A DNA stretch of 64,000 nucleotides from Chrysemys picta bellii (Eukaryota), in the NCBI RefSeq assembly GCF_011386835.1, contig NC_088793.1, positions 103,540,001-103,604,000 on the forward strand, read 5' to 3'. The position numbers and the translations under genes are program-made. Shown one piece after another: positions 1 through 64,000 of this stretch. The notes beneath the pieces are model-generated. The model was not told the DNA's origin. It made no database searches and was given only the letters and a program-made list of their open reading frames with translations. Positions within the stretch are counted from its first letter, which is position 1. Each line of letters opens with the position of its first letter.

Positions 1-342
1 AGTTTGGGGTTCATTTTGAGTTCTAAGTAAAGCTTCAGACTGGTTTTCTATATATCTTAACCCATTTGTCCATCCATGACATAAATATTTACTTGTTTTG
101 GTGAAGTACTATTTTAGTAGGAGAAATAATGTAATCACTCTGCACTCATTTACTTAAAATAGCCTGCAATGACAGAGCTTCTAGCAGATTAAATTTACAT
201 ACAGGAACTCTTCTTAATGAGATGGAGGATAGGGATTAAAAGGGAAATGTAAAAAATATTATTCTCACAAAGTGCAAGTTTATTCTCAAAATTAATTACA
301 GGAGTATGTGACATCAGAACACAGTCTCATAACCCAGGCTAA

Positions 343-624
343 GGTCTGGTCTACACATAGTTTCTGTGCCTATTGAACTATTTCACGTAGGAGTGTGATT
401 TTATAGTTAAATCAGTACAACCCCTAGCATGGATGCAGTTAGCTGGTATAAAGGTACTTATACCAATATTGCATATTCCTGTACATTTAGGGGAATACAC
501 TACAGTAGAATAAACACCTTTATAGTTTATAACTGTATCAGTCCTAGGGAGTACTATCACTTTAACTATATCGGTTTCCAAACTGATATAGTATAAGCAG
601 TGCAAAAACTGTGCGAGAAAGTCC
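343..624. mobile_element. PIF/Harbinger-type MITE (decayed)
   Basis: TAA|GGTCTGGTCTACAC ... degenerate TGTGCGAGAAAGTCC|TAA; 3-bp TAA target site duplication (TSD). Confidence 0.65.
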
Positions 625-677
625 TAAGGTTTCAGGCACTATGGCAAATACCCATGACTACTCTCTATTACTTAGTC

Positions 678-1078
678 CACTGGTTCTCAACCAAGGGTAC
701 GTGTCCTCCTGGGGTACTCAGAGATCTTTCAGGGGGTACATCAACTCATCTAGATTTTTGCCTACCTTTACAACAGGCTACATAAAAAACATTAGTGAAG
801 GCAACACAAACTAAAATGTCATGGACAATGACTTGTTTATACTGCTCTATATACTATACACTGAAATGTATGTACAGTATTTATATTTCAATTGATTTAT
901 TTTATAATTATATGGCAAAAAATGAGAAAGTCAGCAATTTTTCAGCAATAGTGTGTGCTGGGACACTTTTGTATTTTTATGTCTGATTTGGTAAGTTTTT
1001 AAGTGAGGTGAAGCTTGCAGGTACACAAGACAAATCAGACTCTTGAAATCAGTAGTCTGGAAAGGGTGAGAGCTGCTG
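678..1078. mobile_element. hAT-Charlie-type MITE
   Basis: Termini CACTGGTTCTCAACC ... GGGTGAGAGCTGCTG; 8-bp TSD ACTTAGTC / TCTTAGTC (7/8). Confidence 0.75.
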
Positions 1079-1436
1079 TCTTAGTCAATGATCCAAAGCC
1101 TATTTAAATCAATAGGAGTTTTTCTGTTGACCTTACTGGACTTTGGATCAAGCCCTTAGGCCCAGATTTTTAAAGGCATTAAGGTACCTAACTCCTATAG
1201 GCACCTAACAATCTTTATAGATTTGGTTCTTAGCCCCTAAACAGAAGGGGAGGGGACTATGTCCAAACACACCACAAAACAGCCACAAACAAATTTCTTT
1301 AGGATCAAAAAGTGTCCTTGTTGTTTGCTGTTTTCAGTGGAATTGACTTGACAAAATGGATAATGAAATTTAGTTCCCTAAAATTATAAGCCAAGAACTC
1401 CAGTAGTTTAATCTCCTTGTTTATGCATACAGTGGT

Positions 1437-2005
1437 GTGGCCACTGATCGCCTCTTATGCACCCCCTTTGTGGACAGAGGTCGCTCTACCACCCTGCCTC
1501 TCTTAGCCATCTCATCTCTTCAGGGGCCCTTTAAGAATTCACAGTTCACAAAGTAATTCAAACAATCCCCAGAAGGGATCCCATTGATTTAGTCCTCAGG
1601 TGCACATCAGCCCTCCAGGCCCCAACCCTCATTCAGTGTCTCTCTCCCAGTAGTCTAATGCAAAGTCTTTCCAAACAAAATACAAATTTAAACAGTCTTT
1701 ACCCCAGTTTCAGCTGGGCACAGCCCCTCCTCCCTGAGGATGGGTCAGTCTGTCTGTCTGTCTGTCGGTCTTTCCTCTGCTTCTTGGGCAGAATCTCTCC
1801 CAGCCCAGGCCTCCCTGCCTAGAGAGTTTTCGTTTGTTTACAGTCAGGCTTCCTGCCCATCTCCCCGTCTCTCCCACTCCCATACCCCCTGCCTTCTGCC
1901 CTTTTACCCTGGGATCACCTGATTGCCCTCAGGTGGGGATCGCCATGTAATCAGTCCTGGCTTAGCTCCAGGCTCTCCCGCCCAAGGGCTAGTCATGCTG
2001 TTACA
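1437..2005. mobile_element. Possible solo LTR
   Basis: GC-elevated block bounded by TG...TTACA, composition like the other LTRs here; no TSD found. Confidence 0.3.
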
Positions 2006-5000
2006 ATTCAATTCTTGACTAAAACTGTAACTCTGTTCAGATTATTATGGAAGGCTTTGGTACATTGTCACCTGTCCACTACGAATACTATTCTCATTCT
2101 TCTGTGTTGAAGTTTAGTTCTTTAGGCTCCTATCATTACTATTGATTTAAAAAAAAAGATGGTTTTAAGTAAGTTTCATGGTGAAAGTTGTCCCACTGCA
2201 GAAGGGTTGCATCGTGTTATGCAGCACTTATACCTTTTATACAATATGTAAGTGGTGCTTAAAACTTTGCATGAGTGTTCTACACTGGAGTAAATTTCAT
2301 GTGAACAAGGCCCGATTCTCCACTGCCTGTACTTTGTATGGTCACCTACACCTGTTGAAAAGAAATATAAAATACTTACTGTTCTGAAAAACACTTGGCG
2401 TGTAAAACACGATCAGATCAGACGGTAACATATTTCACCTAATTTTCACACGTGTAAAAAGTAACCAGGGCAAAGCAGTGAAGAATCAAGCCTGTGCACT
2501 GAGTCAACATGCTAACCAGAAAGAAAAGTCCAAGAAAGCTCTTGCTAATCATGGAGCAAGTTCATTCTGTCATGCATAATGTACTGGACATTAATGTCCT
2601 CTATATTAATCAACATGATTGTGTGAATTCTTTATGAACCTTCCATTTAGATTTCAATGTATTTGAACCCAGCAGTTTATTCAATTTCAATGACTATATT
2701 GCAATCAACGCTTCCTTGATAGCTATAGGGGCATCTGTTCACTAACACACAGGGTGGCCAATATCCCTTTAGGAGAAAATCAGCTAGTTCCTCTGTTCTA
2801 CACACTTGGGAAGAACAGAGTTGCTTATAAAATGTAACAAATGTTTCCTGGATTTTAGCCAATATATTTCTGATCCTCTCTTGATCTTCATTTTCACTAA
2901 TCCTTTTCTCTTTGTGTTCCTTCCTTTTGTTGATAAGCCAAAGTTCTGTCAGTCTTGTTTCCTCTCTCGAAAAACGTATTTTTGTTAAGTTTAATTAAGC
3001 ATTCTGCCTTGTTTGCCAAGAGCAAATTTAAGTTCCCCCCACGCTGAAATCAAATTTCACAAAGTGTCCGGGCAATTAGCTCTAATATGTGGTTGCTGTA
3101 ACTTAAATTTTCCCTTTCAAAGGTTTTCATATTCCTTAGTCTTTGTTTCTAAACAGAGGAAGTGAGACTATTTATTTTCCCTCTGGTTGTGGCCTTTGGG
3201 TTCTCCCAGGCAACAGTATCCCCTACGTCCACCATGCCATTAACCACCCATTGATATTCAGCCAAAACCTCCCAGATAATCTATAACCCAAAGGTATTTG
3301 AAGTAACAAATGGTTCATTCTCCAATTAAAATACTCTACTGATGGATCAACCTACATGAACTGGAACAAAATTTGAGTATGGTCTTCTGAAGAGCTGTTC
3401 CAAACAGCACATTTAAAGCATTCATAGACACTGAGGGAAATTGCCTTTGAAAACGGTACATTGGCACAACCGCCCAAAACAATTCAACAGCCTCAGTCTT
3501 TCACACAGAGAGTTTATCTCCTGTGTGTTTATTGTCAGGGGTTTGACTTCAACAGGTTTTAACAAAACAAAAACACAACATGATGCAAAGTAAATGGAAT
3601 AGCAAAAAGGACCTGCTTGAGCTAGCATATAACAAAACCCAGTCTTCTGTAATCTGGTTTTGTGGCCTAGCTCTAGGTTGAGCCTGTTAATTGATCCTCT
3701 TTAACCTTCCTAATGAGCTGTTTTCATAAAGGCTTACACCAGGTTGCCCTTATCCTCAGAAAGGAACCCTTCATTAATCCCCTTTGATCCTTTCCATCCA
3801 GGTAGGTGTGGGCCACAGGAAACTCGAGGAAAGAGTTTACTCCCTGTTAGCCAGATACGACACTTTGTCAGGAGAATACAGTTGGTGCCAGTGGAGTACT
3901 TGTTTCATCTCCAATAAAAAGTCACATTTTATAAAAAAAAAAAAAAAAATTAAAATAAAAACCCTGGATTGCCTCCAAAATGTCAACTAGATAAGCATCA
4001 GCTAATTTGTTCATAAGGAATTTGACAGTTTAAACATTATACTGTCAGTCACTGTCCCTCTCCTTTCCTCCAATCTCCATCCTCCTCCTCCATTTATTTT
4101 GGCAAAGTGATATACTGCTTTGTAGAAAATGGCACTCTGTCAATAACCATCGTGGTACCCTGAACACAACACTTTGGGTCAGACAGAACTGCTCAGACTG
4201 GAGAACAAAACGTATCAGTGCACTTCCACAAATGATAGTCATTGACCAGTCACGTTGCAAGATTCCCTAATGAAGAAATAATTGGTTTTAACATATGAAA
4301 CCTGTAATTACACGTAATATCCTTTTGTTAAAAAAAAGATTTTACTTCAGGCCTCAGACATGTTTTCTTGCTCCAGACACACCCCCTGCTGCTCTCAAGC
4401 CTCCTTTCCCCCAACCTACTGCTAGTTCCTTTTAGCCCCAGGCTCTAAATAGGTTTTACTGTTCATCTCATCCCTCTTCCTCTTTTCACCCTTCCCGCCC
4501 CCCACCCCCGTCACATTCACCCCACACCGGCAAAACTGAAAAATCTGAGAGTTTCTTTTGGCTGACCTCTTTTCTCACCTCATTTTCTCTCTGCTGCTTA
4601 AATAATACAGAGGGAAGGCACAATCAGCAGTTAGATGCCCAAATCCCTTTGACTTTCAGTGGGAGCTGGGCACCTCCCTGTCTTCTGTGATTTTTAAAAT
4701 CTCTCCTGTAAATAATTGGGCAATAATATAGTCTCTATTTCACATGAAAGCAAACACAATGGGGCTCAAGTATTCAAGAACCACCTTCTTTATGGCTTTT
4801 CTGCACTGTAACAGACTCAGTGCTCTTCCTCTGCTGTATTCAGCGTCATAGCTGTAGTATCTGTGGCTATGACCCCCATTGTCATAATACTGCTTAAAGT
4901 CTGGGATTTTTGGAGGCAGGCCTTCGGGTCGATGAAATCCCCCCAAAGGCTGAAGTTGGACAGTTATTTTCTGCTCCTTTCTCCTGTTTGTCTCTCACTC

Positions 5001-8000
5001 CTACTTCTCTATCCTTCCCTTGCTCCTCTCTCTCTCTCTCTCCATCTTCTCTTTTTCTACCTAACTAAGCTGCTCCTTTCCATTTTGACATCTTTTATCT
5101 CACACACTTTGCTCCTAAACTCCCAGATCTTCCTTGCTCCTTGTCTCCTGCTCCTCCCCCCAGTCAGAGTGATGTTTTCCCCCACTAATAGCTGGAATTA
5201 GTGACGGATTCATGATTCAGCTCTATTGCGATGAAGTGGGAAGTGGAGGTGGTCAAAACAGCATATGAAACATGCACTACATTCCAGCACCTCTCAAAAG
5301 AAAACACTTGGCCTTTTTTTTTTTAAAGACTTGGGATTTTAAACAGAAATGGGGAGCCTGGTTGAGCATACAAGGGAGTAAGCACTACCCAGAGAAGCTA
5401 TTTTTGAAAGGTATATTATATTTGTCTTATATTTTATGATGGTTCCAATTTTTATGAGAACATGTCTGACTTCCCCATTCCAATCCTACAACGCTAATTA
5501 TTACTAACAACTGTCCAGATAGAATTCTACATTTTTGTTATAGGAATATAACACATCTTGTTAAATGCTGTTTTGCCCGCTGTAAACAAATTTTTGCTTA
5601 GCAATGTTCAGTCATTTTACTTTTTCTATAATTAATCCTAGCCTTTCAGAAATCAATCAAAGGTCATAGGAAGTTTGTATAACATTTATGGGGTAAATTC
5701 ACAATGCCATATTTGTAGATAGCAGCTGAAAAACTTTGTTTTCCTTTCTGAGTCAAATGAAAAGGTTATTTGCTTGACAGAACAACGATACTAATCTCTT
5801 TCCCATTCACTTCAACTTTCATAGCTTTTGAAACTTTATTTCGGCAAGTGTGCAACAAAAGCTAACCCATATTTAAACTCATACTTCCTAGCCTTTAGTT
5901 TAGAACTTTTGCAGTTATAACAGCCACTCCTCAATAGCATATTACCATTTAGATATTATTTTTATCCATTAATTTACACTTTGATAATTTAAACACAAGG
6001 AGACAGAGCCTCAGCTGGTGTAAACTGACTAATTTATACAAGCAGAGGATTTGGCCCAATTATTTTAATTTATTTTGGCAGAATAAATATGTGGTGTTAT
6101 TATAATTACTTGCTGAGTTTTGTAACAGTTTGTAAAAATAAGGGCAGAAAAATTAGGATTCTGGTTTATATAGGATCTTTTATCTGAAAAATCTACTAAT
6201 GTTAACTTCTTTGTGCCTTACTCATTACTTGTATATTTCACAGTAAATTATATTGACCGTGTTGAGGCCTATATGTTTGGCTTACAATCATAGGTCCATT
6301 GTAGTAAGTGGAAAGACTCTCACTGACATCAGTGGGCTTTGGATCAGGCACATAGTTTCTGCCAGCTTCCCAGGCAAACAGTCGTTAGTTTTGAATCATC
6401 TTTATTACACTATCACAGGTGGCGTTGAAAAAATACCCTGCTCATTCATGGAGCTCGTCTGAGTACCAAAGTGATGGAGGGGCCTTGAATAGATTTATCC
6501 AACTGGAATGCTAAGCAAAATATCAGTGGGGTTCTGCATCAAAGTCTGTACATGTTCCAAGGGGCCTATCAGGAGCTGCTTACTCAGGCAAAATTCCTAT
6601 TTGAAATTTGGCTGGGTACGGAGCCCAGCATTAGGCCGTAGATGTGAAAATGTTGGTTCCATGTTCAAGCACAAATCACCCGAGTCTTTACAAAGGATAG
6701 TCTTGTCATATTTGGTTCAGTGCCAAAGCAACTGAGCAAAACAGGGGGAAAGTAAAATAATTTCCAGGTTTGTTGGTTGAGTTTAGTAAAGGCCCTGCCC
6801 GCCGTGGATACCACTGAAGTAAATGTCATTTATGTTTCATAGCAACCACAAACCTGTAGGTGCAAGATTAAAACAGAAAAAGGGGTAAAAAAAGAAAGCA
6901 AATACTTACAGTTAAACTTTTGTACCTAGGTCTCACATACAGTAGTGATTCATTTTTACCAAGAGGGAAAGTAGGGGTATCCCTTTCATGAGTCAAATTC
7001 TTTTTCTTGTGGATTTCTTTGTTTTGTATGTTTTGGTTCTTGATTTTACTTTAATATCCGTGTAATATTGATAAGAATAGTAGCAAAAGATGCAACCACC
7101 AAATTATGTTTTCCCCTCAGCAAGAAAGAAAGAAGCCAATCATCTAATACAGTATGTCCAAAACATACATTTTTATACAGAGATTTGTAAGAAAAATAGT
7201 CCTGCTATGTTTCATAATAGCAACACATGCCTACAGTTGCATAACTGATCTTGATGAACCAAACTCCAGTTCAAAATCCCTCAACTTCAGTGGGCGCTTC
7301 AGGAGCTCACAAATCAAGCCATTTGTTTAGGTGCCTAACATTAGGCACTCAAGTTTGAAATTTTGTGTCATAGTTCCTTTCATCTAAAGGAATTTATAAG
7401 CATTAATATAATTTAAGATTAACTGAGTTAGCTGAGATTTTTACAGCTAGATGAACCGAGATACAGAAGAGCAAATTCAGCCCTGATATAATTCAATTGT
7501 CACTTTAATTATGCCAGAGATGAATTTGGTACAGAATAGTCAAATGTGTCCACTGATTTTGTATGTCCCTGTTCGTGGTTGTCTGGCTTGAGACACTTAA
7601 CAGTAGGTGTCTAAATCTGGACTTCTAAAAAAAACCCAGGGGATTTTTTTTTTTTAAAGTTCTCCCTAAGTGACTCGTTCGAGGATTTTGAGTGAGTCAG
7701 TAGCAGATTCAGAAATGGAAACCAAGGGCCTAATCCAAAGCCTACTGAAGTCAGTTCTAGGACTCACATTGACTTCAATGGGCTTTGGATCAGATTCTAA
7801 GAGTTCTGACTCCTAGTCCCCGGCTCTGACAATCACACTGTGGTAATATACACAGCATGGCTCTGTGGCAGAATGAGATGCTCATTTCACATTTATGCCT
7901 CTTGTTGCTTTTTCAGCTCACAGTTATTTCATAACTAAACTGGTGTCTGAGACCTTTGAAAAAAGCTGAAGGGTTTGGGCACTGCTATTAATTGCAGGCA

Positions 8001-8959
8001 GCTCTTTTCTATACTTTTTTGCAGGTAACTAAAGATATGTTACTCCCTCTCTCCCATGTTGACACCTTTTTGGTCAGTCTGAGTAAGCTTTAAAGATCAG
8101 TGAAGACATAGACACAATACACACTTCTGTCAAATTATGGTCTGACGCAATGTAGGGTGAATTGCAACAGAACCCATGACATTCAACTGTACCATATACT
8201 TTTGTACTATTATTATTGTTATGCCTTCATAATGATAAAAATAACTTTTCTATTAAAAGTTGTATTAAAAGCCCCCTGATGCTCCTTAAGGTTGACCCCA
8301 ACAGCCATCTAACATGAGTTAAAATTACAACTGCCTTGTCATCACTAGAATTTTATCACAGGTTAATATGGGTTAGTTTAACATAGTTTAAAAAGACTTT
8401 TTTCCTAATGAAGAAGAGACTGCAGTTTCACAAAAGATGTCACTAGGAGAGTCAGTGGTAGAAAGAAAGGTTTTAAAAGATTTTTAAAGGTGATAAATTT
8501 TAATTTCATTTCATTTTTAAACATTGTTATCAAGATGGCTACCACAAGTAGGCTCAGAAATGTTAATTATTGTCAAACATGCTTTCGATTTTAACCGTAG
8601 TGACCCATGTTTCTTAATTTAGAATTTTCAATCTGCTGGGCTAAGTAAAATGATTGTTTTTAATGACAAGAAATGCCTCTTTCTTTCTCTCCACCCGAAT
8701 GAGAGAGTAAGTTGAAAATTGAACCCAGGTTGCCCACATGCCTAAATAGAGCATATCACTAGGCAGCCCTTAGGTGTGGCAGAAAAACAGCTACAGTAAC
8801 TTTTCATTATCAAACAATAATAAAGTTGCCTGAATACTGAATGAAAACAGCTGGAAACCTAATGGCAGAAATCCCAGGATGTGTAATGACTTGGTTAAAG
8901 TCAATTAGAACCTGAAGATGGAAATAACAAGTCTATTACCGGTGGTTACTTATATGGCC

Positions 8960-9170
8960 TGTATTTCTATAGCACCTCACAATATATAATGTGTTTATTC
9001 CACAATACCCTTATGAGGTAGGGAATTGCTATTATCCCTATTTTACAGATAGGGAACTTAGGTACCGACAGACTAAGTGACTTGTTCAAGATCACATAGG
9101 AAGCCTGGGATGGAACAAGGAACCCAACCCACATCTCCAGAATCCCAAGCCAACACCCTACCCAGCAGCC
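8960..9170 (-). mobile_element. CORE-SINE (MIR-like) relic
   Basis: Hallmark ccctattttacagatagggaac...gacttgttcaagatcaca. Confidence 0.65.
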
Positions 9171-9192
9171 TATACTTCCTCTCTCAATCCTT

Positions 9193-9386
9193 AAAAACAA
9201 CAAGGAGTCTGGTGGCACCTTAAAGACTAACAGATTTATTTGGGCATAAGCTTTTATTGGTAAAAAACCTCACTTCTTCAGATGCATGAAAGCTTATGCT
9301 CAAATAAATCTGTTAGTCTTTAAGGTGCCACCAGACTCCTTGTTGTTTGTGTGGATACAGACTAACACGGCTATCTCCTGATACTT
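9193..9386. mobile_element. Penelope-like retroelement end, inverted-repeat (hairpin) insertion
   Basis: Arms aaacaacaaggagtctggtggcacc...gcataagctt and their reverse complement; tail cagactaacacggct; 13-bp TSD TCTCTCAATCCTT (9180-9192, 9387-9399). Confidence 0.75.
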
Positions 9387-9661
9387 TCTCTCAATCCTTG
9401 GCTCTTCTAGTCAAATAACATGTATACTTTGATCAAGGAGCTAGGCCCTTATGGGGCTTGGCTAAGCACTTAAACAGTGAACATCTAGTAAATAATATAT
9501 TTTACTGAGAGAGAGAAAGGCATTGTCTAAGCACAGGAGTTGGACCCTGAAACTCCTGAATTCTAGTTTGGCTCATTTAAAAAATAAATTGTGTGGACTA
9601 CAGGGCTTATAATGGAGAAGTGTAAAATAAGAAATGGCAGTGGAGAAGCAAGGGGAAAGGG

Positions 9662-9685
9662 GATGATGATGATGATGATGATGAT
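9662..9685 (+). repeat. (GAT)8 microsatellite
   Basis: Direct reading. Confidence 0.95.
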
Positions 9686-12671
9686 GAAGTAAAAGGAGGA
9701 AGTAGGAAAAATATATATTTAATAAAAAAAAACCACAAATAAAGTCCATTACTCCGGTCCCATTTCAGTTAATGGCATAACAATAACCACTCATTTGAGA
9801 AAAGTTTGCAGGTAGACATAGTTGAAATTTGGAATTTTCATCCTGCGGGAAAGTTCCAAGATTTCAAAATCTGATTTCATCCCAAATCAGAATATTGAAA
9901 TCTAAGAATTTTTCAGAAAACATGGGTGATGAGAAGGTCAGATGGTTGCTCTGTTCCATTTATGCCTTTAGGAAGGGGCTTGTTGATGTGAAGGATGCAG
10001 GTGCGACCAATGGACACTGCTGGCTAAAGCATTCTGATCTCTGGCACATGGGACAAATGGCCAGTACAAGAGGAACACATATAGACAAGCTCTTGAACAT
10101 TGTTTTTTTCAACATTATTGTTTTTACTTATGTAACAAAAGTTAAAATGATAACTATATATATATACTGTATATAAAAAACACAATATGTAATACAATAG
10201 TTGAAACGATAACATCAAAACAAAATGCTCTGGCCTTATTGAAATGAAACATTTTGGTAATTTCCCACAAACATTTCAATAAAATCAATACATTCCCACA
10301 AAACATTTCAGTTTAGTTAAATCAGCATTTTCTCACAGAAAACTTCCATCAGAAATTTTTTGACCAGCTCTAATTTGCAGGAATTGGCACTTTGCATTCA
10401 AAATGTAGTGTGGGATTATCAAAAGTGCTCAGCGTTCCCCTAACTCTAAACCTTACTCCCACTGACTTGAGAACTTTTCCACTGATTTTAATGGCAGTAT
10501 GACAGAGCCTATTACCTTCAATAAGCTTTGGATCAGGCCCTTAGAGAAGAGTCTTTTGTTACATCACTCATCACGGGCAGAGACTAAAGAGATGGAAATA
10601 AATAAAAAAAAATAATTAAAAATGTGTTCACTGCTCTAGGCATGTTCTAGTTTGTTGTTCAGCTCACTTCATTTCAGCATTTCATTTCTAGTGATTTACT
10701 TACTGGTTATGACTTAAAAAGCAATAATGAAAAAGATTGAAAGATATCTCTGTTTTGTTGTAGATGGCACTTCAGAACTCATGGAATATTTATAGCTAGC
10801 TAGCTATACAATAAAATTTTCAACAAAGCATGCTTTTTAATTCAGTGATAGAGGAGTATGTCATACAATTTCATTGCACACTCAGAGGCAGCATTGCATA
10901 TATCTATTTGCTATCAAATAATACAATGAAATAGATATTTTCCCTAGTGGTAGGTTTATATGATGAGGACTAAAGTGCATTGGCCCACACAGCTTCCATT
11001 CTCTCCATCGTATCAATAAGCCATGCATTAGCTGGAAAACCTAAAGAAAATATCTCACCAGAATTAAGTGAGCCTGACTAAAGCCTGACATGGTTTCGCT
11101 TTTGTTCAATCTAACTAGGTTCTTATACCAAGCCCGTGGCATCTGAGCACCTAAAGAAGGGGAACAAACAATTATTTCAATCCACTGGCCTCTGGGTTAT
11201 GGGCCCAGCATGCTCCTGTTGCATCACACTGGTGCTAACCAATACAAACTCAGAGCAGAACTACTATGATGCAGTAAGCTGGGCAGGCTGATATCCATAG
11301 CCAACACTGTACCTAGCCCCTGGATAAAACTCTAGCCTCTGGAATTTTTGGTCATCTTTCTAGAACTACACTAACATTTACTAAAAAAACCACTGAGCGC
11401 ATAATTAAAAGTCTGACACAACTCCAATTTAGGTCAATAAGAGACGTTCCAATGACTTCTGTCAGAGTTGGATTGAGACCTTAATTATGGTTCCTCCTGC
11501 ATAAACAGACTAGAGTGGATGGAAGATGAAGAATGTTCTTATTTCCCCTCATCCAAACTGCACCCATACCACATACTGAGGAGTGAAAGGGAGGGAGGAA
11601 TGGCTAGCACTCTTTGCATCACTGAGCAGTCCGGGGGCAAGCTTTCTGGCTGAAGCGGGGTAGGAGTGAATTAGAGAACTGCAAATGAGAGAAGAGCAGA
11701 ATATCAGAACTGAGATGTATCATGTGAAAATGAGAGGAGAATGATGTTAAAGTATGCCTTAGAGCTGGCCAGAAAATGGAATTTCTGAATCAGGACCAAA
11801 AGTCAAAATTTGCCACAGATGAAAATTTCAAAACATTTTGTTTCAGAAATAGATTAATGACTGTATCAAAATATTTATGTTGAAATGTTTCATTTTGAGA
11901 GGGTGAGGGAAATATTTCTAGAAAGACAACGATCTAGTTAATATCCTACAACTGTCTCCCCCTTGCATCTTTGTGGAGCCAAGTTATATCAATGGAGCTC
12001 TATGCAAGTGCAGGAAGCCACATGAAGTCAGTTGCAGGACTGGGGCCTTCATTTCTATCTCATTGGTCAGTCTCCAGAGTCTAAAGGAAGGGGCATAAGC
12101 TAGGTCAGTTATTTAGATTCACACTGCTACATTGTGTGAAACAAAAGTAGGGGGATTTCCCATCTCTGAATTAGGGCGAGGGAGAGCACACACCTGTAAA
12201 GGCTGAACATCAGTGATAATTTGGCACAGAGTTAGCTTCCTGTTCCTAATCTTGCTGGAACATTTTTCACTTTTTTTAAAAAAACCCTCTCCTTTTTGTT
12301 ACAGCTGAAAAACAATATAAAATTTTAACACGGTGAAACTGTATTTTCCCACTGGCTCAGGTCTTAACATGACTGGACTGTTTTTGTATTTAGACAAACT
12401 GTGGAATTGCATCCACCTCCTCTACTCCTTTGCCTCCCAGTCTCGTTCTGTGATTTATTGTCTCTCTCTAATGTGTCATTTTGTTGATATTCTTTAACAA
12501 CCACACCCACTGTGCTGGTACTATTGGAACAGTTTTTGCTTTTCTTTTACTTAGCTCACTTATTTGTATGTCATGTTGTTGATAGAAGGCTAGAGTGCAC
12601 AAGGGAGATAAACCCCATTTCTCTTACATGAAATAACGGTTGAACAAGAGTTGCCCAAAATATATCCTGAA

Positions 12672-12745
12672 AGGGCCCAATCCAATGTCTGTTGCAGTCA
12701 ATGGGAGTCCTTTCATTGACTTCCATGAATGTTGGATCAGGCCCC
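12672..12745. repeat. Short palindromic MITE-like repeat (representative; similar copies near 1090, 7730, 10500, 24110, 39000, 55440, 58320, 58620)
   Basis: gggcc(c/t)(a/g)atcc...ttgacttc(a/c)atg...ggatcaggccc ends, repeated throughout the window. Confidence 0.6.
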
Positions 12746-13789
12746 AAATGATTTTTTTTAATTGAATCCTTGGATATTTTTGTTTAATTTAAGTTGTAAA
12801 AGAGAAAATCAAATTCAGGTTTGTGATCTTTTTTGCTTCTTCATCAAATCTAAGGAAAGACACCAAATTTCTTTTTCAAAACCATTTACTTCAATGGAAC
12901 CAGTATTCACCCAACGTTTTAATTTCTCTTTTAATTTCTGCTTTTTTATATCAGAAGCTCTCTTCTATAGCTAAAGGACTTGTTAAAGATCTCAGATGTA
13001 TTTTGTGGCCTCTCAATCCTTAAGAGAAGGGTCAGACTGTTGAATATTTGACAAAGTCAGCTTTTCTCCAACTGTTTATTTGAGCATTTGAGTGTTAAAG
13101 AACAATTTTAAATAGACTGAATAAAAATCATTTCCCTACCAATTTAATCAGGTTTCACCTGCATGGCATCTCTAATATCATCATCCTATACATTCTCCAG
13201 TCTTCCAGGACAAAACAGACCTGGATTTCTAATGTAAGAAAACAAACAAATATTTCAGACTCAAAATATTTATGGTTTTTACACATGCTAAAGAAAAAAA
13301 GGACAAAAATATCTCTCCCCCACTCTCTGGCAATTACCTTTTAACTGCTGAATACAATCTACAGAGATCAGAAAAGTCATGTTAGCTGGCCCTGTCCCCA
13401 GGGATCTCCTGGATCAATTTGAAAATATATGCTCTAGCTTTATATTTTTGATGAATACCTCAATCCTTATCTTTCCATAACATAGTGTGTCCAATCAGAA
13501 GAGAGATTTCCATTAACTTTATCACGTATAGAAAAACTGTGGTAATTAGTTATAAAGCTAATTATATATTAGCAAAGTACAAATATCGAAAGATGAATTT
13601 TCAAAAGATGCTAAGGATGCTTTTTTTTTTCATCTTTAGCATTAGTGTTATCAACCAGGCAAGAAGTGAAATCTTCTGTGTATTAGAGTTAGCTTACTGA
13701 ACAAGGAGAGTTCCTTTCTAGTTATAAACAGAACAGAGTAGATTTGTAAATTTCTATTTTATCTAGGTATTCATCTGAACTCCATCACT

Positions 13790-14020
13790 ATAGAATCAGA
13801 GACTCTCTAAACATTGATGAATTAATTCTCACAACACCCCTTTAAGGCATGAAAATATTATTATCCCCATGTTTACAGATGGGGAGCTGAGAAAAAAAGA
13901 AGTTAAATGTCTTGCCCAAGGTCACACTGGAAGTCTGTGGCAGAGCCGGGAATTTAACCTTCTTTTCCTGAGTCCCAACACAATGCCTTAACCACAAGAT
14001 CACACTTCCACCCCAGAAGA
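13790..14020 (-). mobile_element. CORE-SINE (MIR-like) relic
   Basis: ccccatgtttacagatggggagctgag...cttgcccaaggtcacac. Confidence 0.7.
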
Positions 14021-14335
14021 AGTTTCAACTGTTTGATTTGCAGCTTGCTGTTGTTCTTAAAAGCATCTAGTTTAAGAAAAGCTTTGGCTTCATGTCTTAT
14101 GATATGGGGCAATACCTTGCTCTCATTGAAATCCATCACAAACTCCCACTGATGTCCATGGAATTTACACCAATTTAGATTTATACCCACTTTCCAATAT
14201 GTAATGTGAACACCCTCACACATCACCTCTGAATTTGTCCCATTAGGTCTAATGGAGTTTAAGATGGGGGTAATTCACATGACTAGGGAACAGAAGATAG
14301 GAGTGAAGAAAGAAAAGTAACTAACAAAACTATAA

Positions 14336-14608
14336 AAAGCAACAGAGGGTCCTGTGGCACCTTTAAGACTAACAGAAGTATTGGGAGCATAAGCTTTCGT
14401 GGGTAAGAACCTCACTTCTTCAGATGCAAGTAATGGAAGTAAAAACCATAAATAAGCTAACTCTAATGGAATTACTTGCATCTGAAGAAGTGAGGTTCTT
14501 ACCCTCGAAAGCTTATGCTCCCAATACTTCTGTTAGTCTTAAAGGTGCCACAGGACCCTCTGTTGCTTTTTTACAGATTCAGACTAACACGGCTACCCCT
14601 CTGATACT
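14336..14608. mobile_element. Penelope-like inverted-repeat insertion
   Basis: 100-bp arms 14335-14434 and 14471-14570 with 1 mismatch; tail cagactaacacggctacccctctgatac; 14-bp TSD TAACAAAACTATAA (14322-14335, 14609-14622). Confidence 0.85.
14387..14427 (-). ncRNA. Minimal type-I hammerhead ribozyme motif (Penelope-associated)
   Basis: Minus strand GCAU-CUGAAGA-A-[GUG(A)GGU UCUU ACC CAC]-GAAA-GC-UU-AUGC: core, stem I GCAU/AUGC, stem II and palindromic AAGCUU stem III. Confidence 0.65.
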
Positions 14609-15659
14609 TAACAAAACTATAACTACATTTAAAAATTACAGATTAACTGAAAGTGAGATTTTAAACCTATTTAATTAAACCAGTACAATTCTTGTGTGGA
14701 CACTCTTAATCTGATTTAAATCTGGCTCAAATCAGTTTATCTTAATGGATAAGCTAAATCGATATAAAATAGTTTTGATCAAATGAAGAATGTCCACACT
14801 GGAGGTTAGAACAGTTTAACTAAATAATTTAAAATCAGATTTAAAGTTAAATTGCTGCAACTTTGACATGGACAAGGCCTAACTCTGACCCTAGTCCTCC
14901 AGAACATTTCAAAATTAAACAAACACACAGAATGCCAGGGTGGAAGGAATGCTTTCAAATTGCTATCAATTTCTAAGAAAAGGATTGTTAAATATAGGTG
15001 AGCTCACTCAATCTGCAATGGGATGAGAGGCTGAGCACATTTTCAAAGTTTTGGTAATCATGGAGAAAGGGAAACTGAATGCCTCTGATATAGTCCTCAA
15101 AAAATTCAGTTATTACTGCCTGCCTGTCATGGGGTCTTTACAACCCATGCTGTTTTGGCAACCAAAGTTCAACACAGAAATTGCCTGCCTGCTCAGCCGG
15201 AGTTGATTAGCAGCCCCACAGCAGCTGTAAGGGTAAAAGGGCTATAAGGGAGGAGAGTGGGGTAGCTGCCAGAGAGGCAGAGGGACTGTGGAAAGAAGCT
15301 CCTGCCAACAAATGGTGAGAAGCTGCCAGAGAAGCCAATACTCCAGAGAGAGAGAGAAACAGAACAAGAGGCTGGAAAGTCCACAGAGGTAGGAAGCAGC
15401 TGAGGGAACAACAAGGAACTTCAGAAGGGTTAATTTTGGCTGCTCTGAGCTGGAGCCTAGTGGAGCAGGTGGACCTGGGTTCCCCTATTCCTTCCTTGGG
15501 ATGGGGGAAGGTCAAGGACTACAGGTGTCAGACAAAGGCCAGAGGAGAGGCTCTCAGGCCATTGGACTTTGAGTTCCTTATTTTTGGACTTTTCTATTAG
15601 CCACAAAAGGGAATTGACTGCACAGTGACGTATCAGGAGAGCTAGGCCTCATAAGATAA

Positions 15660-18209
15660 CACTGGTCTACAATTTTTGAGAAGTCGTCTGCTTCAGAGAT
15701 AAAATGTGCTATTTATTATGTATTTTGATGTGCTGAATTCAAATATCACAATTAAAACAACTGATTGGCTACTGTTTCTAAGATATTTAAGTTTTTACAT
15801 TTTCTGTCTATGTATATTGTGTAGATAGTAGAGTTTTAATCATAAATTGTAAACCTAGGTCTTTTCATGTGTTTATGGTTGGTTTACATGATAATATTTC
15901 ACCTGTCCTGTTTATGTAACACTTTAAAAATCAGCAAAAGAGTTATATAAATAAAATTGATTATAAAACAAAAGGCAAAAAACTATTATGTACATAGTTT
16001 AGTCCTATTCAGTGTTTACTCGGCGCTTCTTGGCTTGTCTCTTGTATTCATTAAATGGAGCATCTCTTGTCACTGTCCAGCAATAGTCTGCAAGCATTGA
16101 TGGGCTCCATTTGCCCTGATAGCGTTTCTCCATTATTGCAATGTCCTGGTGAAATCGCTTGCCGTGCTCGTCGCTCACTGCTCCGCAGTTCGGTGGAAAA
16201 AAATCTAGATGAGAGTGCAAAAAATGTATCTTTAGTGACATGTTGCAACCAAGGCTTTTGTATGCCTTGAGGAGGTTTTCCACCAACAACCTGTAGTTGT
16301 CTGCCTTCTTGTTTCCGAGAAAATTTATTGCCACTAACTGGAAGGCTTTCCATGCCGTCTTTTCCTTGCCACCCAGTGCATGGTCAAATGCATCATCTCG
16401 AAGAAGTTCACGAATCTGAGGACCAAAAAAGACACCTTCCTTTATCTTAGCTTCACTTAACCTTGGAAATTTTCCACGGAGGTACTTGAAAGCTGCTTGT
16501 GTTTTGTGAATGGCCTTGACAAAGTTCTTCATCAGACCCAGCTTGATGTGTAAGGGTGGTAACAAAATCTTCCTTGATTCAACAAGTGGTGGATGCTGAA
16601 CACTTTTTCTCCCACTCTCCAATGACTGTCGGAGTGGCCAATCTTTCTTGATGTAGTGGGAATCTCTTGCACGACTATCCCATTCGCAGAGAAAACATCA
16701 GTACTTTGTGTATCCAGTCTGCAGACCAAGCAAGAGAGCAACAACCTTCAAATCGCCACAAAGCTGCCACTAATGTTGGTCATAGTTTATGCACCTCAAA
16801 AGTTGTTTCATGTTGTCATAGGTTTCCTTCATATGCATTGCATGACCAACTGGAATTGATGACAAAACATTGCCATTATGCAGTAAAACAGCTTTAAGAC
16901 TCGTCTTCAATGAATCAATGAACAGTCTCCACTCATCTGGATCGTGAACGATGCTGAGGGCTGCCATCACACCATCGATGTTGTTGCAGGCTACAAGATC
17001 ACCTTCCATGAAGAAGAATGGGACAAGATCCTTTTGACGGTCACGGAACATGGAAACCCTAACATCACCTGCCAGGAAATTCCACTGCTGTAATCTGGAG
17101 CCCAACAGCTCTGCCTTACTCTTGGGTAGATCCAAATCCCTGACAAGGTCATTCAGTTCACCTTGTGTTATGAGGTGTGGTTCAGAGGAGGAGGATGGGA
17201 GAAAATGTGGGTCCTGTGACATTGATGGTTCAGGACCAGAAGTTTCATCCTCTTCCTCTTCCTCGTCTGACTCAAGTGAGAATGATTCTGGTGCATCAGG
17301 AACCGGCAGTCCTTCTCCGTGGGGTTCTGGGCGTATAGCTGATGGAATGTTTGGATAATGCACAGTCCACTTTTTCTTCTTTGACACACCTTTTTCAACT
17401 GGAGGCACCATGCAGAAGTAACAATTGCTGGTATGATCTGTTGGCTCTCCCCAAATCATTGGCACTGCAAAAGGCATAGATTTCCTTTTCCTGTTCAACC
17501 ACTTGCGAAGATTTGTTGCACAAGTGTTGCAGCATATGTGTGGGGCCCACCTCTTGTCCTGATCTCCAATTTTGCAGCCAAAATAAAGGTGATAGGCTTT
17601 CTTAACCATGGTGGTTATACTGCACTTTTGTGATGCAAAAGTCATTTCACCACAAACATAGCAGAAGTTATCTGCACTGTTCACACAAGTACGAGGCATC
17701 TCTGCTCACTTTGGCTAAACAGAAATGTGTCCCTTTGCAAAATCAAACACTGACAAATAAGAGAGCACAACACTGTATGATTTCTAGAGCTGATATAGGG
17801 CAGTTTGTTCAGCAGAGTGATGTAAGCTTTGTTATGATTGTATCATCCATGACTTCTAGGAATAACATGATGCAATTCATATCATGTATGACGCAATACC
17901 ACCTTCAGATTGCATCATTCATTGTTTTGCCTAAAAAGCAAGTACTGTCCAAACCCAGTCATAGATTTATTCCTAGATCCAGTCAAAGATGTATTTTAGT
18001 CATTTCTGGTTTAAATTGAGATCCCTTCCCTTTATAACTCACTTATCCTCCGCCATTCTCAAGTCAAGGGTCGTGTATACTGACCCAATAGCATATCTTG
18101 AAAACTAGAGCCAATCAACAATTTTAAGCATCATTTTCATTCTCAGTGACCCAGAATTAGTAAAGTTTGACTACATTTATTTCAGAAGCATTTTGGCTGT
18201 AGAGCAGTG
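15660..18209 (-). mobile_element. Full-length Chapaev3 (CMC superfamily) DNA transposon, 2550 bp
   Basis: Termini CACTGGTCTACA / CACTGCTCTACA plus subterminal inverted repeats (TGCTTCWGARATAAA, TGATTGGCT..GTTT..AAGATAT); 3-bp TSD TAA (15657-59, 18210-12); internal transposase. Confidence 0.92.
16005..17699 (-). pseudogene. Chapaev3 transposase, 564 codons with two in-frame stops
   Basis: ORFs 16770..17699 and 16005..16622 share one frame; the gap reads *WQLCGDLKVVALLLGLQTGYTKY*CFLCEWDSR (stops at 16770-72 and 16698-700). Chapa zinc finger (FCYVCG...HICCNTC...W...H..NCYFC); LHIKLGLMKNFVKA; RFHQDI..MEKRYQG. Confidence 0.9.
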
Positions 18210-18935
18210 TAATAGACTATCTTGAAGCCAGAAGGGTGCACTAGACTGAAAGGACACCTGTAGCACCACACCTGGATACAGGGAGGTGCTCTGGATGCAA
18301 GGGTGTCCACCTATATGTGGTACTGAAGTGGGATTCGGCATATAATCACAGCAAAGGCCCACCAATCCCCACAGAATTTTAAGATGGAGGAAGCTCTCTG
18401 ATATTTGCCCAGCAATATGCTGCACTCCTAGAACGGACGGCTGTGCAAGAGCAACAATGACAAATGCAAGCTCTGACACTACACCTGGCAGGCCCAGCAT
18501 GAATGAGCTGCAAGCAGTGGCCCAGCAACAGCAACAAGAAGGCCAAACCCTGGCTCAATAGTGAAACCAGCAAATGCTAGAGATGGTATTTGCCCAGCAA
18601 CAGCATCTGGACAACTTAGTTCGAGTGTTGACTGGAAGAGCTTCACCTTTGACGGCTGAAGCTAAGATAGACTTGGGAGGTTGGTCAGGAAGCCCTATGC
18701 TATCTAAGGTAAGGCCCAGCAATAACCCAGAGGCCTTTTTGGAGATCTTACAATGCCTTGCAAGTTGTGCTCACTGGAACCCTGAGATGTGGGCCATCTG
18801 CTTGGCAGATGTTTTGATGAGAGCAACACATGCGGCCTATGGGGCGCTAGATCATCAACCCATCTTCAATTATCCAATGGTGAAAGCAGCCATATTCAAA
18901 ATAAGTGAAGAGACTTACTGTTACAGTTTCAGCAA

Positions 18936-19030
18936 ACAGAATCATAGAATATCAGGGTTGGAAGGGACCTCAGGAGGTCATCTAGTCCAACCCCCTGCTC
19001 AAAGCAGGACCAAACCCCAACTAAATCAAG
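18936..19030 (-). mobile_element. CR1 LINE 3'-end fragment inside Gmr1 gag
   Basis: agaatcatagaat (reverse of the CR1 ATTCTATGATTCT tail) followed by ggaagggacctcaggaggtcatctagtccaacc. Confidence 0.8.
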
Positions 19031-20225
19031 TTGGAAGTTTAGCCTGTCCACACAACCCAGGCTGCTAGCACTGAATCTTAAAGACCTCAGATGGAAGTGG
19101 ATGAAACCAGAAATCAGGACAGGCAGGCATGTGGCTGAGTTGATAATTATGGAGAAATTCCTCTGAGTTCTCCCTGCTGCTATTTGAGACTGGGTGCAGA
19201 GACACCAACTGGAGACTCTGGACGAATCAGTGAGGCTCACTGATAATTACTTAAAGACTGACACCTCACAAGACACCAGGAAGAGAGAGCCCACCTCCCC
19301 AAGGCCCATAAGAGGGGTCCATATGAGGATTGGCCACTTCAAGGTCATACACTTCCAGGGAACGCTCTTCACCCCGGAAAGACCAGACCTTATGACAGAA
19401 GCTACCCCTAATCTACTCTCCCCCACACTTTCCAAAGTCTAAACCCTGGAGGCATGGTCAGGCCAATGCCTCATACACTCTGCCACCTCATACTTCACCA
19501 GGAGAGGTGATCTGTTTCCAGTGTGAGCAAAACGGACATATCAAGAAAGATTGTCTGACTCTGGAATGCAATTATGGAGCAGAGTTAAGCTCTTCCAGCC
19601 TTAACCAAACATCTGCCAGTCCAAAGTTAACAACAGTGGAACAGGTTAATGGGTAGGAATTGCAAAAGCTTTGGTACTTTCCAGGCTGGGAGGAACAAGT
19701 CAATACAACACCCAATGTGGTATAGTATGTTCTACAACTGAGAGATTGCTTGAAGGATTTACATCATTTTGCACAGCAGAACCTACCCAGATGATTCAAG
19801 AACAGACTACAACAAAGGAGCCTGACTAAGAGAGTTTAGGCCCAGTGAATGGGTCTTAATGCTGTTACCCACTTCAGAATCTAAGATATTGGCATGTGGC
19901 AAGACCCATATGAGATTACTCAAAGGGTCGGCCCTGTAGATTATGAGGTTTGTCAGCCAGATCAGAAGAAGGAAAAACAAATCTATCATGTCAATCTGTT
20001 AAAACCCTGGACAGCCAGAGAAGGGTTCCTTATATCTCAGTACCCCAATGAACCAAAACTAAGACCACAAATACCAATGCCTGTTACAGGCTCAGAGATC
20101 CAGCTAGGGGAACACTTGACCCCCAGGCAACAAAGGCAGGCCAACCTCCTGGTAAGCAAGTTCAAACCCATCTTCTCAGAGAGGTCAGGATAAATGGATC
20201 TGATATTCCACCACATCAAGGCTGA

Positions 20226-20520
20226 GGGCATGTCTACACTTACTGGTAGATCAGCACTGCTGCAATTGATATAGCGAGTGTCAATTTAGCGGGTCTGGTG
20301 AAGACACGCTAAATCAATAGGAGAGCACTCTTCTATTGATTTGTGTACTCCCCCTCCTCGAGAAGCGTAAGGGAAGTCAACGGGAGATGCTCTCTTGTCG
20401 ACACAGCGCAGTGTAGCCATCGCGGTAAGTCGATCTAACTACGTCGACTTCAGGTATGTTATTCACATAACTGAAGTTGCGTAAGCTAGATTGATTTATC
20501 GTGGTAGTGTAGACCAGTCC
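20226..20520. mobile_element. PIF/Harbinger-type MITE inside Gmr1 RT
   Basis: TIRs GGGCATGTCTACACT / AGTGTAGACCAGTCC; 3-bp TSD TGA. Confidence 0.8.
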
Positions 20521-21795
20521 TGAGCTAGGGAAGGTGGTGCAGGAACCATACAACTGCCAGCTAAGAAGATGCAGGCCCTAGTCAAAGAAGAACTGGAGAA
20601 GATACAACAGGTACCATCGTGGAATCTCGAAGCATTTGATGCAATCCAACACTTCTGATCCCCAAACTCGACCCCTCAGGCTCTGTATAGACTTCCATAA
20701 AGTAAATGAGGTCTCTAAGTTCAATGCCTACCCTATCCCTCATGTAGATGACCTCTTCGAGTGCCTGGAGGAATCCCAGTATATAATAACGTTGGATCTG
20801 AAGAAGGAATATTGGCAAGTCCTTCTGATGAGACTGTCTTGGGAGAAGATTGCCTTCTCTATGCCCTGGGGACTCTGAGTTTATAGCCATTGCCTTTGGC
20901 CTACACAGCACAGCAGCCACCTTCCAAAACTTGATGGATGAGGTCCTCTGACTACATACAGATTATGTGGCCACCTATTTAGACAATGTAGTAATCTTCA
21001 GTCATGACTGGGAGTCACATTTAGAGAAAGTGACAGCTGTTCTATGCTCGTTAAAGGCTGCTGGGCTAACAGCAAACCTGGCCAAATGTGCTTTCAGCAA
21101 GGAAGAGACACAATACCTAGAGTACCTCCTGGGAGATGGGGTAATCAAAACCTTAACTGATGAAGGTACAGGCCTTGAAAGACTGTCTTACCCCCATGAT
21201 CAAAAAACAGGTGTGGTCCATTTTAGGCCTAACTGGCGATTATAGAAAATTCATAGTGATGTTTGCCACATTAGGAGCACCCCAGGAAGTATGATGGTAT
21301 GCTGAATGCCAGGCAGCATTCCAAAAAAATTAAAGAGATTCTATGCAGCCAACTGGTCTTACAGATCCCAGACTTTGAGAGGCCCTTTATATTCCAGACT
21401 GATGCCTCAGACATCACCATAGGGGAAGTACTGTCCAAAGAATATGACAAAGAGGAGCATCTGGTGTTATACTTCAATCACAAGTTGCTTGTCCATGAAA
21501 GAGCCTATGCAATAATTGGAAAGGTGTGTCTCATAGTAAAGGAGGCCATTGAAACACTGCTATTTTCTACTATGCAACCACTTTCAATTAATCGACCATA
21601 CTCTACTGAAGTGATTGAACTGTATGAAGGACATGAGTGCAAGAATTATGAGGTGGTATCTTAGCCTGCAGCCTTACTCCTTTTTGGTGGAGTATTGCTC
21701 CAGTCATCAGAAGAAGAATGAAGATTTCTTCTCCCAGGAAAGGGAGAGCAACACTTCCACAGAGAATGCTCCCGCTTAATTCCAAAGAGAGGAGG

Positions 21796-22275
21796 TGTCA
21801 GAGACCAGACCAGCTAGGACCAGCTGCTGGCCTGCTCCCTGACTAACTTCACTGCTAGGCAACCAAAGAGCCCAGCTGCATTGTCTTAGAACTGACAGAG
21901 TGGCCAGAGCCCTTGATTGGCTGCTAGTTTAACAGCTCTGCATATAAGCCTGAGCCTGGCCCGCACAGTGGATCAGAGGCTGCTCTAAGTGTACCATGCC
22001 TGTATCTGTGTTTGCCCTTGGTCCAATCCCTGCTCCAGCCTGCCTTCAGTGCCTGCTCCCCTCTGGCTTCAGACTTCTAGCTTTGATCCACAGCTCTGCC
22101 TCTGGCTTACGACTCTGGTTTACCCTCTGACTCTGGCATTTGTCCACTGTCCATCTGGTACTGACCCTCAGCTCATTTCCTGGATTCCGCCCACTGTGGA
22201 TCCTGCTCTAACCAGTAGGCTGAACTCTTGCTTTTCCACCATGAGGCCTGACCACCTATGACCCAGTTGCCTACA
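21796..22275 (+). mobile_element. Second, unrelated LTR (LTR-B) preceded by a polypurine tract
   Basis: PPT AAAGAGAGGAGG 21784-95; TG...CA termini; ATTGG box at 21916, CATATAAG at 21941. Confidence 0.65.
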
Positions 22276-22899
22276 GTAAATCTGTCATGGGGCCTATACA
22301 CCCCATGCTGGTTTGGCAACCAAAGGGTCAGAGCTGACAGGCAGCCCCACAGTAGCTGTGACTGTAAGGGAGGAGGGCGGGATGGCTGCCAGAGAAGCAG
22401 AAGGACTGTGGAAAGAAGTTCCTGCCAACAAACTGGTGAGAAGCTGTCAGAGAACCCAACATTCCAGAGAAACGAAGCAAAAGGCTGAAAAGGCCAGTAA
22501 GGTAGGCAACAGCTTCAGGAGCAGCAAGGGACTTGAGAAAGGTTAACTTCTGGCTCCTCTGAACCATGGCCCTGACTGGGACCCACCTCTTCCCCAGACT
22601 CAGAAGGGAGAGGGAAAATGGTCACGGACTACCAGTGTTAGACATAGGCTGGAGGAAAGACTCTGAGACCATTGGTCTTATTTTGCTGTTAATCATGAAA
22701 GGGGACAGACTGAGCAGTGATTTAGTAGGAGAGCTACGCCACATAAGACAACAGACTGTCTTTATGCTAGAAGGACTGGAAGGGGCACTAGAATGAAAAG
22801 ACCCCTGCAGCACCATACCTGGACATAGGGAGGCACTTAAGAGGTGAGGGGCACTCCTACATTGCCCACACATGGCATATACAACAGGGTTTTTACCAG

Positions 22900-22919
22900 C
22901 ACACACACACACACACACA
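22900..22919 (+). repeat. (CA)10 microsatellite
   Basis: Direct reading. Confidence 0.9.
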
Positions 22920-24422
22920 AAAAGACAAGGGAAATCCACTGAACCATTTGTCAAGATATAACGCGGTAACTTTGGGGCTAGTAAAAGTGAACACATTTGA
23001 GACAGACTGGTAATTGGTATTTCTGAAAAGGACTGAAGGGAAGATCTCCAGTCATAAACAAATTGAACACTAGAGAATGCCACTGAGATGACACATCACT
23101 AAGAAGTCCCGTCAAGAGACTGCATAAGTAGTCGAGGCCATCATTATTAAAATATTCCCAAACAACAAAAGGGCACAGACAAAACAAGCATACACAGTTA
23201 AATACACAGAGAACTCACAAAAGCAGCACACATGTGAAGCTGAGTATACAGCCAGAAATGGAAAAAGGCCATTTTGCAGTCGTGTGCTGAACAAAAGGTA
23301 TTAAGAAGTAACATGCAGAGACATTCTTCTTAGGCTCAATTACTTGTGCTGATAACACTATTGAACCCTGGAAAGTGGATTTGCTTATTCATGGTAAACT
23401 GGTGAGATTTAAAATAGACACAGGAGCTAATGCAGCTATTGTCAGTCAATATACAATGGTCTTTATTACCAATCCAAGCTAAAATCACACTTTATCCAGG
23501 ATAGCCCAGTGGACAAACTGTACTTGAAAGGGCAGTTTATAAATGAGGCAATATACAATGACTATTTATGGAGGTTAGAGTGTAAGAAGGTCATAGGTTA
23601 ACAACCTATGGAGTTGTAATGTTGTAAGAATAGAACTGATACAGAACATTGAAGGGAATATTTGGGAAATGTGTGTCTCTTGAATTGTGAGTCAATGAGG
23701 ATAAAACTGGCAATTCCCTATAGTATTAACAAAGACCACAGAGACCCATTTCTTCTCAAGATCAAGGAGGAACTTTAGAAAGGTTAAAATGCAACATAAC
23801 AAAACCTACACAATGGACCAGATTGGGAATGTAAAAATACATGTTGACCAGAAACAAATTACAAACCAGAGGAATGGGAGTGATACTCTCATTTAACAAT
23901 AGAAAATATAATCCCAAAGATAGCAGGTGTACATGTTTCCCCATTAATTGATACTTCATGCAAACTTTGGTAGAACCTACTGCATCCAGATAGTGCCAAA
24001 TTCACATTTGTTAATAACTTTGGCAAGTACTTTATTTTTTCTTTTATTTTTTCTTGGTTGTTTAGCTTTTTGATATTAGCAGTGCTCTCAAAATATTTCA
24101 GCAGTCAGGGCCTAATTCATAAAATCATCCTTATTCAGGGCAGTGCATAAGCATGTGCTTAATTTAAATGAAGTCAATTGACTTAAGCACCTGTTTAACT
24201 TTAAGCACGTGCTTAAGTGTTCTTCTGAATAGGATTGACTTAAGCATGTGCATAAGTGCTTTCCTAAATCAGGGCCTAAATTACCAAAGTAATGCAGGGG
24301 CAACACATGCATGATATGATGTTTTATGCTGATACAGAGGGAAATAAGAGAAACACTTGTCTGTCCCATGACTGTTCTTGCGTGAAATGAAACATATGAA
24401 GACAATTATACTATCTGATAAT

Positions 24423-24740
24423 CAGGGTCACCCTGGGGGGGGGGGGAGGGCAAGTGGGGCAATTTGCCCCAGGCCCCGGGCCCCACTGGGGCATCCACGA
24501 GAGTTTTTCGGGGCCCCTGGAGCAGGGTCCTTCACTCGCTCCAGGGGCCCCGGAAAACTCTCACGGGTCCCGGGCCCCCGGAGCTTCTTCCGCTCCGGGT
24601 CTTCAGCTGCAATTCGGCAGCGGGGGATCCTTCCGCCCTGGGAACCGCCGCTGAAGTGCCGGGTCTTTGGCGGCAATTCGGGAGCGGGGGCCCCCTGCCG
24701 CCGAAGACCCCAGGCCCTCTGAATCCTCTGGGCGGCCCTG
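24423..24740. mobile_element. GC-rich hAT-like MITE
   Basis: Termini CAGGGTCACCCTG / GGGCGGCCCTG with internal inverted repeats; TSD poorly preserved. Confidence 0.65.
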
Positions 24741-25440
24741 CTGTTTCCCTAAAGTAAGGCTGTCTCTACAGTTAATTAACAGAGTAATGTTTACCTATAC
24801 CAGAATGAAAAAGAAAACAAAATGTTTATTCTTTTGTTTCTCCAAACCAACATATTGTATAATGTTCTAGCAGCCTCAAATTGTTCCTTACAAGTCATAA
24901 AAAGAAGAGTATTCTTCGTACTAACGTCTTCCCTATAGATTGTAATATTACTCTTTCCTATTTTATATGTAATAACATGAAACTTTTATGGATCATTCTA
25001 TTAAAAAAAGTGAATAAATTGTTACGGTTGTACAGTTAAATACTCAGGAGTGAGGAAATGAGCATGTCTTATGGAAAGATTTCATAATTGCAGATATCCT
25101 AACCAACCACAATAAATTCAAAATATATTCATATGCTAGAAGAAGGAGAAGCAGTTATAGGGGTCACAGAAATCTATAGGCCAATGTCTTTGGAAAAAAG
25201 TAAAAACTGGCAAACTAGATAGGCAGACCAAAAGCTCCTGCTGAAACTCATACTGGGATAAAGGGTCAATATATTAAAAATAAGCCTCAAAATATGTGTC
25301 TTCTAAACAAAGAAACCACTTACTAGATCTTGAAGGCATGCTACTTTATAAGGACAGGATAGTAACCCATAAGCCTGGAGAAGAAATTGTAAATAAAATA
25401 CAGGACGGTCCCCGGGGCATTAGAAAATCCAGATAAGACA

Positions 25441-26470
25441 GAGACTATCTTAGGACTGGAAGGGACCTCCAGGGGTCATCTAGTCCAGTGCCCTGCACTC
25501 ATGGCAGGACTAAGAATTATCTAGAACATTCCTGACAGCTGTTTGTCTAACCTGCTCTTAAAAATCAACAGTGATGGAGTTCCACAACCTCCCTAGACAA
25601 TTTATTCCAGTGCTTAACTATCCTACCAGCAGGGCCGGCTCCAGGCACCAGCCCAGCAAGCAGGTGCTTGGGGCGGCCAACAGAGAGGGGCGGCACCTCT
25701 GGCTCTTCGGTGGCAATTCGGCGGCGGGTCCCTCACTCCCTCTTGGAGTGAAGGACCTGCCGCCAAATTGCCGCCGTAGAATGAAGCGGCAGCGGTAGAG
25801 CCGAAGTACCGCAGATCGCGATCATGGCTTTTTTTTTTTTTTTTTTTTTTTGTTGCTTGGGGCGGCAAAAACCCTGGAGCCAGTCCTGCCTAACAGGAAG
25901 TTTTTCCTAATGCCCAACGTAAACCGCTCTTGCTGCAGTTTAAGCCCATTGCTTCTTGTCCTATTCTCAGATGTTAACAAAAACAATTTCTCTCCCTCCT
26001 CCTTGTAACAACCTTTGAAAACTGTTATCATGTTCCCTCTCAGTCTTCTCTGCTCCAGACTAAACACACCCAATTTTTTCAATCTTCTCTCATAGGTCGT
26101 GTTTTCTAGACCTTTAATCATTTTTGTTGCTCTTCTCTGGACTTTCTCTAATTTGTTCACATCTTTCCTGAAATGTGGCGCCCAGAACTGGACACAATAC
26201 TCCAGTTGAGGCCTAATCAGCATGGAGTAGAGTGGAAGAATTACTTCTCATGTCTTGCTTACAACACTCCTGCTAATACATCCCAGAATGCTGTTTGCTT
26301 TTTTGGCAACAGTGTTACACTGTTGACTCATGTTTAGCTTGTGATCCATTATGACCCCTAGGTTTCTTTCTGCAGTACTCCTTCCTCGCAGTCATTTTCC
26401 ATTTTGTATGTGTGCAAAGTGGAGTACTTTGCATTTGTCCTTATTGAATTTCATCCTATTTACTTCAAAT
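25441..26470 (-). mobile_element. CR1 LINE 3' portion (ORF2 C-terminus)
   Basis: LIRPQLEYCVQFWAPHFRKDVNKLEKVQRRATKMIKGLE...LFSLE-like...RTRSNGLKLQQERF (25900-26223); CR1 3'UTR at ~25450-25620. Confidence 0.9.
25630..25888. mobile_element. hAT-like MITE inserted in CR1
   Basis: CAGGGCCGGCTCCAGG ... CCTGGAGCCAGTCCTG; 8-bp TSD CCTACCAG / CCTAACAG. Confidence 0.85.
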
Positions 26471-27809
26471 CATTTTTTCTAGTTTGACTCTATATTAGCC
26501 CATAACAAGTAAAGAATCCTGAGAACCTCTGGGTTCTGCTAAGTCAATAAGCCAACACAAAAGGGAAGAGCCTTTTGTAAAACACCTGGGTCTGACAGGC
26601 CATGGGAGAGGAGTGGGTGTCAATCTCTGAGCTAAATAGAGAGAAATATCTAGCTGCAATAGAGTATTACTCAGGATACTTAGATACTGCATGCTTGCTA
26701 GATAGAATGAGACTGAGTGTTATTGGAAAGGTTAAGAGTATGTTTGCTTACTGGGGAATTCCAGAGGAACTATTACAAAAAATGGGCCACTATTTATAGG
26801 GCAAGATTTCAAAGCTTTCATGGCAAGATATAATTTCCAGCACATTACCACCAGCCCTTAATATCCCCAAGCAAATGAAGGGGCTGAAAGAGATGCGCAG
26901 ACAACTATAAAAATCATATGGCAAGATTATTGCTGTTTTGCACCGTTAACTTACAGATCAATTCCCCTACTCAAGTAAGTCAGAGATGTTTGGTAAACAA
27001 ACACAGCTATGGTTCCCACATTATAGAAGAGTTTGCACTCTATATGGCCAATGTTCAAACAAATTCAATGCATAGATAAGAAAGATGAGGGAGATAAAAG
27101 CAATGTTATGACTAGTGTAATTGCCTGAGAACCTTCCCAGAGTTTAGATGGGGAGCAAAGATGAGCAGTATTTTCAGTAGTCAAAGAAAAAAGCATCTCA
27201 CCAAGATCACATGTAATAGAAACACAAAGCAAGAGTGTGTTCTCTTAAGAAAATGATGACATTATTGCCAGGAATGCCTCACATTAATCTTAAACTGAAA
27301 CAGTGACTTAGCCAGCTGTCAGCGCCAAGCATATTCTGAGATTCCATGGTCACGGAATTTGCCAGGGGATCCAACTCTCATGGAAGAACTGTACTACAAA
27401 ATCCAAGTTTCAATTAAAAAAAAATGTTTCTATACCTTATGGTTCAGGAAAAGAAAAAACAAGAACAAATAATCAAAAAACCCGCTTGAAAACATGAACC
27501 AAATGTACACTGAGGCAGTATGTATCCTTCCTGAGTCTGTAGCAGTCTGAAGTAATAGCTCTGAGACCCACCCCATTCATTTTACTTGGTTAAGTCTGAA
27601 ACCTAAAGATGATAATTTAAATGGCGACAAAGTCAACTATTTCACAGCTGATCATTTTAGCAAAAACAGCCAGCTAATGTGCTTATCTGACAATCCCAGA
27701 CTGCCTCCCAAACCTCTCTAGGTGCCAAAAGCTCCAAATGCCTCATATTCAACTGCCAAAACATCCAGCTTCATTCCTGACAACTTCTAGAATACAATGG
27801 CTCCAGAGT

Positions 27810-28125
27810 AGCAAGATGACCTTGTAGTTAAGACACTAAACTGGAACTCAGGAGATCTTAGGTCAGTTCCAGGTTCTTCATCTTTTGTGACCTTGGGCTT
27901 CCTGTATGAATTTAAGTAAGTTGAAAGGGACTCGGTGGCTCATATATACCCATTGGTAAAATGGGAATGATAATAATAATACTTTTCACCCAACTTTTGT
28001 CTGGCTTGTTTATTTACACTGTAAGCTCTTTGAGGCAGGCTCTGTCTCTTATTACATGTTTGTACAGTGCCTAGCACAGTGGGGCCCTGATCTTGGTTGT
28101 GGCCTCTAAATGCTACTGTAAAAAG
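27810..28125 (+). mobile_element. CORE-SINE with L2-like tail
   Basis: tRNA-like head remnant (gttaagacactaaactggaactcaggagat), gtgaccttggg, and tgtaagctctttgaggcagg...tgcctagcacag tail. Confidence 0.65.
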
Positions 28126-31100
28126 TAATTCCTATAAGTGGTCAATACAAGTCTCTGGAATATCAACAATTTAAAATGTGGAATCAATATAAAATATTGA
28201 ATTTAATATCAGAATAGATAACACGAGGGCTATTATACTGATTACATTGTTCAATTTCATATTTAATTGATTAAAAGCCTACCATTTCAAATTTAAATAA
28301 AGCTGTCACAAAATTTCCAGTCTGCCACACCAAAGAGCCACTGAGGACCTTCCATGTAATTTAAGTCCTCTTGCAATGAAGTACGTGAGGCCTAGACCCA
28401 CCTACCAGTATAAATCTGGGAAGAAGGGAAAGAACACAAAAAGAGAATAACATTGATGGCAACAATTCCAGACAGTAGACATTGGGGGACCTTCCCAATC
28501 AGAAACATCAACGTAAAATGTTTTATTTAAAGAAAAAATAGTCACCGCAGGAGTTCAGTCCAAAAAACAATTTTCAAAAGCACAACTGTCTTCTTTATGA
28601 AAAGCATGTTGCTTCTATTTGCCGTCCATTTTCATCCACTGACCTAGAAGTGTGAGGCTCCATATCACATTTCCATTCTCTGAGTCATCTCCAAGGTCCT
28701 GTGCTGTGTGCTTTTAACTGTAATTTTGATTTTCTGTGTAATCATAATATCCATTGCAGGACTGTTTCTGTTATTGTTCAATGTAAATGGGATAATAAAC
28801 CCAAAGAGATGACATTTGTTTTGCAATTTTGTTCATGCACACTTAAAAAGTTCATTCCAGCTCTACAGATATTACCATCCTAGTTGTATTCTACTTGAAT
28901 ATCTCTAAAACCAGAATGAACATTTTAAGTGCAACCACCATAGTATTCCATAGAACTCTGTAAAAAGAAGCAATACACTAGGACATTATATACTCTTGAA
29001 ATTGACCAAAGAATGAACTGCACATAATAATGTAAGCTCACTATTGGCTTATTAATTAACCCTATGATAAATATTTTATTGGAGACTGGGCTAAATTCTG
29101 CTTACTTTACTTATGCAAGTATTCCAACTGAAGACCACTACTTAGACTTAGTTATGTGAACATGATTTGACGGCTGATCATAAAAAGACTTTGTAATTAT
29201 GAAGTATAATTATGCCTTTGGACTATTTGAGAGGAATATAGATATGTAATTAGATTACTATGCAAATCTTTTCTTTGTGAACAGATACTATATATTTTCC
29301 ATTTATTCCTCTTTGATAAAGTCAGTTTTTCCACTGATAATGTAGTAGAGTAGCTAGTCAACGTAGGAAGAAAAGGAGGAAGTATCTGACTTCAGCCTAC
29401 AAAAAGTTACTTTGAATGAGCGGTTATGATCCAAAAAGGGTTATTTTGTTGCATTTCATTCTTTTCCATCAATGATTGCCAAATCAAATTCAAAACACCT
29501 GCCTGTACTACAAGCTCACCCTGCTACAGAATTTAAAAATATAGCTGTGCTCTGCCAGTTTCTGCATCACCACCAGAAATAACGATTCAGGAATCAGAAC
29601 CTTTCTGGTCACTCAGTTGATCATGCAATAGGCAGAATTAAAAGCAGTTCCAGCTCCCTTTTCACAGCTATATTGGCTGTGCAGTTCTGACGGTATTAGA
29701 ACTTGTTTTTGTCAATATACTATCCAGATATGACTCAGAAGACATATGGAGAGTAGATATCTACAGTACCATGATGCCATTTTTAAAGAGTCACTTTTCT
29801 GTTCATAACCACACTTAAGAAAAAAAAACACAAAAAAACTGCTAAACTGCTGCAAACTGTCATTAACGCATCTTCTCTTGGCTGTTTGCAACCACCTCCT
29901 GTCCTGTAACCTAGTTTTTTTTTTTTTTTAGTTTTTTTTTTACTGATCAGTTTACTTTATTACTATGAAAAACTTTTGTCTGGAAAAACTTTTACATTAG
30001 TAAGACTTACCACTGAGCACGGTTTATTTTATAAAAAGTAAATCTGAAATCAAAAGCTATAAAACAATAAAATTAGGAGCAAAATACAGCAGTTTGGCAT
30101 GTGACCCAAACACATCATTTATCATGTAAAAAGCTAGGTAAGGTTTCAGTGTTTTATGGAGAGGTTATGTTGTATTAAAATATATTTTAAAAATAATAAG
30201 TGTCCAATAAATAGTGTAATATATGCTTTCTACCTTTGGATGCATTTACTGTTGGGGAGCTGTGTATGTAACATTGCAATTTGCTGTGCATTATATTGCA
30301 AACTATCTGGTGGTTTAGAATCCATACTAGAAAGCAACAGTAGATGGCCTACTTCTCACAGAAAGTGAGATCTAGGGAAAGCCACCTTGTGCCATAGGGA
30401 GGGGAAGCACACACATAGCCTTCATTATTAATTGGCACCCATGAGAAAGAGCAAGCAGAAACAAGACTAGGAAAAGAAAGAGGCAACTTCTTCCCAGAAA
30501 CATAAGGAAAGCACAAAAACAAAAGTAATAAAACATTAAAGGGATACAAAAAAACAATGTGATCCAGAATGTGAAATCATTAATGATGAAATAATGAAAG
30601 CAGCAGAAACATGAACACAAAAGTTGAAGGTCTTTTCTTCAAGTGTGGAAAGAGATGCATGGAAAGGTTCTGAGGTACCTAAATAAGAAACACCTGGAAG
30701 TCTTCCTAAGTATCATTTTCTATATAACTAACTGTAAAGGGGCTGTTGGCCCCTTAGTGAAACTTGGTGTTTGGTTTCTTTGTTTGGCCCTCTTGCAATA
30801 CCAGGAGAAAGGGGAAGGGCTGAAAAGGAGTCAGGATCCTGAAAAGGAAAGGTCCCCAGGGCCCAGGTGGAGAGGCCAGTGCTCCAAGCCAGCTGGATTG
30901 ACAGGACAGGCAGGCCAATGTGGGAGTTGAAAGCCCAGGGCCCATCCCCCAGGTGAGCTGGGACTGCCAGGGCACAGCCGGGGAGAGTGCAACAGCCTCA
31001 TCAGCCAGAGCAGTGGCTCCGAGCAGCCGGAGCAGCAGCTGGAGACAGAGAGGCATTGGAGTGATAGTGGTGGGTGAATCTCCTCTCACAGCTGGGTTGT

Positions 31101-32900
31101 ATGCACTGGTCTAGGGAGAGAGGAAGAGATGGGCCTCTTTCCCAAAGTCTTTCAAGAGGGCTTTAAGTGCTAGACCCAGAAGGGGATGTGGCCTGACAGG
31201 AATGCCAGAACTGAAGGTGGAGAACAAGATCTGTCACATAGAGCCCAAACCCATCCTGGCAAATGCCACTGCCACAGCAGCACATCCAGCTCCAGGAAGA
31301 AGACACTGGACTTGTAAATTTGTTGTAACTGTAAATTTTTTTGCATGTTAGAGACTGCTGCCTTAAATCTTATCCAAGCCATGTCCTCACAGTGCTTATG
31401 CTGTAAGTGCTCTTTAATCCCCAAAGAAATAAATTGTATATATGTTTAAGTGAATTGCTGTGATTACAAGTTAAAAGGGTAACACGTGAGTTGTGCGTAT
31501 CCTGGAATAGGGACACTCGTCTCTGCCCAGAGTTGCCCATGGAGAAACAGAGGTAAACATCCAGGAATGCCTGAACTCCAGGAGAAAATGAGCAAGGTGG
31601 AGTGATAGGACCCACGACAAGTTCCAGATGGGGATCGGTTCTCATCTGGAAGAAGCAGTTGTGATTGGGCTCAGAGATGATTCCTTCCAGTGTGAAATGA
31701 AGAGGAAAGCTAAGAAGGAGCCAGATGAGAAATTCCACAATTTAATGTAAGCTGCCATTATGTGGTCTGAGGAAGAGGAGATCCTTGTGAAGGATGATGC
31801 TGGGCCCAACCCCCATACAAGGAGTGGAGGGGTAGTGAATCAGCTGCCATGGACAGAGCTTCTTCGCAGACACAATTAATGTAAGAAAATTTACATGAGG
31901 CTATCCAGGAACTAATTATACAGCAGGGAGAAGGTGTATACTGAAGGTGGTGATAAAGGAGAAAACATCAAAAAGTATACTGAAGTACCAGAAGTCATCT
32001 GGATTCAAACAATCCCTTCTGAAGCACGGTTAGGGATGGTACATTTGCTACATGTGTGAGAAGCTTGGGCATATTAGTAGAGAATGTCCCTCAAGAAGGA
32101 AATCAAAGTCTCAGGTGCCCAAGGACAGTGAGACATTGAGAACAAGCAGCCCATCTACATTAGAAGGCCAAGCAAGGACGTAAGGATGCCTAGGCCGGTC
32201 ATTGGTGGAAAATCAACCTGCAAACAGTATTGAAAGGAACTCGGACAGCACTAGTGTATCTAGCAACATCTGTGAGCGAGCTTTGGAGACTGCTTAACTG
32301 CTGAAGTATCTATAGCAGGGGTGAAGACCAGCTGTTTGTTAGATACGGGCTCAGAAGTCACCACCATTACTGAGTCACATTTTCAAAAATATTTCAAGGA
32401 TAAGGAGCTGACTATGCACAACACATGGTTTGTGCAGCTAATGGATTGGCAATCCCCATCGTGGGATACCTCAAAGCAGATGTAGAGTACATGGGTCAGA
32501 CACTGCCAGGAAAATGAAAATTCATGCTGAAAGGAAGTCCTATAGAAGATGGAGTCCCAGCGATTCTATGGATGAACATCAATAGTGAGCTGAAGGAGCT
32601 ACTGTTGCCCGAGAAGAAACCAAGAGGATGAACCGGCATGGGCAGTCTGAGCAGAATGCTGTGCTGAATAGAGTCCTGGCTCAAGTGGAGAGACAGAGCC
32701 AATCCCTGAGTCCCGCTGGGCAAACTGGATATGTTAAAGAAGAAAAGAAAGTGGTCATTCCTCCGTGGAGTGAGAAGATCAGTGATGCATACTGCTGGGT
32801 ACCAGGAAATATCGACGGACATCAAGTGCTTGTTTAGCCTACGTCTGGGGCAAGCCTACCCAATGAGTTCCTGTTAGCCAATATACTGGCTAATGCCATC

Positions 32901-33813
32901 TGTAGTGGGGTGGATTGGCCGCCCACAGACCCAGAGTGGGAGGAGCCCCTCATTGAACCCTGGTGGGTGAAGCCAGGCCATGCTCAACCCTCCCACCGGA
33001 AGTCAATGGCCGGGACCGGAAGTACAAAAGGCATGCCTGAGAACTCAGTTGGGAGGCAGCCGTCTATGAACTCCCGAGCTGGGAGGCCACTGCAGACCCC
33101 GAGGGAACTGAGGACTGGCCAGGACCACCAGGGCCATTTATAGACCCGAGCATGGAGGAGCTGCAAGCCCTGACAGAGGCCTTCTTCCCTGACAACCAGG
33201 ATGACCCTCTACAGAGCCAGGTGCACCCTGAGGGGGAGTTAGGAAGTGGCCCAGGGGTAGCTGGGTAGCCTGTCTGGCTGCAACGCTGACAGCAAGCGAG
33301 TCAGCGTGTTGTGGTCAGGATCCCCACTGAGCTAGTGGCAGACTGCTCTGCCACTGCTAGGGCCCTGGGCTGGGATGCAGTGGAGTGGGTGGGCCTGCGT
33401 CCCCTCCTGCCACCCCAATCCGTGGGTGGCATCTCCCACTCTCTTAGGGAAGAAGCCTGTGCTTGTCAGCCCTCTTCCAGATCTAGGAGGCCCAACTACT
33501 GCTCAGCCTGAGTGCAGGCCTGAGCCCCTTAGACTCTCTACTGCCGCACCCTGATCAAGGGCCTGGGCTAACTGACCAGCTGCTGCCCAGCCTGCGTACA
33601 GGCCTGAGCCCTAGACTCTTTGCTGCACTGCACCCCAGGGGCTGGGGCTCCGTAACTGTATTTGTTGTTCAGCCCTGACTATAGGCCCGAGCTCATGTCT
33701 CCTATTGCCTCGCTGATTCCTCACGTCAGGCGACCCCTGGAGACATAGTGGGGCAGATTGGCCACCCACAGACCCGGAGGGGGAAGAGCCACTCCCCCCC
33801 CCAAAGGAGTGCA
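32901..33813 (+). mobile_element. Solo-LTR-like insertion in Gypsy pol
   Basis: TG...CA ends; 5-bp TSD CCATC; removing it restores host frame LLANILANAI|KGRVPVRLLN. Confidence 0.8.
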
Positions 33814-36800
33814 CCATCAAAGGAAGAGTACCAGTGAGACTCCTAAACTCAAGTGTTAAGGCTGTGGAGTTACATCTTCAAACCAGAGTTACAGAGGTAC
33901 ACCGGCCTGAGGAAGTGGTCCCTCAGGTGGAGGTTACCTTTGAAGAGAATGGAGATGAGCTGTGGGTGACAAGGTGGGAGAAGGGAGAACAAGTCACCTC
34001 TTCTCAAGAAAGACATGGCGGGAAAACTTCCACTTCAAGTGGCACTCCAAGGGCTGACCCCTGCACAGGTGGCCAACTTAAAGGCACTGCTAGATAAGAC
34101 TTCTTGATGCTTCTCTAAGGATGAGTGAGACTTTGATTATACCACCACAGTGATGCATTGTATAGCCACTAGAGATGCCACCCCAATGAAGAAGAGTCAT
34201 CGGAGAATTTTGCCACAAGCGTTTCAAGAGGTTAAAAAACTTGTCCAGGATCTGGTATCGCAAGGTGTTCTTAAGGAAAGCCACAGTCCCAATGCCTGCA
34301 GTAATCGTGATCTAAAAGGATGGCGGAGTGCTGTGATTTCAGGAAACTGAATGAAGTGACTTGCACAGACACCTACCCACTGCCCCAGGTGGAAGAACTA
34401 TTCGATGCATTGGGAAATGTGAGTGTGTTCTCAATCCTCAATATTACTTTGGGCCATTTCCAAGAAGCAGTGGAGAAACAAGACAGGGAAAAAAATGCAG
34501 TGATGATTTCTTTAGGACTGTCTGAATGGACACACATGCCATTTCGGTTGTGCCATGTGTCCACTATGTTTCAGAGGCTAATGGAGAGAGTGCTGGGAGA
34601 CTACATTCTGGACATCTTGTTGATATATCTAGATGATATTATTGTGTCTCCAGAGACTTCGAACGTCATATGAAAAAGCTGGATTTGGTCTTCACATGTT
34701 TGAAGGAGCATGGCTTGAAACTGAAACCTAGTAAGTGTTGCTTCCTACAAACTGCAGTCAAATTCTTGGCCCATGGGATCTCAAGAGAGGGCAGTCAGGT
34801 AGACAAAGAGAAGATCAAGGCATTGAAAAACTGACCTATCCCTAAGAATGCCAGACAAGTGAGACAGGCATTGGGCTTCATGAGTAATAAATTACAGGCG
34901 ATTTTCCCCAAAATCCTCACACAATGCTGCACCTTTACATTGGCTAGTGGGCCAATAAGACCAAAAGAAGGGGAAACGCCAAGCTCTACAGTTTGTGGGA
35001 TGACACATCAAGAAGGCATCAATGAGCTCAGAAGACAGTTAATGACACCACCTTTACTCGCAAAACCTGATTTCAGTTTGCCTTTCATAGTGACCACAGA
35101 TGGGAGCCTTCACAGCCTGGGCATGGTACTCAGTCAAAAGCAAAGGGGACCTGAAAGTGTGGTTGTGTATGCAAGCCACGGGTTAAGGTGTTCAGAGAAA
35201 AACTACAAGAACTACAGTGCCTTTCAGCTGGAGCCGCTTGCCCTTAAGTGCATCATCACAGAAAAATGTAAGGATTATTTAATCTATTCAAAGTTCATGG
35301 TGGTTTCAGACCACAATCCTTTCTGATACCTGGCAACCACCAATGTAGGTGCAGTTAAGCATATATGGGTGGCCCAGCTCTCACAATTTGCTTTTGAAGT
35401 GCATTGCAAGCTGGGAAGACAAAACATCAATGCTGACACACTGTCTCAACTGCTCCTAATGGAGGAACAGGAGGAGAGAAATTTCCTAGTAATCCCTGAA
35501 AATGTCATGCAGGCCTGCCTGTGGCTGGAGCAGCCTAAACCTGAGTGTGATAGAGACGTAAGGAATTCTCCCCAGAATGCAGTGTGGGGCAGGGGAGATC
35601 CTGTGTCTTCCAGGAATGGCGCAATGGTTTCAGGGTAATCCTGGGAAGAAATCTGGGATCCTGCAGCAGCGGGGTGACATTGGATCAGTCCTAGCAGCAG
35701 TCATAAAGCAAACAAGGCCTATTTGGACATTTGGAACCAAGCACCCACAATCCAAGAAATTAATCCTGCAGTGGGAATATTTGAAATTTCACCATGGAGT
35801 GCTATTCTAACTGATATAAGATCCAAGAGATGGAGAAGAGGTGTGGCAACTGGTTGTGCCAGTATTACTTTTCAAGAAAGTTTATGAGGCTACACATGAC
35901 GACAAAGAGCGCTTTGGAGATATGATGAGACGATGATGAGAAATTACTACTGGCCTATGGTGGTTAGTGATGTCCAGTTCTGGGTTAAGCAATGCATGAA
36001 ATGTTCCCTAGCTAAGGACATATTTCCTCATACTAGCACTCTTTTAACTTGCACCAGCGTTACAGACCCAAAGGAAGTCTTAGGAATGGATTGCACCCAG
36101 CTGAAAAGGTCTTCAGATGCATATGAAAATGTATTCATCCTCATTGACATGTCTATCCATTACCATTGCTGTTCTAACCAGAAATCAGAGAGGACAATTT
36201 CCCAGACCCTCATAAAGCACTGGCTCATATATTATACTTGTCCACCACCACTGCATTTGGACCAGGGAAGGAATTTTGAGTCAGAGGTTATCACCGAATT
36301 GTGTAAGCAGTATGACATAGCTAAGAGCCGGACAATGCCCTACAAACTACCAGGAGACATTCAGTGTAAGAGATTTAACAGGACCATGCATCACGTGTTA
36401 AGGATACTTCCACCCAAAAAGACGCGAACCTGGAAGAAGCATCTCCCTGAGTTAAGTATTGGCTTACAGTTGTGATGTTCACTCTTCCACAGGTTACCCT
36501 CCTTTTTACCATATGTTTGGCAGAGATCCCAGGTTGCCACTGGACATCCTGACCAAAGAAGGTTCCAAGAAGGAAGATATAACCAACATTGATGACTGGA
36601 TCAAAGGTCACCATGAAAGACTGAAGGGGCTCTGTGAAGTTGCTCTCAGCAAAGCCCAAGATGTAGTACAAAGCAGAAAAAGGACTTATAATCATAAGTC
36701 AGTGCATGTTTTTTTGTTTTGTTTGTTTTTGTTGGCCCTCTTACAATCTCAGGAGAGAGAGGAGTCAGGGTCAGACTGATAGGTCCCCAGGGCCAGTGGG

Positions 36801-37007
36801 GAGAGGCAAGCACTCTAAGTCAGCCAGATTGACAGGACAGGCAAGCCAATGATGGAGTTGAGAATCCAAGGCCCATCCTCCACCCATACGAGCTGCAGCT
36901 GCCAGGGTACAGTGAGGCAAAGCAAGGGTGAATGCAGCAGACCAGAGCAGAGCCAGGAAGAGTGCAACAGCCCAAACAGCCAGAGTAACCAGAACAGTTG
37001 CCCAGAG

Positions 37008-37663
37008 CAGGGGCGCTGGAACAGGGAGGGCCAGGGCGCCATGGCCCTCCCACTTTTTGAAAGTGGATGGGCATGCCCCATCCACTTGTCCCCACCGGCC
37101 CTCCCACGCCCCTCCTATTCACCCCGAGGCCCCGCCCTGCCCTGCCCAGACAGTCAGCAAGCGCAGGACCCTCCACCTGCCCGGGCTGGGGAGGCAAAGA
37201 GCAGCCCCTGGCCCGTGTCCCCATCCCACAGGCCCCCTGCTCAGGGGGCTGCTCTTGCCCCCCCTCCAGGCAGGTGGAGGGTCTTGGCACTGCACGCAGC
37301 TCTTACCCCAACCCAACTGGCTGGGAGGCCACAGCCCAGCCATGGTAAGAGCTGCACAGGCAGCTGTGGAAAACCACGGACTCTCCTGCCCTGGGCGGGG
37401 AGCCAGTGCGGTGGGGACACGGGCAGGGGGCTGCTCTCAGCTTCCCCACCCCTGGCCAGGTGGAGGGTCCACATCTCCCAACCCCCTCTGGCTTTGGTGG
37501 TGCCTCCAGCAGAAGAGGAGGGGCAGTGTGGGGCCTTGGGCAGAAGGGGCAGGTGTGGGGCCTCAGGCAGAAGGGGTGGGGGGCAGGACCTCAGATGGAA
37601 GAGGAGGGGTGGGACCTCTAGCAGAAGGGTGGGATGGGGCCTTGGAAGGCTCCACTGCCCCAG
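37008..37663. mobile_element. GC-rich hAT-like MITE in the 3' LTR, with internal ~23-bp tandem repeats (37525-37645)
   Basis: CAGGGGCGCTGGAAC / GCTCCACTGCCCCAG termini; flanking CCCAGAG duplication (7 bp visible). Confidence 0.75.
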
Positions 37664-39889
37664 CCCAGAGTCAGAGTAGTAGTCTAGAACAAGCGAGCCA
37701 GAGCTGGAGAAGTATTGGAGCGATAGTGGTGGGATGAATCTCCTCCTCTCACAGCTGGTCTAGGAAGAGATGGGCCTCTTTCCCAAAGTCTGTCAAGAGG
37801 GCATTAAGTGCCAGACCCAGAGAGGGATGTGGCCTGACAGGAAGGCCAGAACCAAAGGTGGAAGAACAGGTTCTGACATATAGAGCCCAAACCCGTCCTG
37901 GCCAAATGCCCCCCTGCAGCATCACAGCAGCACATCCAGCTCCAGGGAGAAGACACCAAACTCATACATTTTATTGTAACTGTAAAGTTTTTTTGCACTT
38001 TAGAGACTGCTGCATTGAACCTTACCCAAGCCATAGCCTCACAGTGCTTATGCTGTGAAGTGCTCTTTAATCCCCAAAGAAATAGGTTTTAGTGTAACTA
38101 AATTCCTAACAAATGAGTTAGGAATATCCTGGAGTAGGGGCACCAATGGAGGGACTGAGGTAAAACACCCAGGAACTCTTGGGCTCAGTCTTCTCTGTGT
38201 GATGCGAGTCCTGTTCACATGGGGCTTGGAGGGAAAGTGAAGGTGGACAGGTTCCAGGGTGAAGTGAATCGGAGCGTGGACTCAGACCCCTTCATCACTC
38301 AGTTCAGCTGGGGTACTGTGAACATAGAGAAATTCCCCTACTATGGTGGGACAAATCCCCTGCTTACCTAACAATATCTCACTTAACACAGATGAAAGGG
38401 AAAGCACAGAAAATTTCCATTCTGCAATCTATTCTTAAAATTTGTTTTCATTTTGACAATATATGTGTGCAACTACATGACAAACAGGCCAAAAAGCTAC
38501 AAAAACCCTCCTCTGCTGCAAGAAAGTCTTCATATAATGGGCCTGATTCTCCTTTTACATATACCATTGCCTTCACTGGAGTTACTCCTGATTTACATAG
38601 GTTGCTAAGTCTTTTGAATGACTGACTTGACTTCCTCAATCAGACTGTGCTCTGAGCCAGCAAATTTTTGTCTTTTGTTTATCAACATTTACAAAAGAAC
38701 TGTAGAAATATTTATGTAGGTCCCCAAAGCACTTGCAACACAAAAAAACCCACATAGATGAATGCAGATGCAATGTAACATGTAATCTGAAAAGTTATTA
38801 CCAATAAATGCAATTTATTTTTACATACATGGTTTTAATGAGCATTTAGAAACTGAAAGAAAATGTGTTTGGTACTAATGCTTGGAATTAAAATGGTACC
38901 TGTTCTTAAGTTGTCTAAATAATTGTAGTCGCCTGTTTAATTTCTTTGTCTTACTCTATAATCCTGAGTAGGAATAGCATATTCTTTCAAAATTAAGGGC
39001 CTGATATATGTGTAGTTCCATTGACTTCAATGGAAGTATTCATGGGCATAAGGGATTCAGGAACAAGACATAATATTGTAGATACTCACAGCTCGATTGA
39101 ACATGTCATTTGATAAACGCTTGAATATCCATACACCGTGAGAACTGCAGATTGTAAAATGGAAGTGATGAATTTTCTCTTGGCCTAACAGGATGACTTT
39201 TCTTGCCATTCTTTTGGCACCATCTGCTGACATAATAAAAGGAGCAACATGTAGGGTCTGGTATCATAGAACTATAACAGGTAAGAAGAAGTTTGGCTCT
39301 CTATCCTACAATAAGCTCCCCAATAGTGGGATAAAAGTATAGGGAAGTAGAACAGTAAGGAGTGGGTTCATGTCCCTTTGAAAAATTCTACTCATGCACT
39401 TGTTCTGACATTTTCTTTTTTTTAAAAAACAAACAAATAAAATATCATTCCACTATTTTATAATAATAATAGTAATAATAATAATCTTGGAAAATATAGG
39501 TGCCTCTTGTACCTGGACTAAGTGTCTATGACTGTTTTACAAGGCTGGGTTAACTACAGGTCATTTGTAAAAAGAAACCTTTAGTAAAGGCGAGGATCAG
39601 TGATTAGGGACCATGGCTAGAGCCATTTGTCACTGTTTTACAGCTAGTAAAATTTCACACATTTTAAAGACAATAGGCCTGATTCTCCACCCCATCGAGT
39701 AAATGACTACATAAACTGCAAGGCAGTGAAATATTAGACCCCATAGGTCTCTCACTTGCACTGGTGTAAATCATGAGTGGCTCCATTTAAGTTACCAAAG
39801 TCAATGCAGATTCAGATTTTAAAGCCAGAAGGGACCATTGTGATCAGGTGGTCTGACCTGTATAACACAGGCCTTAGAATCTAATATTG

Positions 39890-40110
39890 AGTTCTTCCTT
39901 AGCGATTTTCATCAATAGATCTCAAACTATTTTACAAAGGAAAGTGACATTCATTATCACCTATTATGAATTATGAGACCAGGGTACAGAGATGGAAAGT
40001 GATGTGCCCAAAGTCACACAGCAGGTCAGTGGCAGAGTGGAAACAGAACCCAGGCCTCCTGAGTCCCATTCCAGTAAGCTGTCTACCAGACCACATGCCT
40101 CCCTAATTAC
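39890..40110 (-). mobile_element. CORE-SINE relic (adjacent to a small CR1 3' fragment at ~39805-39880)
   Basis: gtacagagatggaaagtgatgtgcccaaagtcacacagcaggtcagtggcagag. Confidence 0.6.
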
Positions 40111-41791
40111 AGATACACCAGAGGAAAATTAGTATGAGTGGAGAATCAGGCCCTAGCAGCCAAATTCTGTTTTCATTTACACCAACATAAATTCAGAGTA
40201 CCACCAATGACATCAGCAGCATTACTTTGGGTTTATTCTAGTATAAATGGGAGAAAAATTTGGACTTCTGTCCATTCTGAAGTCAGTCTGAAAGTGCACC
40301 TCAGTCAGGGAACACATTTAAAAGCAACACACAACAAAAGCCTCTCTCTTTGACAGCAGGCACACATTATAATGACAGACTCCAGAATAAACCATGAATA
40401 TAGATAGAGCAAATCATTTTCTGTGTGTAGTATCATTTTAAGAGCATTTACTGCTATTTCTTGACATAATATATTTAAATGAAGCGGTCCGTAAAAAAAA
40501 GTTTGCCCATGTTTAGGTCTATTTGTCCTGTTTACCATTATTAATCTAATTTGTCCAATACTTTTATCACACTGTGTTTCAAATCAATTAATAAGAAAAT
40601 TAAGAAATACAACTATTACCCTGGAAATACAAAGTGTCAGAAGCTGAGATGAAAGAAAGGAAGCTTAGAGTCTGCAGCGTGACCAGATTATGTGGGAGAG
40701 GTATTTTGTACTGTGCAGACCCTAACGCATACAATACTAATATCCTACTATATTGTTATCTTTGTATTAATCTTAAGGCTGTGATGTAAATAACCTGCTA
40801 TAGGTTAGATGGATGCACTAGATGTTTCTTATTTTCTGTACTGTGCCTTGGAAAGAAAAGTATATCATTTTATTTATTTATTTATGAGAGCATTGTGTTT
40901 CATTGTATGCACTGTGTTGGTTTACTGTACTATCAAGCTCACACTGCTAAATATAGATTCATAGTTTCTGGCAGTCCAATACACTTTCATCCTTTGCAGA
41001 GTGTAAGACTCAAATACAGCCCTGGTTTAAGCACATGCAAATTTGCTGGTGGCCAAGGAATTGGTCCCACTTCCCCCAGGGTTGAATTTGACCCTACTGC
41101 ACTCTGCAGAAACAAAACATAGTGCTGTTGTTTCAGAACTAATTAAATAACAGTCTTTGTAGAACACATGTTCAGCTTCTATAGTATTCTGTTTTTGCAG
41201 TTGGGAGGCCCCGGGCATAGCTCTCCCTTCCAAGCCATTATACAAAGAGGGGTTGCCACAAAAAAGAACCACTGCTAAAATGTGCAGGATTTTCCATCAT
41301 TCAGGAAGGATCATCATTTCATCCAGTTTATACCTCTTTCCTCTCATCCTGATATTAAACAGCTGCACTCTATAGTGCTCTCCTATTGGCAGCATGAAGC
41401 ACTCAGGTTACTATTGATTTTCCCTTAGCCTTATACAGAGATCATTACTTACTTTAGACCTTATAGCAGGGTCTTCCAAGACTGGGCCACTGTGAGAACC
41501 TGAAATATAGTTTGCACTTGAATTCAACTGAATCTCTGTATTCTGCAGTCCTTTTTTACACAAAACTTCTATTGACTTCCATGTGGTGACTCAGACCTTG
41601 ATGTTTGCTACTGGCTGAGCTACCTACATGCACTCCAGAATGTGGGTGGTGATACATGAAGAGGGTGTATTCTTCACCCTCTTCATGTATCAGGGAGGCT
41701 GTGAGGTCATGGCCCTCTTCATGTATTCCTGAGTTCCTCTGCATAGAGGGCTTGGCTTAGCACAGAGAGGCTCTTCTTCATTAACTCTTGA

Positions 41792-42288
41792 CAGGTTTCA
41801 GAGTATTTCAATCAACAAAGGATTAAATAAGGATTGGGAATGGCTGAGCCATTACAAACATTGAATCTATCTCCCCTTGTAAAAAGAAGAACAGGAGTAC
41901 TTGTGGCACCTTAGAGACTAACAAATTTATTAGAGCATAAGCTTTCGTGGACTACAGCCCACTTCTTCGGATGCATATAGAATGGCTGAGCCATTACAAA
42001 CATTGATTCTATCTCCCCTTGTAAGTATGCTCACACTTCTTATCAAACTGTCTGTACTGGGCTATCTTGATTATCACTTTAAAAGTTTTTTTTCTCTTAA
42101 TTAATTGGCCTCTCAGAGTTGGTAAGACAACTCCCACCTGTTTATGCTCTCTGTATGTGTGTATATATATCTCCTCAATATATGTTCCATTCTATATGCA
42201 TCCGAAGAAGTGGGCTGTAGTCCACGAAAGCTTATGCTCTAATAAATTTGTTAGTCTCTAAGGTGCCACAAGTACTCCTGTTCTTTTT
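41792..42288. mobile_element. Young Penelope-like 3' fragment with inversion
   Basis: End of ORF INKGLNKDWEWLSHYKH* (41811-41864); perfect 99-bp inverted repeat 41887-41985 / 42187-42285; 12-bp TSD ATTAACTCTTGA (41780-91, 42289-300). Confidence 0.88.
42198..42237 (+). ncRNA. Minimal type-I hammerhead ribozyme motif (mirror copy at 41935-41974, minus strand)
   Basis: GCAU-CCGAAGA-A-GUGGGC UGUA GUCCAC-GAAA-GC-UU-AUGC; 6-bp stem II; U4C core variant. Confidence 0.62.
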
Positions 42289-44175
42289 ATTAACTCTTGA
42301 GTGGATTTCACCTAGCCTTTCTACTGTTCCTCTACCCACTGATGGAACTCCAGCCCATTGCAAGGTCCTCCACAGGACACTGGAGAAGGTGATAACAATG
42401 GGATGGAATTAAGTATTTGACTGTCATTTTTGAATGGTTGTCCTTGTACAGACCCTCAGTACATTGTCTGGTTTGGCCCTTCCAGATTAATCAAAATGTA
42501 AATTTTCAAGAAGATGGCCTGCCTTTATGGTACTATTTATACCTACCTTTTTGTTCCTGCAGTTCCCTTGCGGTTACAAATCTGAGTAGTGACACCTTTA
42601 ACTAGCTTGATTGCAGGTACAGGTCAATAAATTAGAAGTCTGACTGCTCAAATGTACACTCTCAATTCATTTTGCAGGAGTAAAAATGTAGGTGCAGATT
42701 TTCAGTCATAAATTGTACCCACAATTAAGGGAGCCTGGAATATAACACAAAATATACATACCCCTAAGTGACTTGACATGCAAGAAGTCTGTGGCATAAC
42801 CCATGTTAGAACTGAGGCCTCCTGACTCCCCCTCTTGTGTCTTAACCACTCTTCTTTCCTTATTCACATAAACAAAATTATATATGAGAGAGTCTATGAT
42901 AAAGAAACCACATCAATTTAAATTCTGCCTCAAATCTAAATGTTAGAACAAACCTTTTTTTATCAAATTTTTCAAAATTTCTGTCATTTAAAACCAGCTG
43001 ATTTTAAGCAATAAACATTCTTCTGCAGCATATAAACCCCAAACATTACAGCAACAAGAATCCAAAAATGAAACAAACAATAAAAGTAAAACCTACTTCA
43101 TTGATTTTCATTGTCCAATCTGAGGGAAATGCAAACAGCAAACAGCACAAATAATAACTGTTTTAAAAATATTACTTTTGATAATCTAAGGTGTTACTGG
43201 TAACATGGGTAAAGAAAGGTGTTGGTTTATAACATAATTTTAAGTTGGCAGTGTCCCTTTAAGGTTCTATAACAAACCCTGAAAAAACAGGAACAGATAA
43301 CGGTTAAGAATTAAAGCTGGTATTTGCAAAATGGCCTGAGAAAATTAAGCACCAACTCCTAGCCTTTTTGAAAAACCCAGTCTAAAGGCACAATCCTATA
43401 ATCCTTCCTCCAGATAAATTCCCATTAAAATGAATGGAAGTTTTGCCTAAGGATTGCAGGACTGAACACCAGACTTCCAGGAGCTAAACATAGCACACAA
43501 CAGGAAAATATCAATGATGAACCCATAGTGCCCACATTATGGATTTCATTCTGAACGGTGTTTTTTTTTTTTACATACTTTAATATAGTGTGTGTCGGTG
43601 GTGGTGTGGGGAGTAAAGATTTAGTATTTTTGTGTATTATCCTATATTTACAATGTACATAATTACTTTTATTGAGTTACTTATTATAGTTTCCATAAGT
43701 AAATAAAAGATCACTGAAACATGTAGTTATGCCTTTTACAATTATTCTGTCATCTGGTGCAATTGCTGTAAATAGGTGCAGAGACATCATAAATTAATGA
43801 AGTCTGGGCAGGAAGAGGTTAACAATAAGAAAAAATGTGTCACTGCACATCCAGAGTACATGGTTTTAAAGTTCAATATCTCAGATATAAACAGGGCTTC
43901 AGCAAAGATATGCAAAAATCCCCCTGACACCCAAAATTGTTTTAAGTTGTGCAAATGTGAAAAGAAAAGAAGTTCTGGCTACTTTCTTTTAGTTAATCAT
44001 TATTATATTGTAAACTTTACGGATGCAAGACATTCCCCCGTGATGTGCACAAATCCTGTTGACATCAGTGGGAGCTGCACACATATATCTTGGAAGATGA
44101 CTGACGGTTAAATTAATTTTGTTACAGAATAAAAGCTTTCCCCCTGAAAGTTATGTTTTGCTTGCAGTTTCATGT

Positions 44176-45085
44176 AGAATCATCATCATCATCACTCCCA
44201 TAACTGCACTGGTTGTTGGGGCACCATCATTGATGAGCAATCAACCAATTGTCTCCACCCCTGACGATTGTGCGTCAGTGGTTGAGTCTCCGCGAAGTCC
44301 ATTCCAGTCCACTCTTTTATGTTGTCAATCCATCTCTTCTTATGTCTACTTCTTCTTCTCTTCCCCTGCACTGCCCCTTGGAGGATGATCTTGGATAGGC
44401 CAGATGATTTTGTTACATGGCTGTACCACTTCAGCTTGCACTTCTTTGTGGTCATCAGGAGGTCTTCATATGACCCAGCGCGTTGGGTGATGATGTTGCG
44501 GACCTCTTCATTAGTGAGGTGGTCAAAGTAGGAGAGGCCCAGAATTTTATGGAAGTATCTCATCTCTACCACCTTTATTTTCCATTCAAGTTCTGCCGTA
44601 AGGGTCCATGTCTCGCACACATACAGAAAAATTGAGATGATCAGTGCGTGCAGTAGTTTCAGTTTGGATTCCAGGAAGATGTTCTTGTTCCTCCAAATTG
44701 GCTTTAGCTTTGCTACTGTTGCTGTTGTTTGCGCAGTTCTTGCCAGAATTTCTGCCTTTGATCCTTCATCAGTGATGATTGCCCCCAAATACGTGAACCG
44801 TTTCACTGTCTCCAGCTCTTGTCCACTTACAGTGATATGTTGCCGGATTCCGTGATGTTTGTTTGTCATTAGCTTGGTTTTCTCTGCACTGATTTCCATG
44901 CCATATTTTGCAGAGGTTTCATCCAATCATTTCACAAGGTTGGCAAGTTCATCTTCGCTACCTGCCAGGCCATCAATGTCATCAGCAAACTAAAGATTTG
45001 AGATTGTTCACCACCCAATGCTGACTATGCTCTTCTAGGGCATCAGTCATTATGTGCTCCAAGAATGCGCTCCATGTTGAACACA
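44176..45085 (-). mobile_element. RTE-clade LINE, 5'-truncated
   Basis: ORF 44192..44926 (YGMEISAEKTK...FTYLG...FLYVCETWTL...KWYSHV...RWIDNIKEWT); FADDID motif ~44975-44992; (TGA)n tail. Confidence 0.88.
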
Positions 45086-46199
45086 GACAGACAAATTGAT
45101 TTTTTTTTTAATTCTGGGAGGAAAAATGTGTTTGTTTGGGTTCACAATAGAAATGGCGTATTCATAAATGTAAATACCTCCAAGGAAGCTTGAACATATA
45201 ACCACTCACTTACTTAACTCAGCAGACAATAACAGAAATTCAATAAATTAATTTGTGGAAACTTCAATATGAATAGACTGGGGATGTGTTGAGTTTGTCT
45301 TAGCTAACATTCATTCTTTATGTATCTGAAAGTAGTCAAAAAAGGGAAAACATCTTCCTTAAGGGAAGGAAGGACCATGAAACAGCACATTTAGGAGGTA
45401 TTTCATATATGTAATAGACAATATGCACATATTTCACTAAATGACCAATTTTTACTCACATTGAGTACTATTTAGTCATGGTGAGTAATACTTAAACAAG
45501 TAGGTCCATCAAATTCAAGGTCCCCTTCTTATATTTGTCTTGGTTAAAGGCCTACCTTAGAGCCCATTTGTGAAAACCACACTCACATTGAGCAGTACTT
45601 ATTCATATGTGTCCTACTAATGTAAAGAGCTTTGTGCAAGGGATGCAGGATTAGACCCTAAGAAACCAGGTGAGGTAAAATAAGTACCACCCCCATCAAC
45701 AACAGTGCAGCATACATTTTCCAAATAAAAGTTCTATTCTTGTGGATTGCCACCAGTTTTGATTCTTGAGCTGACAAACTCTGATTATACATGAGAATAA
45801 GTAAGGGTTACTTTGCTACAAATAAGAGATGTTCTCTCTGTAACATACAACGAGCATAACTGGGTATAATTCTGAAGATTTGATGTTTCCCTTCATGAAT
45901 ACCAACTTAATTGCCATCAACTTCCTTTGGAACACTTTTAATAAACCATCAGCACCGCTGCTCAGTAACCAATTTTTATCAGTCCCTTAAGAACTGCATT
46001 AAGATGCTACAGTATAATAAGCTTTGTCCTCTGCAGTCTACCCCCCGACTCCAAAAGGATTTCTTTACCAGAAGAAACTCTGAGGCCATGAGTAGTTCTT
46101 GCCCTCCCTGAATTGCCAATACAACTTCTCTTGAAGTCAATGGGTGGTGACTTCAAGGGATGCTAGAATGGGTCCTTGGCTTTTTAGTATGTCAGCATT

Positions 46200-46400
46200 T
46201 ATTATTCTTATTATTCCCTTTTTATCTGAGAATTTCAGTGTACTTTACAAAAAATAATATGTTAAACCTAACAACCTTGGGAATTAGGAAATTAGACCCA
46301 TTATGCAAATGGCCAAACAGAAGCACAGAATGGCAAAGGGTTTTGCCCAAGGTCACATAGTGAGTCAGTAGCAAAGCTGCAGTGAGAACACCTTACTGCT
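46200..46400 (-). mobile_element. CORE-SINE relic
   Basis: cccattatgcaaatggccaaacagaagcacaga...ttgcccaaggtcacatagtgagtcag. Confidence 0.6.
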
Positions 46401-48238
46401 AATGTATTGAAGTTCATGTTTCCGATGGCGTCATGACTTCTGACTCCTAACGATCTAGGGAGTGCCCCTGACAGACAATTCACGCACAGATATTAAGACA
46501 AATTATATTATGAAATATATACAGAATTAAACAGGCATGTATGTAAACATAAAATGTTGCAGTCACTAGTGTGTTAACTGCTCCAATTAAAAAGTCTACA
46601 TAACTGCAAGGGCTACAGTATGTGGCTGTTTATTATAAATGACTGTGTTATATGCTTTACACTTTGTATTTTATTCACGACTATCTTGAAAGAAGTCTTC
46701 CACTTCTAAAAAGCCCTAAAGGACTTGGAGTGAAGTGAGCTCAGGCCTCTGGCTCAGCAAGTTTGGAAGGTTTTGTAGAGTGCACGGTTAGATTCAGAGA
46801 GGAACAACACCACCGAGAACTCATAAATTGTCATTCTTTTGGGTACGCTTTCAGTCTGAGTATCCTTCTGATGATTTGCCTGGGTAATTTTAAAGTGCAC
46901 ATCTTAGAATGTGGATCTTTTGTGGTCTTGTTCTTTAAAAATAGCCTGACACTTTAGAGTCCATAAAACTGAAAGTGCTCAGGGTGCTTATGGCTCCATT
47001 GTCCCCCAGACGGAATGAAGGCAAGAAACGTTCATTCATAAACTAAGCCTTTCGTGGCAGGGTCCATAAACTGAGGAACACCACAGGTGTCTGAGTTGTA
47101 ACTTGCAGAGTAGCCTGGGAACTTTGCATGTTTCACCATTTTCAAATTGTGACTCATTTATGTATCAAAAAAAAAAAAAGTTTTCTGGAGCTCATCGGAC
47201 ACCCACTACCTCTGCTAAAAAGGGGAAGGCAAGCTGCAGCAACAGGCACAGTCCAGGTCCCGGCAGCAGCAAGAGGAACGAGAGTAAAAATCCCCAGCGG
47301 GACTGCATGACAAACTCCAGCAAAAATCAGACTCCTACACCAGCAGCAACATAAACCCAAACAAACAATGGTTCGTCCCTTACAAACTACTGGGCTTCAC
47401 TCCCTTCGTTTTGGTTTTTCAATGTAAACCCTTTTGAACCAGAGCAAACTAAAGCTAAACAAGCAAACAAGAAACAGGTGCACTTTGAGCCGGGGACATT
47501 TCCCCCTTCCACTGAATGAACTACTCACACACAGCTCAGAGTAACCCAGAGTCAGAGTCACACACCACACATAGACTCACACATACACATAATGATACAC
47601 ACACAGAGCTCTATCCAGCCAATCCTACTCCACCGCCACGCAGGCAGATTCAGACCCACCACATCCCGCACTGGCTTGCGGAAGCAGGACCCCCGCACCC
47701 CACCCACAGCTGGACCCCCTGTCCCTCGCACCCGCGTGCCAGGGACGCACCCCAGAGGGGGCTCCTCTCAGGCTGTGGCCATTCGGCTGAGGGACATGTC
47801 ACACCATTGGGGCTGTGCGCCTTGCTCTGAAATGCACCCAGCTCAAGTCCTCCCTCCTCTAGTGTGGGGGTTGTTTAATTACTACACAGTTCTTTCGCAT
47901 CAACCCCCCGGAGAGCTGGCGCGGGGCAGCGGGGGCTGAGAGCGGCCCCTCTTAGCTCTGCTGCCCAGGGACGACTTGGGGGGGGGGGAGTCATGGGGAC
48001 TTGATGCTGCTGAGCGGGGATTGTGCAGCAAAAGGCGCCTCTCCTGCTGCCGCGCTCCCTCCCCCTTGCCCCGCTCCTGGCCGCCGCCGTCGCGCGGGCT
48101 CCCAGCCACGCAGAGGGAGAGGGAGAGGCGGCACGGCTGGAAGCCTCTTCTCAGCCAGCCGGGGACCGCGGGCACTGCAATAAAACCCCAGCAGCGCTGA
48201 GAGGCGTGCTCAGAGAGGCGCTTGCGCACATCGCAGGG

Positions 48239-48256
48239 GCGCCAGATTTGGCGGGA
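48239..48256. promoter_or_regulatory. Inverted E2F-type dyad in MYB promoter
   Basis: GCGCCAGA-TTTGGCGGGA: TTTGGCGG on +, TCTGGCGC on -. Confidence 0.65.
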
Positions 48257-48330
48257 GTGGGAGTGTCCAAAAAGCCCTTTGTTTGATGGCATCTCTGTTT
48301 ACAGAGTTTACTCTTTAATCTCAACCTGTT

Positions 48331-48348
48331 TCCTCCTCCTCCTCCTCC
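48331..48348 (+). repeat. (TCC)6 / (GGA)6 tract at MYB transcription start
   Basis: tcctcctcctcctcctcc directly after aacctgtt. Confidence 0.9.
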
Positions 48349-48465
48349 TACTGCTGCTCCTGAAAACTTCACTGTGCGGCGGTGGAGCACTTTTAAGCAG
48401 CACAGAAAGCAAAGCACTTCAGCCAGCACAGGTCCCCCCTTCCTCCCCCAGTGGCTAGTCCCAGG

Positions 48466-62655
<14,190 letters not shown>

Positions 62656-64000
62656 GTAGATCAAGTCTTCTGCACAGATGTTACTAATTCTCAAGTCACC
62701 AGAGTATTAACAGTTTAGAAACTAATCCTTTGGAACAAATGACTAATTACTGTTGCACTTGATGATTTCACTCCATGTTTGAATCTTCTTACTGCTGTTC
62801 ATCTTCACCACTGAGTTTAGATGATCAGCAAGCTAACTGTTGATTCTCTTTTTTTATTGTCTCTCTAATTCCTGGTGGTTTTGAAGGGGAAGATGGTTGT
62901 TTGCTTTCTCTTGCTTTTAATTCCTCCAACTACCAGAGTTTAACATTTCTGTTCATTGTAACACTTTCCCATCTATGTCCATTTACACAGTGTGATTCAC
63001 TGACCCAGAAAAACCCAAACTCTGTTTATTTAAATAACATGCAGATTGTGAGACGAACTGACAACAGCCAGAAAATTCAAATGATTCTTGGGGTGGGGTG
63101 GGACAGGGATGAGGAGAAAATTTGTGTATGAAGATCATCTTGGTCTCCATTTCGAATTTCCTGTCATTTGTTGCTTTGTTTCACAGCTGTACCACTGTCA
63201 GCATGATTTTTTTTCTTTGTGGATTTCTTGGTTTTCTTTTATGATGGTTCTTAAAGAGAGAAAAATAATTTATTGGAGTTTATAAAATGCATTTTATTTA
63301 TCTAAAGGTCTGCTACATTTGCATTTAGGTATATTTAAATGTAAATTATTGACCGATCTAAGTGCATATTTTGAGATGTACTATATTTTTGTATGTGCAT
63401 CTTTTTAATTTGTCACAAGTAGGCCTACTGGGTAATATATATTTTGGCAAAACTTTAACTAACAGAGAAATGATGCCACTAAATTCATAGATTCATAAAC
63501 ATTAGAGATGGAAATGAGGTTAAGGCGACACACTCCCAATGCAGAATTTTTACCTAAATAATACAACTGTCTCCTTTTCAATCAGTCCAATACTTGCATT
63601 TCAGAACATTCAGTGCATTTATAGCTTGCTATAATTTTCATTTTGTGTTGTGCAAATGGAGTACTCTATTTTCAGAGAGATAATGAGTTCAGTGTCCTAT
63701 AATAAACACTTTATTTACTAATTTAAAAACATGCCTGATACCTTACGTAAAGCTTAATGGAATTAAACCACCTTGCTTTATGAGCCAACTCCTGAAGTCC
63801 TTTCCTATTTTTATTGAGGCCTTACTTAGGCAAATGGTGATTGAAGTCATTTGCAGTTTATTTGATTAAAAACTGAATAGAGTTCTTAAGATTTAGCTCT
63901 GTGAGTAGTGGTAAATGCTTCTTATTGGAACAGAAAGTAATTTTTGTTCATACTTCCAGCACTAGAAATGCTAATTTTTGCTTCATGATTCTCTCAACCA

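What the first reader, a model, noticed from the sequence alone, without database searches (positions are those of the whole stretch)
41792..42288. Very young Penelope insertion: perfect 99-bp inverted repeat with an intact-looking hammerhead motif on each strand
Seen: 12-bp TSD, a perfect 99-bp inverted repeat, and a 45-bp internal duplication (41838-41882 / 41980-42024). The inversion junction has 6-nt microhomology (GAATGG). Each arm folds as GCAU/CCGAAGA/A/stem II (GUGGGC-UGUA-GUCCAC)/GAAA/GC/UU/AUGC. Known: Penelope-like elements carry minimal type-I hammerheads that cleave as dimers through a palindromic stem III (here AAGCUU). Inference: the insertion lies 6 kb upstream of MYB, so any transcript across it in either direction carries a potential self-cleaving motif and forms long dsRNA. 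The zero arm divergence suggests it may be polymorphic.
Basis: partly seen in the sequence, partly recalled or inferred. Interest (0 to 1): 0.7.

Follow-up and report, generated by a model that had tools for sequence, protein, structure and literature searches.

The report
Dead Penelope-like fold-back insertion upstream of MYB
This is an ordinary, truncated copy of a very common turtle Penelope-like retrotransposon that landed 6 kb upstream of MYB in a hairpin-shaped form; it carries the family's small hammerhead-ribozyme motif with a weakened core, and at this locus the motif would be buried in a long RNA hairpin and is unlikely to cut.

Summary
There is a 497-bp insertion (41792-42288) between perfect 12-bp target-site duplications. 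It has a perfect 99-bp inverted repeat, a 45-bp internal duplication (44/45) and 6-nt (GAATGG) and 3-nt (TAA) junction microhomologies. Each arm holds a 40-nt minimal type-I hammerhead motif.

The anatomy matches what is published for Penelope-like elements (PLEs): minimal hammerheads with an extra base after A9, G10.1-C11.1, a palindromic helix III, opposite-strand pairs 100-700 bp apart (turtles named), and an inverted 5'-truncated copy. Two sibling fold-back insertions lie in the same window. The scan has 192 notes on this element type in this genome.

- The core is CCGAAGA (U4C), whereas the siblings have CUGAAGA. No Rfam hammerhead model matches.
- The two motifs sit on opposite strands, so one transcript has no tandem partner. 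The 99-bp arm duplex (about -189 kcal/mol) abolishes the ribozyme helices (pair probability 0).
- Zero arm divergence does not show youth. At a turtle-like rate the 95% upper bound is about 39 My, and a sibling has 1/101 arm mismatches.

Verdict: already known and of low interest.

The parts
41780..41791 (.). Left target-site duplication, ATTAACTCTTGA
   Evidence: Identical to 42289-42300. It begins with ATT, the motif preferred by the Anolis PLE endonuclease (PMC11167929).
41792..42288 (+). The whole 497-bp PLE-derived insertion. The sense orientation of the longer copy is +.
   Evidence: It is bounded by the TSDs. The flanks are single-copy within the window.
41792..41805 (-). Outermost 12-14 nt. 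Read on the minus strand, they resemble the last bases of the 'tail' of the sibling copies.
   Evidence: 8 of 9 matches (CTCTGAAAC against CTCTGATAC) in nearly the same terminal register. 190 of 20000 random 16-mers from the window do as well. This is suggestive only, and it was noticed post hoc.
41806..41882 (+). Unique upstream segment plus copy 1 of the 45-bp duplicate (41838-41882)
   Evidence: family D1. There is no significant similarity to the sibling tails in either orientation (p 0.09-0.38).
41880..41985 (-). Inverted arm: the 3' module of the element on the minus strand (perfect match 41887-41985)
   Evidence: nhmmer with the arm profile gives E 3e-29.
41935..41974 (-). Minimal hammerhead motif on the minus strand. 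The predicted cut lies between 41939 and 41938.
   Evidence: Descriptor hit. It is identical to the plus-strand motif.
41980..42024 (+). Copy 2 of the 45-bp duplicate. Its first 6 nt (GAATGG) overlap the inner end of the inverted arm.
42025..42186 (+). 162-bp segment upstream of the hammerhead, presumably pLTR or 3' UTR sequence of the source element
   Evidence: It is contiguous with the direct arm and has no other copy in the window. That it belongs to the PLE is inferred, not shown.
42187..42288 (+). Direct arm: the 3' module ending at the tail-less end of the family
   Evidence: E 2e-29. It ends at the same element position as the tail-less arms of the siblings.
42198..42237 (+). Minimal hammerhead motif on the plus strand. 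The predicted cut is after 42233 (C-U-U triplet).
   Evidence: As an isolated 40-mer, the helix I + II fold is -10.9 kcal/mol against an MFE of -11.1.
42289..42300 (.). Right target-site duplication
9193..9386 (+). Sibling PLE fold-back insertion. TSD TCTCTCAATCCTT, decayed CUGAAGA hammerhead, and a roughly 40-nt tail at the right end only.
14336..14608 (+). Sibling PLE fold-back insertion. TSD about AACAAAACTATAA, canonical CUGAAGA core on both strands, a roughly 37-nt tail at the right end only, and 1/101 arm mismatches.

Best explanation
This is a 5'-truncated, non-autonomous fragment of an abundant Penelope-like retrotransposon (PLE), inserted by target-primed reverse transcription at a staggered 12-bp break.

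The sense copy (41980-42288, probably continuing from 41806-41882) is the last 300-400 nt of the element, ending at the family's tail-less reverse-transcription start. During or right after cDNA synthesis the polymerase switched template twice. One switch used 6 nt of microhomology (GAATGG/CCATTC) and the other 3 nt (TAA). The switches added an inverted copy of the last ~100 nt and re-copied 45 nt. This gives the order: unique segment, duplicate, inverted arm, duplicate, 162-bp segment, direct arm.

The hammerhead motif on each strand is simply inherited from the element's 3' module. It is the published PLE 'min-HHR', here with a U4C core change. At this locus it has no tandem partner, and in any read-through transcript it is locked in a ~100-bp perfect hairpin, so it most likely does nothing. 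If the locus is transcribed at all, the only plausible product is a long dsRNA hairpin.

Shown: the anatomy, homology to the siblings, the motif features and the folding energetics. Inferred: the order of the template switches, that the 162-bp and left-hand segments belong to the PLE, and inactivity.
For: Anatomy and junctions.

Siblings: three loci (six arms) in the window share the 3' module. All three are TSD-flanked fold-backs whose arms end at the same element position. The two siblings carry a 37-40 nt extension at one end only.

Published PLE traits that this matches:
- An inverted 5'-truncated copy and a one-sided 30-40 bp tail (PMC8557442).
- Cleavage and extension of both target strands, with internal RT starts that define the tail (PMC11167929).
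- The min-HHR features of PMC4209133: an unpaired base between 9 and 10.1, G10.1-C11.1, a 6-bp helix II, a 4-bp helix I, a palindromic 15.2-16.2, opposite-strand pairs 100-700 bp apart, and presence in a turtle.

Covariation: helices are paired in 94.9% of cells across the window's four distinct motifs, against 20-48% when the partners are slid, with one compensatory U-A to C-G change.

Folding: the full transcripts have MFEs of -242 and -241 kcal/mol with the arms paired. The arm duplex is -188.9 kcal/mol, and the hammerhead helix probabilities are 0.0.
Against: - No comparison with curated PLE consensus sequences (Repbase/Dfam) or with other genomic copies of this subfamily was possible. The PLE origin of 41806-41879 and 42025-42186 is therefore assumed from contiguity.
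- The window contains no PLE RT/GIY-YIG ORF.
- No Rfam hammerhead model matches. The same is true of the canonical-core sibling, so this mostly shows that Rfam does not model min-HHRs.
- U4C is reported to retain enough activity in vivo in a viroid (PMC3088659), and the Anolis PLE hammerhead is protein-assisted. Inactivity is therefore not proven.
- The exact order of the template switches is not determined by the data.
Confidence: 0.85

Rival explanations
1. Two independent cDNAs. Both cleaved target strands primed reverse transcription on PLE RNAs, as shown in vitro for the Anolis PLE. The two cDNAs then joined in the middle by microhomology. The left-hand 88 bp would be the element's downstream 'tail' region in antisense.
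For: Both strands are cleaved and extended in vitro (PMC11167929). The siblings have arms abutting both TSDs. The outermost 12-14 nt at the left resemble sibling tail ends in antisense (p about 0.01).
Against: The left arm does not abut the TSD; 88 bp lie outside it. Those 88 bp show no significant similarity to the sibling tails, although the arms themselves are about 78% identical between families. 45 of the 88 bp recur in the same + orientation directly upstream of the sense copy, which fits re-copying of upstream sequence rather than a tail. A hybrid remains possible: a short left cDNA of about 14 nt joined to a long right cDNA.
Confidence: 0.25
2. A copy of a pre-existing composite master. 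The fold-back with the 45-bp duplication existed at a source locus and was retrotransposed as a unit.
For: The TSDs flank the whole composite. Fold-backs are the norm for this element, 3 of 3 in the window.
Against: A transcript with a 99-bp perfect hairpin is a poor template. The arms would have had to stay identical in the master. The microhomologies at both internal junctions are the signature of template switching in a single event. No second copy of the unique parts exists in the window.
Confidence: 0.07
3. A functional element: a self-cleaving ribozyme pair or a dsRNA/small-RNA source that affects MYB transcription.
For: It lies 6.2 kb upstream of the MYB start codon. A perfect 99-bp hairpin would be an ADAR or Dicer substrate if transcribed. 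U4C hammerheads can retain some activity in vivo.
Against: There is no evidence of transcription. The hammerhead fold is excluded in read-through RNA. A cis dimer is impossible because the motifs are on opposite strands. Metazoan min-HHRs cleave poorly even as dimers. Two similar insertions lie elsewhere in the same intergenic window, as expected for neutral debris.
Confidence: 0.04
4. An assembly artefact or a post-insertion rearrangement, such as an inverted duplication by replication template switching kept identical by gene conversion.
For: Perfect palindromic structures can arise in long-read assemblies. Gene conversion between arms could erase divergence.
Against: The perfect TSDs, the 201-bp unique spacer, the same architecture in two diverged siblings and the element-specific arm ends all argue for a biological insertion product.
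Confidence: 0.03

Closest known systems
Minimal hammerhead ribozymes (min-HHRs) of metazoan Penelope-like elements (Cervera & De la Pena 2014, PMC4209133)
   Same: Type-I topology with almost no helix III, but a palindrome (AGCU, extended to AAGCUU). An unpaired base between A9 and G10.1, a G10.1-C11.1 pair, a 6-bp helix II and a 4-bp helix I. The motif sits in the element's terminal repeat, pairs occur on opposite strands 100-700 bp apart, and turtles are reported as hosts.
   Different: The core reads CCGAAGA (U4C) instead of CUGANGA. The two sibling families in this window keep U4. Activity is untested.
PLE insertion architecture: pLTR, inverted 5'-truncated copy and one-sided 30-40 bp tail (Craig et al. 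2021, PMC8557442; Frangieh et al. 2024, PMC11167929)
   Same: An inverted copy of the 3' end next to a longer sense copy, and a TSD at an AT-rich site beginning with ATT. The arms end at a fixed element position that, in the siblings, abuts the TSD or is followed by a 37-40 nt tail.
   Different: The inverted arm here is not at the edge of the insertion. 88 bp lie outside it, including a second copy of 45 bp of upstream sequence, so two template switches are needed. At most 12-14 nt of the tail are present.
Twin priming / 5' inversion of LINE-1 insertions (my own knowledge of Ostertag & Kazazian 2001; not checked here)
   Same: Inversion created during target-primed reverse transcription, with microhomology at the junction.
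   Different: L1 twin priming inverts an upstream part of the same RNA without duplicating it. Here the inverted piece duplicates the 3' end, giving a true inverted repeat.

Membership tests
Hammerhead ribozyme (type I, PLE min-HHR variant) | 5' core box C3-U4-G5-A6-N7-G8-A9 | tested here: not met
   The sequence is CCGAAGA, so U4 is replaced by C on both arms. The siblings at 14 kb and 9 kb have CUGAAGA.
Hammerhead ribozyme (type I, PLE min-HHR variant) | 3' core box G12-A13-A14 with an A15.1-U16.1 pair and H17 at the cleavage site | tested here: met
   GAAA is followed by GC-UU, and the triplet C16.2-U16.1-U17 obeys NUH.
Hammerhead ribozyme (type I, PLE min-HHR variant) | Helices I and II closing the core, with G10.1-C11.1 | tested here: met
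   Helix I is GCAU/AUGC (4 bp). Helix II is GUGGGC/GUCCAC (6 bp, one G-U). The fold is -10.9 kcal/mol against an MFE of -11.1. 94.9% of cells are paired across four motifs, with one compensatory change. Four sequences are too few for significance (129/500 shuffles).
Hammerhead ribozyme (type I, PLE min-HHR variant) | PLE-specific traits: an unpaired base between 9 and 10.1, and a palindromic 15.2-16.2 allowing a dimeric helix III | tested here: met
   There is an extra A at 42209, and AGCU lies within AAGCUU at 42228-42233. These traits are listed in PMC4209133.
Hammerhead ribozyme (type I, PLE min-HHR variant) | Match to a curated hammerhead covariance model (Rfam) | tested here: not met
   No hammerhead family matched at E<=10 on 1.1 kb or on the 76-nt arm. 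The canonical-core sibling also gave none, so the models do not cover min-HHRs.
Hammerhead ribozyme (type I, PLE min-HHR variant) | Self-cleavage | not testable with these tools
   This needs in vitro transcription or RNA end mapping.
Penelope-like element (PLE) | ORF with a telomerase-like RT and a GIY-YIG endonuclease | tested here: not met
   The insertion is 497 bp and non-coding. None of the 10 ORFs scanned, out of 15 of 130 aa or more in the window, matches a PLE RT or endonuclease. Only LTR-element RNase H and integrase remnants appear, at 34.8-36.5 kb. This is a fragment, so membership rests on the terminal module.
Penelope-like element (PLE) | Hammerhead motif in the terminal repeat, a short distance upstream of the insertion's 3' end | tested here: met
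   The predicted cut at 42233 lies 55 nt from the end at 42288. The layout is the same in both siblings.
Penelope-like element (PLE) | Inverted 5'-truncated copy and/or partial tandem | tested here: met
   There is a 99-106 bp inverted arm. All three loci in the window are fold-backs.
Penelope-like element (PLE) | [quoted passage not shown] | tested here: inconclusive
   The tail is clear in the siblings. In this copy only 12-14 terminal nt at the left end are tail-like (p about 0.01). The rest of the left 88 bp is not.
Penelope-like element (PLE) | Similarity to a curated PLE consensus (Repbase/Dfam), and clade assignment (Penelope/Poseidon, Neptune or Nematis) | not testable with these tools

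The most novel reading that the evidence does not exclude
The U4C core is a property of a whole subfamily that went on multiplying; other first-stage notes on this genome say so, but this was not checked here. If true, this lineage is a natural experiment. It would show either that hammerhead catalysis is dispensable for PLE retrotransposition in vivo, as the Anolis in vitro data suggest, or that the protein-assisted min-HHR tolerates U4C. Separately, this copy's two microhomology junctions record a template-switching path of the PLE reverse transcriptase.
Probability: 0.25. Interest if true: 0.35.

Novelty: already known. Interest (0 to 1): 0.12.

Why it matters
It matters little by itself. 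It is one more dead insertion of a repeat whose hammerhead motif, fold-back form and one-sided tail are all published, and which this scan has already noted many times in the same genome.

It has three modest uses:
- It is a clean example in which both internal junctions show microhomology, which bears on how PLE reverse transcriptase makes inverted copies.
- It is a data point for the U4C subfamily.
- A perfect 99-bp inverted repeat 6 kb upstream of MYB is a possible site of assembly trouble or instability, and a presence/absence marker for turtle population or phylogenetic work if it proves polymorphic.

Tried and rejected
- Rfam covariance search, on 1.1 kb, on the 76-nt arm and on a canonical-core sibling. 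There was no hammerhead hit at E<=10. This is uninformative for min-HHRs rather than evidence against the motif.
- I tested whether the left 88 bp are the element's tail in antisense. There is no significant similarity to the sibling tails, so I rejected this except for the terminal 12-14 nt.
- A search of the window with an nhmmer arm profile for more diverged copies found only the three loci.
- A Pfam scan of 10 of the window's 15 ORFs of 130 aa or more found no PLE RT or endonuclease.
- No supplement of PMC4209133 listing turtle motifs is held.
- Covariation counting on four motifs gave one compensatory pair, which is not significant.
- Weak miRNA-shaped Rfam hits at 41650-41692 merely reflect a neighbouring hairpin.

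Full report
**What is there**

The sequence between 41792 and 42288 (497 bp) is flanked by two identical 12-bp copies of ATTAACTCTTGA, at 41780-41791 and 42289-42300. Inside, 41887-41985 is the perfect reverse complement of 42187-42285 (99 bp). The match extends to 106 nt at 98%, the outer ends differing by a CTT slip. A 45-bp direct duplication (41838-41882 and 41980-42024) is 44/45 identical.

The inner end of the left arm and the start of the second duplicate share GAATGG (41980-41985). The first duplicate and the outer end of the left arm share TAA (41880-41882). On the + strand the order is:
- a unique 46 bp;
- duplicate copy 1;
- the inverted arm;
- duplicate copy 2;
- a unique 162 bp;
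- the direct arm.

The MYB start codon (MARRPRH...) is near 48466 on the + strand, with further MYB exons near 52990 and 55318 and a CpG-rich promoter region at 47-50 kb. The insertion therefore ends 6.2 kb upstream.

**What it belongs to**

The arm is a repeat. blastn and an nhmmer profile find exactly three loci (six arms) in the 64-kb window: this one, 9193-9386 and about 14336-14608.

All three are TSD-flanked (12-14 bp) fold-backs. Each has one arm on each strand, and the arms end at the same element position. In the two siblings the left arm abuts the TSD directly. Their right arm is followed by a 37-40 nt extension, 88% alike between the two, before the TSD.

This is the published anatomy of Penelope-like elements:
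- High 5' truncation, an inverted 5'-truncated copy forming inverted repeats, and a 30-40 bp 'tail' often at one end only (PMC8557442).
- In vitro, the Anolis PLE protein cleaves and extends both target strands, prefers an ATT motif in AT-rich DNA, and starts reverse transcription at two internal sites whose spacing is the tail (PMC11167929).

The window holds no PLE RT/GIY-YIG ORF. Of the 10 ORFs scanned, only unrelated LTR-element RNase H and integrase remnants matched. These three loci are therefore dead fragments. No curated repeat library was available, so the family and clade name could not be assigned.

**The hammerhead motif**

At 42198-42237 (+) and 41935-41974 (-) the sequence reads: helix I GCAU, core CCGAAGA, an extra A, helix II GUGGGC-UGUA-GUCCAC, GAAA, GC-UU, helix I AUGC. 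The predicted cut is after 42233.

A descriptor I wrote for this architecture finds only these two sites in the window, and none in 30 shuffles.

The idiosyncrasies are those listed for metazoan PLE min-HHRs: an unpaired base between 9 and 10.1, G10.1-C11.1, a long helix II, a short helix I, a palindromic 15.2-16.2 in place of helix III, and frequent pairs on opposite strands 100-700 bp apart. Turtles are named among the hosts (PMC4209133).

Across the four distinct motifs in the window, 94.9% of cells are paired, against 20-48% when the partners are slid. One helix II pair changes from U-A to C-G. With four sequences this is not significant.

Two caveats apply:
- The core has C at position 4, whereas both siblings have CUGAAGA. 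U4C is reported to decrease activity considerably in vitro, although it remains sufficient in vivo for a viroid (PMC3088659).
- No Rfam hammerhead model matches at E<=10. The same holds for the canonical-core sibling, so the models simply do not cover this minimal form.

Metazoan min-HHRs showed no cleavage as monomers and only low cleavage as dimers. The Anolis PLE hammerhead needed the element's protein and was not required for insertion.

**Why the motif is unlikely to act here**

The dimer mechanism needs two sense copies in one RNA or in two RNAs. Here the two copies are on opposite strands, so any read-through transcript contains one sense motif and its exact complement.

The antisense arm is always transcribed first, in either direction; this follows from the geometry. 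The sense motif therefore emerges with its partner already present.

ViennaRNA gives MFEs of -241.9 and -240.6 kcal/mol for the two full-length transcripts, with the arms fully paired. The arm/arm duplex alone is -188.9 kcal/mol, against -10.9 for the hammerhead fold. In the full transcript the pair probabilities of helices I and II are 0.0. Even in RNAs that hold only the sense arm, helix I has probability 0.02.

Whether the locus is transcribed at all is unknown.

**How the structure arose (inference)**

The simplest reading starts from one RNA whose 3' part was: left-hand segment, 45-bp segment, 162-bp segment, arm. The product carries an extra block, inverted arm plus a second copy of the 45-bp segment, and both junctions of that block show microhomology (6 nt and 3 nt). 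That is the signature of two template switches in one synthesis event.

Two routes would give this product:
- Snap-back of the nascent cDNA on itself at CCATTC/GAATGG, followed by a return to the RNA.
- A jump to the RNA's preferred start site during second-strand synthesis, followed by a return at GAATGG.

The data do not choose between these routes.

I tested the alternative that the left 88 bp are the element's tail in antisense, which would mean two independent cDNAs. They show no significant similarity to the sibling tails. Only the outermost 12-14 nt resemble the tail ends (p about 0.01, post hoc). That could be a short second cDNA primed from the other target strand.

**Age**

The arms were identical when made, so identity only bounds time since insertion. 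There are 0 differences in 111 paired bases (arms plus TSD), or 1 in 156 if the duplicate is included. I used a rate of 0.35e-9 per site per year. This combines my own figure of about 1e-9 for humans with the statement that turtles evolve at about one third of the human rate (PMC4054807). The maximum-likelihood age is then 0-9 My, and the 95% upper bound is about 39-43 My.

The 14-kb sibling, from a family only about 78% identical, has 1/101 arm mismatches. Near-perfect arms are therefore normal here. 'Very young' and 'polymorphic' are possible but not supported.

Two blank look-ups by reference in the scan's own index went out in the same turn as that request. I then sent no letters of this stretch to any collection search.

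**Relation to earlier notes**

The scan's index holds 192 notes on Penelope hammerheads in this genome. They include follow-ups that reached the same verdict (a known 2014 motif in dead fold-backs) and notes of a subfamily-wide U4C core. I could confirm U4C only for this copy, and its absence in the two siblings.

**Verdict**

This is a real feature, correctly described, and an ordinary instance of a known kind. The functional and age inferences are unsupported.

Noticed in passing
window 41650-41726: A perfect 18-bp inverted repeat with a 7-nt loop (41650-41667 / 41675-41692), plus a third copy of its 14-nt core at 41713-41726, lies about 100 bp left of the insertion. It gives only sub-threshold miRNA-shaped Rfam hits (best E 0.21) and has no other copy in the window.
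   Followed up: partly
window 9193-9386 and about 14336-14608: Two further TSD-flanked PLE fold-back insertions from diverged families (about 78% identity to the finding's arm). Both have the canonical CUGAAGA core and a 37-40 nt tail at the right end only. In the 9-kb copy the right arm starts inside the hammerhead, at GAAAGCUU.
   Followed up: partly
window 34859-36475: Remnants of an LTR-retroelement pol gene: an RT-RNase H ORF (34859-35326, Pfam E 1.6e-18) and a weak integrase ORF (35933-36475). They are unrelated to the PLE. I observed them only.
   Followed up: no
window 47000-50000 and 48466, 52990, 55318: A CpG-rich region covers the MYB promoter and exon 1 (start codon near 48466). 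Later MYB exons encode GKTRWTREE (about 52990) and the R2 repeat (about 55318).
   Followed up: partly
window 41838-41856: The 45-bp duplicated segment begins with its own small palindrome (AATGGCT-G-AGCCATT). It contains both GAATGG and CCATT, the same words as the switch junction, and may have favoured pausing or template switching there.
   Followed up: no
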